DNA of 53,054 nt, taken from contig JAFGMS010000460.1 of the NCBI GenBank assembly GCA_016927375.1, forward strand, positions 1-53,054, written 5' to 3'. This document shows, piece by piece, positions 1-53,054 of this stretch (within the stretch, counting starts at the first letter, position 1; every line of letters starts with the position of its first letter). The stretch comes from Anaerolineae bacterium (lineage in GTDB: Bacteria > Chloroflexota > Anaerolineae > Aggregatilineales > UBA3940). The position numbers were made by a program, and so were the translations under genes. The notes beneath the pieces are model-generated. The model had not been told where the DNA came from. It did no database searches and was given only the letters and a program-made list of their open reading frames with translations.

Positions 1-1203
1 ATGGGTAAAGAAGTGTTTGAGCGCACAAAGCCGCATGTCAACATCGGAACGATTGGTCACATCGATCATGGCAAGACGACGCTGACGGCGGCCATCACCA
101 AAGTGTTGAGAATGCAAGGGATGGCGGAGTTCCGTTCATTCGACTCCATCGACAATGCGCCGGAAGAAAAAGAGCGCGGCATCACGATCAACATCGCGCA
201 TGTGGAGTATGAGACGCAGGCACGCCACTATGCACACGTCGATTGCCCGGGTCACCGTGACTACATCAAGAACATGATCACAGGCGCGGCGCAGATGGAC
301 GGGGCGATCCTGGTCGTGGCAGCGCCGGACGGTCCAATGCCCCAAACGCGCGAGCATGTGCTGTTGGCTCGTCAGGTAGAGGTGCCGGCCATCGTCGTTT
401 ACCTGAACAAGGTCGATATGATGGATGACCCGGAGCTGCTGGAGCTGGTAGAGCTGGAGCTGCGCGAGCTGCTGACCAGCTATCAGTTCCCTGGTGATGA
501 CATTCCGATCATCCGCGGCTCAGCCCTGGCCGCACTGGAAAGTGCCAGCGATGACCACACAGCGCCGGAATATGCTTCCATTCTGGAGTTGATGAACATC
601 GTCGACGAGTACATCCCAACGCCGATACGCGATACCGAGAAGCCGTTCCTGATGTCGATAGAGGATGTCTTCAGCATCAAGGGGCGTGGCACGGTCGTGA
701 CAGGACGTGTTGATCGCGGCGTGGCCAGGAAAGGCGAGGAAATCGAGATCGTCGGGCTGCGGGATGAGATCGTGAAGACGGTTATCACCGGCACAGAGAT
801 GTTCCACAAGGAGCTGTCTGAAGTGGTGGCAGGTGACAACGCCGGCGTCTTGTTGCGCGGCATTGAACGTGACGAGGTTGAGCGCGGCATGGTGTTGGCC
901 GCTCCCAAGAGCATCACACCACATCGCAAGTTCTACTGCGAAGTGTACGTGCTGCGCAAGGATGAAGGCGGCCGCCACAAGGCGTTCTTCAGCGGCTACA
1001 AGCCCCAGTTCTACATCCGCACCATGGATGTGACCGGCTCTATTGAGCTGCCGGAGGGCGTGGAAATGGTAATGCCCGGCGACAGCGTCAACATGACCGT
1101 TGAGTTGATCACGCCTGTAGCCCTGGAAAGAGGCTCCAAGTTCGCTATCCGTGAGGGTGGCCTGACTGTCGGCGCCGGCGTTATCACTGAGATCATAGAG
1201 TAG
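1..1203 (+). CDS. tuf: Elongation factor Tu
   Basis: 400-aa ORF. GTPase motifs GHIDHGKTT (G1), DCPGH (G3) and NKVD (G4). Lies directly upstream of rpsJ, the conserved position. Confidence 0.97.
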
Positions 1204-1271
1204 CACAAGCAATATATCGGATGCCGGGCTTCCCAGAGCGGTCCGGCATCTGGAACACTGAAGGATTTCTT

Positions 1272-1580
1272 ATGGCTAAACAGAAGATCCGAATTCGGCT
1301 AAAAGCATATGACCATCGCGTTCTGGACGAGTCGGCGCGGCGGATTGTTGAGGCGGCAGAACGTACAGGGGCGCGGATTCTTGGCCCTGTGCCCTTGCCT
1401 ACCCGGATTGAGCGATGGACAGTGCGTCGTTCCACGTTCATTGATAAGGATTCGCAAGAGCACTTTGAGATGCGTACCCATCTGCGTCTGATAGACGTGC
1501 TCGAACCGGACGCCAAGACGATAGATACGCTTACGCGCTTGAATTTGCCTGCTGGCGTTGACATCGAGATCAAGCTCTAG
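1272..1580 (+). CDS. rpsJ: 30S ribosomal protein S10
   Basis: ORF 1221-1580. Start moved to ATG 1272, giving [19 protein letters not shown], a typical uS10 N-terminus. First gene of the S10 cluster. Confidence 0.95.
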
Positions 1581-1772
1581 TGTTCATGCGAAGTCGAATC
1601 TGATAACTGCCGGTTTGCACTACGAAACATTGTTTCACATTGAAAATAGGCTACCCGGTTGCTTGTTGCTGAAGGTGGGTAGTTGAGATTGTAAGGTAGG
1701 GGATGATGCAAAGAAGGCATCCGCGACTAATTGCACTTCTGATAAGCAGTCCCCGTGGAGGCAATGCCACAA

Positions 1773-2483
1773 ATGATTAAGGGCATCATTGGCAAAAAAG
1801 TAGGGATGACCCAGATTTTTGATGAGGATGGGGCGGTGGTCCCGGTGACGGTGATCAAGGCTGGTCCCTGCTGGATTACGCAAATCAAAACTTTAGACGC
1901 TGATGGCTACAGCGCGGTACAGCTTGGCTTCGAAGAAATCGCAGCCAATGTGACGGATGAGAAAGCGCGGGAGCGCAAGATCGAACGTCGTCTAAAGAAG
2001 CCTGTACGCGGTCATCTGGGCCTTCTCAAGCCGGATGGTGAGCATCCGCAGCGCAAAAAGCTGGCCGAGAATGTTCCTGCATTGCGTCATCTCCGAGAGT
2101 TCCGTACTGAGGATCTCTCCGGTATGCAGGAAGGCCAGCAGATCACGGTCGAAGTCTTTGAGGCTGGAGACTATGTAGATGTTGTCGGAACGAGCAAGGG
2201 TAAAGGTTTTGCTGGCACAATCAAGCGTCATCATTTTCATCGACAACCTAAGACCCATGGTGCTTCTGATAGGGTTCGTGCCCCAGGCTCAATAGGCGCT
2301 ACAACTACACCTGGTCGCGTCATGAAGGGGACACGCATGGCCGGTCGGATGGGCGGCGAGAGAGTCACCATGCAGAATCTTGAGGTTGTTGTCGTTGATG
2401 CTGAGAGACACCTTCTGGCCGTGAGGGGAAGCATCCCTGGTGCCAAGGGTGGTTTAGTGACCATCCAGCCGACGGTCAAGTAG
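1773..2483 (+). CDS. rplC: 50S ribosomal protein L3
   Basis: ORF 1755-2483. [20 protein letters not shown] is the uL3 N-terminus. GGAGG at 1757-1761 favours ATG 1773; 1755 and 1764 are alternative starts. Confidence 0.93.
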
Positions 2484-2499
2484 GAGCAGAGGGAAACAT

Positions 2500-3144
2500 A
2501 TGTCAATCAAAATCCCTGTCAAAGATATGAATGGGCGTGAAGTTGAGCAAGTAGAGCTGCCTGCCGATGTTTTTGAGGCGCCCATCAATGTGGGTTTGAT
2601 GCATCAGTATTATGTGATGCAGATGGCAAATGCACGATTGGGAACCCACAGCACGAAGCGGCGCAGTGAAGTCGCCCGTACCAAGATGAAATGGTATCGT
2701 CAGAAGGGTACTGGGCGCGCTCGCCATGGTAATCGTGCGGCCCCCATTTTCGTTGGTGGCGGCATCGCACATGGTCCTCATCCGCGCAAATATACCAAGA
2801 AAATGCCCAAGAAGATGCGGCGGGCAGCACTGAGGTCGGCTCTGTCGGCCAAGGCGGCTGAGGATGGTATCGTGCTGGTGGATCGGCTGGAAGTCAAATC
2901 TCCTAAGACGCGAGATATGGTTGATCTGCTTCGCAATCTGGTTGGCGACAGTAGCGCTTTGGTGCTATTGGCTTCGGCAGATGAGAATATCGAGCTCTCT
3001 ATACGTAATTTGCCAGATGCGTATTATCTGCGGGCGAGCTACCTGAATGTTCGCGATCTGTTGAAGTTTGACAAGGTGATCGTGCCGCTTGATGCCCTTC
3101 AGCTAATTACTGGCTGGCTTGGAAAACAGCCGAGGAGCGAGTGA
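2500..3144 (+). CDS. rplD: 50S ribosomal protein L4
   Basis: 214 aa with KGTGRARHG motif. Position between rplC and rplW. Confidence 0.93.
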   Translation: MSIKIPVKDMNGREVEQVELPADVFEAPINVGLMHQYYVMQMANARLGTHSTKRRSEVARTKMKWYRQKGTGRARHGNRAAPIFVGGGIAHGPHPRKYTKKMPKKMRRAALRSALSAKAAEDGIVLVDRLEVKSPKTRDMVDLLRNLVGDSSALVLLASADENIELSIRNLPDAYYLRASYLNVRDLLKFDKVIVPLDALQLITGWLGKQPRSE

Positions 3145-3145
3145 T

Positions 3146-3436
3146 ATGAGCGAATTGCATCTCTATGACATAATCCGGCGCCCAATAATCACTGAGAAAA
3201 CGACGGCCCAAAAAGACACGCACAATGTTTATGTTTTTGAGGTTGATATCAGGGCTAATAAACCGCTCATCAAAGAGGCTGTAGAGACCATCTTCGATGT
3301 GGATGTACTGAGGGTGCGGACAGCAATAATGCCGGCCAAGCGTGGGCGGCGTATGCGCAAAACCTTTATCCGTACAAAGGAATGGAAGAAGGCTTTTGTA
3401 ACCGTTGCGCCTGGGCAAAGCATAGATATACGGTAG
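3146..3436 (+). CDS. rplW: 50S ribosomal protein L23
   Basis: ORF 3119-3436. Start at ATG 3146 (MSELHLYDIIRRPIITEKT), just after the rplD stop. Confidence 0.93.
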   Translation: MSELHLYDIIRRPIITEKTTAQKDTHNVYVFEVDIRANKPLIKEAVETIFDVDVLRVRTAIMPAKRGRRMRKTFIRTKEWKKAFVTVAPGQSIDIR

Positions 3437-3452
3437 CTAACAGAGGTATCCT

Positions 3453-4289
3453 ATGGCGATCAAGAAATATAAACCTACGTCACCCGGCCGCCGGGGAATG
3501 ACTGGGCACTCGTTTGAAGAGATTACTCGCAAGCGGCCTGTCAAATCGTTGACTGAGCGATTGCATCGGCGTGCGGGACGTAACAATCAGGGGCGTATAA
3601 CGGTACGTCACCGCGGCGGTGGACACCGCCGGCGTTACCGGATCATTGATTTTAAGCGTGATAAGTTTGGCGTGCCTGGGCGTGTTGCCAGTATTGAGTA
3701 CGACCCGAACCGATCTGCTCGCATTGCCCTGATCTCTTATGTTGATGGGGAGAAACGTTATATTATCGCTCCTCTGGAACTCCAGGTTGGTGAGATGGTA
3801 ATGAGCGGTCCCGAGTCTGAGATCCGCCCGGGAAATGCTCTTCCTATTCGCAGCATCCCGGTTGGTACGATGGTGCACAACATCGAGTTGCATGAGGGTC
3901 GGGGTGGGCAATTGGTTCGCGCAGCCGGCACGTCTGCCCAGTTGCTGGCGAAGGAAGGCGACTATGCAACTGTACGTATGCCCAGCGGCGAAATGCGCTT
4001 GATCCGCCAGGCTTGCATGGCAACTATAGGCCAGGTGGGGAATACCGAGCACAATAATATCAAGCTGGGTAAAGCGGGGCGTAAACGTTGGCTGGGCTGG
4101 CGTCCTGCCGTACGCGGTAGTGCGATGGATCCCAAAGCTCATCCGCATGGAGGTGGTGAAGGGCGCTCACCCATTGGTATGCCTGGGCCCAAAACTCCTT
4201 GGGGAAAGCCGGCATTGGGAAAGAAGACACGTCACAATAAACGTACAGATAGATTCATTGTGCGGCGTCGTGGTAAGAAACGTCGTTAA
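3453..4289 (+). CDS. rplB: 50S ribosomal protein L2
   Basis: 278 aa. [16 protein letters not shown]-terminus and [10 protein letters not shown] motif, characteristic of uL2. Confidence 0.97.
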
Positions 4290-4319
4290 AGCCAGGGCGG
4301 CAAATAAGCGGAGGATAAG

Positions 4320-4595
4320 ATGTCACGCAGTTTGAAAAAAGGGCCATTTGTAGAGCCCAAGTTGCTGGCAAAGATCGAGCGGATGAACGCCGCTGGCGAT
4401 AAGAAGGTGATCCGAACCTGGAGTCGTGCTTCGACGATCTTTCCGCAGTTTGTGGGACATACTATTGCTATTCATGATGGTCGTCGGCATGTGCCAATCT
4501 ATATTACGGAAAACATGGTTGGACACCGGCTCGGTGAGTTTGCTCCCACACGAACGTTTCGTGGTCACTTTACTAGGGAAAAGAAGGCGAAATAA
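4320..4595 (+). CDS. rpsS: 30S ribosomal protein S19
   Basis: 91 aa. [16 protein letters not shown] and [13 protein letters not shown] motifs. Confidence 0.97.
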
Positions 4596-4597
4596 CT

Positions 4598-4972
4598 ATG
4601 GATGTGCGGGCTACTTCTCGATACCTGCCGATCTCCCCTACGAAGATCCGGTTGGTGTGTGATCGGGTGCGGGGAATGCCTCCCCGCCAGGCAGTAGACG
4701 TTCTGCGGCATATGCCGCAAAAGGGTGCTGGTCTCTTGTTGAAAGTGGTCAAGAGCGCAATGGCTAATGCTGAAAACAACTTCGAGCTCGATCCGGGTGA
4801 GATGTTGATCTCGGCAGTGTATGCCAATGAGGGACCACGTCGTCCCTGGCGACGCTTTGGAGCACGTGGCCGGTTCAAGCCCTGGATTCGCCGCACTTCG
4901 CATGTGACAGTAGTACTAAGCGAAGAGCAGGTGGTTGTGGCCGCTGATGCGGGCGAGGAGCAGGAGGAATAG
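4598..4972 (+). CDS. rplV: 50S ribosomal protein L22
   Basis: 124 aa. RYLPISPTKIRLVCDRVRG is uL22-like. Position between rpsS and rpsC. Confidence 0.93.
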   Translation: MDVRATSRYLPISPTKIRLVCDRVRGMPPRQAVDVLRHMPQKGAGLLLKVVKSAMANAENNFELDPGEMLISAVYANEGPRRPWRRFGARGRFKPWIRRTSHVTVVLSEEQVVVAADAGEEQEE

Positions 4973-4975
4973 ATA

Positions 4976-5644
4976 ATGGGACGTAAAGTACATCCGCTAG
5001 GTTTTCGCCTGAAGGTGATCCGGGACTGGAACGCGCGATGGTATGCCGAAGGGCAGCGCTACAGTGAGCTGCTGCATGAGGATTTCCAGATTCGTGACAT
5101 GGTTCAGGAGATTCACGGCAGTGCTGGTGTCTCAAAGGTCGAGATTGAGCGCTATCCTAATCAAGTTTTGGTGACACTTCATACCGCTCGGCCAGGTATC
5201 GTGATTGGTCGTAAGGGCGAGTCGGTCAAAAAGCTCCGCCAGGATCTCGAAGCTCTGACAGGCAAGAAGGTCAAGATCGAGGTAGAGGAGATTGCTTCTC
5301 CAGATCTGGATGCCAAACTGGTGGCTGAGAACATCGCTGGCCAGTTGAACCGGCGCATTTCTCATAGCCGTGCTATGAAACGTGCTGCACAGCAGGCGAT
5401 GAAGCAGGGCGCGAAGGGGATCAAGATTATTTGTTCAGGTCGCTTGTCTGGTGCAGAGATGGCTCGTCGTGAAAGCGTCCACGAGGGACAAGTACCACTC
5501 ACAACTCTGCGTGCGGATATCGATTATGGGACAGCGGAGGCCCTCACTACCTTTGGCCGGATTGGGGTAAAGGTGTGGATTTACAAGGGTGACGTGTTAA
5601 CCGAATCGGACTCGGAAGCAACCGGAGTTTATGTAAGTCAGTAG
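4976..5644 (+). CDS. rpsC: 30S ribosomal protein S3
   Basis: 222 aa. [13 protein letters not shown]-terminus and KH-domain GIVIGRKGE. Confidence 0.96.
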
Positions 5645-5713
5645 AAATACCTAGAAATGGTCGATCAGGGGTCAGGTGCCCATTGTTGATCTGCCGTGTG
5701 GAGATGAACGAAG

Positions 5714-6154
5714 ATGTTAATGCCCAAACGTGTCAAATATCGCAAGCAGTTTCGCGGGCGGATGAAGGGTAAAGAATCGCGTGGGGTCAAGGTTGACTTT
5801 GGCGATATCGGCCTGCAGGCACTTGAGCCTGCCTGGATCACCAGCCGCCAGATCGAGGCTGCACGTCGTGCCATCGTGCGTCATTTGAAACGGCGTGGAA
5901 AAGTCTATATTCGGATTTTCCCAGACAAGCCTGTTACATCCAAGCCTGCTGAGACCCGTATGGGCAAGGGTAAAGGATCGGTGGATCACTGGGTAGCTGT
6001 AGTCAAGCCAGGCCGGGTGATGATCGAGATCGCTGGCGTGGATGAGGAGACTGCTGTTGAGGCGCTGAAACTTGCGTCGCACAAGATGCCCATCCATTGC
6101 AAGGTCATAAAGCGAGTCGATCCAATTTCTGGGATGGAGGTATCTCTAGGATGA
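5714..6154 (+). CDS. rplP: 50S ribosomal protein L16
   Basis: 146 aa. [20 protein letters not shown]-terminus. ATGA overlap with rpmC. Confidence 0.96.
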
Positions 6155-6354
6155 AGGTATCAGAACTACATGCACTCACAGTGTCTGAGCTCCATAATCG
6201 GCTGGATGATGCAAAGGAAGAGTTGATGAAGCTGCGCTTCCAACAGGCATCAGGCCAGCTTGAGGACACGAACCGGTTGCGGCTGGTAAGGCGTGATGTT
6301 GCTCGCATCAAGACCATCCTGACTGAGCGGCAAAGAGAGGTTGAGAATGGCTAA
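6151..6354 (+). CDS. rpmC: 50S ribosomal protein L29
   Basis: ORF 6097-6354. Start at ATG 6151 ([18 protein letters not shown]), overlapping the rplP stop. Position and size fit uL29. Confidence 0.9.
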
Positions 6355-6685
6355 TAGTAGGCGACGCCTGACTGGTCAGGTGATTAGCAATAAGATGCAG
6401 AAAACGGTTATTGTGCGGATCGATCGTTCTTATCGACATCGGTTGTATGGCAAGGTTGTACGCGATTCAAAGAAGTACATGGCACATGATGAGAACGGCG
6501 AGTGCCAGATGGGTGATGTCGTTGTGATTGTTGAGTCACGGCCTTTGAGTCGCCATAAGCGGTGGGTTGTTCAGAGCATAGTGCGTGAAGATGCGAGTGC
6601 TCGGACACCTGAGATTGCTGAGGTGGCTGCTATGGCTGATGAGGCTGGCATTACCGAAGTAAGTGAGCCTCCGGAAGAAAATTAG
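6347..6685 (+). CDS. rpsQ: 30S ribosomal protein S17 (with acidic C-terminal tail)
   Basis: ORF 6341-6685. ATG 6347 lies 6 nt after AGAGAGG. RLTGQVISNKMQKTVIV is the uS17 core, followed by about 30 extra C-terminal residues. Confidence 0.9.
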   Translation: MANSRRRLTGQVISNKMQKTVIVRIDRSYRHRLYGKVVRDSKKYMAHDENGECQMGDVVVIVESRPLSRHKRWVVQSIVREDASARTPEIAEVAAMADEAGITEVSEPPEEN

Positions 6686-6791
6686 GGTGTGTTGGAGATT
6701 AGGTTCCTGTATTCTCCCAGTTTCTCCTTGATGAGGAATTTGTTCTTCTACCCAACCCTTAGACACACCAGGAAACAATGAGGTTTTAGCC

Positions 6792-7163
6792 ATGATTCAG
6801 CAAGAAAGTCGGCTTAAAGTGGCCGATAATAGTGGTGCGCGCGAGATATTGACTATTCATGTTTCTGGCGGATCCAGGCGCCGTTATGGGCGAGTTGGTG
6901 ACATAATTGTTGCTACCGTAAAGAGTGCTCAGCCCAATGCAAATGTGAAAAAGAGCGACATTGTCCGTGCTGTTATTGTGCGCACCGCCAAAGAGTATCG
7001 ACGTGCGGATGGTTCTTACATCCGCTTTGATGACAACGCAGCCGTTATCTTGGATGGTGATACGAACAATCCAAAGGGAACGCGTATTTTTGGACCGGTG
7101 GCACGCGAGTTGCGTGATGCGGGATTTATGAAAATTGTCTCGCTTGCACCAGAGGTTCTTTAG
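6792..7163 (+). CDS. rplN: 50S ribosomal protein L14
   Basis: 123 aa. [20 protein letters not shown]-terminus. Confidence 0.97.
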
Positions 7164-7183
7164 GGCGCTGGAGGTGAGCGTAG

Positions 7184-7531
7184 ATGGCAGCAAAAACACA
7201 AAGAGTCAAATTGCTTATCCGCAAAAACGATCTCGTTGAGGTTATTGCGGGCAATGATAAGGGTGCACGCGGCCGCGTTTTGCGCGCTTTGCCAAAAACA
7301 AACCGGTTGGTTGTTGAGGCTGTGAACATCCGGAAGAAGCATCAACGACCTATGCAAGCAGGACGGGGCCAGACGCAGGCTGGTATTATCCAGTTTGAAG
7401 CGCCAATTCATGCTTCGAATGTTATGATAGTCTGTCCACAGTGTAACACGCCGACCCGAATCGGGATCAGTCGAGATGGCGGCGTGCGCGCTCGTGTGTG
7501 CAAGAAGTGTGGCGAGGACATTGATCGATGA
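7184..7531 (+). CDS. rplX: 50S ribosomal protein L24 (CxxC...CxxC variant)
   Basis: 115 aa. KOW motif [18 protein letters not shown]-terminal CPQC-x18-CKKC. Confidence 0.92.
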
Positions 7532-8073
7532 ACAAATTGAGAGAGCACTATGACCAAGGTGTTCGCCCTGCAATGATCAAGCACTTTGGTTATCGCAATA
7601 TTATGGAAGCTCCCCGTGTCTTGAAAGTAGTAGTTAATGTGGGGGTTGGTGAGGCACTTGATAATGCCCGTGCGCTGGACGCAGCCGTGGAAGACATTAT
7701 GCACATTACAGGGCAACGTCCGGTTGTGACGAAAGCACGCAAGAGCATTGCGGCTTTCAAGCTGCGCGAAGGGCGCTCGATTGGCGTTAAGGTGACCCTG
7801 CGCGGGGAGCGAATGTGGTCTTTCCTGGATCGCCTGATGAACCTGGCTCTGCCGCGTACACGTGACTTCCGGGGCGTGTCTCCCACGAGTTTCGATGGCC
7901 GTGGAAACTATACTCTGGGCTTGCGTGAGCAGATACTTTTCCCGGAAATCCAGTATGACAAGATTGATAAGGTGCGCGGGATGGAGATCAGCATTGTCAC
8001 GACCGCCCAGACAGATGAGGAAGGGCGGGAGTTGCTGCGGTTGCTGGGGATGCCATTTCGACAGTTGAGTTAG
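7528..8073 (+). CDS. rplE: 50S ribosomal protein L5
   Basis: 181 aa. ATGA overlap with rplX. Conserved position and uL5-like sequence ([15 protein letters not shown]). Confidence 0.96.
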
Positions 8074-8087
8074 TCAGGGAGCGATTG

Positions 8088-8270
8088 ATGTCAAAGAAGT
8101 GTATGCCCTACCGGGAACAGCGTCGTAAGTACGCCGTGCGGGTTCGTAATCGTTGTAGACGTTGTGGCCGTCCACGTGGCTATATTCGCAAATTCCAGCT
8201 ATGCCGGATTTGCTTCCGAGAGCTCGCATTACAAGGCGATATTCCCGGTGTAGCCAAGTCAAGCTGGTGA
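8088..8270 (+). CDS. rpsN: 30S ribosomal protein S14 type Z (zinc form)
   Basis: 60-aa product from ATG 8088; the track ORF starts at TTG 8085. CRRCGRPRG...CRIC zinc ribbon and C-terminal KSSW. Confidence 0.92.
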
Positions 8271-8289
8271 GAGTTGAGGAGAAGAATAA

Positions 8290-8697
8290 ATGAGTGTCAG
8301 TGACCCCATTGCGGATATGCTGACGCGCATCCGTAATGCGTTGATGGCGCGTCATGAGGATGTCGTTATCCCTCATTCGAGGATAAAAGAGGATTTGGCG
8401 TGTGTTCTCAAAGATGAAGGTTACATTGACGACTACCGCATAGAAGACGCTAAGCCGTTCAAAACCATAGTGATCCAGCTGAAATATGTGGGTTTGCGTC
8501 GTGAGAGACGTCCTGTGATTACCGGTTTGAAGCGGGTTAGCAGGCCAGGCCGCCGCGTATATACAGGGTACAGCGATATTCCCTGGGTGCTGAGTGGTAT
8601 GGGCATAGCCATCCTGACGACACCGAATGGTGTTATCACAGGCGAGCAGGCTCGTCGTCAACATGTTGGCGGTGAAGTCCTGTGCTATGTCTGGTAA
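8290..8697 (+). CDS. rpsH: 30S ribosomal protein S8
   Basis: 135 aa. [18 protein letters not shown]-terminus. Confidence 0.95.
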
Positions 8698-8766
8698 GGT
8701 GAAGGAGATGCCAAGTCCTGGTAGTGTGCTATAGCTGGGATACCTGGTGTCTGAACGGAGTGAACT

Positions 8767-9315
8767 ATGTCTCGAATTGGCAAGAAGCCCATTGATATCC
8801 CCGCGGATGTGACGGTGACTCTTCAGGGGAGTGAAGTGACAGTAAAGGGTCCTAATGGTGAGTTGACCCAGCGGTTTCATCCTGACATGCAGATCGAGCA
8901 GGAGGATGCCAAGATCTTGGTAACGCGCCCAACTGATATGCGTCGTCACAAAGAGCTGCATGGATTAACTCGAAGCCTGCTTAATAACATGGTGGTTGGC
9001 GTCAGCCAGGGTTTTGAGATTCGGCTGGAAATCATTGGAACAGGTTACCGAGCCGAGTTGCTACCTGAAGGTCTGAAGCTGAGCTTGGGGCATTCGCATG
9101 ACATTCTGGTTGTGCCACCCTCAGAAGTAAAAGTTCAGCTTGAAGATCGTGGCCGGCTGATTATTCTGAACTCTCCAGATTGTGCTTTGATTGGACAGGT
9201 TGCTGCGGATATTCGCAAACTGCGACCGCCTGAGCCCTATCATGGTAAGGGCATTCGGTATTCTGGGGAGCAGGTACGTCAGAAGGCAGGTAAGGCAGGT
9301 AAGGTTGGTGGTTAG
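8767..9315 (+). CDS. rplF: 50S ribosomal protein L6
   Basis: 182 aa. MSRIGKKPIDIPADVTV N-terminus. Confidence 0.95.
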   Translation: MSRIGKKPIDIPADVTVTLQGSEVTVKGPNGELTQRFHPDMQIEQEDAKILVTRPTDMRRHKELHGLTRSLLNNMVVGVSQGFEIRLEIIGTGYRAELLPEGLKLSLGHSHDILVVPPSEVKVQLEDRGRLIILNSPDCALIGQVAADIRKLRPPEPYHGKGIRYSGEQVRQKAGKAGKVGG

Positions 9316-9358
9316 TTAGCTACCTTTTGAAGTATTTACTTGAATGAGGTAAGTCAGA

Positions 9359-9721
9359 ATGAGTGAAAAGAGTCAGCAAGCGCGCAAACGTCGCCATGAG
9401 CGTGTTCGGCGGCGCGTGGTCGGAACAGCCGAGCGTCCGCGTCTGAATGTGTTTCGTAGTGGCAAGCACATCTATGCGCAGGTGATTGACGATGCTGTAG
9501 GCCACACGCTGGCATCAGCCTCGACCGTTGATCTTGAGTTACGAACAGCGGCTGCAGGGAAGAGCAAGACAGAGCAGGCCACATTGGTTGGGCGTGCTGT
9601 CGCTGAACGCGCCATCGATGCAGGTGTGAAGAAAGTCGTATTTGATCGAGGCGGTTACATATATCATGGCCGCGTTAAGGCTCTGGCCGAGGCTGCACGC
9701 GAGGCCGGGTTGGAATTCTAG
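9359..9721 (+). CDS. rplR: 50S ribosomal protein L18
   Basis: 120 aa. [20 protein letters not shown] and C-terminal [19 protein letters not shown]. Confidence 0.93.
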
Positions 9722-9739
9722 GGAGTTGGAGCGAGTAAC

Positions 9740-10285
9740 ATGGGACGACGACGGGAACCCCGCGTTGAAGAGCGCGAAGAACTGGATGAGCGTGTCATTG
9801 ATATCAAGCGTGTAGCCAAAGTAGTTAAGGGTGGGCGTCGCTTTGCTTTCCGCACTGTTGTCGTAGTGGGTGACAACCGTGGTATGGTAGGGATTGGTGT
9901 AGGCAAGGCGCGGCAGGTGCCTGATGCGATTCGTAAGGGTACCGAGCGGGCACGCCGCAACATGACCCGTGTCTCAACGCTTGGTACGACGATTCCGCAT
10001 CCGATTGTGGCACGCAATGGTGGCGCTGAGGTAATGTTGCGACCAGCCTCTCCTGGTACGGGCGTTATTGCTGGTGGTGCTGTGCGTGCTGTTGTGGAGG
10101 CGGCTGGGATCAGAGATATCCTGACCAAGTCGCGGGGCAGCTCAAATATGCTGAATGTGGCTGTAGCGACCTTACAAGGCCTGAGCGACCTCAAGGACTT
10201 TAGCGAAGTTGCGGCGATGCGTGGCAAGAAGCCAAACGAGGTTGCTCCATTCTGGACGCGAAGCAGGAAGGGCGAGACGGAGTAA
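9740..10285 (+). CDS. rpsE: 30S ribosomal protein S5
   Basis: 181 aa. [18 protein letters not shown] motif. Confidence 0.95.
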
Positions 10286-10288
10286 TCT

Positions 10289-10501
10289 ATGGCTAAGAAG
10301 AAGACCGAACAACCCACCAAGATGCTGCGGATCAAGCTGATCAGAAGTCCAATTGGTAATACGCAGAAGCATAAGGATACTATTCGTACACTTGGTTTGA
10401 GGAAGATCAATCAGGTAGTCGAGCGGCCTGATACGCCTTCTTTGCGTGGCATGCTGCTCCTTGTTAACCACATGGTGGCTGTTGAAGAGGTGGAGAACTA
10501 G
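10289..10501 (+). CDS. rpmD: 50S ribosomal protein L30
   Basis: 70 aa. LRIKLIRSPIGNTQKHKDTIRTLGLRK. Position between rpsE and rplO. Confidence 0.88.
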   Translation: MAKKKTEQPTKMLRIKLIRSPIGNTQKHKDTIRTLGLRKINQVVERPDTPSLRGMLLLVNHMVAVEEVEN

Positions 10502-10503
10502 AG

Positions 10504-11034
10504 ATGAAATTACACGACCTGCGCCCTGATCCAGGTGCAAAGAAAAAGCGCAAGCGAGTGGGTCGCGGTATTGCTGCCGGTCAGGGTAAAACTGCTGGCC
10601 GGGGTACAAAGGGCACTGGCGCGCGTGCTGGTGGTGGCAAAGCCCCCTATTTTGAAGGGGGTCAGCTTCCTTTGGTGCGACGCTTACCCTTCAAGCGCGG
10701 CTTTAACAATATCTTCCGTATCGAGTATCAGGAAGTTAATCTCGATCAATTGGAAGCAAGATTCGAGAAGAAGGCCGAGGTGTCACCGCAGGCGTTAGCC
10801 GAGGCTGGTTTGATCAGGGAAGCCGATCAGCCGATTGTCGTCTTGGGTCGCGGTGAGATAAAAAAGGCTCTCATAGTCAAGACGCATCGTATTTCAAAGA
10901 GTGCACAAGAGAAGATCGAGGCGGCTGGTGGATCAGTTGAGATCCTGCCGCTCGAATTTACGGGAGCACGTGCTACCGTAAAGCTGCTGCGCAAAGCACA
11001 GATCGAGGCCATCCGGGCCAAGCGAGCCAGGTAG
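10504..11034 (+). CDS. rplO: 50S ribosomal protein L15
   Basis: 176 aa. MKLHDLRPDPGAKKKRKRVGRGIAAGQGKTAGRG N-terminus. Confidence 0.92.
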   Translation: MKLHDLRPDPGAKKKRKRVGRGIAAGQGKTAGRGTKGTGARAGGGKAPYFEGGQLPLVRRLPFKRGFNNIFRIEYQEVNLDQLEARFEKKAEVSPQALAEAGLIREADQPIVVLGRGEIKKALIVKTHRISKSAQEKIEAAGGSVEILPLEFTGARATVKLLRKAQIEAIRAKRAR

Positions 11035-11071
11035 TTGTTTACCCACTAAGAGGGGATGGAGATAGCCCACA

Positions 11072-12463
11072 ATGTCTGAGTTTTTTGGCGGTTTGCGCGA
11101 GGTTTTCCGGCTGCCCGACTTGCGGCGGCGTATCTTGATAACATTAGTCATACTGGTGATTTACCGCCTGGCGGCCAATATTCCAGTGCCTGGTGTAGAT
11201 CATGATCTCCTGGCGGAGGTTCTTAGCCCAGAGTCTGACTTCAGTGGAGCCATCGGGATATTTGACCTGCTTTCGGGTGGGGCGGTCTCGAATTTCTCGG
11301 TGTTGGCGATGGGCCCATATCCCTATGTTACCGCCAGTATTATCCTGACCATCCTGACTCCTCTGGTGCCGGCTCTTGAGGAGTTGTCGAAGGAAGGCCA
11401 GGCTGGGCGCGACAAGATCAACTTCTATACAGCTCTGTTGACCGTTCCGATGGCGGCTTTCAATGCGATCACGCAGATCAACTTCCTGCGCAATCCAAGG
11501 ACTGGTGGGTTGATAATTTCAGGGTTTGGCTTTGCAGCAGACGATAATATCTTATTGACTGTAACGGTGTTGGCTGTCATGACCGCTGGGACGATGTTTG
11601 CAATCTGGCTGGGTGAACTGATCACGCGGGATGGCATTGGTAATGGTCTTAGTCTAATCATCTTTGCCGGTATTGTGGCACGTGTTCCGTCTAGTCTGCA
11701 GAACCTATACAGTGCAGAGTCCGCAGACATGATCCGCAATATTATCCTGTTTGTTGTGCTGACGGTGGTCACGATATTTGTGGTGGTGGTGGTGCAAGAA
11801 GGCCAGCGTCGCATCCCGGTTAAGTACGGCAAGCGGGTCAGGGGTATGAAGATGTATGGTGGCGGCACGACACATTTGCCCTTACGTGTCAATACAGCCG
11901 GTATGATCCCGCTGATTTTTGCCCAGGTCTTTCTGACCTTTCCGACGCTTGTTGCTAAGTTCGTGGGCCAGAGTCAGGTTGTGTGGCTTGCAAACGTAGG
12001 CACCAGCGTTTCTAACTTTTTTGGCCAGCAGGGGGGCACTACCAGTACCGAGATCGGTGGGCAGATTGCTTATTGGGCTATCTACTTTGTGTTGGTAGTT
12101 GCTTTTACCTACATCTACACGGAAGTTATGATCCGCAACCAGAACCTGGCAGAGAACCTCCAACGTAATGGAGGATTCATTCTGGGTATACGGCCAGGTA
12201 AAAATACTGAGGATTTCATCAATAAAGTTGTCCAGCGAATCACACTGGTGGGGGCATTGTTCTTGGGTGGGATTGCCGTGTTACCAGGCGTGGTCCAAAT
12301 TGTAGTGAATCTTATCCAGCCAACGTCGGGTGTTGATGTTCGCAATGCGTTGTTGATTATTAGCGGTGGCGGCATGATCATCATCGTTGGCGTAGTGATC
12401 GATACGATGCGCCAACTGGAAGCGCAGCTTGTTATGCGCAACCGGGAAAGCTTTATTCGGTAA
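11072..12463 (+). CDS. secY: Preprotein translocase subunit SecY
   Basis: 463-aa polytopic membrane protein in the conserved position after rplO. IYRLAANIPVPGV motif. Confidence 0.95.
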   Translation: MSEFFGGLREVFRLPDLRRRILITLVILVIYRLAANIPVPGVDHDLLAEVLSPESDFSGAIGIFDLLSGGAVSNFSVLAMGPYPYVTASIILTILTPLVPALEELSKEGQAGRDKINFYTALLTVPMAAFNAITQINFLRNPRTGGLIISGFGFAADDNILLTVTVLAVMTAGTMFAIWLGELITRDGIGNGLSLIIFAGIVARVPSSLQNLYSAESADMIRNIILFVVLTVVTIFVVVVVQEGQRRIPVKYGKRVRGMKMYGGGTTHLPLRVNTAGMIPLIFAQVFLTFPTLVAKFVGQSQVVWLANVGTSVSNFFGQQGGTTSTEIGGQIAYWAIYFVLVVAFTYIYTEVMIRNQNLAENLQRNGGFILGIRPGKNTEDFINKVVQRITLVGALFLGGIAVLPGVVQIVVNLIQPTSGVDVRNALLIISGGGMIIIVGVVIDTMRQLEAQLVMRNRESFIR

Positions 12464-12482
12464 TGGGAAGGATGTCGGCTGG

Positions 12483-13148
12483 ATGGCTGCTTACATTGTC
12501 TTGTTAGGCCCTCCGGGGTCAGGAAAGGGTACTCAAGCCAAGCTGTTGACTGATGAAGTCGGTATCCCGCAAGTTTCGACGGGCGATATGTTCCGTGCCA
12601 TGAAAACTCAGGACACCCCTTTGGCCCGCAAGGTGCAGCAGATTATGGCGGAAGGCAAACTGGTCCCTGATGACGTGACGATCGAGATTGTCAAAGAGCG
12701 TCTGGCGCAAAGTGACTGTAGCAAGGGAGCACTATTGGATGGTTTTCCTCGTACTGTCCCCCAGGCTGAAGCGTTGGACAAATTGTTGGAGGAGAGCTTC
12801 CACTCACAGGTGACGATTGTGCCCTTATTGAGTATCACCGTGGAAGAAGCTGTGAGACGTATCAGCGGGCGGCGTGGGTGTCCGCAATGTGGGGCGCTGT
12901 ATCATGTGGAGTTTAACCCGCCTCGCGAGATGGGGAAGTGTGATCACGATGGGGCCAAACTGGTGCAGCGTGACGATGACAGGCCTGAGGTTGTTCGTGA
13001 GCGGTATCAGGTATACTTGGATAACACTGCTCCGCTCATCAATTATTATCGGGACAGAGGGTTGCTGGTTGAGCTTGACGCTGTTCAGCCCATAGAAGTT
13101 ATCACAGCTGAGTTGGCTGACACTATCCGGCAACGTACTAAGGAATGA
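12483..13148 (+). CDS. adk: Adenylate kinase (Cys/Asp zinc-lid type)
   Basis: ORF 12429-13148. Start at ATG 12483 (MAAYIVLLGPPGSGKGTQ, P-loop). LID segment CPQC...CDHD. Confidence 0.94.
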   Translation: MAAYIVLLGPPGSGKGTQAKLLTDEVGIPQVSTGDMFRAMKTQDTPLARKVQQIMAEGKLVPDDVTIEIVKERLAQSDCSKGALLDGFPRTVPQAEALDKLLEESFHSQVTIVPLLSITVEEAVRRISGRRGCPQCGALYHVEFNPPREMGKCDHDGAKLVQRDDDRPEVVRERYQVYLDNTAPLINYYRDRGLLVELDAVQPIEVITAELADTIRQRTKE

Positions 13149-13243
13149 GAATTTATTAACTTGCTCATCCATAATCCTGATTGCAGGCTCTTAGGGGCAA
13201 GTTATTTAATCGCCATTCCTAAGGACAGTTAGGATAACAATAA

Positions 13244-14011
13244 GTGGCAATTATTATCAAGAGCCATGCGGAAATCCAGGCTCTGCGCGAATCGGCGCAG
13301 ATCAATGTTGAAGTCCTGTGTAGGTTGCGGGATGCTGTTCGTCCAGGTGTCAAGACCAAAGAACTCGACAAGATCGCGGCGGAAACCATTGCGCGTCGAG
13401 GGGGCAAGGCCGCTTTCTTGGGACATCCCAAGGGGAGTCCTCATCCGTTCCCGGCGACCATCACGGTTGCCATTAACGAACAGCTCGTACATGGCATACC
13501 AGACGAGCGCGTGTTGGTTGAGGGTGATATCATCAGCCTGGATTGTGGGACGATCTACAAAGGATTTGTTAGTGATTCGGCTTTTAGCATGGGGGTTGGC
13601 AAGATCAGCCCAGAGGCTCAGTGCCTGCTCGATGTAACTGAAAACTCGTTGCTTAAGGGCATCGAGGCGAGCGTTCCCAGTAACCGGATTGGTGATGTCT
13701 CGCGTGCCATCCAGATGTATGTGGAAAGTCATGGGATGCATGTTGTTCGGGAATACGGTGGACATGGTGTCGGCCGGAGTATGTGGGAGGATCCCCATAT
13801 TCCCAATTGGGGGGACCCAGGGCGGGGAAATCGACTAAAGCCGGGAATGACGCTGGCCCTTGAGCCCATGGTTATGCCAGGGGATCCAACTACTAAAGTT
13901 CTGGATGATCATTGGACGGTTGTTATGGTGGATGGGGGATTATGTGCTCATTTTGAACATACCATTGCGATTACAGAGAATGGGCCAGAAATCCTGACAA
14001 AACTAGATTAG
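13244..14011 (+). CDS. map: Methionine aminopeptidase type I
   Basis: 255 aa with GTG start. Segments IISLDCG, HGVGRSMWEDPHIPN, LALEPMV and AHFEHT match the MetAP metal-ligand blocks. Confidence 0.94.
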   Translation: MAIIIKSHAEIQALRESAQINVEVLCRLRDAVRPGVKTKELDKIAAETIARRGGKAAFLGHPKGSPHPFPATITVAINEQLVHGIPDERVLVEGDIISLDCGTIYKGFVSDSAFSMGVGKISPEAQCLLDVTENSLLKGIEASVPSNRIGDVSRAIQMYVESHGMHVVREYGGHGVGRSMWEDPHIPNWGDPGRGNRLKPGMTLALEPMVMPGDPTTKVLDDHWTVVMVDGGLCAHFEHTIAITENGPEILTKLD

Positions 14012-14068
14012 CGTGATATAATAAGCGATTGTTCAAGCGTCAGTCTCGTCATAGAAGGGAATAGCAAG

Positions 14069-14182
14069 ATGAAGGTTAGGGCTTCTGTCAAGCGCCGTTG
14101 CCCCAAGTGCAGAGTTGTCAAACGAGGAAAGACGGTGCATATCATTTGTAGCAATCCAAAGCATAAACAACGTCAGGGCTAG
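14069..14182 (+). CDS. rpmJ: 50S ribosomal protein L36 (zinc form)
   Basis: Not in the ORF track (37 aa). Hand translation gives [43 protein letters not shown] precedes the ATG. Confidence 0.9.
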
Positions 14183-14221
14183 TGGGTTTCCTGATGTATA
14201 GTCTCGACGGAGAAGAGATTT

Positions 14222-14611
14222 ATGGCACGTATTGAGGGTGTAGACCTGCCACGCGATAAGCGTGTTGAGATCGGGCTGACCTATATTTATGGAATCGGGC
14301 GTCCGCGTAGCAAGAAGATCCTGACGGATATAGGTATCAACCCAGATACGCGCGTGAAAGATTTAACTGAGGCTGAAGTTGCGGCGGTGCGCGAGTATAT
14401 CAACGCCAGCTACCGCGTTGAGGGCGAACTGCGTCGCGAAATCCAACTCAACATCAAACGCCTGCAAGAAATTGGTACCTATCGGGGTATGCGGCATCGC
14501 CGCAGCTTGCCGGTGCGTGGTCAGCGGACACGTACCAATGCAAGAACTCGGCGTGGTGTTCGCAAGACAGTTCCTGGGCGCGGTCGTCGCCGTGGGGCAA
14601 AGAAGAAGTAG
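14222..14611 (+). CDS. rpsM: 30S ribosomal protein S13
   Basis: 129 aa. [27 protein letters not shown]-terminus. Confidence 0.96.
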
Positions 14612-14769
14612 TTATACCTGGCCTTTTGGTTGTCGGGCTTTTGCCCTTGCAGATTGGGTTGGAATAGGTATCAGACCCAATCGGGTATATGTGTTGAATA
14701 GATAAGCTCTACAATAGCGACCGGGCAAGGTCTGTTTGGCTAATCAGCAAAGGCAAGATTGGAGACGGA

Positions 14770-15162
14770 ATGGGACGACGTAAACAAACTCGCGGAGGGC
14801 GTAAAGTTCGCAAGAATGTGCCCTACGGACAGGCTCATGTTCATGCCACATTCAACAATACCATTGTGAGCATGACAGATCAGCAGGGTAACGTTATTAC
14901 GTGGGCCAGTGCGGGAACAGCTGGTTTCAAGGGCTCACGTAAGAGTACTCCCTTTGCTGCCGGTACTGCTGGCGAAATGGCTGCTAAGCAGGCAATGGAG
15001 CATGGGATGCAGGAAGTGGATATTTTTGTAAAGGGCCCTGGGCCTGGTAGAGAGTCGGCTATTCGCTCCATTCAGCGTAGTGGGCTGAAGGTGCGTTCGA
15101 TTACTGACCGGACGCCTGTCCCGCACAATGGCTGCCGTCCACGTAAGAAGCGAAGAGTCTAA
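14770..15162 (+). CDS. rpsK: 30S ribosomal protein S11
   Basis: 130 aa. [22 protein letters not shown] motif. Confidence 0.96.
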
Positions 15163-15276
15163 AAGTACGAGTGCAGCCTCTCTTGGAGGTTGTTCTTGAT
15201 GACCGCCACTCTGACATGTCATTGTGGTGGTGTATATTGATTATTTCAACCGAGCGAAGGAAGAAGCACATACATT

Positions 15277-15915
15277 ATGGCACGTTATACTGGTCCTGTG
15301 TGTAAACTTTGTCGGCGCGAAGGCGAGAAGTTGTTCCTTAAGGGAGCTCGCTGTCTTTCTCCAAAGTGCGCCGTCGAACGTCGTAATTATCCTGCTGGGC
15401 AGCATGGTAAGAATATGCAATTCCGCCGAGGGCGTGCGTCTGACTATGCCCTCCAGCTGCGCGAGAAACAGAAAGTCCGTCGCATCTATGGTATTTTAGA
15501 GCGCCAGTTTCGCCGCTATTTCCGTGATGCATTGCGCCGACCAGGTTTGACTGGAGCCAACTTGTTGTCTTTGTTGGAGAGCCGTTTGGACAATGTGATC
15601 TTCCGGATGGGGTTTGCTGAGTCTCGTACCCAGGCACGCCAGCTTGTCCAGCATGGACACTTCAATGTAAATGGCAGACGTACCAATATCCCATCTTGTA
15701 TCATCTATCCCGGAGATCAGATAGAGGTGCGTCAAGGTAGTCGCAAACGGGTTTACTTCAAACAGCTTAAAGACGTATTGAGTGATCGTTCTCTGGTGGG
15801 ATGGTTGGAACGTGATGTAAACAACCTGAGTGGACAGATGGTGCGCTCGCCAGAGCGAGGCGATATCGAGATGACCATCAACGAGCAGTTGGTTGTTGAG
15901 TACTACAGCCGCTAG
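15277..15915 (+). CDS. rpsD: 30S ribosomal protein S4 (four-Cys N-terminus)
   Basis: 212 aa. [32 protein letters not shown]-terminus. Confidence 0.96.
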
Positions 15916-16008
15916 TGTATCAGCCTTCAGCCACATTTCTGGAGAGACCTTCCGAGTATATGGCTGATGGACTGCTGGTGTGAAGGCAAAATGTAGGAGG
16001 CGAGTTCG

Positions 16009-16992
16009 TTGACTACGAACACATTAGTGCTGCCCAAAATCGAACGTGATGCAATGTCGCGCAACTATGGTCGCTTTGTCATCAGCCCACTGGAACGTGG
16101 ATTTGGACTCACGGTGGGCAACGCGCTGCGGCGGGTGATGTTGTCGTCTTTGCCTGGCGCGGCTGTAACCTCAATCCGTGTGGCGGATGTTCCTCACGAG
16201 TTTTCGGCCATTCCGCACATTCGCGAGGATATGACGCAGCTGATCCTGAATATCAAGCAGTTGCGACTGGTTTTGCATGAGGTGGAGTCGGCTAGGCTGC
16301 GTCTCGATGTTCAGGGTGGAATTGTTACAGGAGCGGACATCATTTGCCCGCCGGAGGTGGAGATCAAGAATCCTGATCTGTACCTTTTTGCGGTTGATGA
16401 TGATGCCGCACGTGTCGAGATGGAAATGACTGTGGAAACTGGGCGAGGTTACTCGCCTGCTGAAGAGCGTAGCCGTTTGCCTTTGGGTGAGTTGCCGATT
16501 GATGCGATCTTTTGCCCTATTCGGCGTGTGAGCTACGATGTGGAGCGAGCACGAGTTCAGCAAAAGACGAACTATGACAGGCTACTGCTCGAGATATGGA
16601 CCGATGGGACTGTTGAGCCAGAGATTGCTATGAGCGAAGCAGCCTCTGTGCTCATGCAGCATCTGGGAATTATTGCTAACGTTGATCCCAGCATGTTTGG
16701 CCAAAAAGGAGAAACAATCCCAGAGGAGGAGCCTGCTCATCCTGATTTCTATGACCATCCAATCGAATCGCTCGATCTGAGTGTGCGCGTGTTCAACTCG
16801 CTAAAGCGCACGGGTATCACCACGATTGGTGAGGTGTTGGAGATGCTTGACAAGGGTGAGGATGCCATGCTTGCTATTCGCAACTTCGGCGATAAGTCGC
16901 TTGAGGAGCTTGTTGTAAGGTTGCGAGAGAAGGGATATATGTCTGCAGACGAGGGTAATGCAGTACTTCCCTTAGAATACCCGGCAGAATAA
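16009..16992 (+). CDS. rpoA: DNA-directed RNA polymerase subunit alpha
   Basis: 327 aa. TTG start 8 nt after GGAGG. NTD segment GNALRRVMLSSLPGAAVTSI. CTD segment LDLSVRVFNSLKRTGITTIGEV. Confidence 0.95.
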   Translation: MTTNTLVLPKIERDAMSRNYGRFVISPLERGFGLTVGNALRRVMLSSLPGAAVTSIRVADVPHEFSAIPHIREDMTQLILNIKQLRLVLHEVESARLRLDVQGGIVTGADIICPPEVEIKNPDLYLFAVDDDAARVEMEMTVETGRGYSPAEERSRLPLGELPIDAIFCPIRRVSYDVERARVQQKTNYDRLLLEIWTDGTVEPEIAMSEAASVLMQHLGIIANVDPSMFGQKGETIPEEEPAHPDFYDHPIESLDLSVRVFNSLKRTGITTIGEVLEMLDKGEDAMLAIRNFGDKSLEELVVRLREKGYMSADEGNAVLPLEYPAE

Positions 16993-17108
16993 GCGCTGTA
17001 CCAGGAATCGGCGGGAGAGATTTCTTTTTTGGCGCACAAGACCCGCGAGAATGAAGGGATCGATTTTTCGCCGGGTCCTAAATCAGTAAAGATGAGGAAG
17101 TTGACGTT

Positions 17109-17615
17109 ATGCGGCATAGAGTAGCAGGTCGTAGCCTTGGGCGCGACACCAATCATCGAAAAATGTTGCGGCGAAATCTGATTACCGATCTGTTTCGCCA
17201 TGAGCATATCAAGACCACGGAAGCTAAAGCCAAGGCGATTCGTGGCCAGGCCGAGAAGTTTATTACACTGGCTCGTAATCGCGGCGATGCAGAGCGGTTG
17301 GTCGAACTGGCAGAGGATCAGGAAGAGCAGGAGTTGCGCCAGTTGCTTACTGATGGTCAGGCTGCACGTCTGCTGAGTTTGTCTGAGGCCAAGGAGACTG
17401 AGCAGATGGAAGACTTGGCGCTAGCAATTGCTGCTCATGCTCAGCGGCTTGTTGCCCGTGATATCACGGACCGAGCAGTGGTAAACAAGCTCTTCCATGT
17501 GATTGCGCCGCGGTATGTCTCACGGCCGGGCGGGTACACCCGAATAACCCGGTTGGGTGCCCGCCGTGGTGATGCGGCTCAGATGGTGATGCTTTCTTTG
17601 GTGGAGGAAGACTAG
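17109..17615 (+). CDS. rplQ: 50S ribosomal protein L17 (with internal acidic insertion)
   Basis: 168 aa. MRHRVAGRSLGRDTNHRKMLRRNL N-terminus and GGYTRITRLGARRGD near the C-terminus. An extra segment of about 40 aa lies in between. Confidence 0.9.
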   Translation: MRHRVAGRSLGRDTNHRKMLRRNLITDLFRHEHIKTTEAKAKAIRGQAEKFITLARNRGDAERLVELAEDQEEQELRQLLTDGQAARLLSLSEAKETEQMEDLALAIAAHAQRLVARDITDRAVVNKLFHVIAPRYVSRPGGYTRITRLGARRGDAAQMVMLSLVEED

Positions 17616-17661
17616 TATTTCGGGGCGTCAGTCAACCCATGCTTATGACCCACCCTGAAAT

Positions 17662-17724
17662 ACTTAAGCAGTTGGGCAAGATAGACATCTTAATTCTGGG
17701 TCTATTTATGCCCAACTACGCTAG
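17662..17724. repeat. Mosaic palindromic repeat unit, copy A (forward)
   Basis: ACTTAAGCAGTTGGGCAAGATAGAC...GTCTATTTATGCCCAACTACGCTAG. Its arms are self-complementary (CAGTTGGGC / GCCCAACT). Homologous units occur at 28884-28947, 44553-44615 (reverse complement) and 52916-52979. Confidence 0.85.
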
Positions 17725-17739
17725 CGCATAGGTGAGTGG

Positions 17740-18483
17740 ATGCGCTACCGTGTGACGGTCGCTTACGATGGCACAGCCTATTATGGCTTTCAGCGACAGG
17801 CCGACGTACCGACCGTTCAGGCCACACTAGAAGAGGCATTAGCTCGTGTTGCCGGTCAGCCAGTAGGTATCGTTGGCTCAGGTCGGACTGACACTGGGGT
17901 GCATGCCGTGGGGCAGGTGATTGCCTTCAACTTAAGTTGGCGACATTCACCTGAAAACTTGCGAAATGCACTGAATGCTAACCTTCCCGACGATATAGCT
18001 GTTTTGAAAGTTAGGGAGACAGACCCTGACTTTCATCCGCGTTACGATGCGTTGTTCCGTTGCTATCAATACCGGTTGTATGTCGCACCGGTGAGGGATC
18101 CCCTCCAGCGAAGGAGAGCCTGGCACTTGTCCAAGCCACTGAATGTAGCGGGCATCTGTGAAGCGGTTGAGTATCTGGCTGGACCACACGACTTCAGCAC
18201 TTTTGGATCTCCGCCACAAGGCGAAAATTCAGTGAGGACTGTGCTTGAAGCAGCCTGGCGAGATGACTTTAACGGGAATTACACGTTTACAATCACTGCC
18301 GATGCTTTCCTCTACCGCATGGTTCGTACCATTACCGCAACGCTGGTGATGGTGGGGCAGGGGGATATGACAGCGGCGGCTTTTCGGGGTATACTCGCCG
18401 CTCGCCAGCGTGCTTTGGCTGCGGCACCGGCTCCGCCATATGGACTGACATTGATGGCGGTGTATTTTGCAGAGGAAGATTAG
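17740..18483 (+). CDS. truA: tRNA pseudouridine(38-40) synthase TruA
   Basis: 247 aa. GSGRTDTGVHAVGQV catalytic-Asp motif and YGFQRQ N-terminal block. Confidence 0.92.
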   Translation: MRYRVTVAYDGTAYYGFQRQADVPTVQATLEEALARVAGQPVGIVGSGRTDTGVHAVGQVIAFNLSWRHSPENLRNALNANLPDDIAVLKVRETDPDFHPRYDALFRCYQYRLYVAPVRDPLQRRRAWHLSKPLNVAGICEAVEYLAGPHDFSTFGSPPQGENSVRTVLEAAWRDDFNGNYTFTITADAFLYRMVRTITATLVMVGQGDMTAAAFRGILAARQRALAAAPAPPYGLTLMAVYFAEED

Positions 18484-18590
18484 ACTTCATATACTGCGAA
18501 TGGCTGAGAACCGGGCTTAAGAAACATCTGTTCGCGGTAGCGCTCCGTCCTGGCGGGTCTGGGACTGGAGTTTCATGAGGAGTATAAAAG

Positions 18591-19019
18591 GTGAAGACGT
18601 ACTCAGCGAAAAAGGAAGATATTGTGCGCCAATGGTATGTAGTGGATGCCACCGATCAGACGCTCGGTCGTATGGCAACCCAGATTGCTACCATACTGCG
18701 CGGCAAGCATAAACCGATTTTTACACCCCATCTTGATTGTGGCGACTATGTCATTGTGATTAATGCCGAGAAGATCAGGGTCACCGGCAACAAGCTTGAT
18801 GAGAAGTTCTACTATCGTCACTCGGGATATCCGGGTGGCCTGAAATCCATCAGCTTACGAGATCAGCTGCAACGATTTCCGGATAGGGTCATTACCGAAG
18901 CCGTGCGCCGGATGCTGCCGAAGAACTTGCTGGCGCTCCAGATTCTCAAGAAACTCAAAGTGTATGCAGGGCCGGAGCATCCGCATTCTGCTCAGAACCC
19001 TGAGCCATTGAAGTTCTAG
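18591..19019 (+). CDS. rplM: 50S ribosomal protein L13
   Basis: 142 aa with GTG start. [28 protein letters not shown]. Confidence 0.95.
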
Positions 19020-19050
19020 TTGTGCTAGTTTTGTAGAAGAGGACGACTGA

Positions 19051-19446
19051 ATGTCTACACAGTATTTTGAAGGCGTGGGACGCCGTAAGAGCGCGACAGC
19101 TCGTGTCCGTATCTACCCGGGCGGCTCCGGCGAGGTTGTGGTCAATGATAAAGCCCTGAACGAGTATTTCCCTCGTGAAGGTGATGTAACTGCCTTGATG
19201 GAACCCCTGGAAGTATCAGAGATGCAAGGCGGCCTTGATATGACAGTCGTGGTCAAAGGCGGCGGCATTACCGGTCAGACTGGTGCAGTGCGTCTGGGTT
19301 TAGCCCGTGCATTGATCAAGTATCAGCCGGAGCTGCGCCCAGTGATGCGCCGGGCAGGCCTGCTGACACGCGATGCCCGCGAGAAGGAACGTAAGAAGCC
19401 TGGTCTCAAGCGTGCGCGTAAGGCTCCCACCTACACCAAGCGTTAG
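19051..19446 (+). CDS. rpsI: 30S ribosomal protein S9
   Basis: 131 aa. GVGRRKSATARVRI and C-terminal KKPGLKRARKAPTYTKR. Confidence 0.96.
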   Translation: MSTQYFEGVGRRKSATARVRIYPGGSGEVVVNDKALNEYFPREGDVTALMEPLEVSEMQGGLDMTVVVKGGGITGQTGAVRLGLARALIKYQPELRPVMRRAGLLTRDAREKERKKPGLKRARKAPTYTKR

Positions 19447-19517
19447 AGTCTAGTTTGTTTTGCCAGGGACGGTAGAAGACTATCGTGCTGGACCATTCTA
19501 TTGATTCCTATTTATGA

Positions 19518-19545
19518 AGACCGCCCCAGCGCGGTCTCTTTTGTT
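19518..19545 (+). terminator. Rho-independent terminator after rpsI
   Basis: AGACCGC-cccagc-GCGGTCT stem followed by CTTTTGTT. Confidence 0.6.
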
Positions 19546-19576
19546 ATACAATTGGGTGTTGAAAGCTCAAATACCG

Positions 19577-20422
19577 ATGTCATATATTGTCTTATCACAC
19601 TACCAATCGAAGGTGCTGTTGGATGCCCGTTGCCAAGGCTTGCCCTCGGTGAGTGTGTCGCCCGACCTCAACCGGACGACAGTCAAGGCAAGGCTGGATG
19701 AGGAAGGTGTGCGGTTTCCCGCCGGCCAATTTGTAACGTGGTCGGACCTGGAGCGGATTGGCAAATCGGAAACAAAATGCTTCGTCGTCGAGGATGGTTC
19801 TGTGAGCGAGGTGCAGACGTTTTCTGAGACTACTAACTGGGCGCGTGCGTTGATGCCTACTCCTTCGGCGCCGACGATGCTTGTCTCCGGCGTGCCTATG
19901 CACCGCATCAAAGGTACCGATCCCTATCGTGACACGTTAAAGAAAATAAAGACTCTGGCGCCTGTGACGGGCAGGGTGCTTGATACCGCAACCGGATTGG
20001 GATACACAGCCATCGAGGCCGCCAGGACGGCGGATGAGGTCATCACGATTGAAATCGATCCCGCCAGTCTGGAAATTGCACAGCTGAACCCCTGGTCGGT
20101 GGAGCTGTTCGACAACCCAAAAATCAGCCAGATTGTTGGCGATGCCTATGATGAGGTTGATGCTTTCGACGATGGGAGCTTCTCCCGCATCATCCACGAT
20201 CCGCCGATGTTCAGTCTGGCCGGCGACTTATATGCGGGCGAGTTCTACGCGCAGCTTTACCGCATTCTCCGGCATAAGGGTCGCCTGTTTCATTACATCG
20301 GTGATTTGAGCAGCAAGTCAGGCCAGGGTGTGATGCGGGGTGTCATCCGGCGTTTGGGCGATGCAGGCTTCTCTCGCGTGGTGCGCAGGCCGGAGGCTTT
20401 TGGTGTGTTGGCTTACAAGTGA
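19577..20422 (+). CDS. Class I SAM-dependent methyltransferase, substrate unknown
   Basis: ORF 19514-20422. The 19514 start overlaps the rpsI terminator, so ATG 19577 is preferred. VLDTATGLGYTAIEAA is motif I. IIHDPPMFSLAG is a DPPx/NPPY-like block. Confidence 0.65.
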   Translation: MSYIVLSHYQSKVLLDARCQGLPSVSVSPDLNRTTVKARLDEEGVRFPAGQFVTWSDLERIGKSETKCFVVEDGSVSEVQTFSETTNWARALMPTPSAPTMLVSGVPMHRIKGTDPYRDTLKKIKTLAPVTGRVLDTATGLGYTAIEAARTADEVITIEIDPASLEIAQLNPWSVELFDNPKISQIVGDAYDEVDAFDDGSFSRIIHDPPMFSLAGDLYAGEFYAQLYRILRHKGRLFHYIGDLSSKSGQGVMRGVIRRLGDAGFSRVVRRPEAFGVLAYK

Positions 20423-20487
20423 AAACATGGGGCGATGCGGCGATTGTTTGATCGACGATTGAGGCTAACAACTGGAGAGATAATACG

Positions 20488-21957
20488 ATGAGAGTGATTG
20501 TTGTGGGGATGGGGCCCGGTGATCCTGGACAGTTGACGCGCCAGGCGTGGAATGTGCTCAGCCGGGCAGGTGAGGTTTATTTGCGGACCCGCAGTCATCC
20601 CACTGTGCCTCAGCTGCCGGAGGGACCGGACTATCACAGCTTCGATGATCTGTATGAGCAGGCCACCGATTTCGAGCAGGTCTATGAGACGATTGTCGAG
20701 CAATTGGTATCTCTGGCATCCGAGGGTAGGGAGGTCATCTATGCTGTGCCGGGCGACCCCCTGGTAGGTGAGGGGACCGTAACGCGTCTGGCGGCGGTAT
20801 GTAAAGCAAAGCAGATCGATTTCCTTATCATTCATGGTGTTAGCTTCGTCGAGCCTGCCCTGGCTGTGCTGGGGTTGGACGGTATTTCGGGCATCCAGCT
20901 GCTTGATGCCACCGACTTTGTTGCTGCCTATCATCCCCAGATCAACCCTGATCGCGGTGCGCTGGTGGCACAGGTCTACAGCCAGCAGTTGGCTTCAGAT
21001 GTCAAGCTGACCCTGATGAACCAATACCCTGACGATCATCCGGTCACATTGATCCACGCCGCGGGTACATCGGAGCAGCGTAGTGAGACGCTCCCCCTTT
21101 ACGAGATGGACCGCCGGCCCGTCTCTCATCTGACGACGCTCTATATCGCCCCATTTAGTGCCGACGGGGGCGTTTCGAGCTTCGAGGGTTTCCAGGAGAC
21201 CATCGCCCATCTGCGCTCTCCTGAAGGCTGCCCCTGGGATCGTGAGCAAACGCACCAGAGCCTGCGTCCTCACCTGATCGAAGAGGCCTATGAAGTGCTG
21301 GATGCCATCGATGCAGATGATGTCGATAAGCTGCGCGAGGAGTTGGGCGATTTACTACTTCAGGTCGTCTTGCACAGCCAGGTCGCAGTCGATGAGGGCG
21401 AGTTCCATATGGCCGATGTCATCCGCAATATCGATGCCAAGCTCAAGCGGCGCCACCCTCACGTTTGGGGGCAGGTCGATGTGCAGGGCGACCCTGATCG
21501 GGTTTTGACTAATTGGGAGCAGATCAAGGCTCAGGAGCGAGCCGACAATGGCCAGGAGACTCGCAGCTTGCTCGATGGTATCCCGAAGACATTACCTGCA
21601 TTGGCCCAGGCTCACGAGTATGACGACCGTGCCGTGCGCGTTGGGTTCGACTGGCCGGATGAGCAGGGCGTGATCGATAAGGTCCATGAGGAGCTGGATG
21701 AGCTGTTGGCGGCCGCCACACCTGAAGAACGCCTGCACGAGATCGGCGATTTGCTGTTCGTGATTGCGGTCTGGGCGCGTTGGCTGAAGCTCAGCCCGGA
21801 AGATGCCCTCCGGGCGGCCAATCGACGTTTCTATGAGCGCTTTTCGAGGATAGAGCGTCGCGCCAAACAGATGGGCCGTTCGCTGCGCGAGATGAGTATC
21901 GAGGAAATGGATATACTCTGGAACGAGGCCAAACGAGACCTCGCCGCCGGTAAGTGA
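20488..21957 (+). CDS. YabN-like fusion: tetrapyrrole-methylase-fold domain + MazG NTP pyrophosphohydrolase
   Basis: 489 aa. N-terminus VVGMGPGDPGQLT is the TP-methylase fold. The C-terminal half carries two MazG repeats (EEAYEVLDAI...ELGDLLLQV and HEELDELL...EIGDLLF). Confidence 0.85.
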   Translation: MRVIVVGMGPGDPGQLTRQAWNVLSRAGEVYLRTRSHPTVPQLPEGPDYHSFDDLYEQATDFEQVYETIVEQLVSLASEGREVIYAVPGDPLVGEGTVTRLAAVCKAKQIDFLIIHGVSFVEPALAVLGLDGISGIQLLDATDFVAAYHPQINPDRGALVAQVYSQQLASDVKLTLMNQYPDDHPVTLIHAAGTSEQRSETLPLYEMDRRPVSHLTTLYIAPFSADGGVSSFEGFQETIAHLRSPEGCPWDREQTHQSLRPHLIEEAYEVLDAIDADDVDKLREELGDLLLQVVLHSQVAVDEGEFHMADVIRNIDAKLKRRHPHVWGQVDVQGDPDRVLTNWEQIKAQERADNGQETRSLLDGIPKTLPALAQAHEYDDRAVRVGFDWPDEQGVIDKVHEELDELLAAATPEERLHEIGDLLFVIAVWARWLKLSPEDALRAANRRFYERFSRIERRAKQMGRSLREMSIEEMDILWNEAKRDLAAGK

Positions 21958-21990
21958 AGATGGGTATTGTGCTTTTGTGCAAACGAAAAA

Positions 21991-22016
21991 CAGGTCTTCT
22001 AAGCTTAGAAGACCTG
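21991..22016 (-). terminator. Perfect 26-nt palindrome: terminator for tRNA-Pro, possibly bidirectional
   Basis: CAGGTCTTCTAAGCTTAGAAGACCTG gives an 11-bp stem. On the minus strand it is followed by TTTTT. It lies between the mazG-like stop and the tRNA 3' end. Confidence 0.6.
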
Positions 22017-22022
22017 TGTCAG

Positions 22023-22097
22023 TCGGGGCGGGCGGACTTGAACCGCCGACCTCACGGACCCGAACCGTGCGCGCTGGCCAAACTGCGCTACGCCCCG
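22023..22097 (-). tRNA. tRNA-Pro (anticodon CGG)
   Basis: Hand-folded 75-nt cloverleaf. Acceptor CGGGGCG/CGCCCCG, D stem GCGC/GCGC, anticodon stem CACGG/CCGTG with loop TTCGGGT, T arm GGCGG-TTCAAGT-CCGCC. CCA is not encoded. Confidence 0.9.
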
Positions 22098-22137
22098 TCT
22101 GTATTGTGCCTCCATCATTGATGGAACAATGGCTGGT

Positions 22138-22166
22138 AGTATAGCGCACCGCTATTAGCTTGACAA
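22138..22166 (-). promoter_or_regulatory. Putative sigma70-type promoter of tRNA-Pro
   Basis: Minus strand reads TTGTCA-17 nt-TATACT, ending about 40 nt upstream of the mature tRNA 5' end. Confidence 0.5.
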
Positions 22167-22258
22167 AAACCATTAGTGCGTATTTCGTTGGCGTTGTGCG
22201 ACTTCTTGGATACAGATCGGTTTGTACCTGTTTCCGGCAAGCATGTGACCTGCCCCCA

Positions 22259-22411
22259 TTTCCTATAAGGACCTGCTCGATTTCCAGTAAGGATGTACTC
22301 GAATTCCTATAAGGATTCACTCCGGATCCTATAAGGATCGGATCGTTTCCAGTAAGGATTTGATCCATTTCCTGTGAGGATCCGGAGCGTTTCCTATGAG
22401 GATTTGGCCTG
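22259..22411. repeat. Seven tandem 21-22-bp units with core TTTCCTATAAGGAT
   Basis: Units start at 22259, 22281, 22303, 22325, 22346, 22368 and 22390. Cores are TCCTATAAGGA (x3), TCCAGTAAGGA (x2), TCCTGTGAGGA and TCCTATGAGGA. Confidence 0.9.
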
Positions 22412-22540
22412 GTTGAAGGTAGGATTTTGCACTCTCCAGCCTTACCTGTATAACGAAATATACCTACGAATAGATAGGATATTGACATATATAGACGGCG
22501 TGTGCTACAGTATTTGTAGTCCTTTCTGGCTTGTTGGCTT

Positions 22541-22569
22541 TTGTCGGCCAATGGTGTAAAGAGTATACT
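22541..22569 (+). promoter_or_regulatory. Putative promoter of the pfkB cluster
   Basis: TTGTCG-17 nt-TATACT, 43 nt upstream of ATG 22612. An alternative is TTGACA-18 nt-TACAGT at 22482-22511. Confidence 0.35.
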
Positions 22570-22611
22570 CTGTCAGTCATCCAATTTACCTGAAAGGACA
22601 CTCCAATTACT

Positions 22612-23529
22612 ATGGATATTGTTGGCATTGGTAACCCTGTTTACGACTACATCAAGACCCCCAAAGTGGATACAAAGACACGCATTCTTTCGGGCTGTTC
22701 GACCAATGCCTGCCTGGCTGCCCGCAAGTTGGAGGCCCAGACGATGCTGGTCGGCTGTGTCGGCGATGATTTCGGTGGCCCGTTCAAAACCGCGTTGGAA
22801 GGATATGGCATCGATAGCTATACCTATCCGTCACCGGAAACAGGGGGCTTCAGCCTGATATACTATGATACCCTGGGTAATCGCACTCTGGATGTGCTGG
22901 GGCAGGCCTCTGCTGTGCCCGATATTCCTGTCGACGTCGTGTCATCTGCCGACTTTGTTATCATCGGGCCGATCTTGGGAGAAGTTTCTCTCTCTCTGGT
23001 CAGGAAGATCAAGGCAGCCGTTAATGGCCAGATTCTGCTCGATCCACAAGGGCTGCTCCGTCGTATCAATTCAGATGGACGCATTGAGCATTATCGCAAC
23101 CCTGAAGTCGATGCCATCATCCCCTTATGTGATGTTGTCAAAGCCAACGAGGTCGAGGCAGAGATCATCACCGGCATTCATCCTCGTACGAGCGAAGATG
23201 CACTCCGCCGGGCAACTGAGATGCTGCATGGTCTGGGCTGCCGGATAGCCATCGTTACGTTGGCGGCTGAGGGCTCAGCAGCCTATGATGGCCAGACCTA
23301 TATCCGGGTGCCGGCCTATGCAACCAATGCCGTCGATCCTACCGGGGCTGGCGATACCTATGCGGCAGGTTTCGCCGTAGGCTATTTGAAGCATGCTACC
23401 ATCAAAGGAGCCTGCTATTATGGTTCCTGTGTAGCTTCGGTGATGGTAGAAAATGTCGGCCCCGATTTCCCGTTGACTTCTGAAGAGGCAGACCGGCGTT
23501 GGGAAAGGTTAATACAGAATGGTCGATAA
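22612..23529 (+). CDS. PfkB-family (ribokinase-like) carbohydrate kinase
   Basis: 305 aa. Signature DPTGAGDTYAAGF near the C-terminus and GIGNPVYD at the N-terminus. Confidence 0.85.
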   Translation: MDIVGIGNPVYDYIKTPKVDTKTRILSGCSTNACLAARKLEAQTMLVGCVGDDFGGPFKTALEGYGIDSYTYPSPETGGFSLIYYDTLGNRTLDVLGQASAVPDIPVDVVSSADFVIIGPILGEVSLSLVRKIKAAVNGQILLDPQGLLRRINSDGRIEHYRNPEVDAIIPLCDVVKANEVEAEIITGIHPRTSEDALRRATEMLHGLGCRIAIVTLAAEGSAAYDGQTYIRVPAYATNAVDPTGAGDTYAAGFAVGYLKHATIKGACYYGSCVASVMVENVGPDFPLTSEEADRRWERLIQNGR

Positions 23530-24133
23530 GGAGAATGAGAGTCACATGTTAGTTCGCAACCGGCAGATCTATGAGCAAGTGAGCCAATCCTTGGGGCGTT
23601 TTGGCCTTGCATTGGGGGTATCCCCCAATACGCTAACGCTCATGGGGGTGGTAGTCTCTATTATAGCAGGAGCCTTGTTCTCGTTGAGATTGTTCGGTTG
23701 GGTGCTTGTAGCATTGATTCTGATGGCTGTTCTGGATGTTCTGGACGGCGCGACTGCCCGAGCAGGGGATATGGCGACGCCGTTTGGTGGGATACTCGAT
23801 CACGTTTCAGACCGTTATGCCGAGCTGTTTGTCTCTGGCGGGATCATGTTGAGTGGTTTGGCTGCCCCGATCTGGGTGCTGTTTGGTATCTCCGGTGCGC
23901 TGATGGCAAGTTATGCCCGTGCTAAAATCGAATCGATGACTGATATCAAGGCCAATGTTGGGCTGGCCGGCCGCCAGGAGAAGGCGCTCATCTTGATCGC
24001 CGGCATGATCGTATACATGCTGGGCATCGGCCCCGGCGCGGTCCAGTGGGCTATCATTCTGGTTGGTGTTGTTTCTCATCTTACTGCTGTTCAACGTCTA
24101 CTGTATGCTCGCAAGATGCTTGCTGCTCTGTGA
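23519..24133 (+). CDS. CDP-alcohol phosphatidyltransferase family protein
   Basis: 204 aa and polytopic. The DG-x2-AR...G-x3-D-x3-D motif is present as DVLDGATARAGDMATPFGGILDHVSDR. Overlaps the pfkB stop by 11 nt. Confidence 0.85.
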   Translation: MVDKENESHMLVRNRQIYEQVSQSLGRFGLALGVSPNTLTLMGVVVSIIAGALFSLRLFGWVLVALILMAVLDVLDGATARAGDMATPFGGILDHVSDRYAELFVSGGIMLSGLAAPIWVLFGISGALMASYARAKIESMTDIKANVGLAGRQEKALILIAGMIVYMLGIGPGAVQWAIILVGVVSHLTAVQRLLYARKMLAAL

Positions 24134-24143
24134 GAGGCCTCTG

Positions 24144-24974
24144 ATGCAAGTGGCGTGTGCCGGGATCGATCTAGGTCCATTTACCCTGACCTGCTTCAGC
24201 CTGATCGTTGCTGTGGCAGCTGTGGCCGGAAGTCTATTGACTGCCTGGGTAGCTCGGTGTCGAGGCGAAAATCCTCTTATTGTCTTCAACTTGTTCTGCT
24301 GGATGTTATTGCTGGGTGTCGTTTTTGCCCGGCTCTTCTATGTATTGAGCCCACCACCTTCCGTGGCAGCTCTTTACAGCCGGGAGTGGTATCTGGCTCA
24401 TCCCTTCGATCTGCAAATTGGCCTACTGGCTGTGTGGAGTGGGGGGCTGAGTATGGCTGGGATGCTGGTTGGGGCAGTCCTGGGCACTCTGTTGGTCATC
24501 AGACGCCAGAGGCTAGATGGTTGGCTGTGGGCCGATATCAGTGTGCCTGGGCTGCTGCTTATCCTGATTGTCGCTCCCTGGGGCAATTTGCTGATGGGCC
24601 AGATGCTTGGCCCTCCGACTGGCCTACCCTGGGGCGTCTCAGCTATCTATTCTCCACCCCCTTATGATAATCCGGCTGCATACCCCTCTGGGCTGCTTTT
24701 TCATCCTACGCCGGCCTACCTATCCTTGTGGGCGCTGATAGCTCTGTGTGTGATTTGGGGAACAACAAAGATCGCAGCAGATCGCTTTCATAAGGGCGAT
24801 GTTTTCTTGTATGCCTCCCTTGTCTATGGTGTGGGGCTGTTCTTAGGCGATTTTTTGCGTGTTGATGTCAGCCGGGGTTTTGCCGGTTTCTCCGGCTTGC
24901 GGACCGTAGCCTTGGGCGTTCTTCTTTGGTCTGTTGGGATGCTCGTGTGGCGATATCACAAGCGCAGGCAATAA
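24144..24974 (+). CDS. lgt: Prolipoprotein diacylglyceryl transferase-like
   Basis: ORF 24063-24974. ATG 24144 follows the upstream stop. Lgt-like blocks are WSGGLSMAG, PWGNLLMGQMLGPPTGLPWG, FHPTPAYLSLW and GLFLGDFLRVD. Confidence 0.72.
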   Translation: MQVACAGIDLGPFTLTCFSLIVAVAAVAGSLLTAWVARCRGENPLIVFNLFCWMLLLGVVFARLFYVLSPPPSVAALYSREWYLAHPFDLQIGLLAVWSGGLSMAGMLVGAVLGTLLVIRRQRLDGWLWADISVPGLLLILIVAPWGNLLMGQMLGPPTGLPWGVSAIYSPPPYDNPAAYPSGLLFHPTPAYLSLWALIALCVIWGTTKIAADRFHKGDVFLYASLVYGVGLFLGDFLRVDVSRGFAGFSGLRTVALGVLLWSVGMLVWRYHKRRQ

Positions 24975-25286
24975 GTAAGGAAGGAACTGTCCCACCCGTG
25001 GTGGGCACTTCATGACCAATTTGGGTTTATTGGGCTGCGAGTATACGCCATATGCTATAGCCCATCAGCCCTTTGTCGTTGTTGCTGAATGCTGATAACT
25101 GATAGATGGGCAGTTACTTACTCAGATTTCTTGTGTCACGCAATGATATATAGAGGGGTTTATTTAACAGAGGAAAAAGGAATGAGCCCCACCAGTTCCA
25201 GAAACCTGATAATGTCATAGTGGTAAGATCTCGAATACTGGTACAAGTGATTAGTCAATTAGGTTGAAGCAGGGTACGGTAAAAAT

Positions 25287-26210
25287 ATGATTGAGACCCA
25301 TGATCTAACGAAGCAATTTGACGGATTTGTCGCGGTTGAAGGTGTTAACCTGAACGTCGAGGCTGGTGAGGTGCTGGCCCTTTTGGGGCCAAACGGCGCG
25401 GGCAAAACGACCACTGTCCGTATGCTAACCTCGATCCTGAAACCTACTCGTGGTACGGCACGCGTCGCCGGCTACGATGTTGTCGCTCAACCTGAGCAGG
25501 TTCGTGCCCATGTGGGTGTGTTGACCGAGAATCATGGTTTGTATCTGCGTATGAAAGCCCGAGAATATCTATATTTCTTTGGCGAGTTATGCGGTTTAGA
25601 CAAACCGGCCCAGCATCGTCGGGCTGAGGAGCTGACAGAGCGCTTTGGACTGCTTGGTGCACTGGATCGAAGGCTGGGAGAGTATTCCAAGGGGATGCGC
25701 CAGAAGCTTGCTCTGGTGCGCTCGATGCTACACGATCCGCCGGTGCTGCTGCTGGATGAGCCTACTTCGGCGATGGACCCTTTCAGCGCGCGTCAAGTGC
25801 GTGACGCCATTGCCGAGCTGCGCGGTGATGGACGAACAATCGTCCTGTGTACCCACAACCTTCCCGAAGCTGAGGAACTGGCCGATCGTATTGCCATCAT
25901 CCGTCGTGGCAAAATTATTGCACTGGGCACCGAATTGGAGTTGAAATCGGAGCTGCTTGGTCCTCCCCTGATTGAGTTGCAGCTTGCTCAAAACCTTGAT
26001 GGTGTTGTGGAGAATCTATCGGATATAGTTCAGGTGGAAAGCCAGGGTGATGCCTGGTTGTGCTACCGGACGATGCAGCCGGAGATAGTCAATCCGCAGG
26101 TTGTACAGCGCATTGTTTCCCAGGGTATGCAAATCATATCGCTGGGGCGGGTTGTCCGCAGCCTGGAAGAGGTCTATCTGCGTGTGGTGGAGAGCGACGA
26201 TGCATTGTGA
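25287..26210 (+). CDS. ABC transporter ATP-binding protein (ABC-2 exporter type)
   Basis: 307 aa. Walker A GPNGAGKTT, signature YSKGMRQKL, Walker B VLLLDEPTSAMD, H-loop CTHNL. Confidence 0.92.
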   Translation: MIETHDLTKQFDGFVAVEGVNLNVEAGEVLALLGPNGAGKTTTVRMLTSILKPTRGTARVAGYDVVAQPEQVRAHVGVLTENHGLYLRMKAREYLYFFGELCGLDKPAQHRRAEELTERFGLLGALDRRLGEYSKGMRQKLALVRSMLHDPPVLLLDEPTSAMDPFSARQVRDAIAELRGDGRTIVLCTHNLPEAEELADRIAIIRRGKIIALGTELELKSELLGPPLIELQLAQNLDGVVENLSDIVQVESQGDAWLCYRTMQPEIVNPQVVQRIVSQGMQIISLGRVVRSLEEVYLRVVESDDAL

Positions 26211-26267
26211 TGCGTTGTGGCGAACAATAACTGTTGGTAGAAACATTGGTTGAAAAGGATATCTACG

Positions 26268-27767
26268 ATGGCAATGTTAGCTCCCTCAATTGAACAGACA
26301 GGTGCTGGTCCTCGTCGTTGGCTGCATGTGTTGCTCTGGAACTTCAGCCGGGTGCTGATGATCACCCGGCGTGAAGTCGTAGACATGTTCCGGGATTGGC
26401 GCATTGTTGTGCCAACTCTCATTCTGACCGTACTTTTTCCCTATATTGCCAATTGGGGCGCCGGTCGCATGTTGAGCTGGCTCAATCAATATGATGCCCA
26501 GTTAATCGGGGAAAGATTGATTCCTTTCTTGCTGATGGTAGTGGGGTTCTTCCCCAGCTCTTTTTCGCTGATTATTGCGCTTGAGAGCTTCGTGGGTGAA
26601 AAAGAGCGTCGTAGCCTGGAACCGCTGCTTGCTACGCCTCTGACTGATGCGCAGCTTTATATGGGAAAGATGCTCAGCTCGACCATTCCTCCACTGTCAG
26701 GCAGCCTTGTTGGTATAGCTGTCTATCTATTTGGTGTCAACCGTTCCATCAACTGGTCACCACCTCCTGTCTTACTGATCCAGATTCTCCTCTTGACTGC
26801 GCTACAAGCCTTAGTGATGGTTGCCGGTGCCGTTGTTGTCTCCAGTCAATCGACCAGTGTGCGGGCCGCCAACCTGTTGGCAAGCTTCATCATCATCCCC
26901 ATGTCTTTCCTGATCCAGGCTGAGGCCTTTATTATGTTTCTGGCGAATTACTATGTTCTGTGGTGGTTCATCATTGGTTTGGCTGTTGTTTTGGCGTTGT
27001 TGGTGCGCATGGGGGTGCATACCTTCAGCCGCGAAGAGTTGCTGGGGCGTGAGCTGGACGAGTTCAATCTCTTGGAAACTGCAAAGAGTTGGGTGAAGCT
27101 GACCCTGGCTCGCAGACCCAAAGAGCAACGTCGGACGGTTTGGCGGTGGTATCGAGATGAAGTCTTGGGCGTGATCTGGCGGTTTCGTCTGGAAATGCTT
27201 GTCCTGATGATTGCACTGGGGGCGGCATACTATATCGGTATGCAATATGCCGATGTTTTTCGCATCCCTCCTGAGTTGTTCCATCTGCAAAATTTTGAGC
27301 AGCGTTTCCAGGATTCCATGGAGCAGCTTGGCCTCTCTGGTTCAAAAGGTATATTATTAATAGTGGGGCAGAATGTCCGTGTTATGGCAGTCGCATCACT
27401 GCTTGCGGTCTTCTCATTTGGCGTTTTGATGGTAATCATTTTGATGGTGCCAATTGCCTTGAGTAGTTTTCTGGTTACGCAGATGCTAGGGGCTGGTATT
27501 GACCCGCTTGGTACCTTTGCAACGCTTATTCCACATATTGTTCTGGAGATTCCGGCTGTAGTTGTAGCCGGAGCAGCAGCTTTGCGGTTGGGAGCGATTG
27601 TGATCTCTCCCCCTCCAGACAAGACACTCGGGCAAAGTTGGTTAGGAGCATTGGCTGATGCTACACGGGTGTGGTTGGCTTTTGTCTTGCCTATACTGCT
27701 GCTTGCTGCGATTGTCGAAATCAATGTTACACCCCGGATCGTTGGTTGGTTCTTGGGACCGGGATAG
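26268..27767 (+). CDS. ABC-2 permease fused to a SpoIIM/DUF95-like membrane domain
   Basis: ORF 26250-27767. ATG 26268 lies 8 nt after AAGGA. The N-terminal half is ABC-2 permease-like with multiple TM segments. The C-terminal half carries IPHIVLEIPAVVVAGAAALRLG, the SpoIIM-type motif. Confidence 0.7.
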   Translation: MAMLAPSIEQTGAGPRRWLHVLLWNFSRVLMITRREVVDMFRDWRIVVPTLILTVLFPYIANWGAGRMLSWLNQYDAQLIGERLIPFLLMVVGFFPSSFSLIIALESFVGEKERRSLEPLLATPLTDAQLYMGKMLSSTIPPLSGSLVGIAVYLFGVNRSINWSPPPVLLIQILLLTALQALVMVAGAVVVSSQSTSVRAANLLASFIIIPMSFLIQAEAFIMFLANYYVLWWFIIGLAVVLALLVRMGVHTFSREELLGRELDEFNLLETAKSWVKLTLARRPKEQRRTVWRWYRDEVLGVIWRFRLEMLVLMIALGAAYYIGMQYADVFRIPPELFHLQNFEQRFQDSMEQLGLSGSKGILLIVGQNVRVMAVASLLAVFSFGVLMVIILMVPIALSSFLVTQMLGAGIDPLGTFATLIPHIVLEIPAVVVAGAAALRLGAIVISPPPDKTLGQSWLGALADATRVWLAFVLPILLLAAIVEINVTPRIVGWFLGPG

Positions 27768-27794
27768 GATACATCCAATAGGGGAAGTAAATCT

Positions 27795-28571
27795 ATGCCC
27801 AGGCTTGTAATCTTGGGGTCGGCATCGGCGGTAGCCGACGCCGATCATGAGAATACACATATGATATTGCAGGGGGCGCATAGTGCAATACTGATTGATT
27901 GTACCGGGCGCCCTCTGGTTGATCTCCAGAGAATTGGGGTAGGACTTAACGATCTGACAGACTTGATCTTGACGCACTTTCATCCCGATCATGTAGCCTC
28001 TGTGCCCAGTCTGCTGATGTCTGCCTGGCTGCTGGGGAGATCGGCTACCTTGCGTATCTATGGTCTACATCATTGCCTGGAGCGTATGGAGGACATGATG
28101 GCAGCCTATCACTGGGAAGAGTGGACTGGGTTCTTTCCGGTGGCTTTTCATCATCTGCCTGAGTTGGAAGGAGTGGCTGTTCTGGAAAATGAGGATTTTC
28201 AGATCAGAGCCTCACCGGTGCGCCACTATGTCCCTACAATCGGGCTGCGCGTTCTGGTAAAGGAGACCGGATTTGTGTTTGCCTATTCCTCAGACACAGT
28301 GCCCTGTCCTGAATTGGTGAGACTTGCCCATGGCGCTGATCTGCTGATCCATGAGGCAACAGGTGACGAGCCGCTGGGACACGCAAGTGCTGCCCAGGCA
28401 GGTGAGATTGCTACAGAAGCGGGGGTCAAACGCCTGGGTCTGATCCATTACCATGTGTGGAACGCGAACACCGATCACCTTGTGCCACAGGCTCAGACAA
28501 CCTATAACGGCCCCGTCTTCTTGTGCGAGGATTTCCTGCAAATCGAGCTTGCCCAAGGCGATCAACTTTGA
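27795..28571 (+). CDS. MBL-fold metallo-hydrolase (RNase Z / beta-lactamase superfamily)
   Basis: 258 aa. HxHxDH motif as LTHFHPDHV, plus later His/Asp ligands (SSDT, IHEATG, HYH). Confidence 0.85.
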   Translation: MPRLVILGSASAVADADHENTHMILQGAHSAILIDCTGRPLVDLQRIGVGLNDLTDLILTHFHPDHVASVPSLLMSAWLLGRSATLRIYGLHHCLERMEDMMAAYHWEEWTGFFPVAFHHLPELEGVAVLENEDFQIRASPVRHYVPTIGLRVLVKETGFVFAYSSDTVPCPELVRLAHGADLLIHEATGDEPLGHASAAQAGEIATEAGVKRLGLIHYHVWNANTDHLVPQAQTTYNGPVFLCEDFLQIELAQGDQL

Positions 28572-28690
28572 GGTCGCCATATGATATTGATTGACACTGT
28601 GTTAAAACACAGAAACCCAAACAGACCATCAATACTGGTGGCCTGAGATCGGTAGTTTCTTGGACATACCAAGGTAGTGTTATCCTGCTT

Positions 28691-28947
28691 CCCAGTTCAG
28701 CTGAGCGCAAACAAAACCGGAGTATACGACCATAGGTCGTCGATGTCTTTCTTTCCCAACTGCTTAAGGACTTGTGAAGTTGTTGCTCAAGTCCTCAGTG
28801 TGCCATAACTACGGGTTTATTAATGCTGCGAAACACTAGTGTTTCGCGATAAGTAAGCCGTCAGTTATGGTTACCTAAGAAACACTTAAACAGTTGGGTA
28901 TGAAAGACATCTTTACTACCGGGCTATTTCTGCCCAACCGTACTAGT
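28691..28947. repeat. Composite mosaic repeat, copy B (reverse unit + palindromic centre + forward unit)
   Basis: 27-bp inverted arms GATGTCTTTCTTTCCCAACTGCTTAAG (28742-28768) and CTTAAACAGTTGGGTATGAAAGACATC (28885-28911). The centre holds the perfect palindrome GCGAAACACTAGTGTTTCGC (28828-28847) and CCATAACT/AGTTATGG arms. Confidence 0.85.
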
Positions 28948-29140
28948 CTCCAACCATCTTGCAGGTTGCATGGAGGAAGCTGAATTCACCCCGTGGGGGC
29001 ATCAACTCAAGAATCTCGATAACTTCGAAGTCATTGTTGCCGAGCTTCACGCGATCCCCTACCTGGGGTGGCTTTTCCACGTTGGCGATGGCCCCCGGGT
29101 GCTCACCTCCGACTACCACATAGCTGACTTTGTAGATCAT
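28943..29140 (-). CDS. Small hypothetical protein (65 aa)
   Basis: AAGGAG lies 8 nt upstream of the ATG. The gene sits 47 nt downstream of the cNMP-binding gene on the same strand. I recognise no family. Its stop codon lies in the terminal ACTAG of repeat copy B. Confidence 0.6.
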   Translation of the reverse strand: MIYKVSYVVVGGEHPGAIANVEKPPQVGDRVKLGNNDFEVIEILELMPPRGEFSFLHATCKMVGD

Positions 29141-29187
29141 CCCTTGCTCCTTTCCTTGCCAGGTGTGTCAGGCTGTCGCACCCGACA

Positions 29188-29634
29188 TCAGGAACGGCTC
29201 AGAGTCTGGTGGCGCAACTTGAAGGAAATGTCTATAGCAATATTGCGCATAACCCGGTAGCCAATGGCGGTATCACTTTCGCAGAGCTGCTCGAACGCTG
29301 CTCGCGATATTGAGGCAATGACAGTTTCGTCGCTGACAGCACGCACCGTGGCCGAGCGTGGCCCTTGATCAACGAGTGCCATCTCGCCAACAGACTGTCC
29401 CTGTCCCAGGCTGACAAGTGTGCGTCCTTTTTCTTGGCCCTCCTCTTTGGCGATGACTTCGACAAACCCGGCCTGGACCAGGTAGAGTCGATCACCTGGG
29501 TCTCCTTGCGAGAAAACAACCTCACCTTGCTTGTACTGGCGCTCCTCAAAAATGGCAGCTACTTTCCCGAGTTGTTCATCGTTTAGGCCTGCAAACAACT
29601 CGACACTCCGTAGTAATTTGATCAGCTCTTCCAT
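29188..29634 (-). CDS. Stand-alone cyclic-nucleotide-binding (CAP effector) domain protein
   Basis: ORF 29188-29673. ATG 29634 lies 7 nt after GGGAGG. LFAGL...QGDPGDRLYLVQAGFVEV...GEMALVDQGPRSATVRA is the cNMP-binding beta-roll / PBC pattern. No HTH follows. Confidence 0.85.
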   Translation of the reverse strand: MEELIKLLRSVELFAGLNDEQLGKVAAIFEERQYKQGEVVFSQGDPGDRLYLVQAGFVEVIAKEEGQEKGRTLVSLGQGQSVGEMALVDQGPRSATVRAVSDETVIASISRAAFEQLCESDTAIGYRVMRNIAIDISFKLRHQTLSRS

Positions 29635-29699
29635 CAAGTACCTCCCTTTCTCTCCTGTATTAAGCAAGATCATCCTGCGTGTGTTGGGTTACAGGCAAC

Positions 29700-29728
29700 T
29701 TGACTGGTTTGTTTTCCGTGACTACATT
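29700..29728 (+). promoter_or_regulatory. Putative promoter of the transglycosylase gene
   Basis: TTGACT-17 nt-TACATT, then GGAGGG (29745-29750) and an in-frame TTG at 29756. Confidence 0.4.
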
Positions 29729-29755
29729 CTACTCTATTGTACGTGGAGGGCAACC

Positions 29756-30604
29756 TTGACTATCCTCTGCCTGCATGATAAAATCAACGAACTGTGCCTG
29801 AACATATGTTCTTGTGAGCTCGATATAGTGTCTTCGAAATCAAAATCAAAAGCAAAAAGCAGGGGCAAGACTACTACTCAGCGACCCAAATCGAAGCCAT
29901 CTCTAAGAACCTTGTGGCTTGAGATTTTGTTCTTTGTTGCGTTGGCTGTGTTTGGCTTCAGTGTGGTAGCTCAGTTGCTGGGCAGTGCGTCGGAGACCAT
30001 TCTTCATTTTCCATCTTTGCCATATTCTGAGGAAGACGCCGATGTAGCGACCTCGAGGCTGTATGAAGCTGCCAGTCGGCGTCCTGCTCCTGAGCCTACT
30101 CTCTCGCCCATTTTCATGCCGTCTGTCCAATATTGGAAGGACGATTTGCTGAAATGGTCGGCGGATTATGCTATTGATCCCAATCTTGCTGCTACTGTCA
30201 TGCAAATCGAGTCTTGTGGTGGTCCGGAAGCTATGTCCAGTGTAGGGGCCACGAGCCTTTTTCAGGTAATGCCTTTCCACTTTGAAGAGGGCGAAGATCC
30301 CTTTGATCCCGATACAAATGCAAAAAGAGGTTTGGCTTTTCTTGCCGGAGGCCTGGAGCTATCGAATGGGCATGCCGGGTTGGCCCTTGCAGGATATAAC
30401 GGCGGGTACGGTGTGATTTCTCGTGATTACGAGGACTGGCCTCACGAGACACAAAGCTACTATCGTTGGGGGAGTGGTATCTATCGGGAGGCTTCTGCTG
30501 GGTGGGATAGCAGCCCGACGCTTGTTGCGTGGCTTGCCGCTGGTGGGAAATCCTTGTGCGATGCAGCGGAAGAAGAGCTTGGCCTGACATCCGTTTCGCG
30601 ATGA
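29756..30604 (+). CDS. Lytic transglycosylase (SLT domain) with N-terminal membrane anchor
   Basis: The 5' part of ORF 29531-30604 is antisense to the cNMP gene. The start is set at TTG 29756; GTG 29828 is the alternative. TM segment LWLEILFFVALAVFGFSVVA. SLT block MQIESCGGPEAMSSVGATSLFQVMP...AGYNGG. Confidence 0.72.
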   Translation: MTILCLHDKINELCLNICSCELDIVSSKSKSKAKSRGKTTTQRPKSKPSLRTLWLEILFFVALAVFGFSVVAQLLGSASETILHFPSLPYSEEDADVATSRLYEAASRRPAPEPTLSPIFMPSVQYWKDDLLKWSADYAIDPNLAATVMQIESCGGPEAMSSVGATSLFQVMPFHFEEGEDPFDPDTNAKRGLAFLAGGLELSNGHAGLALAGYNGGYGVISRDYEDWPHETQSYYRWGSGIYREASAGWDSSPTLVAWLAAGGKSLCDAAEEELGLTSVSR

Positions 30605-31859
30605 TTGTCTCAATACTCTTAGCCAGCTATACTGCGTGCGGGCTAGATGCTCACCGCCGAGCACACGGCGAGATAATCAGAAGTCTCTGCTACCTTCATA
30701 AGTGTCGAGGCCGGACGGGCCATTGATATCTTGGTTAGTACGCCAAAGTGTTGGGACGCCACAAGCATCAATTTCAACTCAAACCACGGCTTACACAGAT
30801 TACACGGATGAAGCCAGACTAATCTATGCAATCCGTGAAATCTGGGTAGCACGCGGGAATGACGGAGACAAAGCCGACCAAGCCCGGTTTGGCGCTCATA
30901 ACATCACCCCTGAGAAGCGTAGCAGCTCGATGCGCGATCTGCGTCCCCTATCCGCCTGGCGGATAGGGGGACGTCGCCGGCATAGCTATCAGCCAGCGTT
31001 GCAGGGGGTGAGGTTCAGCGTCCTGCACCTATCAACCACGCTATTTTCGCGTGCTACCGAAATCTGTGCTTTGAATCCTTTTTGGACTGAAGAAGATATA
31101 TCCCAACGCTTTGGCGCGCCGACATATCTTTTGTTTTTGCTGTGGCGACAATCACCTGCTGACCGACGATAGCTGAGTAGTTCGACAATGTCAAGTTTCC
31201 TGGAGCAACCGGAATGGGCAGGAGCGGCTGCTTGTGCTTTCAAACGAAGGATCGACGAAGTAGCGACGGAACTGGAACGAAGAGCGCCTCTTTGAGCATA
31301 GCAACATCGAGAGGTTGCTAAAGTTGACATTGTCAAAGTCGTTGCTGCTTCCTTTTGTGTCTCGGTTCTATGACATCCAGTCTCTCGGTGGGGATTTTCT
31401 CATCCAGAAGAATACTGCCATCATCTTTGGGTGCCCCGCTTGCCTGTGGTAAAATCAGAATCATCTTAGCCTAGTTGGGGCAAAGTGGTTTGGCGGTGAA
31501 GGCACATTGCGATATCCAGCTGTCCAAGTGTTTCAGAATGTACTGTAGTTTCGCCTTTTGTAATTGCTCAGCTCTTAGCCGTTGGCTCTTAGCTTTTCAG
31601 CTTTTCAAGCCTCGATCTGTGACTTGTAAACTCAGACTGGATACTCGTCACGTCTCACGTTTTACATATTTACCTTTTACGCAACCTATAGCTACAGTAG
31701 GAAGCGCAAGGTAGCTGAGTAGTTATCGCCTTTTTAGAAATACGCATAGTTTGTGCTTCAGATTTGCTATAGAGCACACAGAATTTTGGCTCTTTCTCTG
31801 CGCTCTCTGTGGTGAGAAAAGGGCCTAAACCCAAAATCGGCGAAAGTTCAGGAAAGTAT

Positions 31860-31888
31860 TTGCATCACATGCTTATGCCCGATAAAGT
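31860..31888 (+). promoter_or_regulatory. Possible promoter facing hsp20
   Basis: TTGCAT-17 nt-TAAAGT. It would give a leader of about 240 nt. Based on hexamers only. Confidence 0.3.
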
Positions 31889-32135
31889 CTGTCGATAACT
31901 GTAGAGTGAAATGTCGATTTGTTCCTTGACTTTTGAGAAGGGGTATGGCAGGACCGTACATCCAGGAAAGGTTTTGTGTGGTGCAAGAGGGTTGGATACC
32001 TGTCACGGGGGGTGAAAGCTGGTTCGGTTCTCGCCGGCAGGACGCGCGTTCTCGGTTGGAGTGCCAAGTACAGGTTTGTTCTCGGAAGATACGCAGTATA
32101 AGAATGCTGGACAAGGTACAGGGAAAGGCGTGATA

Positions 32136-32567
32136 GTGGTGGATGATAGCAACCACGAGCAACAGGTGGAAACGGCAGAAGTACATTATCACGTACTAAA
32201 GAGTGGCCAGCAGCTACTCCTCGTGCGGCACAGCCATGCCTGGCGTCCACCGACCGACGTAATGGTTGATGACGATTTGCTGACCGTGGTGGTTGAAGTT
32301 GCTGGGATGCAGGCTGGCGAATTTCACGTAACCTTTACCAGTCAACGTTTGACCATCAGTGGTGTGCGATCCCCTAAAGATCAGGGACATGTTGCCTACC
32401 ATCAATTTGAAATCCGATATGGTGAGTTCTGTACTGAGGTGACCTTGCCATGGATTGTTGACGAGGATCAAATCGTTGCGCATTATGAGGATGGTTTCCT
32501 GAAAGTAGAGCTACCGCGTGCTGAGCCACACAAGATAAATGTTGTTGCAGCAGACCGAGATTCGTAG
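32136..32567 (+). CDS. Small heat-shock protein (Hsp20 / alpha-crystallin family)
   Basis: ORF 32061-32567. GTG 32136 lies 7 nt after GGGAAAGG; 32061 and 32130 are alternatives. ACD blocks are WRPPTDVMVDDDLLTVVVEVAGM and AHYEDGFLKVELPR. Confidence 0.85.
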   Translation: MVDDSNHEQQVETAEVHYHVLKSGQQLLLVRHSHAWRPPTDVMVDDDLLTVVVEVAGMQAGEFHVTFTSQRLTISGVRSPKDQGHVAYHQFEIRYGEFCTEVTLPWIVDEDQIVAHYEDGFLKVELPRAEPHKINVVAADRDS

Positions 32568-32767
32568 ATAGATTAGGGTATACCAAGGTGGCTATGTAGT
32601 ATCTATGCGTGAATTGCTTGAATGGGCATTTTCATTTCTGCCCGAAGGTGAGCGTGAGGGCCACACATCCAAAGTGAATTTTCGAATCTTAGCCCAAGAG
32701 GAAGCCCTGTTGTATGTTTGTGTTGTAGCAGATTTTCAGCCCGGCTCCCGGGCGTTAGAGAGACACT

Positions 32768-35356
32768 ATGTCACCCAGTGACAAAAAGCGATTGAACAAA
32801 GAAATCGAACAGAAACGGCAAGAAGAGCTGGACACTACTGAGTTGGTCAAGGCTTCTGACGAGGATGATCAAAGTGCATTGGCGCTCACGGAGGATGATG
32901 GGCTGCCAAGAATCCCTCAAGAACTGCCCATCTTGCCACTTCGTGGCATGGTTGTATATCCCCAAACAGTCGTTCCCTTAATGATCGGGCAGCCCCGGTC
33001 GGTGCATCTGGTCGATGATGTCGTCTCGGGGGATCGGTTAATAGGTCTGGTTGCAAGTCACGATCCCGAGAATGAGTTACCTGGTCCTGATGAGATCCAC
33101 AAAGTGGGGACATTGGCTGCTGTCCATCGCCTTTTCCGTGCACCGGATGGGACTCTCCGATTGTTAGTCCAGGGGTTGCTCCGTTTTGATATCAAGGAGT
33201 ACACTGCGACTGAGCCCTATCTCAAAGCCCGGGTTGAACCCAGTCCTGAAGTGCTTGAGACGGGCATTGAGATTGAAGCTTTGATGCGTAACATTGGCGA
33301 GCAGTTCCGCCGGATGGGTGAGCTTAGTCCTAATCTCCCAGGTGATTTGTTATCTTCCACATTGGGGCTGGAAGATCCTCTACAATTGGTCTATACAATT
33401 GCTACCTATATGCGAATAGATCTCAAGGACGCCCAGAACATGCTGGAGATCGACGGCGTCCAGGAGAAACTGCACCGGCTGATGACTTTGTTGGGCAAGG
33501 AATTGGAGGTTCTGGAGCTGGGCCGCAAGATCCAGGCTGATGCCCAGACCGAGATCGACAAAGTGCAGCGTGAGTACATCCTCCGGGAGCAGCTCAAGGC
33601 TATTAAGCGTGAGTTGGGGGAGGGGGATGAGCAGCAGCTTGAGGTAGATGAGATCAGAGAGAAGATCGAGCAGTCGGGGATGCCGGAGGAGGCAGAGAAA
33701 GAAGCCTGCCGCGAGCTTGAACGGTTGTCCAAGCTGCCGACTGCTGCCGCCGAGTATGGTGTGATTCGTACCTATCTGGACTGGCTTACCTCCTTACCCT
33801 GGAAGGTCATTACTGATGACAACCTCGATATTGCACATGCACGTAAAGTGCTCGACGAAGATCATTATGGCCTCGAGGATGTCAAAGAGCGTATTCTTGA
33901 ATTCCTGGCTGTGCGTAAACTGCGCAAGGAGCGGGGCCCGAGGCGTAAATCGAAGGCTGTGCCCACCGATCATATTCGCCGCGAGCGTGAGGGTGTGATC
34001 TTGTGTTTTGTGGGTCCTCCTGGTGTGGGTAAGACCTCGCTGGGTGCGTCCATTGCACGGGCCATGGGACGCAAATTCATTCGGATTAGTCTGGGGGGCG
34101 TACGCGATGAAGCCGAGATCCGGGGGCACCGGCGCACATACATTGGTGCGATGCCTGGTAACATCGTTCAAACCCTCCGGCGGGTGGGAACGCGCAATCC
34201 GGTGTTCATGATGGATGAGATCGACAAGCTAGGTATGGATTTCCGAGGCGATCCGGCCTCGGCACTATTAGAAGTTCTCGATCCCGAGCAAAACTCCGAG
34301 TTCCGTGATCACTATCTGGATGTCCCTTTTGACCTCTCCCAGGTGATGTTTATCACGACGGCCAACCAGCTTGAGCCGATCCCAGGTCCGCTGCGTGATC
34401 GCATGGAAATTTTGCATCTTTCCGGCTACACTGAGACTGAGAAGATACGTATTGCTTCCCAGTACCTTGTTCCTCGCCAGATCCGAGAGAGCGGTTTGCG
34501 TCCGAAAGAGATCAAGTTTACAGACGAAGCCCTGTTGGCTATTGTTCGCGACCATACGCGTGAGGCAGGTGTCCGTAACCTTGAACGTGAGATTGGCGCG
34601 GTTTGCCGCAAAGTCGTTACGCGCATCGCCGAGGGCAAGACCGGCAAAACGACAGTTGGGGTAAAGGCTGTCAGAGAGTTCTTGGGTAAACCTAAGTATC
34701 ACTACCTGGCCGAAGTTGAGGAGCGGACCAATGTTCCTGGCGTTGCTACCGGCTTAGTCTGGACGCCGGTTGGCGGTGATATCATTTTCGTTGAGGCGGC
34801 CCAAATGCCTGGTGGTAAGGGCTTCGTTTTGACTGGCCAACTGGGTAATGTTATGCAGGAGAGCGCCCGTGCAGCCTTGAGCTATGTCCGTTCGCGAGCA
34901 GGTGACCTTGGTTTGGGTGAAAAGTGGTTTAGTAAACATGATATCCACTTGCATGTTCCGGCCGGCGCTGTACCAAAGGATGGCCCATCGGCCGGGATTA
35001 CGATGGCGACTGCTTTGGCATCGCTGCTGACCCAGAGGCCTGTCTCCGGTAATGTTGCTATGACCGGCGAGATTACGCTGCGCGGCCAGGTGCTGCCCGT
35101 TGGAGGATTGAAGGAAAAGGCTTTGGCCGCTCATCGTTTTGGCCTCGATACCATCATTTTGCCTAAACGGAATGAAAAAGACATCGATGATATTCCGGAA
35201 GAGGTGCGTGAGAAGATGAAGTTTGTCTTGGTGGAGCGCGTTGATCAGGTGCTTGAGCATGCGCTGAGTAAGCCTGCCGGATCATCGAAGCCTGCCAAGA
35301 CCCGTAAGCGGGCCAAGACCCAACCAGATCAAAAAAAGGATAAGAGGGTAGAATAG
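32768..35356 (+). CDS. lon: ATP-dependent Lon protease (LonA)
   Basis: 862 aa. Lon N-domain, Walker [10 protein letters not shown], Walker B FMMDEIDK and protease active site [14 protein letters not shown]. Confidence 0.97.
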
Positions 35357-35745
35357 TGTCCTATAAAGTGATGATTGTTGATGATGACAAGCTGACCGTC
35401 AGCTTGTTGAAGACTCTTCTGGAGCTTGATGATTTTGAAGTAATCTCTGTTGCTGAAGGCACGACGGCATATCAGCGAGCGGTGGAAGATCCACCAGATG
35501 CATTCCTGGTGGATTATCATCTGGCTGATGGAGAGGGATCGGATTTCGTTGTGCAGTTGCGCGCTGATCCGGAGTTGTATCAGCTGCCAGTTGTAATGAC
35601 CTCAGGCTTGAACCGTGAAAATGAGGCGATGGATGCGGGAGCAGATTGGTTCCTGATTAAGCCCTTTGATCCCAGTGAGCTGGTCGATGTCTTACAAAGA
35701 CTGCTGGAGGACGCCACATATGATGAGGAAGAAGAATCCTGGTGA
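35356..35745 (+). CDS. Single-domain response regulator (receiver only)
   Basis: 129 aa. MIVDDD acidic pocket, phospho-acceptor context FLVDYHLADG, and KPF near the C-terminus. The GTG start shares one base with the lon TAG stop. Confidence 0.88.
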   Translation: MSYKVMIVDDDKLTVSLLKTLLELDDFEVISVAEGTTAYQRAVEDPPDAFLVDYHLADGEGSDFVVQLRADPELYQLPVVMTSGLNRENEAMDAGADWFLIKPFDPSELVDVLQRLLEDATYDEEEESW

Positions 35746-35893
35746 AGGCATCGGTTCTGATCACTGGGTCATTTCTGTTTGCGAGAACGTTGTCACTGGG
35801 CCAGGACTCATCATAGGGGATATGAAAATGGCTTTTGATGCATGCTTCATTCCTCCTGCTGCAAGCCTATTTTCAAGAGAGGAATAACGACGA

Positions 35894-37633
35894 GTGAAGT
35901 CGAAAGAGAAGAAAAATTCCCTGCAATGGTATAGGATGGATTTGCACATCCACACGCCTGCTTCGAAGGATTACCAGCAGGCGGATGTGACTTATATGGA
36001 TATTCTTCAACAGGCCGAGCGTCGCAATCTCGACATTATAGCTTTCACCGATCACAATACTGTCCAGGGCTATCATGAGGTACTTGAGGAAATCCACCAG
36101 CTTGAGCTACTGGAAAGTCTGGAACGTATCAACGTTGATGAGCAACGTCGCCTTAATGAATATCATCGTCTCTTTCAGACCATGATGATCTTACCGGGGT
36201 TCGAGTTTACGGCGACCTTCGGATTTCATATATTGGGGATATTTGCTCCGCAAACTGACGTGAGATATCTCGAACATCTGCTGCTGGATTTGAATATTCC
36301 GCCTGAGGCGCTGGACAGCGGCGAGACGAATGTGGGCGCCTCTGCCGATGTTTTGACGGCCTACGCGGCTATCCGGCAGGCTGGTGGGATTGTCATTGCT
36401 GCGCATGCAAACTCCAACCATGGCGTGGCCATGCGAGGGTTGTCCTTTGGTGGCCAGACTCGTATTGCTTATACCCAGGACCTGAATTTGCATGCCCTGG
36501 AAGTCACCGATCTGGATCGTCGTGGGAGGCACACCACGGCTCGTTTCTTTGATGGGTCCAAGCCGGAGTATCCTCGGCGCATGCGGTGTATTCAGGCCTC
36601 TGATGCACATCGTCTGGATCGGGACCCGCGCAATGCCAAGAATCTCGGTCTGGGTGAGCGTGTCACTGAAATTCAACTGCCGGAGCTAAGCTTCGAGGCA
36701 ATTTATGAGGTCTTCTCCGGCAATGACTTTGCTCGCACGCGGCCCTATCGCGGGAGCACGGCACCTTACGATCATGTGTTGGCGGCCCGCCAGGAAGGCC
36801 CTTCGATTGTGCAGTCTTTCCATGAGAGTATGGCTCAGCGGGGCGGGCGGTTGTACAGCGTCATTGCTGATGTGTGTGGTTTTGCTAACACCAATGGTGG
36901 AACGCTCTATGTGGGTGTTTCTGCCGATGCAAAAGCCAAGCCGGTAGGTGTTTCCAATATTAACCGTGCGGTGGAGCAACTCAAGAGTGAGATCCAGAGC
37001 AAGATGACCCCACCCATTGACGCTCAGGTAGATGTGCTGAAGACACAAGGTGTATCGGTGATCCGAGTCCAGGTGCCTCCTGGGAGTGAGCCGCCTTATG
37101 CCATTGATGACTACAAGATCTATGTTCGAGATGAGACAGAGACCAGCCTGGCGGTACGTGATGAAATTGTCCAGCTTGTGTTGCGTAGTCCTCAAGTACA
37201 AGAAGCGGTAGCTGCTCAGCCGGAGGACGCCGAGACGGAGGACATGGGTGTGTCGCCCGTTGGTTATGTTGAGCCTCCTCGCACAGGTGTGGAGGTGATC
37301 GCTACTGAGAAGCGCAACAAAATTCTTTACCATCATGTTCGGGATTTGCGCAATGGTAACATCGTCCGTAACGTGACGCGCGGATCGGCACGCAAGCTGT
37401 GGCATTATGCCATTACCCAGGTTGAAGATCACACTGTTGATGTGGACAAGCTGGGCTGGCACGGAGATATCTCGCTGATCCGGGAGTACAAACACGGCAG
37501 TAAGATGCACTACGATCTGGCTCAACGTCTCAACGGGACTGTGCATATTTACTACGGAGTCACCGAGAATGGCATTCAGGATGGGGCGCATGCTGCCTGG
37601 CGTGAACTGCTTGGGCTGGAAGAAGAGGAGTAA
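35894..37633 (+). CDS. PHP-domain phosphoesterase fused to an AlbA_2 (Schlafen-like) domain and an unassigned C-terminal domain
   Basis: 579 aa. PHP metal ligands DLHIHT, FTDHN, GFEF, AAHANS and ASDAH. AlbA_2-like block CGFANTNGGTLYVGVSAD...VIRVQVPPGSEPPY. The last ~130 aa are unrecognised. Confidence 0.75.
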   Translation: MKSKEKKNSLQWYRMDLHIHTPASKDYQQADVTYMDILQQAERRNLDIIAFTDHNTVQGYHEVLEEIHQLELLESLERINVDEQRRLNEYHRLFQTMMILPGFEFTATFGFHILGIFAPQTDVRYLEHLLLDLNIPPEALDSGETNVGASADVLTAYAAIRQAGGIVIAAHANSNHGVAMRGLSFGGQTRIAYTQDLNLHALEVTDLDRRGRHTTARFFDGSKPEYPRRMRCIQASDAHRLDRDPRNAKNLGLGERVTEIQLPELSFEAIYEVFSGNDFARTRPYRGSTAPYDHVLAARQEGPSIVQSFHESMAQRGGRLYSVIADVCGFANTNGGTLYVGVSADAKAKPVGVSNINRAVEQLKSEIQSKMTPPIDAQVDVLKTQGVSVIRVQVPPGSEPPYAIDDYKIYVRDETETSLAVRDEIVQLVLRSPQVQEAVAAQPEDAETEDMGVSPVGYVEPPRTGVEVIATEKRNKILYHHVRDLRNGNIVRNVTRGSARKLWHYAITQVEDHTVDVDKLGWHGDISLIREYKHGSKMHYDLAQRLNGTVHIYYGVTENGIQDGAHAAWRELLGLEEEE

Positions 37634-37639
37634 GGGCGC

Positions 37640-38149
37640 GTGCGCGTCGGCATCCTGACGGTCAGCGACCGGGCTTCCGGCCAGCAATATGAGGATCGTT
37701 CCGGCCCACTGATCGAGCGTCTCATCGAGGAGCGGCTGGGCTGGGAGGTGGCTGAGACGGAGATCGTTCCTGATGAGACTGCGCAAATCGAGAAGATACT
37801 GATCGGCTGGGTCGATGCGCGGCACCTGAACTTGATTATCACTACAGGTGGGACGGGTTTCTCTCCGCGTGACGTAACCCCGGAGGCAACGCGGTCTGTC
37901 ATCGAACGTGAGGCGCCGGGGCTGGCGGAGGCGATGCGTGCGGCCAGCCTGCGTGTGACCCCTCATGCGATGCTGTCGCGTGCTGTGTGCGGCATCCGCG
38001 CGCAAACTCTGATTGTCAACCTTCCCGGCAGCCCCAAAGCCGCCAAAGAGAATCTGGAGACTCTATATCCGGTGCTGCCTCATGCGCTTGAGCTGCTGAT
38101 CGATGCGTCTGGGGCAGACACCAGCCACCAATTTGTGCAGCGGGTTTGA
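37640..38149 (+). CDS. mogA: Molybdopterin adenylyltransferase MogA/MoaB family
   Basis: 169 aa with GTG start. ILTVSDR, ITTGGTGFSPRDVTPEAT and LPGSPKA blocks. Confidence 0.88.
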   Translation: MRVGILTVSDRASGQQYEDRSGPLIERLIEERLGWEVAETEIVPDETAQIEKILIGWVDARHLNLIITTGGTGFSPRDVTPEATRSVIEREAPGLAEAMRAASLRVTPHAMLSRAVCGIRAQTLIVNLPGSPKAAKENLETLYPVLPHALELLIDASGADTSHQFVQRV

Positions 38150-38194
38150 GCCCGGCCACATACAATCTCCCCCAATACGCAGAGGCATTCCCCT

Positions 38195-40246
38195 ATGATG
38201 AAATCCCGGCCGTCGATGCAGATCCCGCAAGCCAGGCTGGAGCTGGCTGCACTGGTTATTATCTTGATCCTGGCCGCCGTTCTGCGGCTTGGCGCTCCGG
38301 GGATTACTGAATTCAAGCGGGATGAGGCTAACCTGGCTCGCCTGGCTCTGGACCTGGCACGTGGGCGTGATGTGCCATTGTTGGGTATTACTTCGTCGGT
38401 GGGGATACCCAACCCACCGATCAATGCGTACCTGTTTGCCCTTCCTTATTTGGTCGATGACAGCGGCACTGCTGCCACGCTGTTTGTGGGTCTGCTGAAC
38501 GTGGTGGCGGTAGGTTTGACGTGGTGGCTGACCCGCCGCTTCTTCGGCGCAAGAGCGGCTGCTGTGGCGGGGCTCCTCTATGCAGCGGGGCCGTGGGCAG
38601 CTCTTTTCTCCCGCAAGATCTGGGCGCAGGATTTGCTGCCGGCTTTTGTTGTCGCAACCATTCTGACTGGGCTGCTGGGCTTCAAAGAGGGCAAACTTTG
38701 GGCAAAGATTGTGCACTGGCCGCTGTTGGCGCTGACAGTGCAAATTCATTATGGGGCCTTTACACTACTTCCCCTTAGCCTGTTGATGCTTTTGCTGTGG
38801 CAAGACAGGAAACAAGCAAGATCACCCAGGCGTCTTCTTTCAGAGATTGGTGTGGGGATGGGGATCGCGTTGCTGACTGGCCTGCCTGTGTTGTTTGGGG
38901 TGTGTCGGGCGGGGCTGTTCTCTCACGATATGGCTCAAAAGATCCTTGGTAGAGGCGGCTCGTGGTCTATGGTGGTCGATGGGACAGCACTTGACTATGC
39001 CCGGCTGCTGGTCAGTGGCGCGCAGATGCATGCTCTGGCAGGGCCGGATCAGTTCCGCAGTTATTTGACTACGGTGCCGAATGCCTATCCAATCTTTCAG
39101 CTAATCCCATTGGGTGCAGTGCTTTCTGCCGTGTGGTTGGTGTGGCGGAGGTTCGGCGTCTTTCGTACCGCCAGACTGGAGAGGAGCGACAAGCCGGCTG
39201 CCTCTACAGCAGAGGGCGTGGTATCTCATCACCGTGTGGCTGCAGGCGGTGAAGACATCCTCCTGGTTGCCTGGTTGGTGCTGCCGATCCTTGCTTTTAC
39301 CTGGCAGTGGACACCTGTCCAGCTTCACTACCTTATCCCGATGATGCCTGCTGCCTACATCCTGTTCGGGGTGGGCTTCGATGCCCTATGCCGACGGGGC
39401 CAATCCCCGGCTGTGAGGCGAGGCATAATAGCCACCGGAAGTGTGGTCACTGGTGTAGTTGTCGTTTTGCAGGTAGTGATGTTTGCCGGCTTGATACGCT
39501 TCCTGGATACACACTTCACGCCCGGCGGCTTTGGGACCCCTTTGCACTTGCTGATGGACGTACGCAGCGCCATCCTGGAGCAGAGCCCGGCAGACGTGCT
39601 GATTGTAAGCGAGGGTGAGATCCCTGATTACGATCAAGAGCCTGCGGTCTGGAGTGTTCTGCTGGATCGGGTTCCTGATGTGCGCGCCGTCGATGGGAGG
39701 CGCACCGTCGTTGTCCCTGCCGGAGATGCACTGGAGCTGGTACTGCTCTCCCCTACGATTGAGAGCAGTCCTCCTGGAGACTATTGGCGGCGTAGTTATG
39801 GGGGTGAGATCTTCCCTCAGCGGCCTGGTGACAGCGTCTACCTGCTGCGGGCTGTCGATGGCTCATCGCTGGCAGCCCAGACCGTAACAGTCGATCCTGT
39901 CCGGTTGGCCAATGGTGCTGTGTTGGAGGGTTATGCAAGAGATGGGCGTATCCTGGTGCTGGCCTGGAGGCTCACCGGGCCGACGGATCAGGATTATCAG
40001 GTCTTTGCCCATTTGCTCGATGGGGATGGGAACCGTATTGATCAGGCAGATCGTTCCAGTTGGCCGGGATGTTATTGGCGAGAAGGCGATACGCTTTACC
40101 TGTGGTTCGAGTTGGATGACCTGCCGGATGCAGCCTTAGTCCGGACAGGAATGTACACATTTGATGAAGAGAAGATCATCAACGTCGATATCCTGGACGT
40201 GGCCGGCAACCCGGCCGGCCAGTTTGTTGATGTCCCGCTAGACTGA
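38195..40246 (+). CDS. GT39/ArnT-like membrane glycosyltransferase
   Basis: 683 aa. The N-terminal half is polytopic, with an FKRDEA loop after TM1 (GT-C DE motif context). The soluble C-terminal half is about 230 aa. Confidence 0.7.
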   Translation: MMKSRPSMQIPQARLELAALVIILILAAVLRLGAPGITEFKRDEANLARLALDLARGRDVPLLGITSSVGIPNPPINAYLFALPYLVDDSGTAATLFVGLLNVVAVGLTWWLTRRFFGARAAAVAGLLYAAGPWAALFSRKIWAQDLLPAFVVATILTGLLGFKEGKLWAKIVHWPLLALTVQIHYGAFTLLPLSLLMLLLWQDRKQARSPRRLLSEIGVGMGIALLTGLPVLFGVCRAGLFSHDMAQKILGRGGSWSMVVDGTALDYARLLVSGAQMHALAGPDQFRSYLTTVPNAYPIFQLIPLGAVLSAVWLVWRRFGVFRTARLERSDKPAASTAEGVVSHHRVAAGGEDILLVAWLVLPILAFTWQWTPVQLHYLIPMMPAAYILFGVGFDALCRRGQSPAVRRGIIATGSVVTGVVVVLQVVMFAGLIRFLDTHFTPGGFGTPLHLLMDVRSAILEQSPADVLIVSEGEIPDYDQEPAVWSVLLDRVPDVRAVDGRRTVVVPAGDALELVLLSPTIESSPPGDYWRRSYGGEIFPQRPGDSVYLLRAVDGSSLAAQTVTVDPVRLANGAVLEGYARDGRILVLAWRLTGPTDQDYQVFAHLLDGDGNRIDQADRSSWPGCYWREGDTLYLWFELDDLPDAALVRTGMYTFDEEKIINVDILDVAGNPAGQFVDVPLD

Positions 40247-40329
40247 ACTTGCCTGCAAACCAACTTGAGCCTACTATTTTATGACGATAAATCGCAGCTT
40301 GTATTTGAAAACTCTCCAGGGGAGACACC

Positions 40330-41622
40330 ATGACGTCATCTAAGCATCGTTGGTTCGTCGTAGCTGTGTTCTTTCTTTTCATGCTGCTGCACCAATCTGA
40401 CAAATTCCTGATTGGCCCGCTCACGACGCCAATCATGGAGACCTTTGGTATCGATGAGGCGCAGATGGGCGCTGTATCGACGGGGGCATTGTTGGTTGGG
40501 GCAATTCTTTACCCGGTGTGGGGCTATCTGTATGATCGCTATGCCCGTGCCAAGCTGTTGGCATTGGCCTCTCTCATCTGGGGCTTGACCACTTCTCTCA
40601 ATGCAAGTGCGCCCAATTATGGAACCTTTCTGGCTACGCGCGCCTCGACGGGCATCGATGACTCCAGCTATCCTGGCCTACACAGCATCATTGCCGATTA
40701 TTTTGGTCCTCAGGTGCGTGGGAAGATCTATGGGCTGCTGCAGCTCACCGGCCCATTAGGCTATTTGATGGGGATGGTGCTGGCTTTGGTAATGGGTGGG
40801 GTGATCGGTTGGCGCAACGTTTACTATATCACCGGTGGTTTGGGTGTTTTGCTTGCCGTGGTGATTTTTCTGGGCGTCCGTGAACCGCAGCGAGGTGCTG
40901 GTGAGCCGGAGTTGGCGCAGCTGGCGGAGATCGGCATCCACAAATTCGACCTGGATGCTGCCAAGAGGCTGTTTCGCAAGCCGACCTTGCTGCTTCTGTT
41001 TGTTCAGGGCTTCTTTGGTGTATTCCCCTGGCAGGTGATCACCTATTGGATATTCCGTTATCTTGAAACGGAGCGCGGGTACTCGAGCGATGAGATTCTG
41101 ATCACCATGTCGACCGTCATTCTGATCCTGTCTGCCGGGTATTTCATCGGTGGTGCTGCCGGCGATGCGGCATTCCGCCGCACGCCGCGTGGACGCATGC
41201 TTGTATCGTCGGTCGCAGTGTTGTTGGGGGCTGTCTTTCTTTTCTTTGCGCTGACCACACCGCCCGAGAATCGCCTGATGTTCTTTGTATTCTTGTCCGC
41301 TACCGCCATCTTCATGCCATTCTCTGCCCCGAACATGATCTCCTCTGTGTATGATATTACGCTGCCGGAAGTTCGCAGCACGGCGTTGGCCATCCAGCTT
41401 TTCATCGAGAATGCCGGTGCCGCGACCGCGCCGTTTTTGGCAGGTCTGATCGCTAGGCAGTATGATTTGAAAACGGCCTTTTTGCTGATCTGTATCTCCA
41501 CCTGGGTGCTGTGTACGATTTTCTATTCTGTCGGTGCTTACCTGGTGCCACGTGATGTTGCAGTGCTGCGTGCCCAGATGCGTGAACGTGCTGAGGCGGA
41601 GCAGGCTGTCCAGCCTGGCTGA
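40330..41622 (+). CDS. MFS transporter
   Basis: 430 aa and about 12 predicted TM segments. An MFS-like loop motif, GYLYDRYARAKLL, lies between TM2 and TM3. Confidence 0.88.
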   Translation: MTSSKHRWFVVAVFFLFMLLHQSDKFLIGPLTTPIMETFGIDEAQMGAVSTGALLVGAILYPVWGYLYDRYARAKLLALASLIWGLTTSLNASAPNYGTFLATRASTGIDDSSYPGLHSIIADYFGPQVRGKIYGLLQLTGPLGYLMGMVLALVMGGVIGWRNVYYITGGLGVLLAVVIFLGVREPQRGAGEPELAQLAEIGIHKFDLDAAKRLFRKPTLLLLFVQGFFGVFPWQVITYWIFRYLETERGYSSDEILITMSTVILILSAGYFIGGAAGDAAFRRTPRGRMLVSSVAVLLGAVFLFFALTTPPENRLMFFVFLSATAIFMPFSAPNMISSVYDITLPEVRSTALAIQLFIENAGAATAPFLAGLIARQYDLKTAFLLICISTWVLCTIFYSVGAYLVPRDVAVLRAQMRERAEAEQAVQPG

Positions 41623-41730
41623 TGCCTTGCGTTGCGATAGGCTCATTGCTGCTTTGCAGCTTCTACCCATCTCGTCCTGTCTGTCACCGAAGAAGCCGCT
41701 GCGAGCTCGGTTTTGAGCCTGGGAACCTGT

Positions 41731-41814
41731 ATTTTCTAGGCTAGAAAATTGTTTTTCTAGCCTACAAACTTGATTTTCCAGCCTAGAAAGTTGCTTTACC
41801 AGCCTACAAATCAC
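41731..41814. repeat. Four tandem 21-bp units (TTTTCTAGCCTAGAAANTTG-like)
   Basis: Unit 1 (41731) is ATTTTCTAGGCTAGAAAATTG. Unit 2 (41752) is TTTTTCTAGCCTACAAACTTG. Unit 3 (41773) is ATTTTCCAGCCTAGAAAGTTG. Unit 4 (41794) is CTTTACCAGCCTACAAATCAC. Unit 1 contains the palindrome TTTTCTAG-G-CTAGAAAA. Confidence 0.9.
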
Positions 41815-42231
41815 AGTCTCACGCCGGGGAAAACACAATTTCCCTCGGCGTGAAATTTGTTACCCCAGAGCTCATTGCAGAAAAGAACGGACGGGAAAAC
41901 AAAACAGGGTAGGCGAGGTGAGTGGTTTTGCCTAGCGGGAGTGTTCAAGGAGACGCTGTAATGATGCCAGCAGGTAAGCAGATCGGCTCCACGTGGGGAT
42001 TGGGGAAGTTGTGCTGTGGTGGAAATCCATGCTACAGTACCAAAATGCACGGGGCCTAAGAAAGTTACGCACTGCCAACGTAATCTCAGCGTTCCGGCGC
42101 CGCAACTGGTTCTGCGAGCTATGCGTACAGTATGGTAAGAGGTGATGCAACCAATCGTGGTGTGTATCTCAGATCAAAAACTGAGAGCCGGCAGCTGATT
42201 GCTGAAAGCTTACCTGCGAGAGAGGAAATGT

Positions 42232-42909
42232 ATGAGCGATCAAGATAGCAAGAAAAACGATCTCGGTCCGGCCCCCTGGGGTTCCGATCCTATTCGGGGT
42301 GTAGACTACAACTATCTGAGTATTGACAAACCACCCTCAGTCGATCCCAAGCCGGTGATGCCTGAGCGCACCACCGAATTCAATTCACTTCAGGCTCAGG
42401 ACTTCTATCAGCGTGTACGAGGCAGGATTGTCTCTTGGGCACAGGGCACGGGCGCTGGACAAGAGGCGACCAATTACATCCTGCTTATCCCGGATTTGAT
42501 GGCGCTGTTTGTCCGGCTGATGGGTGATCCGCGCGTCTCAGGTGCGCTCAAAGCTGAGATTGCCGCGGCCTCGGCTTACGTGATCAGCCCTATCGACCTG
42601 ATGCCTGAGATGGTGATGGGACCTGCGGGGCTCATCGATGATGCTATTGTAGCCGTGATTGCCCTCAACCGTGTCGTCGCAGCCATGGGGCAGGCCGGCG
42701 AGGATGTTCTGCGCCAGTATTGGGACGGCGATCAGGATATCCTGGTCGTGATTAAGAACCTGATGACGAGAGCCGATAGCTTTGTGACCGGCACGGTCTG
42801 GACCGGGATCAAGAAATTTATGCGCGAAGCCACGGAAGAGAAGCCGAAAGAGGGTCGGATTGTCGAGGGCAAGGCAAAGCCTACCGGTAAGCCGCGTTAC
42901 GATAAGTAA
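42232..42909 (+). CDS. DUF1232 (YkvA-like) domain protein
   Basis: ORF 42199-42909. ATG 42232 lies 6 nt after GAGG. YVISPIDLMPEMVMGPAGLIDDAIVA is the DUF1232 signature. Confidence 0.7.
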   Translation: MSDQDSKKNDLGPAPWGSDPIRGVDYNYLSIDKPPSVDPKPVMPERTTEFNSLQAQDFYQRVRGRIVSWAQGTGAGQEATNYILLIPDLMALFVRLMGDPRVSGALKAEIAAASAYVISPIDLMPEMVMGPAGLIDDAIVAVIALNRVVAAMGQAGEDVLRQYWDGDQDILVVIKNLMTRADSFVTGTVWTGIKKFMREATEEKPKEGRIVEGKAKPTGKPRYDK

Positions 42910-43060
42910 GACGGGCAAGCGATCGGCGTTCGGCATTTAGTCATCATTTCTTGGGTGTTGTCTTTTGATTGGCGACTTTCGCTCTATGACTTTAGGCTGA
43001 CCACTGAGCTTCTGTTAGAGTTTTGGACTTTCGCATTTTTCACGACTAAGCTATTCCTCA

Positions 43061-43127
43061 CCGCAGAGCTCGCAAAGCACGCAGAGTTTTTTCTTTATTT
43101 CCTCTGCGATCTTGGCGTTCTCTGCGG
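43061..43127. repeat. CTCTGCG-type imperfect hairpin repeat between convergent genes
   Basis: CCGCAGAGCTCGCAAAGCACGCAGAG, then a T-rich loop, then CTCTGCGATCTTGGCGTTCTCTGCGG. Related half-copies lie at 44673-44698 and 31796-31814. Confidence 0.75.
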
Positions 43128-43158
43128 TAAATCTATACTATCCGGATGCATTGAGGGA

Positions 43159-44478
43159 TCATCTGGCGAACTTCTCTGCCAGCAAGTCTGCCAATGTCGG
43201 CGAGCCGAGGGGTTGAAGTTCGTAACGGACCCGCTCTATGGGTTTCTTGACGCTAATCACCCGGCGCAAATCAATCGGTGTGGCCATGATGACCAAATTG
43301 GCATCTGATGCATCGATGGTCTTTTGCAGCTCCGATATCTGTTTGCTGCCATAACCCATTGCCGGAAGAACGGCCCCAGTGGTTGGATACTTGGCGTAGA
43401 CATCCCGGATGGAGCCAACGGCAAACGGGCGGGGATCGACCATTTCAGCGGCGCCAAATCGCTGTGCTGCCACCACGCCGGCGCCGTAAGCCATCTCGCC
43501 ATGCGTGAGGGTTGGCCCATCCTCGATGACCAACACGCGCTTGCCCCGGACCGCTTGTGGGTTATCCACAAAGATAGGAGAAGCAGCTTCGATGATGACT
43601 GCTTGCGGGTTGGCAGCCTGAGCACTCGCTCGCACGGCCATGACGTTGTGATAATCGGCCGTGTCGACTTTGTTAATCACGATCACGTCGGCCATGCGTA
43701 AGTTGACTTCGCCGGGATGATAGCTTAGCTCATGCCCCGGCCGGTGGGGATCGGCAACCACGATGTGCATGTCGGACACATAGAAAGACAGATCGTTGTT
43801 GCCGCCATCCCAGAGAATGATATCGGCCTCCTGATCCGCCTGCTGCAGAATTGCTTCGTAGTCCACACCTGCATAGACGACTATCCCGCGGTCGATGTGC
43901 GGCTCATATTCCTCACGCTCTTCAATTGTGCATGCATTCTTGTCAAGATCGTCGTAGGTGGCAAAGCGCTGCACGGCCTGGCTGGCCAGGTCACCGTAGG
44001 GCATGGGGTGGCGGATGGCGACCACTTTATAGCCCATCTTCTGCAGTGCTGCAGCGACGTGGCGGGTTGTCTGGCTTTTACCGCTGCCCGTCCGGATTGC
44101 CCCAATCGATACAACCGGCTTGCTGCTTTTGATCTGCGTGGTGTTTGGCCCCATCAGCCAGTAATCCGCGCCGGCTGCCAGGACCTGGGAGGCCTTGTGC
44201 ATGACCGTCTCATGAGAAACATCACTGTAGGCAAAGACTACCCGCTCGATGCTGTGTGCCTTGATCAGCTGTGCCAGCTCTTTTTCTTCATGAATAGGGA
44301 TACCCTGAGGATAGAGCTCGCCGGACAAGGCTGGCGGGTATGTGCGGCCTTCGATGCCCGGTATCTGTGTCGCAGTAAAGGCGACGACCTCGAATTGTTC
44401 ATTATTGCGGAAGAACACGTTGAAATTGTGGAAATCGCGTCCGGCGGCCCCCATGATCAATACGCGTGTGCGCGCCAT
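43159..44478 (-). CDS. COG2403-type predicted GTPase (family often labelled cyclic 2,3-diphosphoglycerate synthetase-like)
   Basis: ORF 43159-44511. ATG 44478 follows GGAGAG. N-terminus RVLIMGAAGRDFHNFNVFFRNN. P-loop-like AIRTGSGKSQTT. Other blocks RHPMPYGDL and ILWDGGNND. Confidence 0.72.
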   Translation of the reverse strand: MARTRVLIMGAAGRDFHNFNVFFRNNEQFEVVAFTATQIPGIEGRTYPPALSGELYPQGIPIHEEKELAQLIKAHSIERVVFAYSDVSHETVMHKASQVLAAGADYWLMGPNTTQIKSSKPVVSIGAIRTGSGKSQTTRHVAAALQKMGYKVVAIRHPMPYGDLASQAVQRFATYDDLDKNACTIEEREEYEPHIDRGIVVYAGVDYEAILQQADQEADIILWDGGNNDLSFYVSDMHIVVADPHRPGHELSYHPGEVNLRMADVIVINKVDTADYHNVMAVRASAQAANPQAVIIEAASPIFVDNPQAVRGKRVLVIEDGPTLTHGEMAYGAGVVAAQRFGAAEMVDPRPFAVGSIRDVYAKYPTTGAVLPAMGYGSKQISELQKTIDASDANLVIMATPIDLRRVISVKKPIERVRYELQPLGSPTLADLLAEKFAR

Positions 44479-44552
44479 AGTCTCTCCTAGAGTGTGGTGG
44501 ATGGTGGTCAACTGCCATAATTCTAGTCCCTACTTCCGATCGTGCAAGAGGA

Positions 44553-44698
44553 TTAGTACAGTTGGGTCTAAATAGACCCGGAGTTAGAATGCGCTTCTTG
44601 CCCAACTGTTTAAGTGTTCCATGGCAAGCCACAACTAAGGGTTTACTTAGGCCTCGGAACACTGGTGTTTCGCGGCAGAGAACGCCGAGAGCGCAGAG
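44553..44698. repeat. Mosaic repeat copy C (reverse unit + half of central module) abutting a CTCTGCG-type half repeat
   Basis: 44553-44615 is the reverse complement of the copy A/B unit. 44616-44674 matches the copy B centre (CCACAACTAAGGGTTTACTTAGG...GGAACACTGGTGTTTCGCG). 44673-44698 reads CGGCAGAGAACGCCGAGAGCGCAGAG. Confidence 0.8.
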
Positions 44699-44894
44699 AA
44701 AAAAACCAGAAGATTGCATCAGTAATCCCAGCGGCAAACCTCCAAAGAGGGAATCGCTGATATGTGTTCACTTGAGAGCCCATTATTGATCATTGTCCTT
44801 TTCCGGCTGTGCAAACCGGTTGTCATTGCTGCGAAGGTCGGAACGGTATTAAGCCGTCGCTGGAAGCCTGGTGGTGATATCATGTTGACACTTG

Positions 44895-44960
44895 TGGAGA
44901 TAACAGGATATATCGGTGGAGATAACAGGACATATCGGTGAGGATAATAGCACTTGTCTC
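44895..44960. repeat. About three tandem 22-bp units
   Basis: GTGGAGATAACAGGATATATCG, then GTGGAGATAACAGGACATATCG, then the degenerate GTGAGGATAATAGCACTTGTCT. Confidence 0.85.
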
Positions 44961-45205
44961 TTGATGCTCGATGCTCGTTACTCAAAACATTCCCATCGAG
45001 GCAAGACGTTGTTACCAATCACTAACAACTATTTTCAGAGGAGTGGTCTATGAGCAAAAGCTCGCCAATGGGAGTGAAAATAGCAGCGGCTTGTAAGTGA
45101 TTGTGGCGTATGGATTCCCGCTTTCGTGGGAATGACAGAATTGGCGAAGGCCGGTTATGCTGAGGCTTGTGATAGCAGTAGGCACATACAAAGCACAAAG
45201 CTTTA

Positions 45206-45294
45206 GACATTATCACGGTTTAATTTTGCTGAGGCGCAGTAACACTCAGAATATGGCTCTTTTCCCGCTTGGAGAATTTAATCGTGATAATGTC
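45206..45294. repeat. Long inverted repeat (20-nt arms, 49-nt spacer) just downstream of nusB
   Basis: GACATTATCACGGTTTAATT (45206-45225) pairs with AATTTAATCGTGATAATGTC (45275-45294). That is 18 Watson-Crick pairs, one G-U and one mismatch. Confidence 0.75.
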
Positions 45295-45355
45295 TTTTTA
45301 ACTCGTTGCTCGTGCCTCATTGCTCGTTGCTATTTTCAAGGGAGCCTTCGGCAGC

Positions 45356-45880
45356 TCATTCACTCGACTGCGCCGATCCCTTGCTCTTGGAAGGATGAGG
45401 CACAATTAAATCGGCGTTCTTGCTGGCCAGAGCACCCAATACGCCATTGATGAAGCGCGGAGCACTGTCGCTGCCATAGGTCTTTGCCAGCTCGACTGCT
45501 TCGTTGATGGCTACTTTGAGAGGAGTTTCGGCAAAGGTAGTCAATTCAAGAATGGCGATGCGGAGGATGTTGCGATCGATAAGTGCCATTTGTTCCACCG
45601 GCCATTCAGGTGCATGCTCATGGATAAGCTTATCGAGCTCGCTTTGATGATCGAGCACGCCATAAAGAAGATGCCGTGAGAATGTCACAGCATCTTCACT
45701 AAATTCCTCCTCTGCCAGATACCTGCTCAATACATCCTCAACAGGATGTGCTGAACAATCAACCTCGTAGAGGATTTTCAGTACCAGGTTGCGAACTTTA
45801 CGACGTGCTTGCAAGATATTGGCTCTCCAACCGGCAGTAATGGTCGGGATTCGCGGAAGAGCGGCTTCCCGATCTAACAA
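45356..45880 (-). CDS. nusB: Transcription antitermination factor NusB
   Basis: 174 aa. [17 protein letters not shown] and [26 protein letters not shown] blocks. TTG start at 45880 is uncertain. Confidence 0.88.
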
Positions 45881-45930
45881 GGCCGGTCGTTTTCATACGA
45901 GAAATCAGTCCGTGTGTTTCCGGATTCCTG

Positions 45931-46284
45931 TTAGGCCTCCGGCTTACTATCTGGAGTGAAATCGACATCCTCGATATGGACATTGACTTTGAGCACTTCC
46001 ATTCCAACCAGTTCCTGGATCGACCGGGTTACTGAACGTTGTACTTCGTGGCTGATATCACGCATACTCACACCCGGCTTTACGATCAGGTAGAGTTCGA
46101 AGGAGACTTGATTCCTCTCAATCTCAAGCACCACACCAGATCCCATAGGGTTTCCCTTGAGCAGGTGCGTGACATCGATCGGAATGGTTCCCATGCGGGC
46201 TATTCCTTTGACCTCGATGGCTGCCTGCCGGGCGATGGTGATCAGCACACTAGGAGCAATTGTAACGGTATCTTGTGGTTCCAT
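45931..46284 (-). CDS. Asp23/Gls24 family envelope-stress protein
   Basis: ORF 45931-46362. ATG 46284 lies downstream of the fabG stop and after GAGG. VTIAPSVLITIARQAAIEVKGIARMG is the Asp23 N-terminal block. The Asp23-nusB adjacency matches the Firmicute yqhY-nusB arrangement. Confidence 0.85.
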   Translation of the reverse strand: MEPQDTVTIAPSVLITIARQAAIEVKGIARMGTIPIDVTHLLKGNPMGSGVVLEIERNQVSFELYLIVKPGVSMRDISHEVQRSVTRSIQELVGMEVLKVNVHIEDVDFTPDSKPEA

Positions 46285-46300
46285 AACTGCCTCTGGGAGG

Positions 46301-47050
46301 CTATCCCATGACCATGCCACCATCAACAGACAGTATATGTCCGGTGATGTAACCTGCTTCATCTGATGCCAGGAAAGCTACAGCATAGGCGATCTCTTCC
46401 GGTGTACCCCATCTCTTAAGGGGGATGGAACCCAGCGAGCCCTGCTTGAGTTCTTCGGGCAGATCCTGGGTCAATTCAGTTGGAATGAAGCCTGGCGCAA
46501 CTGCGTTCACGGTGATGTTGCGAGCTGCGACTTCCCTGGCGAGCGATTTTGTGAATCCGATTATACCTGCCTTGCTGGCACTGTAGTTTGTCTGTCCGGG
46601 ATTTCCGGCTATCCCGGAAACCGAGCTCATGCTCACAATACGACCATAGCGTTGTCGCATCATACTCCTGACCACGGCTTTTGAGCACAGGAACGCGCTT
46701 TTGAGATTGGTGGTCAGGACTGCATCCCAGTCTTCTTCAGCCATCGTCATGATGAGTGTATCTCGTGTGATCCCTGCATTGTTGACCAGGATGTCGATCT
46801 TGCCTTGGGCTTCGAGGGCATCTTTAATCATTTTGTCTACCTGGTCAGATTTGGTGACATCAGCCTGGAGCGCCATGGCTTTACCACCTGCTGTCTCGAT
46901 AGCCTTGACTGTGTCCGCGGCTTTCTCTGCATCTGATTCGCTGGGATAGTGGTTGACGATGATAGTTGCCCCCCGGCGACTGAGCTCCTCGCAGATGGCG
47001 CGACCGATGCCCTGTGAGCCTCCCGTGACCAGCGCGACTCGTTCCTTCAT
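46301..47050 (-). CDS. fabG: 3-oxoacyl-ACP reductase FabG (SDR)
   Basis: ORF to 47086; ATG 47050 or 47086. TGGSQGIG cofactor motif, NNAG, and catalytic Y-x3-K as YSASKAG. Confidence 0.93.
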   Translation of the reverse strand: MKERVALVTGGSQGIGRAICEELSRRGATIIVNHYPSESDAEKAADTVKAIETAGGKAMALQADVTKSDQVDKMIKDALEAQGKIDILVNNAGITRDTLIMTMAEEDWDAVLTTNLKSAFLCSKAVVRSMMRQRYGRIVSMSSVSGIAGNPGQTNYSASKAGIIGFTKSLAREVAARNITVNAVAPGFIPTELTQDLPEELKQGSLGSIPLKRWGTPEEIAYAVAFLASDEAGYITGHILSVDGGMVMG

Positions 47051-47145
47051 GATTGTCCGTTTCCTCCCCTCATGGATAGTTGTCAAAGGTCAAAGCGGAG
47101 CGATTGTACCACCGCTTCAAAGTGAGTTCAAATGTGATGCTGTTC

Positions 47146-48093
47146 TTACTTAAGTGCCTCAATGCCTTCCGGTGTGTCTACCACGTATCCTACAGCTTCC
47201 CGATCGATGCGTTTGAGCAGGCCGGTCAGGACGTTCTTGCTGCCGAACTCGACATAGGTCGTGATTCCCATGCCTTTCATGACCTGGACACTCTCTGTCC
47301 ATCGTACTGGAGAGATGAGTTGGTTGCCGAGCTCGGCACAGATCTCCTCAATACTGGTCAGTTGGCTGGCCTGGGTATTCCCGATGATCGGCACGACAGG
47401 AGCGCTGAATGGCATAGCCTCCGCTGCTGCTCGGAATTCATCAGCAACGTGGGTCATTAAGGGTGAATGTGAGGCGATGGTGACTGGTAGGCGCACAGCG
47501 CGCCTGGCGCCGGCAGCAGTGGCTCCTTCGATGGCCTGGGCAAGGGTGGCCTCATCGCCAGCTATGACGATCTGGCCGGGGCAGTTATCGTTGGCAATCA
47601 CAACGATGCCTTCTGTGGCCTTGGCTGCTTCGGTGCAAACAACTTCGACGGCTTCACGATCCAGTCCCAGTAATGCAGCCATTCCGCCGGGACTGTGTTG
47701 GCCGGCGTCTTGCATCAATTCACCTCGACGGCGGACGAGCTTCAGCCCATCCGGAAAACTCAGTGCTCCTGCGGCGGTCAGAGCGGTCAATTCACCCAGG
47801 CTGTGACCCGCTACACAGGCGGGCTGGAAAGGTGTATCGCCCCAAACTGTATACAAAGAGCGCATTGCGGCAATGCCCGCTACGTACAAGGCTGGTTGAG
47901 CGTTAATAGTCTCGGTCAGCGTCTCTGCGGGTCCCTCGAAGCACAGCTTTGACAGCGCGAAGCCGAGCAGATCGTCAGCCTCCTCGAATGTCTGGCGGGC
48001 AACCGGGCACTGTGCTGCCAATGCTGCGCCCATCCCGACGCTTTGTGAGCCCTGACCGGGGAAGACAAAAGCTGTTGTTGCCTGGTCAAGCAT
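47146..48093 (-). CDS. fabD: Malonyl-CoA:ACP transacylase
   Basis: ORF to 48180. ATG 48093 lies 7 nt after GGAG. FVFPGQGSQSVGMG and active-site GHSLGE. Confidence 0.93.
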   Translation of the reverse strand: MLDQATTAFVFPGQGSQSVGMGAALAAQCPVARQTFEEADDLLGFALSKLCFEGPAETLTETINAQPALYVAGIAAMRSLYTVWGDTPFQPACVAGHSLGELTALTAAGALSFPDGLKLVRRRGELMQDAGQHSPGGMAALLGLDREAVEVVCTEAAKATEGIVVIANDNCPGQIVIAGDEATLAQAIEGATAAGARRAVRLPVTIASHSPLMTHVADEFRAAAEAMPFSAPVVPIIGNTQASQLTSIEEICAELGNQLISPVRWTESVQVMKGMGITTYVEFGSKNVLTGLLKRIDREAVGYVVDTPEGIEALK

Positions 48094-48373
48094 AATCAAT
48101 CTCCGTAAATGGTAATACTTGTCAGAATATGGGTAAACATCCAATGTCTGGCACAACCGCCATGTGGAAGTTTCACACATTCAGAACAAAGCTCAACTAT
48201 ACAACAAGTCAGTTTCAATAAGGATACGATACACACAACTTGTGAATGGTATCCAACGTTGTGTGGGGTAGGGGGATGCTGCTCTAGATCGAGGAAAACA
48301 AAAGACCGCGCTCCTGTTCAGAAACACGGCCCGGGCAGATAACAGAGGATATCTCATGCTCCTCTGCTCAGCT

Positions 48374-48553
48374 TCATTTGATTTCGATGACCTCACGGTC
48401 TCGATAGTGCCCACAACTCTTGCAGACGGTGTGTGGGAGTTTCATCTCGCCGCAGTTTTCACAAGCAACTAGGTTTAACGGCTGTAGTTGATCGTGCTGG
48501 CGACGGCGCCCACGCCGTCCTTTGGAAACCTTGCGTTTTGGTAGCGGACCCAT
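48374..48553 (-). CDS. rpmF: 50S ribosomal protein L32 (zinc form)
   Basis: Not in the ORF track. Hand translation gives MGPLPKRKVSKGRRGRRRQHDQLQPLNLVACENCGEMKLPHTVCKSCGHYRDREVIEIK, with CxxC...CxxC. Confidence 0.88.
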   Translation of the reverse strand: MGPLPKRKVSKGRRGRRRQHDQLQPLNLVACENCGEMKLPHTVCKSCGHYRDREVIEIK

Positions 48554-48694
48554 AACAGATTCTACTCCTGATCCTGACAGTAGTTACCCGGCCTGACGCC
48601 GGGCACAGGTCCAGATTATATCGGACCTGCCGGAGGTGTCAAGATTTTGCCCGTAAAGCGCGTTCCTACATAACAATGAATGAATCAGTACCTG

Positions 48695-49255
48695 CTAATC
48701 GCGCCTGGTCTGGATACGCTCGATGCGCATTGGCTCGCTGGTATCCAGCGTCGAGGGCGTATCGATCTCGGTTGGTGTGGGCTCAGGTTTGTCGCCTGGT
48801 TTACGGGCTGCTGTCTCGGTCTGAACATGAGCGATTCCATTGCGAACCACCATCAGTGTGCGATTGAGCGCATCTTCCAAATCAGAAAGCACGTCCATGA
48901 CATACTGATCTGCGTCGCGGCGGATGCTGTCAGCTTCCTGGCGGCTCTGCTCGATGATACTGGCCGCGCGTGCCTGGGCTGCCTGTGTGATGCTGTCTCG
49001 CTGGATGAGCGTTTCACTTTTCTTGTGTGCCAGCTCACGAATCCTGGCAGCCTCCTCATTTGCCTGAGCGATCACACGCTCCCGCTCGCGCAGGATACGT
49101 TTGGCCTTTTCGATCTCTTCAGGAATTGATATGCGCATCTGATCGATCAGTTCAAGCGCGTGCTGCTCATCGACTACCGTCTGGGCGGTGAATGGAAGGT
49201 GACGACCGGAGTTGAGCATTTCCTCCAAACGATCCACCAGATGTTGTATGTCCAA
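48695..49255 (-). CDS. Coiled-coil protein of unknown function (DivIVA / ATP-synthase-b-like composition)
   Basis: ORF 48695-49309. In-frame TTG 49255 lies 6 nt after GGAGAGGAGG. Long charged helical region EEIEKAKRILRERERVIAQANEEAARIRELAHKK. Sits between coaD and rpmF. Confidence 0.55.
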   Translation of the reverse strand: MDIQHLVDRLEEMLNSGRHLPFTAQTVVDEQHALELIDQMRISIPEEIEKAKRILRERERVIAQANEEAARIRELAHKKSETLIQRDSITQAAQARAASIIEQSRQEADSIRRDADQYVMDVLSDLEDALNRTLMVVRNGIAHVQTETAARKPGDKPEPTPTEIDTPSTLDTSEPMRIERIQTRRD

Positions 49256-49395
49256 GGCAGGCCTCCTCTCCAAATTCTGTGAGAAATGACAGCTCACCAA
49301 CTTGACCATGATAGCCTGCGCAAGAGGCTTTCAGGATGACAAGTCAATAAGTCTGCATTCCTGAATATAGTTTTACTACACCTTGGCCCAGGCCG

Positions 49396-49926
49396 CTAGT
49401 CGCGCAGGGAGACCATATCTACTGGTTGCTCCCCATCTCTGCCCAATTTATGAAAACGAGCAACCAGTGCTTCCTGAACGTTAGCTGGGACCATTGAGCT
49501 GACGTCTCCTCCAAGGGCCGCGATTTCGCGAACTGTGCTGCTGGAAAGATGCATGTGCTCTTCGGCAGTGATTAGACACACTACCTCGATATCCGGCGCA
49601 AGACGATGGTTGGCCAAGGCCATACGGAATTCTAACTCAAAATCGGAAAAAACGCGCAATCCGCGAACAATGACCTGGGCGCCAACCCGGTGGGCAAAAT
49701 CGACGGTCAGGCCGCTGTAGCTTTCCACCTGGATGCCTGGGACTGATTTAAGAACTTCTCGGGTCATTTCGAATCGCTCTTCAATGGGAAAGAGAAGTTG
49801 TTTAAGTGGTCTATCATAAACACCAACTACTACTTCGTCAAAGATGCGAGCTGCACGTGTGGCAATATCATAATGTCCCAGGTGGATGGGGTCGAAGGTT
49901 GCCGGGAAGATGGCTCTACGGATCAC
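49396..49926 (-). CDS. coaD: Phosphopantetheine adenylyltransferase
   Basis: 176 aa with GTG start. FPATFDPIHLGHYDI carries the T/HxGH nucleotidyltransferase motif. Confidence 0.92.
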   Translation of the reverse strand: MIRRAIFPATFDPIHLGHYDIATRAARIFDEVVVGVYDRPLKQLLFPIEERFEMTREVLKSVPGIQVESYSGLTVDFAHRVGAQVIVRGLRVFSDFELEFRMALANHRLAPDIEVVCLITAEEHMHLSSSTVREIAALGGDVSSMVPANVQEALVARFHKLGRDGEQPVDMVSLRD

Positions 49927-50031
49927 GAATTGTCTCCAGATGAATATCTCGTCGTGTGAAATGATTGGCTGGGGCAGGGCTTATCCTGTCCGGAAAGGTT
50001 TCCTGCCAGTCAATTAATGGGTGAATTGTTG

Positions 50032-52608
50032 CTAACTGATGTCCCCTTGTTGGCCTAAACACGAGACACGTTTGGCCAGGGCCTGGTGCTCTGGCCGCTG
50101 AAGCTCAGGATCGTGCTCGTATATGGCTCTTGCTTCACGCTGCACCTGCTCTACCAGACGTGCATCCATCAAGTTAGCAAAGTGGATATCGCCAAACCCA
50201 CTTTGCCGGTAGCCAAGCAGGTCGCCTGCTCCACGCATCTCCCAATCGATCTGGGCCAGCCGAAAGCCATCAGTTGTCTCTTCCATGGCCTTCAAACGCT
50301 CGTCTGTCTCGAAGAAGGCATTATCAGACATGAGCAGACAATAGCTTTCATGTCCTCCTCGCCCCACACGTCCTCTGAGCTGGTGTAGCTGGGCCAGCCC
50401 AAACCGGTTGGCATTCTCGATGAGCATAACGGTGGCATTGGGGACGTCGATGCCTACCTCGATCACCGAAGTGCTCACCAGGATGTCTATATCGCCACGA
50501 TAGAAAGCGGTCATGACGGCATCTTTGTCATCGGTTCGCATACGGCCATGCAGCAGACCAAGACGCAAGTCAGGGAAGGCCATCTTTTGCAATCGCTCAT
50601 GTTCAGCCGTGGCTGCCCGGGCCGACAGCTTGTCGCTTTCTTCAACCAGCGGGTAGATGATAAATGCCTGGTGCCCCTTCTCGACCTGGCCACGGATAAA
50701 CGAATAGGCCCTTTCGCGCTCCTTAGGTTGAAGGATACGTGTCTGTACGGGCACACGACCAGGCGGCATTTCATCGATGATGGTCAAATCCAGATCGGCA
50801 TGCAGAGTCAGGGCCAGGGTGCGCGGGATTGGGGTAGCTGTCATGACCAACAGGTGAGGGTTAGCGTCTGCTGCTTTATCGCGCAGCGCGCCACGCTGGG
50901 CAACGCCGAAGCGGTGCTGCTCATCAATAACGGCTAGTCCCAGGTGGGCAAAATGCACGTCCGGTTGGATCAGTGCATGTGTTCCGACGATTACATGAAT
51001 AGAGCCGTGGGCCAGACCGGCATAGATTGCTTCGCGTTCGCTTTGCGGTGTATGCCCAGTCAGTAAATCAATGATAATGTGGTCTCGTAGAGGACTGTTG
51101 TCAAATATCTCATGCAGGTTGTCATAGTGCTGCTGGGCCAGGATGCTGGTGGGGGTCATCATAACAGCCTGAGTATTGTTGGCAACAGCTATTCCCATCG
51201 CCAGCGCCGCGACTGCCGTTTTGCCGCTGCCGACATCCCCTTGGAGTAGACGGTTCATAGGAACATCGCCGGCTATATCATGCCGGATGTCTTCGATGGC
51301 ATTTTGCTGTGCGGCTGTCAACTGGTAAGGAAGGGACTGGAGGAAGGCACTCACCCATTCATCGTCTGCGACCAGTGGTGTTCCCTGGCGGCTCTGCCAG
51401 AGATAGCGCTGTTTGAGCATGTTTAAGTGCAGAGTAAACAGATCGTCAAAAGCCAAACGGTGGAGCGCAGCCTCTTTGTCTTCCTGGTTGTCCGGGAAAT
51501 GTGCTTGAGAGATGGCGTCACCGTAATCCATCAGATCGGCATTCTCACGAATGCTTACCGGTAGATAATCGGGAAGCTTCACCGCCCATGCATCCACTGC
51601 TTTCTTGATCAGTCTGCGCAGTGTCTTGTTAGTGATCCCCTTGCTCAACGGGTAAACGGGCACGATTCGCCCAGCCTGGAGCCACTCGCTCTCCAGCGGC
51701 TCCAGCTCAGGCGAATTCATCACCAGCCGCCCCAGATATTGCTCAATTTTGCCGCTGACGACGACCATGTCACCTTCTTTGAGCTTATCGGCTATCCAGG
51801 GTTGGTTGAACCAGTTGAGACGGAGTGTACCGCTTTCATCTTCCAAATAAGCTTCGACGCGTGTCATGTCCTGTTTTGTCCGGACCGTCTGGATGTGGGC
51901 AAACATACCGATCACGGTGACTTCCTCACCGATTTGCAGCTGCTGGATGATCTTCATCTTGCTGTAATCGTCATATCGGCGAGGAAAGTGAAAGAGCAAA
52001 TCACGAGCTTTATGAAGCTCCAACTTGGCCAGTTGTGCGGCACGTTTATCGCCGATACCACGGAGCTGGGAGAGAGGTTGTTCTAGTTGGCTGTTCAGAG
52101 CGGGATCAACCGGAGCGGGCTCTTGCCATGCATAACCCCGCCGCTCCCGAACGGAACGCGGTGCAGTGACGGGTTCTCTTGGCCGGGTACCAGTTGAAGG
52201 ACCTGGTGCTTTGGTCTCAGTAAGCGGTTCCTCATCGGGTAGTTCTGCCTCCGCCTGGTCCCTGGTCGGGTGTTCAGGTTTCACAGCAGCAGGGGGTTCG
52301 GTTGGAATAGTGGGCTCGATATTGCCTGCTTGCTGGGGCGCAGCAACCTGTGTCTGGCCACTTGCCAGGGCAATGATCGTCTCTATTTCTGCTGTCCGCT
52401 GAGACTCATCAAGTGTCTCATACGTGCGCAGCCGACTGGTAATCTCGTCAACCAGTGTGTGATGACTATCCGTCTTGGCCTGGCCATGTGCTTCTCGTGC
52501 CCAGTGATAGGCAAACCGCGCAAAGCCACCGATAACGGCCTTGTTCTGGTAGCCTTTCTGTTGTTCCAGTCTCAATATTTTGATCAGCGTTTGCAGTGAA
52601 GAAGCCAC
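50032..52608 (-). CDS. recG: ATP-dependent DNA helicase RecG (long N-terminal extension)
   Basis: 858 aa. Wedge domain, helicase motif I GDVGSGKT, motif II DEQHRFG and motif VI QLRGRVGRG. About 170 extra low-complexity N-terminal residues. Confidence 0.95.
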   Translation of the reverse strand: MASSLQTLIKILRLEQQKGYQNKAVIGGFARFAYHWAREAHGQAKTDSHHTLVDEITSRLRTYETLDESQRTAEIETIIALASGQTQVAAPQQAGNIEPTIPTEPPAAVKPEHPTRDQAEAELPDEEPLTETKAPGPSTGTRPREPVTAPRSVRERRGYAWQEPAPVDPALNSQLEQPLSQLRGIGDKRAAQLAKLELHKARDLLFHFPRRYDDYSKMKIIQQLQIGEEVTVIGMFAHIQTVRTKQDMTRVEAYLEDESGTLRLNWFNQPWIADKLKEGDMVVVSGKIEQYLGRLVMNSPELEPLESEWLQAGRIVPVYPLSKGITNKTLRRLIKKAVDAWAVKLPDYLPVSIRENADLMDYGDAISQAHFPDNQEDKEAALHRLAFDDLFTLHLNMLKQRYLWQSRQGTPLVADDEWVSAFLQSLPYQLTAAQQNAIEDIRHDIAGDVPMNRLLQGDVGSGKTAVAALAMGIAVANNTQAVMMTPTSILAQQHYDNLHEIFDNSPLRDHIIIDLLTGHTPQSEREAIYAGLAHGSIHVIVGTHALIQPDVHFAHLGLAVIDEQHRFGVAQRGALRDKAADANPHLLVMTATPIPRTLALTLHADLDLTIIDEMPPGRVPVQTRILQPKERERAYSFIRGQVEKGHQAFIIYPLVEESDKLSARAATAEHERLQKMAFPDLRLGLLHGRMRTDDKDAVMTAFYRGDIDILVSTSVIEVGIDVPNATVMLIENANRFGLAQLHQLRGRVGRGGHESYCLLMSDNAFFETDERLKAMEETTDGFRLAQIDWEMRGAGDLLGYRQSGFGDIHFANLMDARLVEQVQREARAIYEHDPELQRPEHQALAKRVSCLGQQGDIS

Positions 52609-52915
52609 AGCGTTTTCAAATTCCCTTTCCCAGAATTGACTGCCGACGGGTGTTTCGCGGCATACATAAGCTCATAGTCATGACCATGCGCGAGAACATT
52701 GAGCACTTGCTCAAAATAACGGCTCAACGACAAAAAGTAGGGTTGGTGAACGTGTTGGGTGGCGGTCGGCCGGTAGAGCAGGAGAAGAATAGTCGAGAAA
52801 TCAACTTGCTCGTGCTGCCACCCAACCTACGGAATTCCGCCTTAGCATACCTCACTTGCATACTTAGGTGACATTTCCCCACTTTTCCGCGTTGAGCCAA
52901 AATAACTTCACACGT

Positions 52916-53054
52916 CTTTAAGCAGTTGAGCGTCGAAGTAATCCGCACCCTGAGTTTATTGATGCCTAACTGTACTAGTACTTTGCGGCGGAAATCTGTA
53001 TCCAGTCGAGAAGTGCAACGCAAAGTACTTTATACAGTTGGGAAGATTGCCTTA
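52916..53054. repeat. Mosaic repeat copy D (forward unit + hairpin + start of reverse unit, cut by window end)
   Basis: CTTTAAGCAGTTGAGCG...GATGCCTAACTGTACTAGT (52916-52979). Hairpin arms GTACTTTGCG (52978-52987) and CGCAAAGTAC (53019-53028). TACAGTTGGG restarts at 53033. Confidence 0.8.

Follow-up and report, generated by a model that had tools for sequence, protein, structure and literature searches.

Dispersed 22-bp tandem-repeat arrays with palindromic cores in Anaerolineae and Thermoflexia as putative, probably mobile protein-recognition elements

We report that a phased tandem array lying between the divergent tRNA-Pro and pfkB genes of an uncultured Anaerolineae bacterium is, in a reading that we hold at roughly even confidence, one copy of a dispersed, lineage-specific and probably mobile family of intergenic tandem repeats of the Anaerolineae and Thermoflexia, the palindromic cores of which would serve as recognition sites for a protein. 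The array was found in a 53,054-nucleotide stretch of DNA (hereafter the window, meaning the whole stretch), which is a housekeeping segment of the chromosome; it is an insertion at the tRNA-Pro/pfkB locus and not a control element built for its neighbours. The family unit is a 22-bp module with a conserved near-palindromic core, TTCC-N-R-T-R-A-GGA-W, followed by a free spacer.

The array comprises seven head-to-tail units on the plus strand, starting at positions 22259, 22281, 22303, 22325, 22346, 22368 and 22390, with successive periods of 22, 22, 22, 21, 22 and 22 bp; the sequence itself agrees exactly with the unit number, starts and periods of the original prediction, and TRF called 22-bp arrays over 22260-22406. 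Each unit combines a TTTCCTATAAGGAT-like segment with 7-8 variable nucleotides. The 13-mer TTCCTATAAGGAT, at up to two mismatches, occurs seven times within the array and once elsewhere in the 53 kb (48213); the chance expectation at up to three mismatches is about 8.7 per 53 kb, and seven occurrences in 153 bp lie far above it. No TTCC-N5-GGA[AT] site was found in the window outside the array. The palindrome arm positions (T3, C4 and C5 on one side; A10, G11, G12 and A13 on the other) show 0/49 mismatches across the seven units, as against mismatches at 23 of 55 cells in the 8-nt spacers (Fisher p=2.8e-8), and mean pairwise identity among the units is 81% in the core and 41% in the spacer. 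This pattern of constrained arms and free spacers fits sequence-specific recognition, probably by a protein.

The centre of the core reads W-R-T-R-A on the plus strand in every unit of the window array, and because this centre is asymmetric each unit is polar. The spacing had been taken to place all seven cores on the same face of the helix, a geometry typical of cooperative binding by a dimer. The first part of this claim is only approximately correct: the phasing is about two turns, but the six steps of the array amount to 131 bp, and a helix of 10.5 bp per turn makes 12.5 turns over that length. Only with a helical repeat near 10.9-11 bp would the first and last cores escape an offset of about half a turn. 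As to the second, a phased recognition array with constrained arms is plausible. The drift of about half a turn over the array, 22 bp not being exactly two turns, and the conserved asymmetry of the core centre, which a symmetric dimer would not need, tell against the explanation favoured here.

To the right of the last full unit lies a degenerate eighth unit with a short tail (Table 1), and as other copies in the same metagenome share both, we place the right-hand boundary of the repeated element at about 22442. The higher-order imperfect inverted repeat within the array is a product of the palindromic cores and the GGATCC/TCCGGA-type spacers. A foldback element with terminal inverted repeats was considered and rejected, as the complementarity between the spacers of units 3/4 and those of units 5/6 is accounted for by repeated GGATCC/TCCGGA palindromes, with the core centres remaining direct. 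Comparison of the left end of the array with its reverse-complemented right end scored no better than 26/300 shuffles, and no target-site duplications were seen at the arrays. An 11-nt inverted pair around the array (22162/22535) was likewise set aside as being at chance level, its left arm being the conserved -35 box of the tRNA.

Table 1. Features of the array, its surroundings and related repeats (window coordinates unless a contig is named)
Feature	Position	Strand	Remarks
TP_methylase-MazG fusion	20488-21957		left of array
tRNA-Pro (CGG)	22022..22097	-	left neighbour, transcribed away from array; terminator present
tRNA-Pro promoter-like site, TTGTCA-17-TATACT	22138..22166	-	kept in closest relative, which itself lacks the array
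Seven tandem units	22259..22411	+	14-nt core TTTCC-WRTRA-GGAT plus 7-8-nt variable spacer
Higher-order imperfect inverted repeat	22302..22405	.	arms 22302-22337 and 22370-22405, 72% complementary
Degenerate eighth unit (GTTGAAGGTAGGAT) and short tail	22412..22442	+	both carried by copies elsewhere in same metagenome
Best pfkB promoter-like site, TTGACA-18-TACAGT, upstream TG	22482..22511	+	71 bp downstream of last full unit
Second, weaker pfkB promoter-like site	22541-22569	+	130 bp beyond array end
PfkB-family carbohydrate kinase gene	22612..23529	+	right neighbour
Second array	41731-41810	.	3.8 units of 21 bp, palindromic core TTTTCTAG-N-CTAGAAAA
Third tandem repeat	44894-44947		22 bp, 2.5 copies, GTGGAGATAACAGGAYATATCG; in long gene-free stretch ~44491-45156
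REP-like hairpin, contig L091	1087-1150		just 3' of array
REP-like hairpin, contig L103	2850-2980		just 5' of array

The array is non-coding, as originally proposed: the sole ORF across it (21592-22551, minus strand) also crosses the tRNA gene. Downstream of pfkB come the genes for a CDP-alcohol phosphatidyltransferase and Lgt, an arrangement shared with the relatives, and elsewhere the window codes for Lon, Hsp20, RecG, NusB, FabD/FabG-like enzymes and similar proteins. From the start of the array to the -35 box of tRNA-Pro is 93 bp, in keeping with the distance of about 95 bp first given; the corresponding figure of about 130 bp on the pfkB side applies to the weaker promoter-like site, whereas the better one is considerably closer (Table 1). 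An A+T-rich stretch (22447-22500) follows the repeats. No transposase, rep or par gene was found in the 53-kb window, and no regulator gene near the array. At some distance (35894-37633) the window also contains an ORF with an N-terminal PHP domain and a Schlafen/AlbA_2 domain.

We sought relatives of PfkB in 185,579 species genomes. The two closest, from the Anaerolineae MAGs L002 (JAFGLD01, Zod_Metabat.387; 79% identity) and L003 (74%), are encoded divergently from tRNA-Pro(CGG) as in the window, and in L002 the -35 and -10 elements of the tRNA promoter are preserved almost base for base. Yet the tRNA-Pro/pfkB intergenic regions of these genomes, at 223 bp (L002) and 83 bp (L003) versus 514 bp in the window, contain no TCC-N5-GGA site, and the array is absent; the array together with its surrounding sequence is thus a lineage-specific gain. 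Apart from the 22-bp arrays, JAFGLD01 carries an unrelated repeat of about 60-85 bp that is also dispersed (L083 6006-6080; L098 1256-1330; L002 5151-5208 and 6993-7076); two of its copies fall within the region that is syntenic with the window.

Further copies in the same genome were evident from the sediment metagenome X1, the only run in which the window locus is present; the depths that follow are those of assembler (Logan) contigs of a metagenome and not of a closed genome. The X1 contig with pfkB begins within the last unit of the array, and the flanks of the window locus have a depth of 66-75x. In at least six further contigs (210-2500 nt, depth 66-81), a stretch of 39-61 nt is 88-97% identical to the array, and the sequence then passes into different flanks. 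Summed over contigs, the depth climbs to 260-370 at units 1-2 and to 390-540 across unit 7 and the degenerate unit (22389-22432), compared with about 75 in the flank, and is about 70-100 at units 3-5, the ends of the array being better conserved among the copies than its middle. One 904-nt contig reproduces 22382-22442 with two differences and is divergent beyond, a G>A change at 22412 is seen on four contigs, and the degenerate end unit (TTG-M-AGGTAGGATTTT) is repeated in other copies. That multi-unit stretches and this characteristic end unit are common to the copies indicates that complete arrays have been duplicated to further sites, in a genome of equal abundance.

Beyond this genome, multi-locus arrays with the core TTCC-N-R-T-R-A-GGA and a period of 22 bp, rarely 21, were found in about ten Chloroflexota MAGs of the Anaerolineae and Thermoflexia. 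A three-unit pattern (TTCCNNTNAGGA, with gaps permitting periods of 21-23 bp) scanned over the species-genome collection recovered 48 loci, 15 of them in Chloroflexota and several per genome (four in JAFGLD01, three in Anaerolineales MFD05764, two in Thermoflexales S014_19, and others), and a two-unit pattern (TTCCNGTNAGGAA) recovered 29 loci, 13 of them in Chloroflexota; since such patterns fix the arms, part of the arm conservation seen between genomes follows from the way the search was set up. The cores of the family are TTTCCCGTAAGGAAA, TTCCAGT(A/C/G)AGGAA or the window type TCCTATAAGGAT, and the spacers are unrelated between genomes. An array consists of three to eight or more head-to-tail units, all directly oriented apart from rare end units and nearly identical to one another in some arrays (JAFGLD, L120). 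Many arrays lie at contig ends. In JAFGLD01, which comes from the same study as X1, the unit words reach about 1594x against a genome depth of 17-20x, corresponding to roughly 80-90 units, with just four arrays assembled; an exact-unit scan for the JAFGLD01-type unit returned the four contigs already known and no more. The motif therefore recurs elsewhere in the form of arrays, both in the window genome and in these MAGs, so that the original prediction is not refuted by the array being a simple minisatellite lacking the motif at other sites.

The genes beside the other arrays code for LiaF-like, GT2, Tad and Tex proteins, a cyclase/TPR protein, a PD-(D/E)XK nuclease, an ABC ATPase, a Ser/Thr kinase, a hydrolase and BNR proteins. 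No neighbour family recurs across the array loci as a candidate partner, no tRNA gene lies near any of 18 other arrays, and no transposase, RAYT-type (Y1_Tnp) or Rep gene was found among the flanking proteins scanned.

Several individual loci deserve mention in their own right. The array of L113 (4435-4641) interrupts a type I-E cas operon at the junction of cse2 and cas7, and its last unit is inverted, making a 14-bp hairpin. Two JAFGLD01 arrays share about 70 bp of upstream sequence at 86% identity (L083 7559-7630; L098 159-230), which is either a leader-like part of the element or a second, adjoining repeat. The two arrays of Thermoflexales S014_19 (L091, L103) abut the same REP-like hairpin, GCGACGCACTTC-NN-AAGTGC-N-TCGC, on opposite sides. 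Contigs binned as Pirellulales (L126) and Acidobacteriota (L097) carry 22-bp arrays of the AGGAT type seen in the window (TCCTATAAGGATTTG; TTTCCCGTAAGGATC), and these could reflect horizontal spread or mis-binned Chloroflexota contigs. Finally, GATC occurs five times in the 153 bp of the window array (22259-22411), mostly as GGATC(C/G) at core-spacer junctions; it is also present in the units of JAFGLD01, MFD05764, L097, L126 and L114, and absent from those of L091, L103, L113 and L120.

The window contains additional arrays with other sequences, its three best TRF tandem repeats having periods of 22, 21 and 22 bp (Table 1). The second array lies in a 576-bp gene-free stretch, with genes for an MFS transporter and a DUF1232 protein on either side, and is followed by a hairpin with a 13-bp stem (41816-41860). 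It too is multi-copy in X1, at 420-610x versus 60-89x for single contigs, with different flanks and variant cores, and so represents an element of the same type built on another palindrome. Over the third repeat, no X1 contig was found in the portion of the run that was covered. The near-identical periods of the three independent arrays fit a constraint tied to the helical repeat of DNA. Comparable arrangements were seen in termite-gut Treponema MAGs, where 23-bp arrays with the core ATTCCAGTAAGGAAT reach up to 47 units (L088 3085-4160; L112 5819-6362; L140 5068-5603) in unrelated contexts (uridine kinase, FMN reductase, GNAT, HtrA, L25), and where the same contigs bear other 21-23-bp arrays with different palindromes. 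The search pattern was also matched by 21-bp arrays of Prevotellaceae and Flavobacterium, the contexts in Bacteroidota being unrelated. We do not claim homology across these phyla, as the pattern fixes 11 of the 13 core bases and, among all tandem repeats, chance alone should yield a handful of such families.

Comparison with known systems suggests that the array would work most like an iteron or centromere array, as a set of phased protein sites, and is most like REP/BIME, MIRU or STRR elements in its distribution, while lacking defining features of each. REP/BIME elements of enterobacteria and pseudomonads are similarly extragenic, dispersed, multi-copy and lineage-specific, consist of small palindromes, are not conserved at orthologous sites, and are tolerated within operons and at 3' ends, often beside terminators. 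REPs are 20-40-nt G+C-rich stable hairpins, usually in clusters of alternating orientation and tied to a RAYT transposase; in contrast, the present arrays are built of 13-15-bp palindromes with weak, A/T-rich arms, strictly head to tail at a fixed 22-bp period, with no RAYT among the flanking proteins scanned and unit hairpins no better than shuffles. The mycobacterial MIRU and cyanobacterial STRR/LTRR repeats are likewise tandem at many intergenic loci, including operons, with unit numbers that vary by locus. MIRU units measure 40-100 bp, which sets them apart from the 22-bp units described here, and STRR units 7 bp; to our knowledge neither has a palindromic core at a period of two helical turns.

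Iterons of the Rep_3/pi type, such as the seven 22-bp repeats of the R6K gamma origin, match the window array in unit number, length and head-to-tail phasing, and the conserved core of the array units, beside a more variable remainder, points to one protein for every 22 bp, so that the phased loading of protein may be alike. Iterons are non-palindromic, confined to the origin and accompanied by a rep gene and an unwinding element, whereas the present arrays have many chromosomal copies and no rep gene, the window array being flanked by the MazG fusion, tRNA, PfkB, CDP-OH transferase and Lgt genes. Type Ib/II plasmid centromeres (ParR-parC of R1/pSK41; omega heptads) share contiguous short repeats with a similar 20-22-bp phasing, on which small dimeric proteins bind cooperatively into a filament or superhelix, but each is a single site per replicon next to parMR/parAB, unlike the multi-copy array here with no such gene nearby. 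The ends of Tn7/Mu-type transposons also present ~22-bp sites head to tail, and the ends of the present arrays are better conserved than the middle. Such transposon sites are not palindromic and occur at two inverted ends that flank transposition genes, with target duplications; inverted ends, terminal inverted repeats and target-site duplications, as would be expected of these transposons or of MITEs, were not found here.

Three further candidates were rejected. A CRISPR array is incompatible with a 14-bp core and an 8-bp "spacer", CRISPR repeats being 23-50 bp with unique spacers of similar length, and the window has no cas genes. In a sponge RNA of the CsrB/RsmZ type GGA would lie in a loop; here it forms the 3' arm of the palindrome, and neither a bracketing promoter and terminator nor an Rfam match was found. 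The repeat RNA of a type III toxin-antitoxin system has units of ~34-40 nt rather than 22 bp, and the gene downstream, which in such a system codes for an endoRNase toxin after a terminator, is here a PfkB kinase and differs from locus to locus.

Among the alternatives to protein recognition on DNA, we regard as improbable, though the most probable of them, that the arrays act as RNA, either as 3'-UTR or intercistronic stabilisers or terminators in the manner of REP/BIME or as multi-site sponges for an RNA-binding protein, being transcribed with neighbouring genes or from a promoter of their own. Several arrays are indeed flanked by a stop codon and a hairpin, or are located within operons (L091 after tex; L113 between cse2 and cas7), those of L104, L123 and L090 adjoin terminator-like hairpins, and array orientation agrees with the surrounding transcription in six of eight clear cases, a bias that is not significant. 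Furthermore, the metatranscriptome X22 of the same study has two contigs with a JAFGLD-type array, one of them including 134 nt of unique flank, and lacks both single-copy flanks and another multi-copy segment of L098; some JAFGLD-type arrays are thus probably transcribed, although the contigs are strandless and DNA may have been carried over into the RNA run. Neither the window locus nor L104 was found in any RNA run. The whole window array folds better than shuffles (z = -3.6 on the plus and -4.9 on the minus strand), but the hairpins of single units are marginal, at -1.9 to -3.7 kcal/mol and, except for unit 4, no better than shuffles. GGA lies in the stem and not in a loop, and the family arrays show no clear covariation, the TCC/GGA arms being fixed. 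The window array is upstream of both predicted promoters, with no promoter/terminator pair around it, and Rfam returned only the tRNA, both for the whole window at the gathering threshold and for 22100-22620 at E<=10. As the unit hairpins are weak and the sequence of the arms itself, beyond its pairing, is kept across orders, sequence-specific reading is favoured over bare structure. Why families that differ in their cores should all keep a 21-22-bp period is not readily explained at the RNA level, and the period is most simply a property of duplex DNA. With modest confidence, we therefore favour recognition on DNA over a role as RNA.

A more speculative proposal, which we consider somewhat less probable again, is that the arrays are loading platforms for a candidate sequence-specific protein, conserved in the Anaerolineae and Thermoflexia, that would polymerise on the dispersed 22-bp arrays; its paralogues would recognise different palindromes, for instance that of the 21-bp array, and the whole would make up a chromosome-organising, silencing or mobile-DNA system so far undescribed; alternatively, transcribed arrays might titrate an RNA-binding protein.

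It is also unlikely that the family is simply a selfish or neutral dispersed minisatellite, spread and enlarged by slippage or recombination with the aid of its small palindromes and having neither a recognising factor nor a function. Such an origin would agree with the sporadic presence of the arrays among genomes and loci, including their absence from the orthologous site in relatives, with the near-identical units in JAFGLD and L120, which indicate recent local amplification, and with the breaking of assemblies at arrays. Against this, neutral decay would not yield the contrast between fully kept arms and strongly diverged spacers in the window array, and the same core and 22-bp period are found across orders with unrelated spacers.

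We consider it very unlikely that the array is a locus-specific cooperative element, of the UAS/FIS type or an operator, controlling the divergent tRNA-Pro and/or pfkB promoters, a function originally suggested. Its phased palindromic cores do lie between divergent promoter-like sites, 93 and 71 bp from the respective -35 boxes, and a dispersed element could have been co-opted here. However, the conservation at the orthologous stable-RNA promoter that would be expected of a FIS/UAS-type upstream array is lacking in L002 and L003, where tRNA-Pro is kept, in L002 with its -35 and -10 elements, and the array is not; the same arrays stand at many loci beside unrelated genes, 0/18 of them near a tRNA; and no regulator gene is nearby. 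The further suggestion of iterons, or of a centromere serving the partition of a chromosomal or integrated replicon, on the R6K gamma origin and ParR/parC models, is scarcely credible. An A+T-rich stretch does come after the seven direct 22-bp repeats, as in iteron origins, but each genome has many copies, on a housekeeping chromosome with conserved gene order, no adjacent rep or par gene, no DnaA boxes nearby (11 found versus 9.5 expected in the window, without a cluster), no turn in GC skew at the locus and no similar plasmid or phage record. On GC skew and DnaA-box counts, a chromosomal origin (oriC) at the array was likewise rejected.

Returning to the favoured explanation of a mobile family recognised by protein, whole arrays, with their better-conserved ends, have been copied to other sites in the genome, and we posit that a sequence-specific protein, the gene of which lies elsewhere, would recognise their cores in duplex DNA. 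Each core may be occupied by a single protein or dimer, and sites two helical turns apart would allow cooperative binding side by side. The candidate binder may be the enzyme that mobilises the arrays or, alternatively, a host DNA-binding protein of the nucleoid type. The window array would have landed between two divergent promoters by chance, any effect on these promoters being incidental. Predicted protein recognition would explain the conserved arms and array ends; that no trans-acting protein was identified among the proteins flanking the arrays weighs against the favoured explanation, as does the failure to find terminal inverted repeats or target-site duplications.

For proteobacteria, mycobacteria and cyanobacteria, interspersed repeats have been well documented. 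Our literature searches found no description of interspersed repeats for Anaerolineae, nor of these arrays in particular. BLAST of the array against plasmids and phages gave no match, while pattern scans gave two irrelevant matches in IMG/VR and, with an overly strict pattern, one in metagenomes. The Anaerolineae are an abundant and mostly uncultured class, and the family has an unusual build of head-to-tail 22-bp units, each with an invariant small palindrome and a free spacer, such that it looks like a protein-loading array and behaves like mobile DNA. As short-read assemblies of such MAGs break at the arrays, these are under-counted, and they may be taken in error for operators, iterons or questionable CRISPRs. 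Should there be a cognate protein, the arrays would provide ready bait for finding the binder.

Follow-up and report, generated by a model that had tools for sequence, protein, structure and literature searches.

Palindromic repeats and orphan DNA as the probable origin of an expanded, gene-free SLT-hsp20 spacer in an Anaerolineae contig

Several described systems can be compared with a long non-coding region lying between two bacterial genes. Among repeated elements, these are the bacterial MITEs and the whole-length imperfect palindromes, e.g., ERIC/IRU, Correia elements, RUP, and the cyanobacterial Nezha. Upstream of small heat-shock genes, they include the thermosensors located in the 5' UTR, such as ROSE, fourU, and the leader of the cyanobacterial hsp17; in known thermometers, a short stretch (from tens of nt to about 120 nt) is folded around the Shine-Dalgarno (SD) sequence. 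REP units, for their part, measure 20-40 bp and combine a stem of 8-9 bp and a loop of 4-5 nt with a CGTC tag left unpaired and a CCA tail; they are found in tens to thousands of copies, and the stem of the CGTC type starts with A-T pairs (PMC3733652).

We analyzed a contig of 53,054 bp from an Anaerolineae metagenome-assembled genome (MAG), hereafter called the window, in which the stop of the SLT gene (30604) and the start of hsp20 (32130 or 32136) are separated by a tract containing no credible gene. This gap (30605-32135) is the largest gene-free one of the contig (1471-1531 bp, the next ones measuring 654, 595, and 576 bp), as the preliminary description, which had reported a tract of about 1.5 kb without gene, rightly stated. 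We consider that the tract is probably an SLT-hsp20 spacer, normally short, that has expanded in this lineage through palindromic-repeat insertion and orphan DNA, and not an RNA gene or a recognizable pseudogene. Its features are collected in Table 1.

Table 1. Features of the tract between SLT and hsp20 (window coordinates)
Feature	Position	Strand	Description
SLT 3' flank	30605-30724	.	Unremarkable non-coding DNA; folding z = -0.1; no homologue in relatives
Foldback FB1	30725-31128	.	404-bp imperfect long inverted repeat; nested inverted repeats I3, I1, I5
FB1 repeat-unit core, left-arm copy	30843-30879	+	GGTAGCACGCGGGAATGACGG...AGCCGACC; conserved
FB1 central hairpin	30942-30973	.	Perfect 12+12 palindrome at 30945-30969
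FB1 repeat-unit core, right-arm copy	31034-31066	-	CGGTAGCACGCGAAAATAGCGTGGTTGATAGG on the minus strand; conserved
T-run	31129-31139	+	TTTTGTTTTTG, directly 3' of the foldback base; read from sequence
13-nt direct repeat	31170-31182; second copy 31712-31724	+	TAGCTGAGTAGTT; exact
157-bp segment bounded by 18-nt inverted repeats	31181-31337	.	Inverted repeat I2, 16/18 positions
Conserved hsp20 promoter block	31420-31461	+	CTTTGGG-N18-TGTGGTAAAAT; shared with relatives
Lineage-specific insert of about 0.6 kb	31462-32075	+	Between promoter and proximal leader
Proximal hsp20 leader	32076-32135	+	Homologous to relatives

The tract is non-coding, because the codon scores of its open reading frames (ORFs) are at the level of shadow ORFs and because the Pfam, six-frame, and phmmer searches all came back empty. 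Indeed, the ORFs listed in the preliminary description are present and, as it suspected, not protein-like: they score from -0.07 to -0.26 per codon, the means being +0.27 for genes and -0.15 for shadow ORFs. No Pfam domain was found in eight tract ORFs; a blastx-like six-frame search with the 40 stop-free fragments of at least 30 aa, concatenated, returned no match among 5.8 billion proteins, and phmmer with the longest ORF (156 aa, 30702-31169) returned none among 1.84 billion representatives. Metagenome scans using a tract ORF and using hsp20 gave no match for the bulk of the tract, and the small ORFs with an SD sequence are weak candidates only. The tract could also derive from one or several decayed protein genes, as proposed at first, e.g., from an AI-2E-family permease such as that of the L113 lineage, a reading that we find very unlikely. 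At the related loci L113 and L114, a permease gene lies on the minus strand upstream of the hsp20 promoter, with an FB1-like core just 3' of it, and the right arm of the foldback is oriented as would be expected if it had flanked, on the 3' side, a minus-strand gene since lost. However, no frame of the tract showed similarity to a known protein or domain in these searches, and tblastn with the L113 permease gave at best E = 0.64, with fragments that are not collinear, so that a permease pseudogene was rejected. The permease is, moreover, missing from all the other loci checked, and an insertion in the L113 lineage is more likely.

The second identity put forward at first, an RNA locus, fared no better. 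With Rfam 15, searched on both strands over the whole window and the tract, no tract match reached the gathering level; the sole match at this level in the window is a tRNA (22023-22097), and the best sub-threshold match of the tract is Thermales-rpoB (18.8 bits vs. 77.3 required, E = 0.58). ARAGORN found no tRNA or tmRNA in the tract. An oriC was also rejected: the tract carries one single-mismatch DnaA box, and the window has 11 matches for 9.5 expected, i.e., the chance level. As for the hairpin-rich character attributed to the tract, it holds for 30725-31128, whose folding exceeds that of shuffles (z = -6.0 and -5.1 for the plus and minus strands, respectively), and not for the other parts, which fold as shuffles do (Table 1 for the SLT flank; 0.0 and +1.4 for 31140-31420; 0.0 for 31462-32140). 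The foldback is the only part of the tract that folds better than shuffles; among native 400-nt windows, it ranks in the top 1% or so, but is not the highest.

The comparison with relatives shows how unusual this spacer is. The SLT-hsp20-lon synteny is conserved among them, and the SLT-hsp20 spacer measures 9-376 bp in 15 syntenic relatives (9-376 bp in 11 GTDB loci and 130-249 bp in further contigs); the closest relative, P0002, has an SLT 89% identical to that of the window. Only three pieces of the tract are common to relatives, i.e., the promoter block, about 55 nt of the proximal leader, and a short core of the foldback arm, so the bulk of the tract is not conserved; lack of conservation, together with lack of transcription, had been given in the preliminary description as counting against its reading. 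In the same way, blastn and nhmmer searches of the tract against the contig, 115 loci, PLSDB plasmids, and INPHARED phages recovered only the promoter block and the foldback-arm core. Because, in the L113 lineage, the hsp20 promoter is preceded by the permease gene and by about 1 kb devoid of genes, and because three independent contigs stop 42 nt after the SLT stop, the spacer appears to be a rearrangement-prone hot spot in the clade. Related contigs do end within or beside the element, and inverted repeats break or confuse short-read assemblies, so that a chimeric or foldback join could be suspected in this MAG contig. We regard such an artefact as hardly credible: synteny is intact on both flanks, the promoter and the proximal leader are in the correct order and orientation, and the arms of the foldback match at about 76% with indels, unlike perfect artefactual palindromes.

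The conserved promoter block is composed of a -35-like box, TTTGGG (31426-31431), and an extended -10 box (31445-31455). When the tract is compared with the L001 spacer, nothing else matches significantly (score 42 for this block vs. 21+-2 for shuffles). Sixteen other loci each possess one T[AG]TGGTA[AC]AAT block upstream of hsp20, located within the SLT-hsp20 spacer in 15 of them and downstream of the inserted permease gene in L113, and the motif occurs once in the window. By sequence, the window and these 16 relatives thus share the organization of a sigma-70-type extended -10 promoter, i.e., a CTTGGG-like box, N17-19, and T(G/A)TGGTA(A/C)AAT. This block, overlooked in the preliminary description, is 680 nt from hsp20 here vs. 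61-352 nt in relatives. The promoter that had been placed at 31860-31888 agrees with the consensus at only 7 positions out of 12 and is not among the matches of our promoter scan, which are not enriched in the tract (5 vs. 2.5+-1.6 expected). The hsp20 leader of about 240 nt that would start from 31860 is less well supported than the leader of about 680 nt predicted from the conserved promoter.

Between this promoter and the proximal leader, the insert has a lower G+C content (42-47%), no structure (z = 0.0), ORFs at shadow level, and no similarity in the contig, loci, plasmids, or phages. The proximal leader contains CGGAAGAT at 32083-32090 and an SD-like GGGAAAGG at 32121-32128, the start codon of hsp20 being the GTG at 32130 or at 32136, and CGGAAGATRCGCA is 41 nt away from the start here vs. 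42 nt in L001. We examined the view that the tract, chiefly 31462-32135, serves hsp20 as a long functional 5' leader carrying a regulatory RNA (thermosensor, binding platform, or upstream ORF). A conserved promoter 680 nt upstream without predicted terminator in between, a leader length that varies among relatives (up to about 350 nt, in L113), and an ORF (31933-32133) whose stop codon overlaps the GTG at 32130 (GTGA) would all be consistent with it. It is nonetheless improbable in our opinion: the insert folds like shuffles and has no homologue in the leader of any relative, no match to ROSE, fourU, or another Rfam family was obtained at E<=10, and the upstream ORF has a non-coding score (-0.12) and is not conserved, the L105 leader having a 6-codon mini-ORF in that frame.

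The foldback is built as an inverted duplication. Its left arm (30725-30956), which contains an additional local hairpin at about 30792-30848, and its right arm (30958-31128) are collinear when the latter is reverse-complemented, with 130 matches out of 172 (z = 6.7). The number of arm mismatches compatible with G-U pairing is 7 for the plus strand vs. 13 for the minus strand, and there are 13 transversions. These collinear inverted copies and the lack of a strand-biased G-U pattern point to a DNA-level inverted dimer. At its center, the hairpin noticed in the preliminary description is borne out: its palindrome lengthens to 15 bp with one bulged G, and a 12-bp stem was reached in none of 300 shuffles.

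The repeat-unit core of FB1 was found elsewhere, in both cases at contig ends. The left-arm copy has its match, on the minus strand, at the start of L113/L114 (score 32 vs. 19.1+-2.2 for shuffles, 1/500 as high; E = 0.14 for the arm-profile match), after the permease gene, and the right-arm copy matches the tail of L082, 41-75 nt past the SLT stop (score 38 vs. 19.5+-2.2, 0/500 shuffles). In three lineages, the core lies each time just 3' of a gene and in the orientation of this gene. Between the lineages with the core, the SLT proteins are 23-27% divergent and the adjacent spacer DNA is unalignable, so that the conservation of the core could equally reflect selection for function. On the contrary, the closest relatives (L001, L081, L105-107, and L112) are devoid of FB1, and their promoter lies 47-188 nt after the SLT stop. 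In scans of viral contigs, the palindrome had no match and the arm motif had 22 single matches, which corresponds to the chance level, none of them extending.

Two readings assign a function to FB1. According to one, it would be a functional structured RNA located between SLT and the hsp20 promoter, i.e., a long-hairpin ncRNA or a 3'-end element acting in cis, conserved as a bidirectional terminator/insulator or as an RNase III target. Its strong folding on both strands, the plus-strand T-run directly after the hairpin base, the maintenance of the core 3' of genes, a weak plus-strand promoter-like site right after the SLT stop, and a minus-strand 10/12 site (31194-31166) speak for this reading, which we nevertheless hold to be unlikely. 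Indeed, the arm mismatches have no strand bias, a 1-nt loop with a perfect palindrome is typical of DNA palindromes, and Rfam has no match; the element is absent from the six relatives cited above, and promoter-like matches are not enriched. Moreover, the terminator scan found no intrinsic terminator on the plus strand of the tract, T-run included. The T-run is a possible terminator tail for SLT read-through, to judge from its position; what precedes it is a 404-nt foldback whose stem base is A+U-rich, vs. the short G+C-rich hairpin followed by a U-tract that defines a terminator. According to the other reading, to which we grant only a slight probability, FB1 would consist of two inverted copies of an Anaerolineae element not yet described, which would be selected at gene 3' ends as a structured RNA/DNA signal. 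The core would then be about 60-100 nt (TCCAAAAAGG...TAATCT...GGTAGCACGCGRRAATARCGTGG...AGCCGACC), kept in lineages with more than 20% protein divergence, and it may act, e.g., as a bidirectional terminator/insulator or as a processing site shielding the heat-shock promoter.

Other repeats were detected in the tract. The two palindromes described at first as a pair are real and are the two arms (31181-31198 and 31320-31337) of one 18-nt inverted repeat, which none of 100 shuffles equaled at 16 matches; each contains a TTGACA(A/T)TGTCAA-type palindrome that is missing from the relatives' spacers. The interior of the 157-bp segment thus bounded is unstructured (fold z = 0.0 and +1.4), and the segment may be MITE-like or a protein-binding pair. 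Among the smaller repeats of the preliminary description, the 13-nt direct repeat is exact but of modest significance, a repeat of at least 13 nt also occurring in 2% of the tract shuffles (p about 0.02), and the CTCTGCG-type repeat (31796-31814) is under the TRF threshold. A simple target-site duplication was rejected for the 13-nt repeat, whose copies bracket the ancestral promoter. Neither this repeat nor half of the tract (31129-31419 except the arms of the inverted repeat, together with 31462-32075) is positively explained.

A second foldback, FB2 (28742-28911), lies 2 kb upstream with the same architecture as FB1. In FB2, two copies of a multi-copy 115-nt repeat are demonstrably joined head to head; this repeat is present in the window as four full-length copies, including the two of FB2, and two partial ones; three further copies are found in the relatives L001 and L081. 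A copy of this repeat inside the tract was rejected, the weak match (E = 0.35) being lost with a better profile. The mobile-repeat reading is thus supported by the FB2 precedent in the contig and by the FB1 core in L082 and L113/L114; against it, flanking duplications are absent, no parent transposase is in view, and FB1, the 157-bp segment, and the 0.6-kb insert each occur only once in the 53-kb contig, the presence of multiple copies being the key property of a mobile repeat.

Under the expansion that we favor, the ancestral hsp20 promoter would have persisted in the middle of the tract. Upstream of it, about 0.6-0.75 kb would have been gained, i.e., the foldback, with two inverted repeat units joined head to head, and the 157-bp segment with its terminal inverted repeats; downstream, featureless DNA (about 0.6 kb, from 31462 to about 32075) would have been added before the last 55 nt or so of conserved leader. 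The likely origin would be small non-autonomous palindromic repeats (MITE-like or REP-dimer-like), together with insertion/deletion debris, in a repeatedly remodeled spacer. SLT read-through RNA would then form the long foldback hairpin followed by the T-run, and may terminate or be destabilized before the heat-shock promoter, and hsp20 transcription would start either at the conserved promoter, giving an unusually long leader (about 680 nt), or at a new promoter closer to the gene. If this is true, the tract is ordinary, palindromic repeats and indel debris having swollen a spacer and left the heat-shock promoter 680 nt from its gene. Repeat-driven spacer remodeling would be documented in uncultured Anaerolineae, for which hardly any description of such elements exists, and the locus would offer a natural test case of the tolerance of an sHSP gene to a very long leader. 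Attention is also drawn to two repeat families at which short-read assemblies of the SLT-hsp20 locus break.

With regard to the known systems, the foldback shares with the large bacterial ncRNAs (OLE, GOLLD, ROOL, HEARO, and raiA) a length of several hundred nt, an intergenic location, and strong folding. However, it has no Rfam match at any threshold and no strand-specific wobble signature, its pairing is a simple collinear inverted duplication and not a multi-domain fold, and it is missing in most close relatives. As with the thermosensors, a non-coding region stands upstream of an hsp20-family gene and downstream of a conserved promoter, but the extra 0.6 kb is here unstructured and unconserved, with no ROSE or fourU match. 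With the REP head-to-head dimers (BIME-like; GTAG/CGTC-tagged), FB1 has in common the inverted arrangement of a palindromic unit, the possibility of forming large hairpins or cruciforms, and a central hairpin starting with CGTC. On the other hand, this CGTC is paired with GACG, the stem is of 12-15 bp and G+C-rich, the loop is of 1-3 nt, and the unit is of about 170-230 nt, at one locus in 53 kb. Membership of FB1 in the CGTC-type REP, as defined in PMC3733652, was rejected on its paired CGTC, stem, loop, and single copy.

The MITEs differ from the tract elements in that FB1 and the 157-bp segment have no target-site duplication (flanks GCCATT|...|TTTTGT and GTAGT|...|GTCGT, respectively), no second copy in 53 kb, and no cognate transposase seen. 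FB1 is single-copy in the contig, with FB1-like cores in two other lineages, one of them beside a different gene. Like MITEs, the tract elements are small (about 150-400 bp), non-coding, and intergenic, with terminal or full-length inverted repeats (130/172 in FB1 and 16/18 at 31181-31337); they show a patchy locus presence among relatives and can give long hairpins when co-transcribed, and the contig that carries them also harbors a multi-copy 115-nt element with a dimer architecture like that of FB1.

The contig, a complete 53,054-bp piece of an uncultured Anaerolineae (Chloroflexota) MAG, carries the tract (30605-32135) between an SLT-domain transglycosylase gene (SLT, stop at 30604) and an hsp20-family gene followed by lon, as assigned by Pfam and synteny. 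In a codon-usage gene map, the SLT-hsp20 gap (1471-1531 bp) is the largest gene-free gap of the contig, the next three measuring 654, 595, and 576 bp. All tract ORFs score between -0.07 and -0.26 per codon, i.e., at the level of shadow ORFs (mean -0.15; real genes, mean +0.27). The tract is non-coding, and both results confirm the preliminary description of it as an ORF-poor stretch. Two further gene-free gaps, of ~0.6 kb each, lie at 41622-42199 and 48100-48695. A candidate RNA locus or a decayed gene had been proposed. No Rfam family was found for the tract at gathering level or at E ≤ 10, sHSP thermometers and large structured RNAs included, and neither a tRNA nor a tmRNA. On the protein side, the tract contains no Pfam domain, its six-frame concatenate has no homologue among 5.8 billion proteins, and a full phmmer search of 1.84 billion representatives gave none for its 156-aa ORF. 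The tract fits no known family of RNAs or proteins, and we hold a decayed gene to be highly improbable. Plasmids and phages show no similarity to it, and it lacks a DnaA-box cluster.

The SLT-hsp20-lon synteny is kept across Anaerolineae relatives, with a short SLT-hsp20 spacer of 9-376 bp in 11 GTDB loci and 130-249 bp in four further contigs. The bulk of the tract aligns to none of these spacers and, as judged from this syntenic comparison, is not conserved. Against the nearest relative (L001), the sole significant shared block is 31420-31461 (score 42 versus 21 ± 2 for shuffles). A single copy of this block, composed of a CTTGGG-like box, a spacer of 17-19 nt, and T(G/A)TGGTA(A/C)AAT, stands upstream of hsp20 in the window and likewise in 16 other loci; 15 of the 16 have it in the SLT-hsp20 spacer, and the last, contig L113, has it downstream of an inserted permease gene. 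TGTGGTAMAAT is found nowhere else in the 53 kb of the window. We read the block as an hsp20 promoter with an extended -10, whose strong conservation the alignments show, and CTTGGG-N17-19-T(G/A)TGGTA(A/C)AAT may be a dedicated heat-shock promoter type or a regulator site in the clade. The promoter formerly suggested at 31860-31888 fits only 7 of 12 consensus positions.

The distance from the block to hsp20 is 61-352 nt in relatives (median ~120 nt) and 680 nt in the window; that to the SLT stop is 42-242 nt and 840 nt, respectively. Leader alignment is limited to the final ~55 nt ahead of the start codon. The tract therefore consists of the ancestral promoter and proximal leader with extra DNA on both sides of the promoter, ~0.6-0.75 kb before it and ~0.6 kb within the leader. 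If this distal promoter is in use, hsp20 would have a ~680-nt leader; we regard a function for so long a leader as quite unlikely. The hsp20 start itself is ambiguous within 32076-32141: relatives, which have GGGAGGCGGCGTGATG, probably start at an ATG, and the window has ATA there; a TTG at 32076 would be the start of the deposited 163-aa protein (P0121), and the remaining starts, GTG at 32130 or 32136, stand behind a weaker SD sequence (GGGAAAGG).

The tract had been called hairpin-rich, which holds for 30725-31128 only (z = -6.0 and -5.1), whereas its other three segments fold like shuffled DNA. Among native 400-nt windows, this foldback, FB1, falls within the top ~1% without being the highest. 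Its two arms form a long, imperfect inverted repeat: the left one is collinear with the reverse-complemented right one (130/172 matches, z = 6.7) and carries an extra ~42-nt local hairpin. The proposed hairpin at 30942-30973 is real and contains a perfect 12+12 palindrome (12-bp stem in 0/300 shuffles). FB1 is an inverted duplication. Among its arm mismatches, 7 are G-U-able on the plus strand and 13 on the minus strand, with 13 transversions and no strand bias, the pattern to be expected when the halves of a DNA-level inverted duplication drift apart neutrally, and not under selection on one RNA strand. Together with the T-run at 31129-31139, the hairpin could act as a terminator or insulator of SLT read-through; that the foldback is a functional structured RNA or 3'-end element seems unlikely to us.

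The FB1 arm profile matches the last 96 nt of a relative's contig, L082, 41-75 nt past its SLT stop, and the first 37-86 nt of contigs L113 and L114, immediately downstream of an AI-2E permease gene that runs on the opposite strand. Core pairwise scores are 38 for L082 (reached by 0/500 shuffles) and 32 for L113/L114 (1/500), against 19 ± 2 for shuffles; the core recurs outside the window locus. All three contigs end within or beside the FB1-like element, which is what one would see if assembly broke at an inverted repeat or a multi-copy sequence; that the tract is itself an assembly artefact is scarcely credible. In the lineage of proteins P0010/P0129, three independent contigs (L109/L110/L111) break at the same base, 42 nt past the SLT stop, and in front of the same promoter block the hsp20-side contigs (L113/L114, 1-2716) carry the AI-2E-family permease and ~1 kb devoid of genes; their leader measures ~350 nt. 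The spacer has therefore been independently remodelled there. The tract holds no trace of this permease.

A second foldback, FB2 (28742-28911, z = -6.6), lies 2 kb upstream of the tract and has the same design, i.e., a perfect palindrome at the center of nested inverted repeats. One half of it shares 85% identity with L001 DNA at another locus, directly after the hsp20 stop. Profile searches revealed a dispersed, intergenic repeat family of ~115 nt with two hairpins (AGTGTTTCG...CGAAACACT and CAGTTGGG...CCCAACTG), compensatory changes in 5 of 26 base pairs, CTAG at both ends of most copies, different loci in related genomes, and no Rfam match. Copies lie in the window, L001, and a further relative's contig (L081), and FB2 is a head-to-head dimer of this repeat, joined at a central CTAG within the perfect palindrome GCGAAACACTAGTGTTTCGC; by analogy, FB1 would be a dimer of another unit.

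Copies of the 115-nt repeat, its stop-codon overlaps, and a separate segment of the tract
Feature	Location	Strand	Basis or adjacent gene
115-nt repeat, full-length	window 17610-17724	+	profile search
115-nt repeat, full-length	window 28694-28841	-	profile search
115-nt repeat, full-length	window 28834-28947	+	profile search
115-nt repeat, full-length	window 44553-44667	-	profile search
115-nt repeat, partial	window 52649-52709 and 52915-52979		profile search
115-nt repeat	L001 5410-5524	+	profile search
115-nt repeat	L001 2847-2944	-	profile search
115-nt repeat, partial	L081 4812-4869		profile search
CTAG/TAG overlap	window 17613-17615		gene ending 17615
CTAG/TAG overlap	window 28943-28945		small gene 28943-29140, minus strand
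CTAG/TAG overlap	L001 5409-5411		L001 hsp20
157-bp segment bounded by inverted repeats	within tract		

Dispersed palindromic repeats are present in this genome. The 115-nt family would be new for Anaerolineae; it looks like a MITE/REP-like element, or else a small structured RNA. In three cases its terminal CTAG overlaps the TAG stop of the adjacent gene, a hint that copies inserted at CTAG sites where genes end. The lactamase-to-small-gene spacer that bears FB2 measures 50-549 bp among relatives. Elsewhere in the window, perfect palindromes with very short loops and no T-tract occur at 21990-22017 (14+14) and 41737-41764 (12+12), in gene-free gaps after genes ending at 21957 and 41622, and at 35387-35407 (10+10), inside the predicted gene 35356-35745; the two intergenic ones may represent the host's terminator style.

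We favor, with some reserve, the view that a spacer prone to rearrangement has been expanded by non-coding DNA specifically in this lineage. On this reading, three components would surround the conserved hsp20 promoter: a palindromic repeat unit in the form of an inverted dimer, a 157-bp segment with inverted repeats at its ends, and orphan DNA amounting to ~0.9 kb. Its weak points are that target-site duplications are lacking, that FB1 has no second copy in the 53-kb contig, and that the positive explanation covers half of the tract and leaves aside the 13-nt direct repeat, which is indeed exact but equalled in length in 2% of shuffles. The supposed paired palindromes proved to be the two arms of one 18-nt inverted repeat (16/18 positions, matched in 0/100 shuffles), and the CTCTGCG repeat is negligible. 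The hsp20 promoter motif and the covarying, CTAG-flanked 115-nt family are possibly more useful than the tract itself.

FB1 is probably of mobile origin. The tract falls outside the published definition of CGTC-type REPs, and it differs from MITEs in that no target-site duplications were found. It has the structural features of MITEs; the known systems that it resembles are bacterial MITEs, palindromic repeats of the whole-length type, and head-to-head REP dimers. It is real yet largely ordinary, an expanded spacer that contains a foldback or palindromic repeat.
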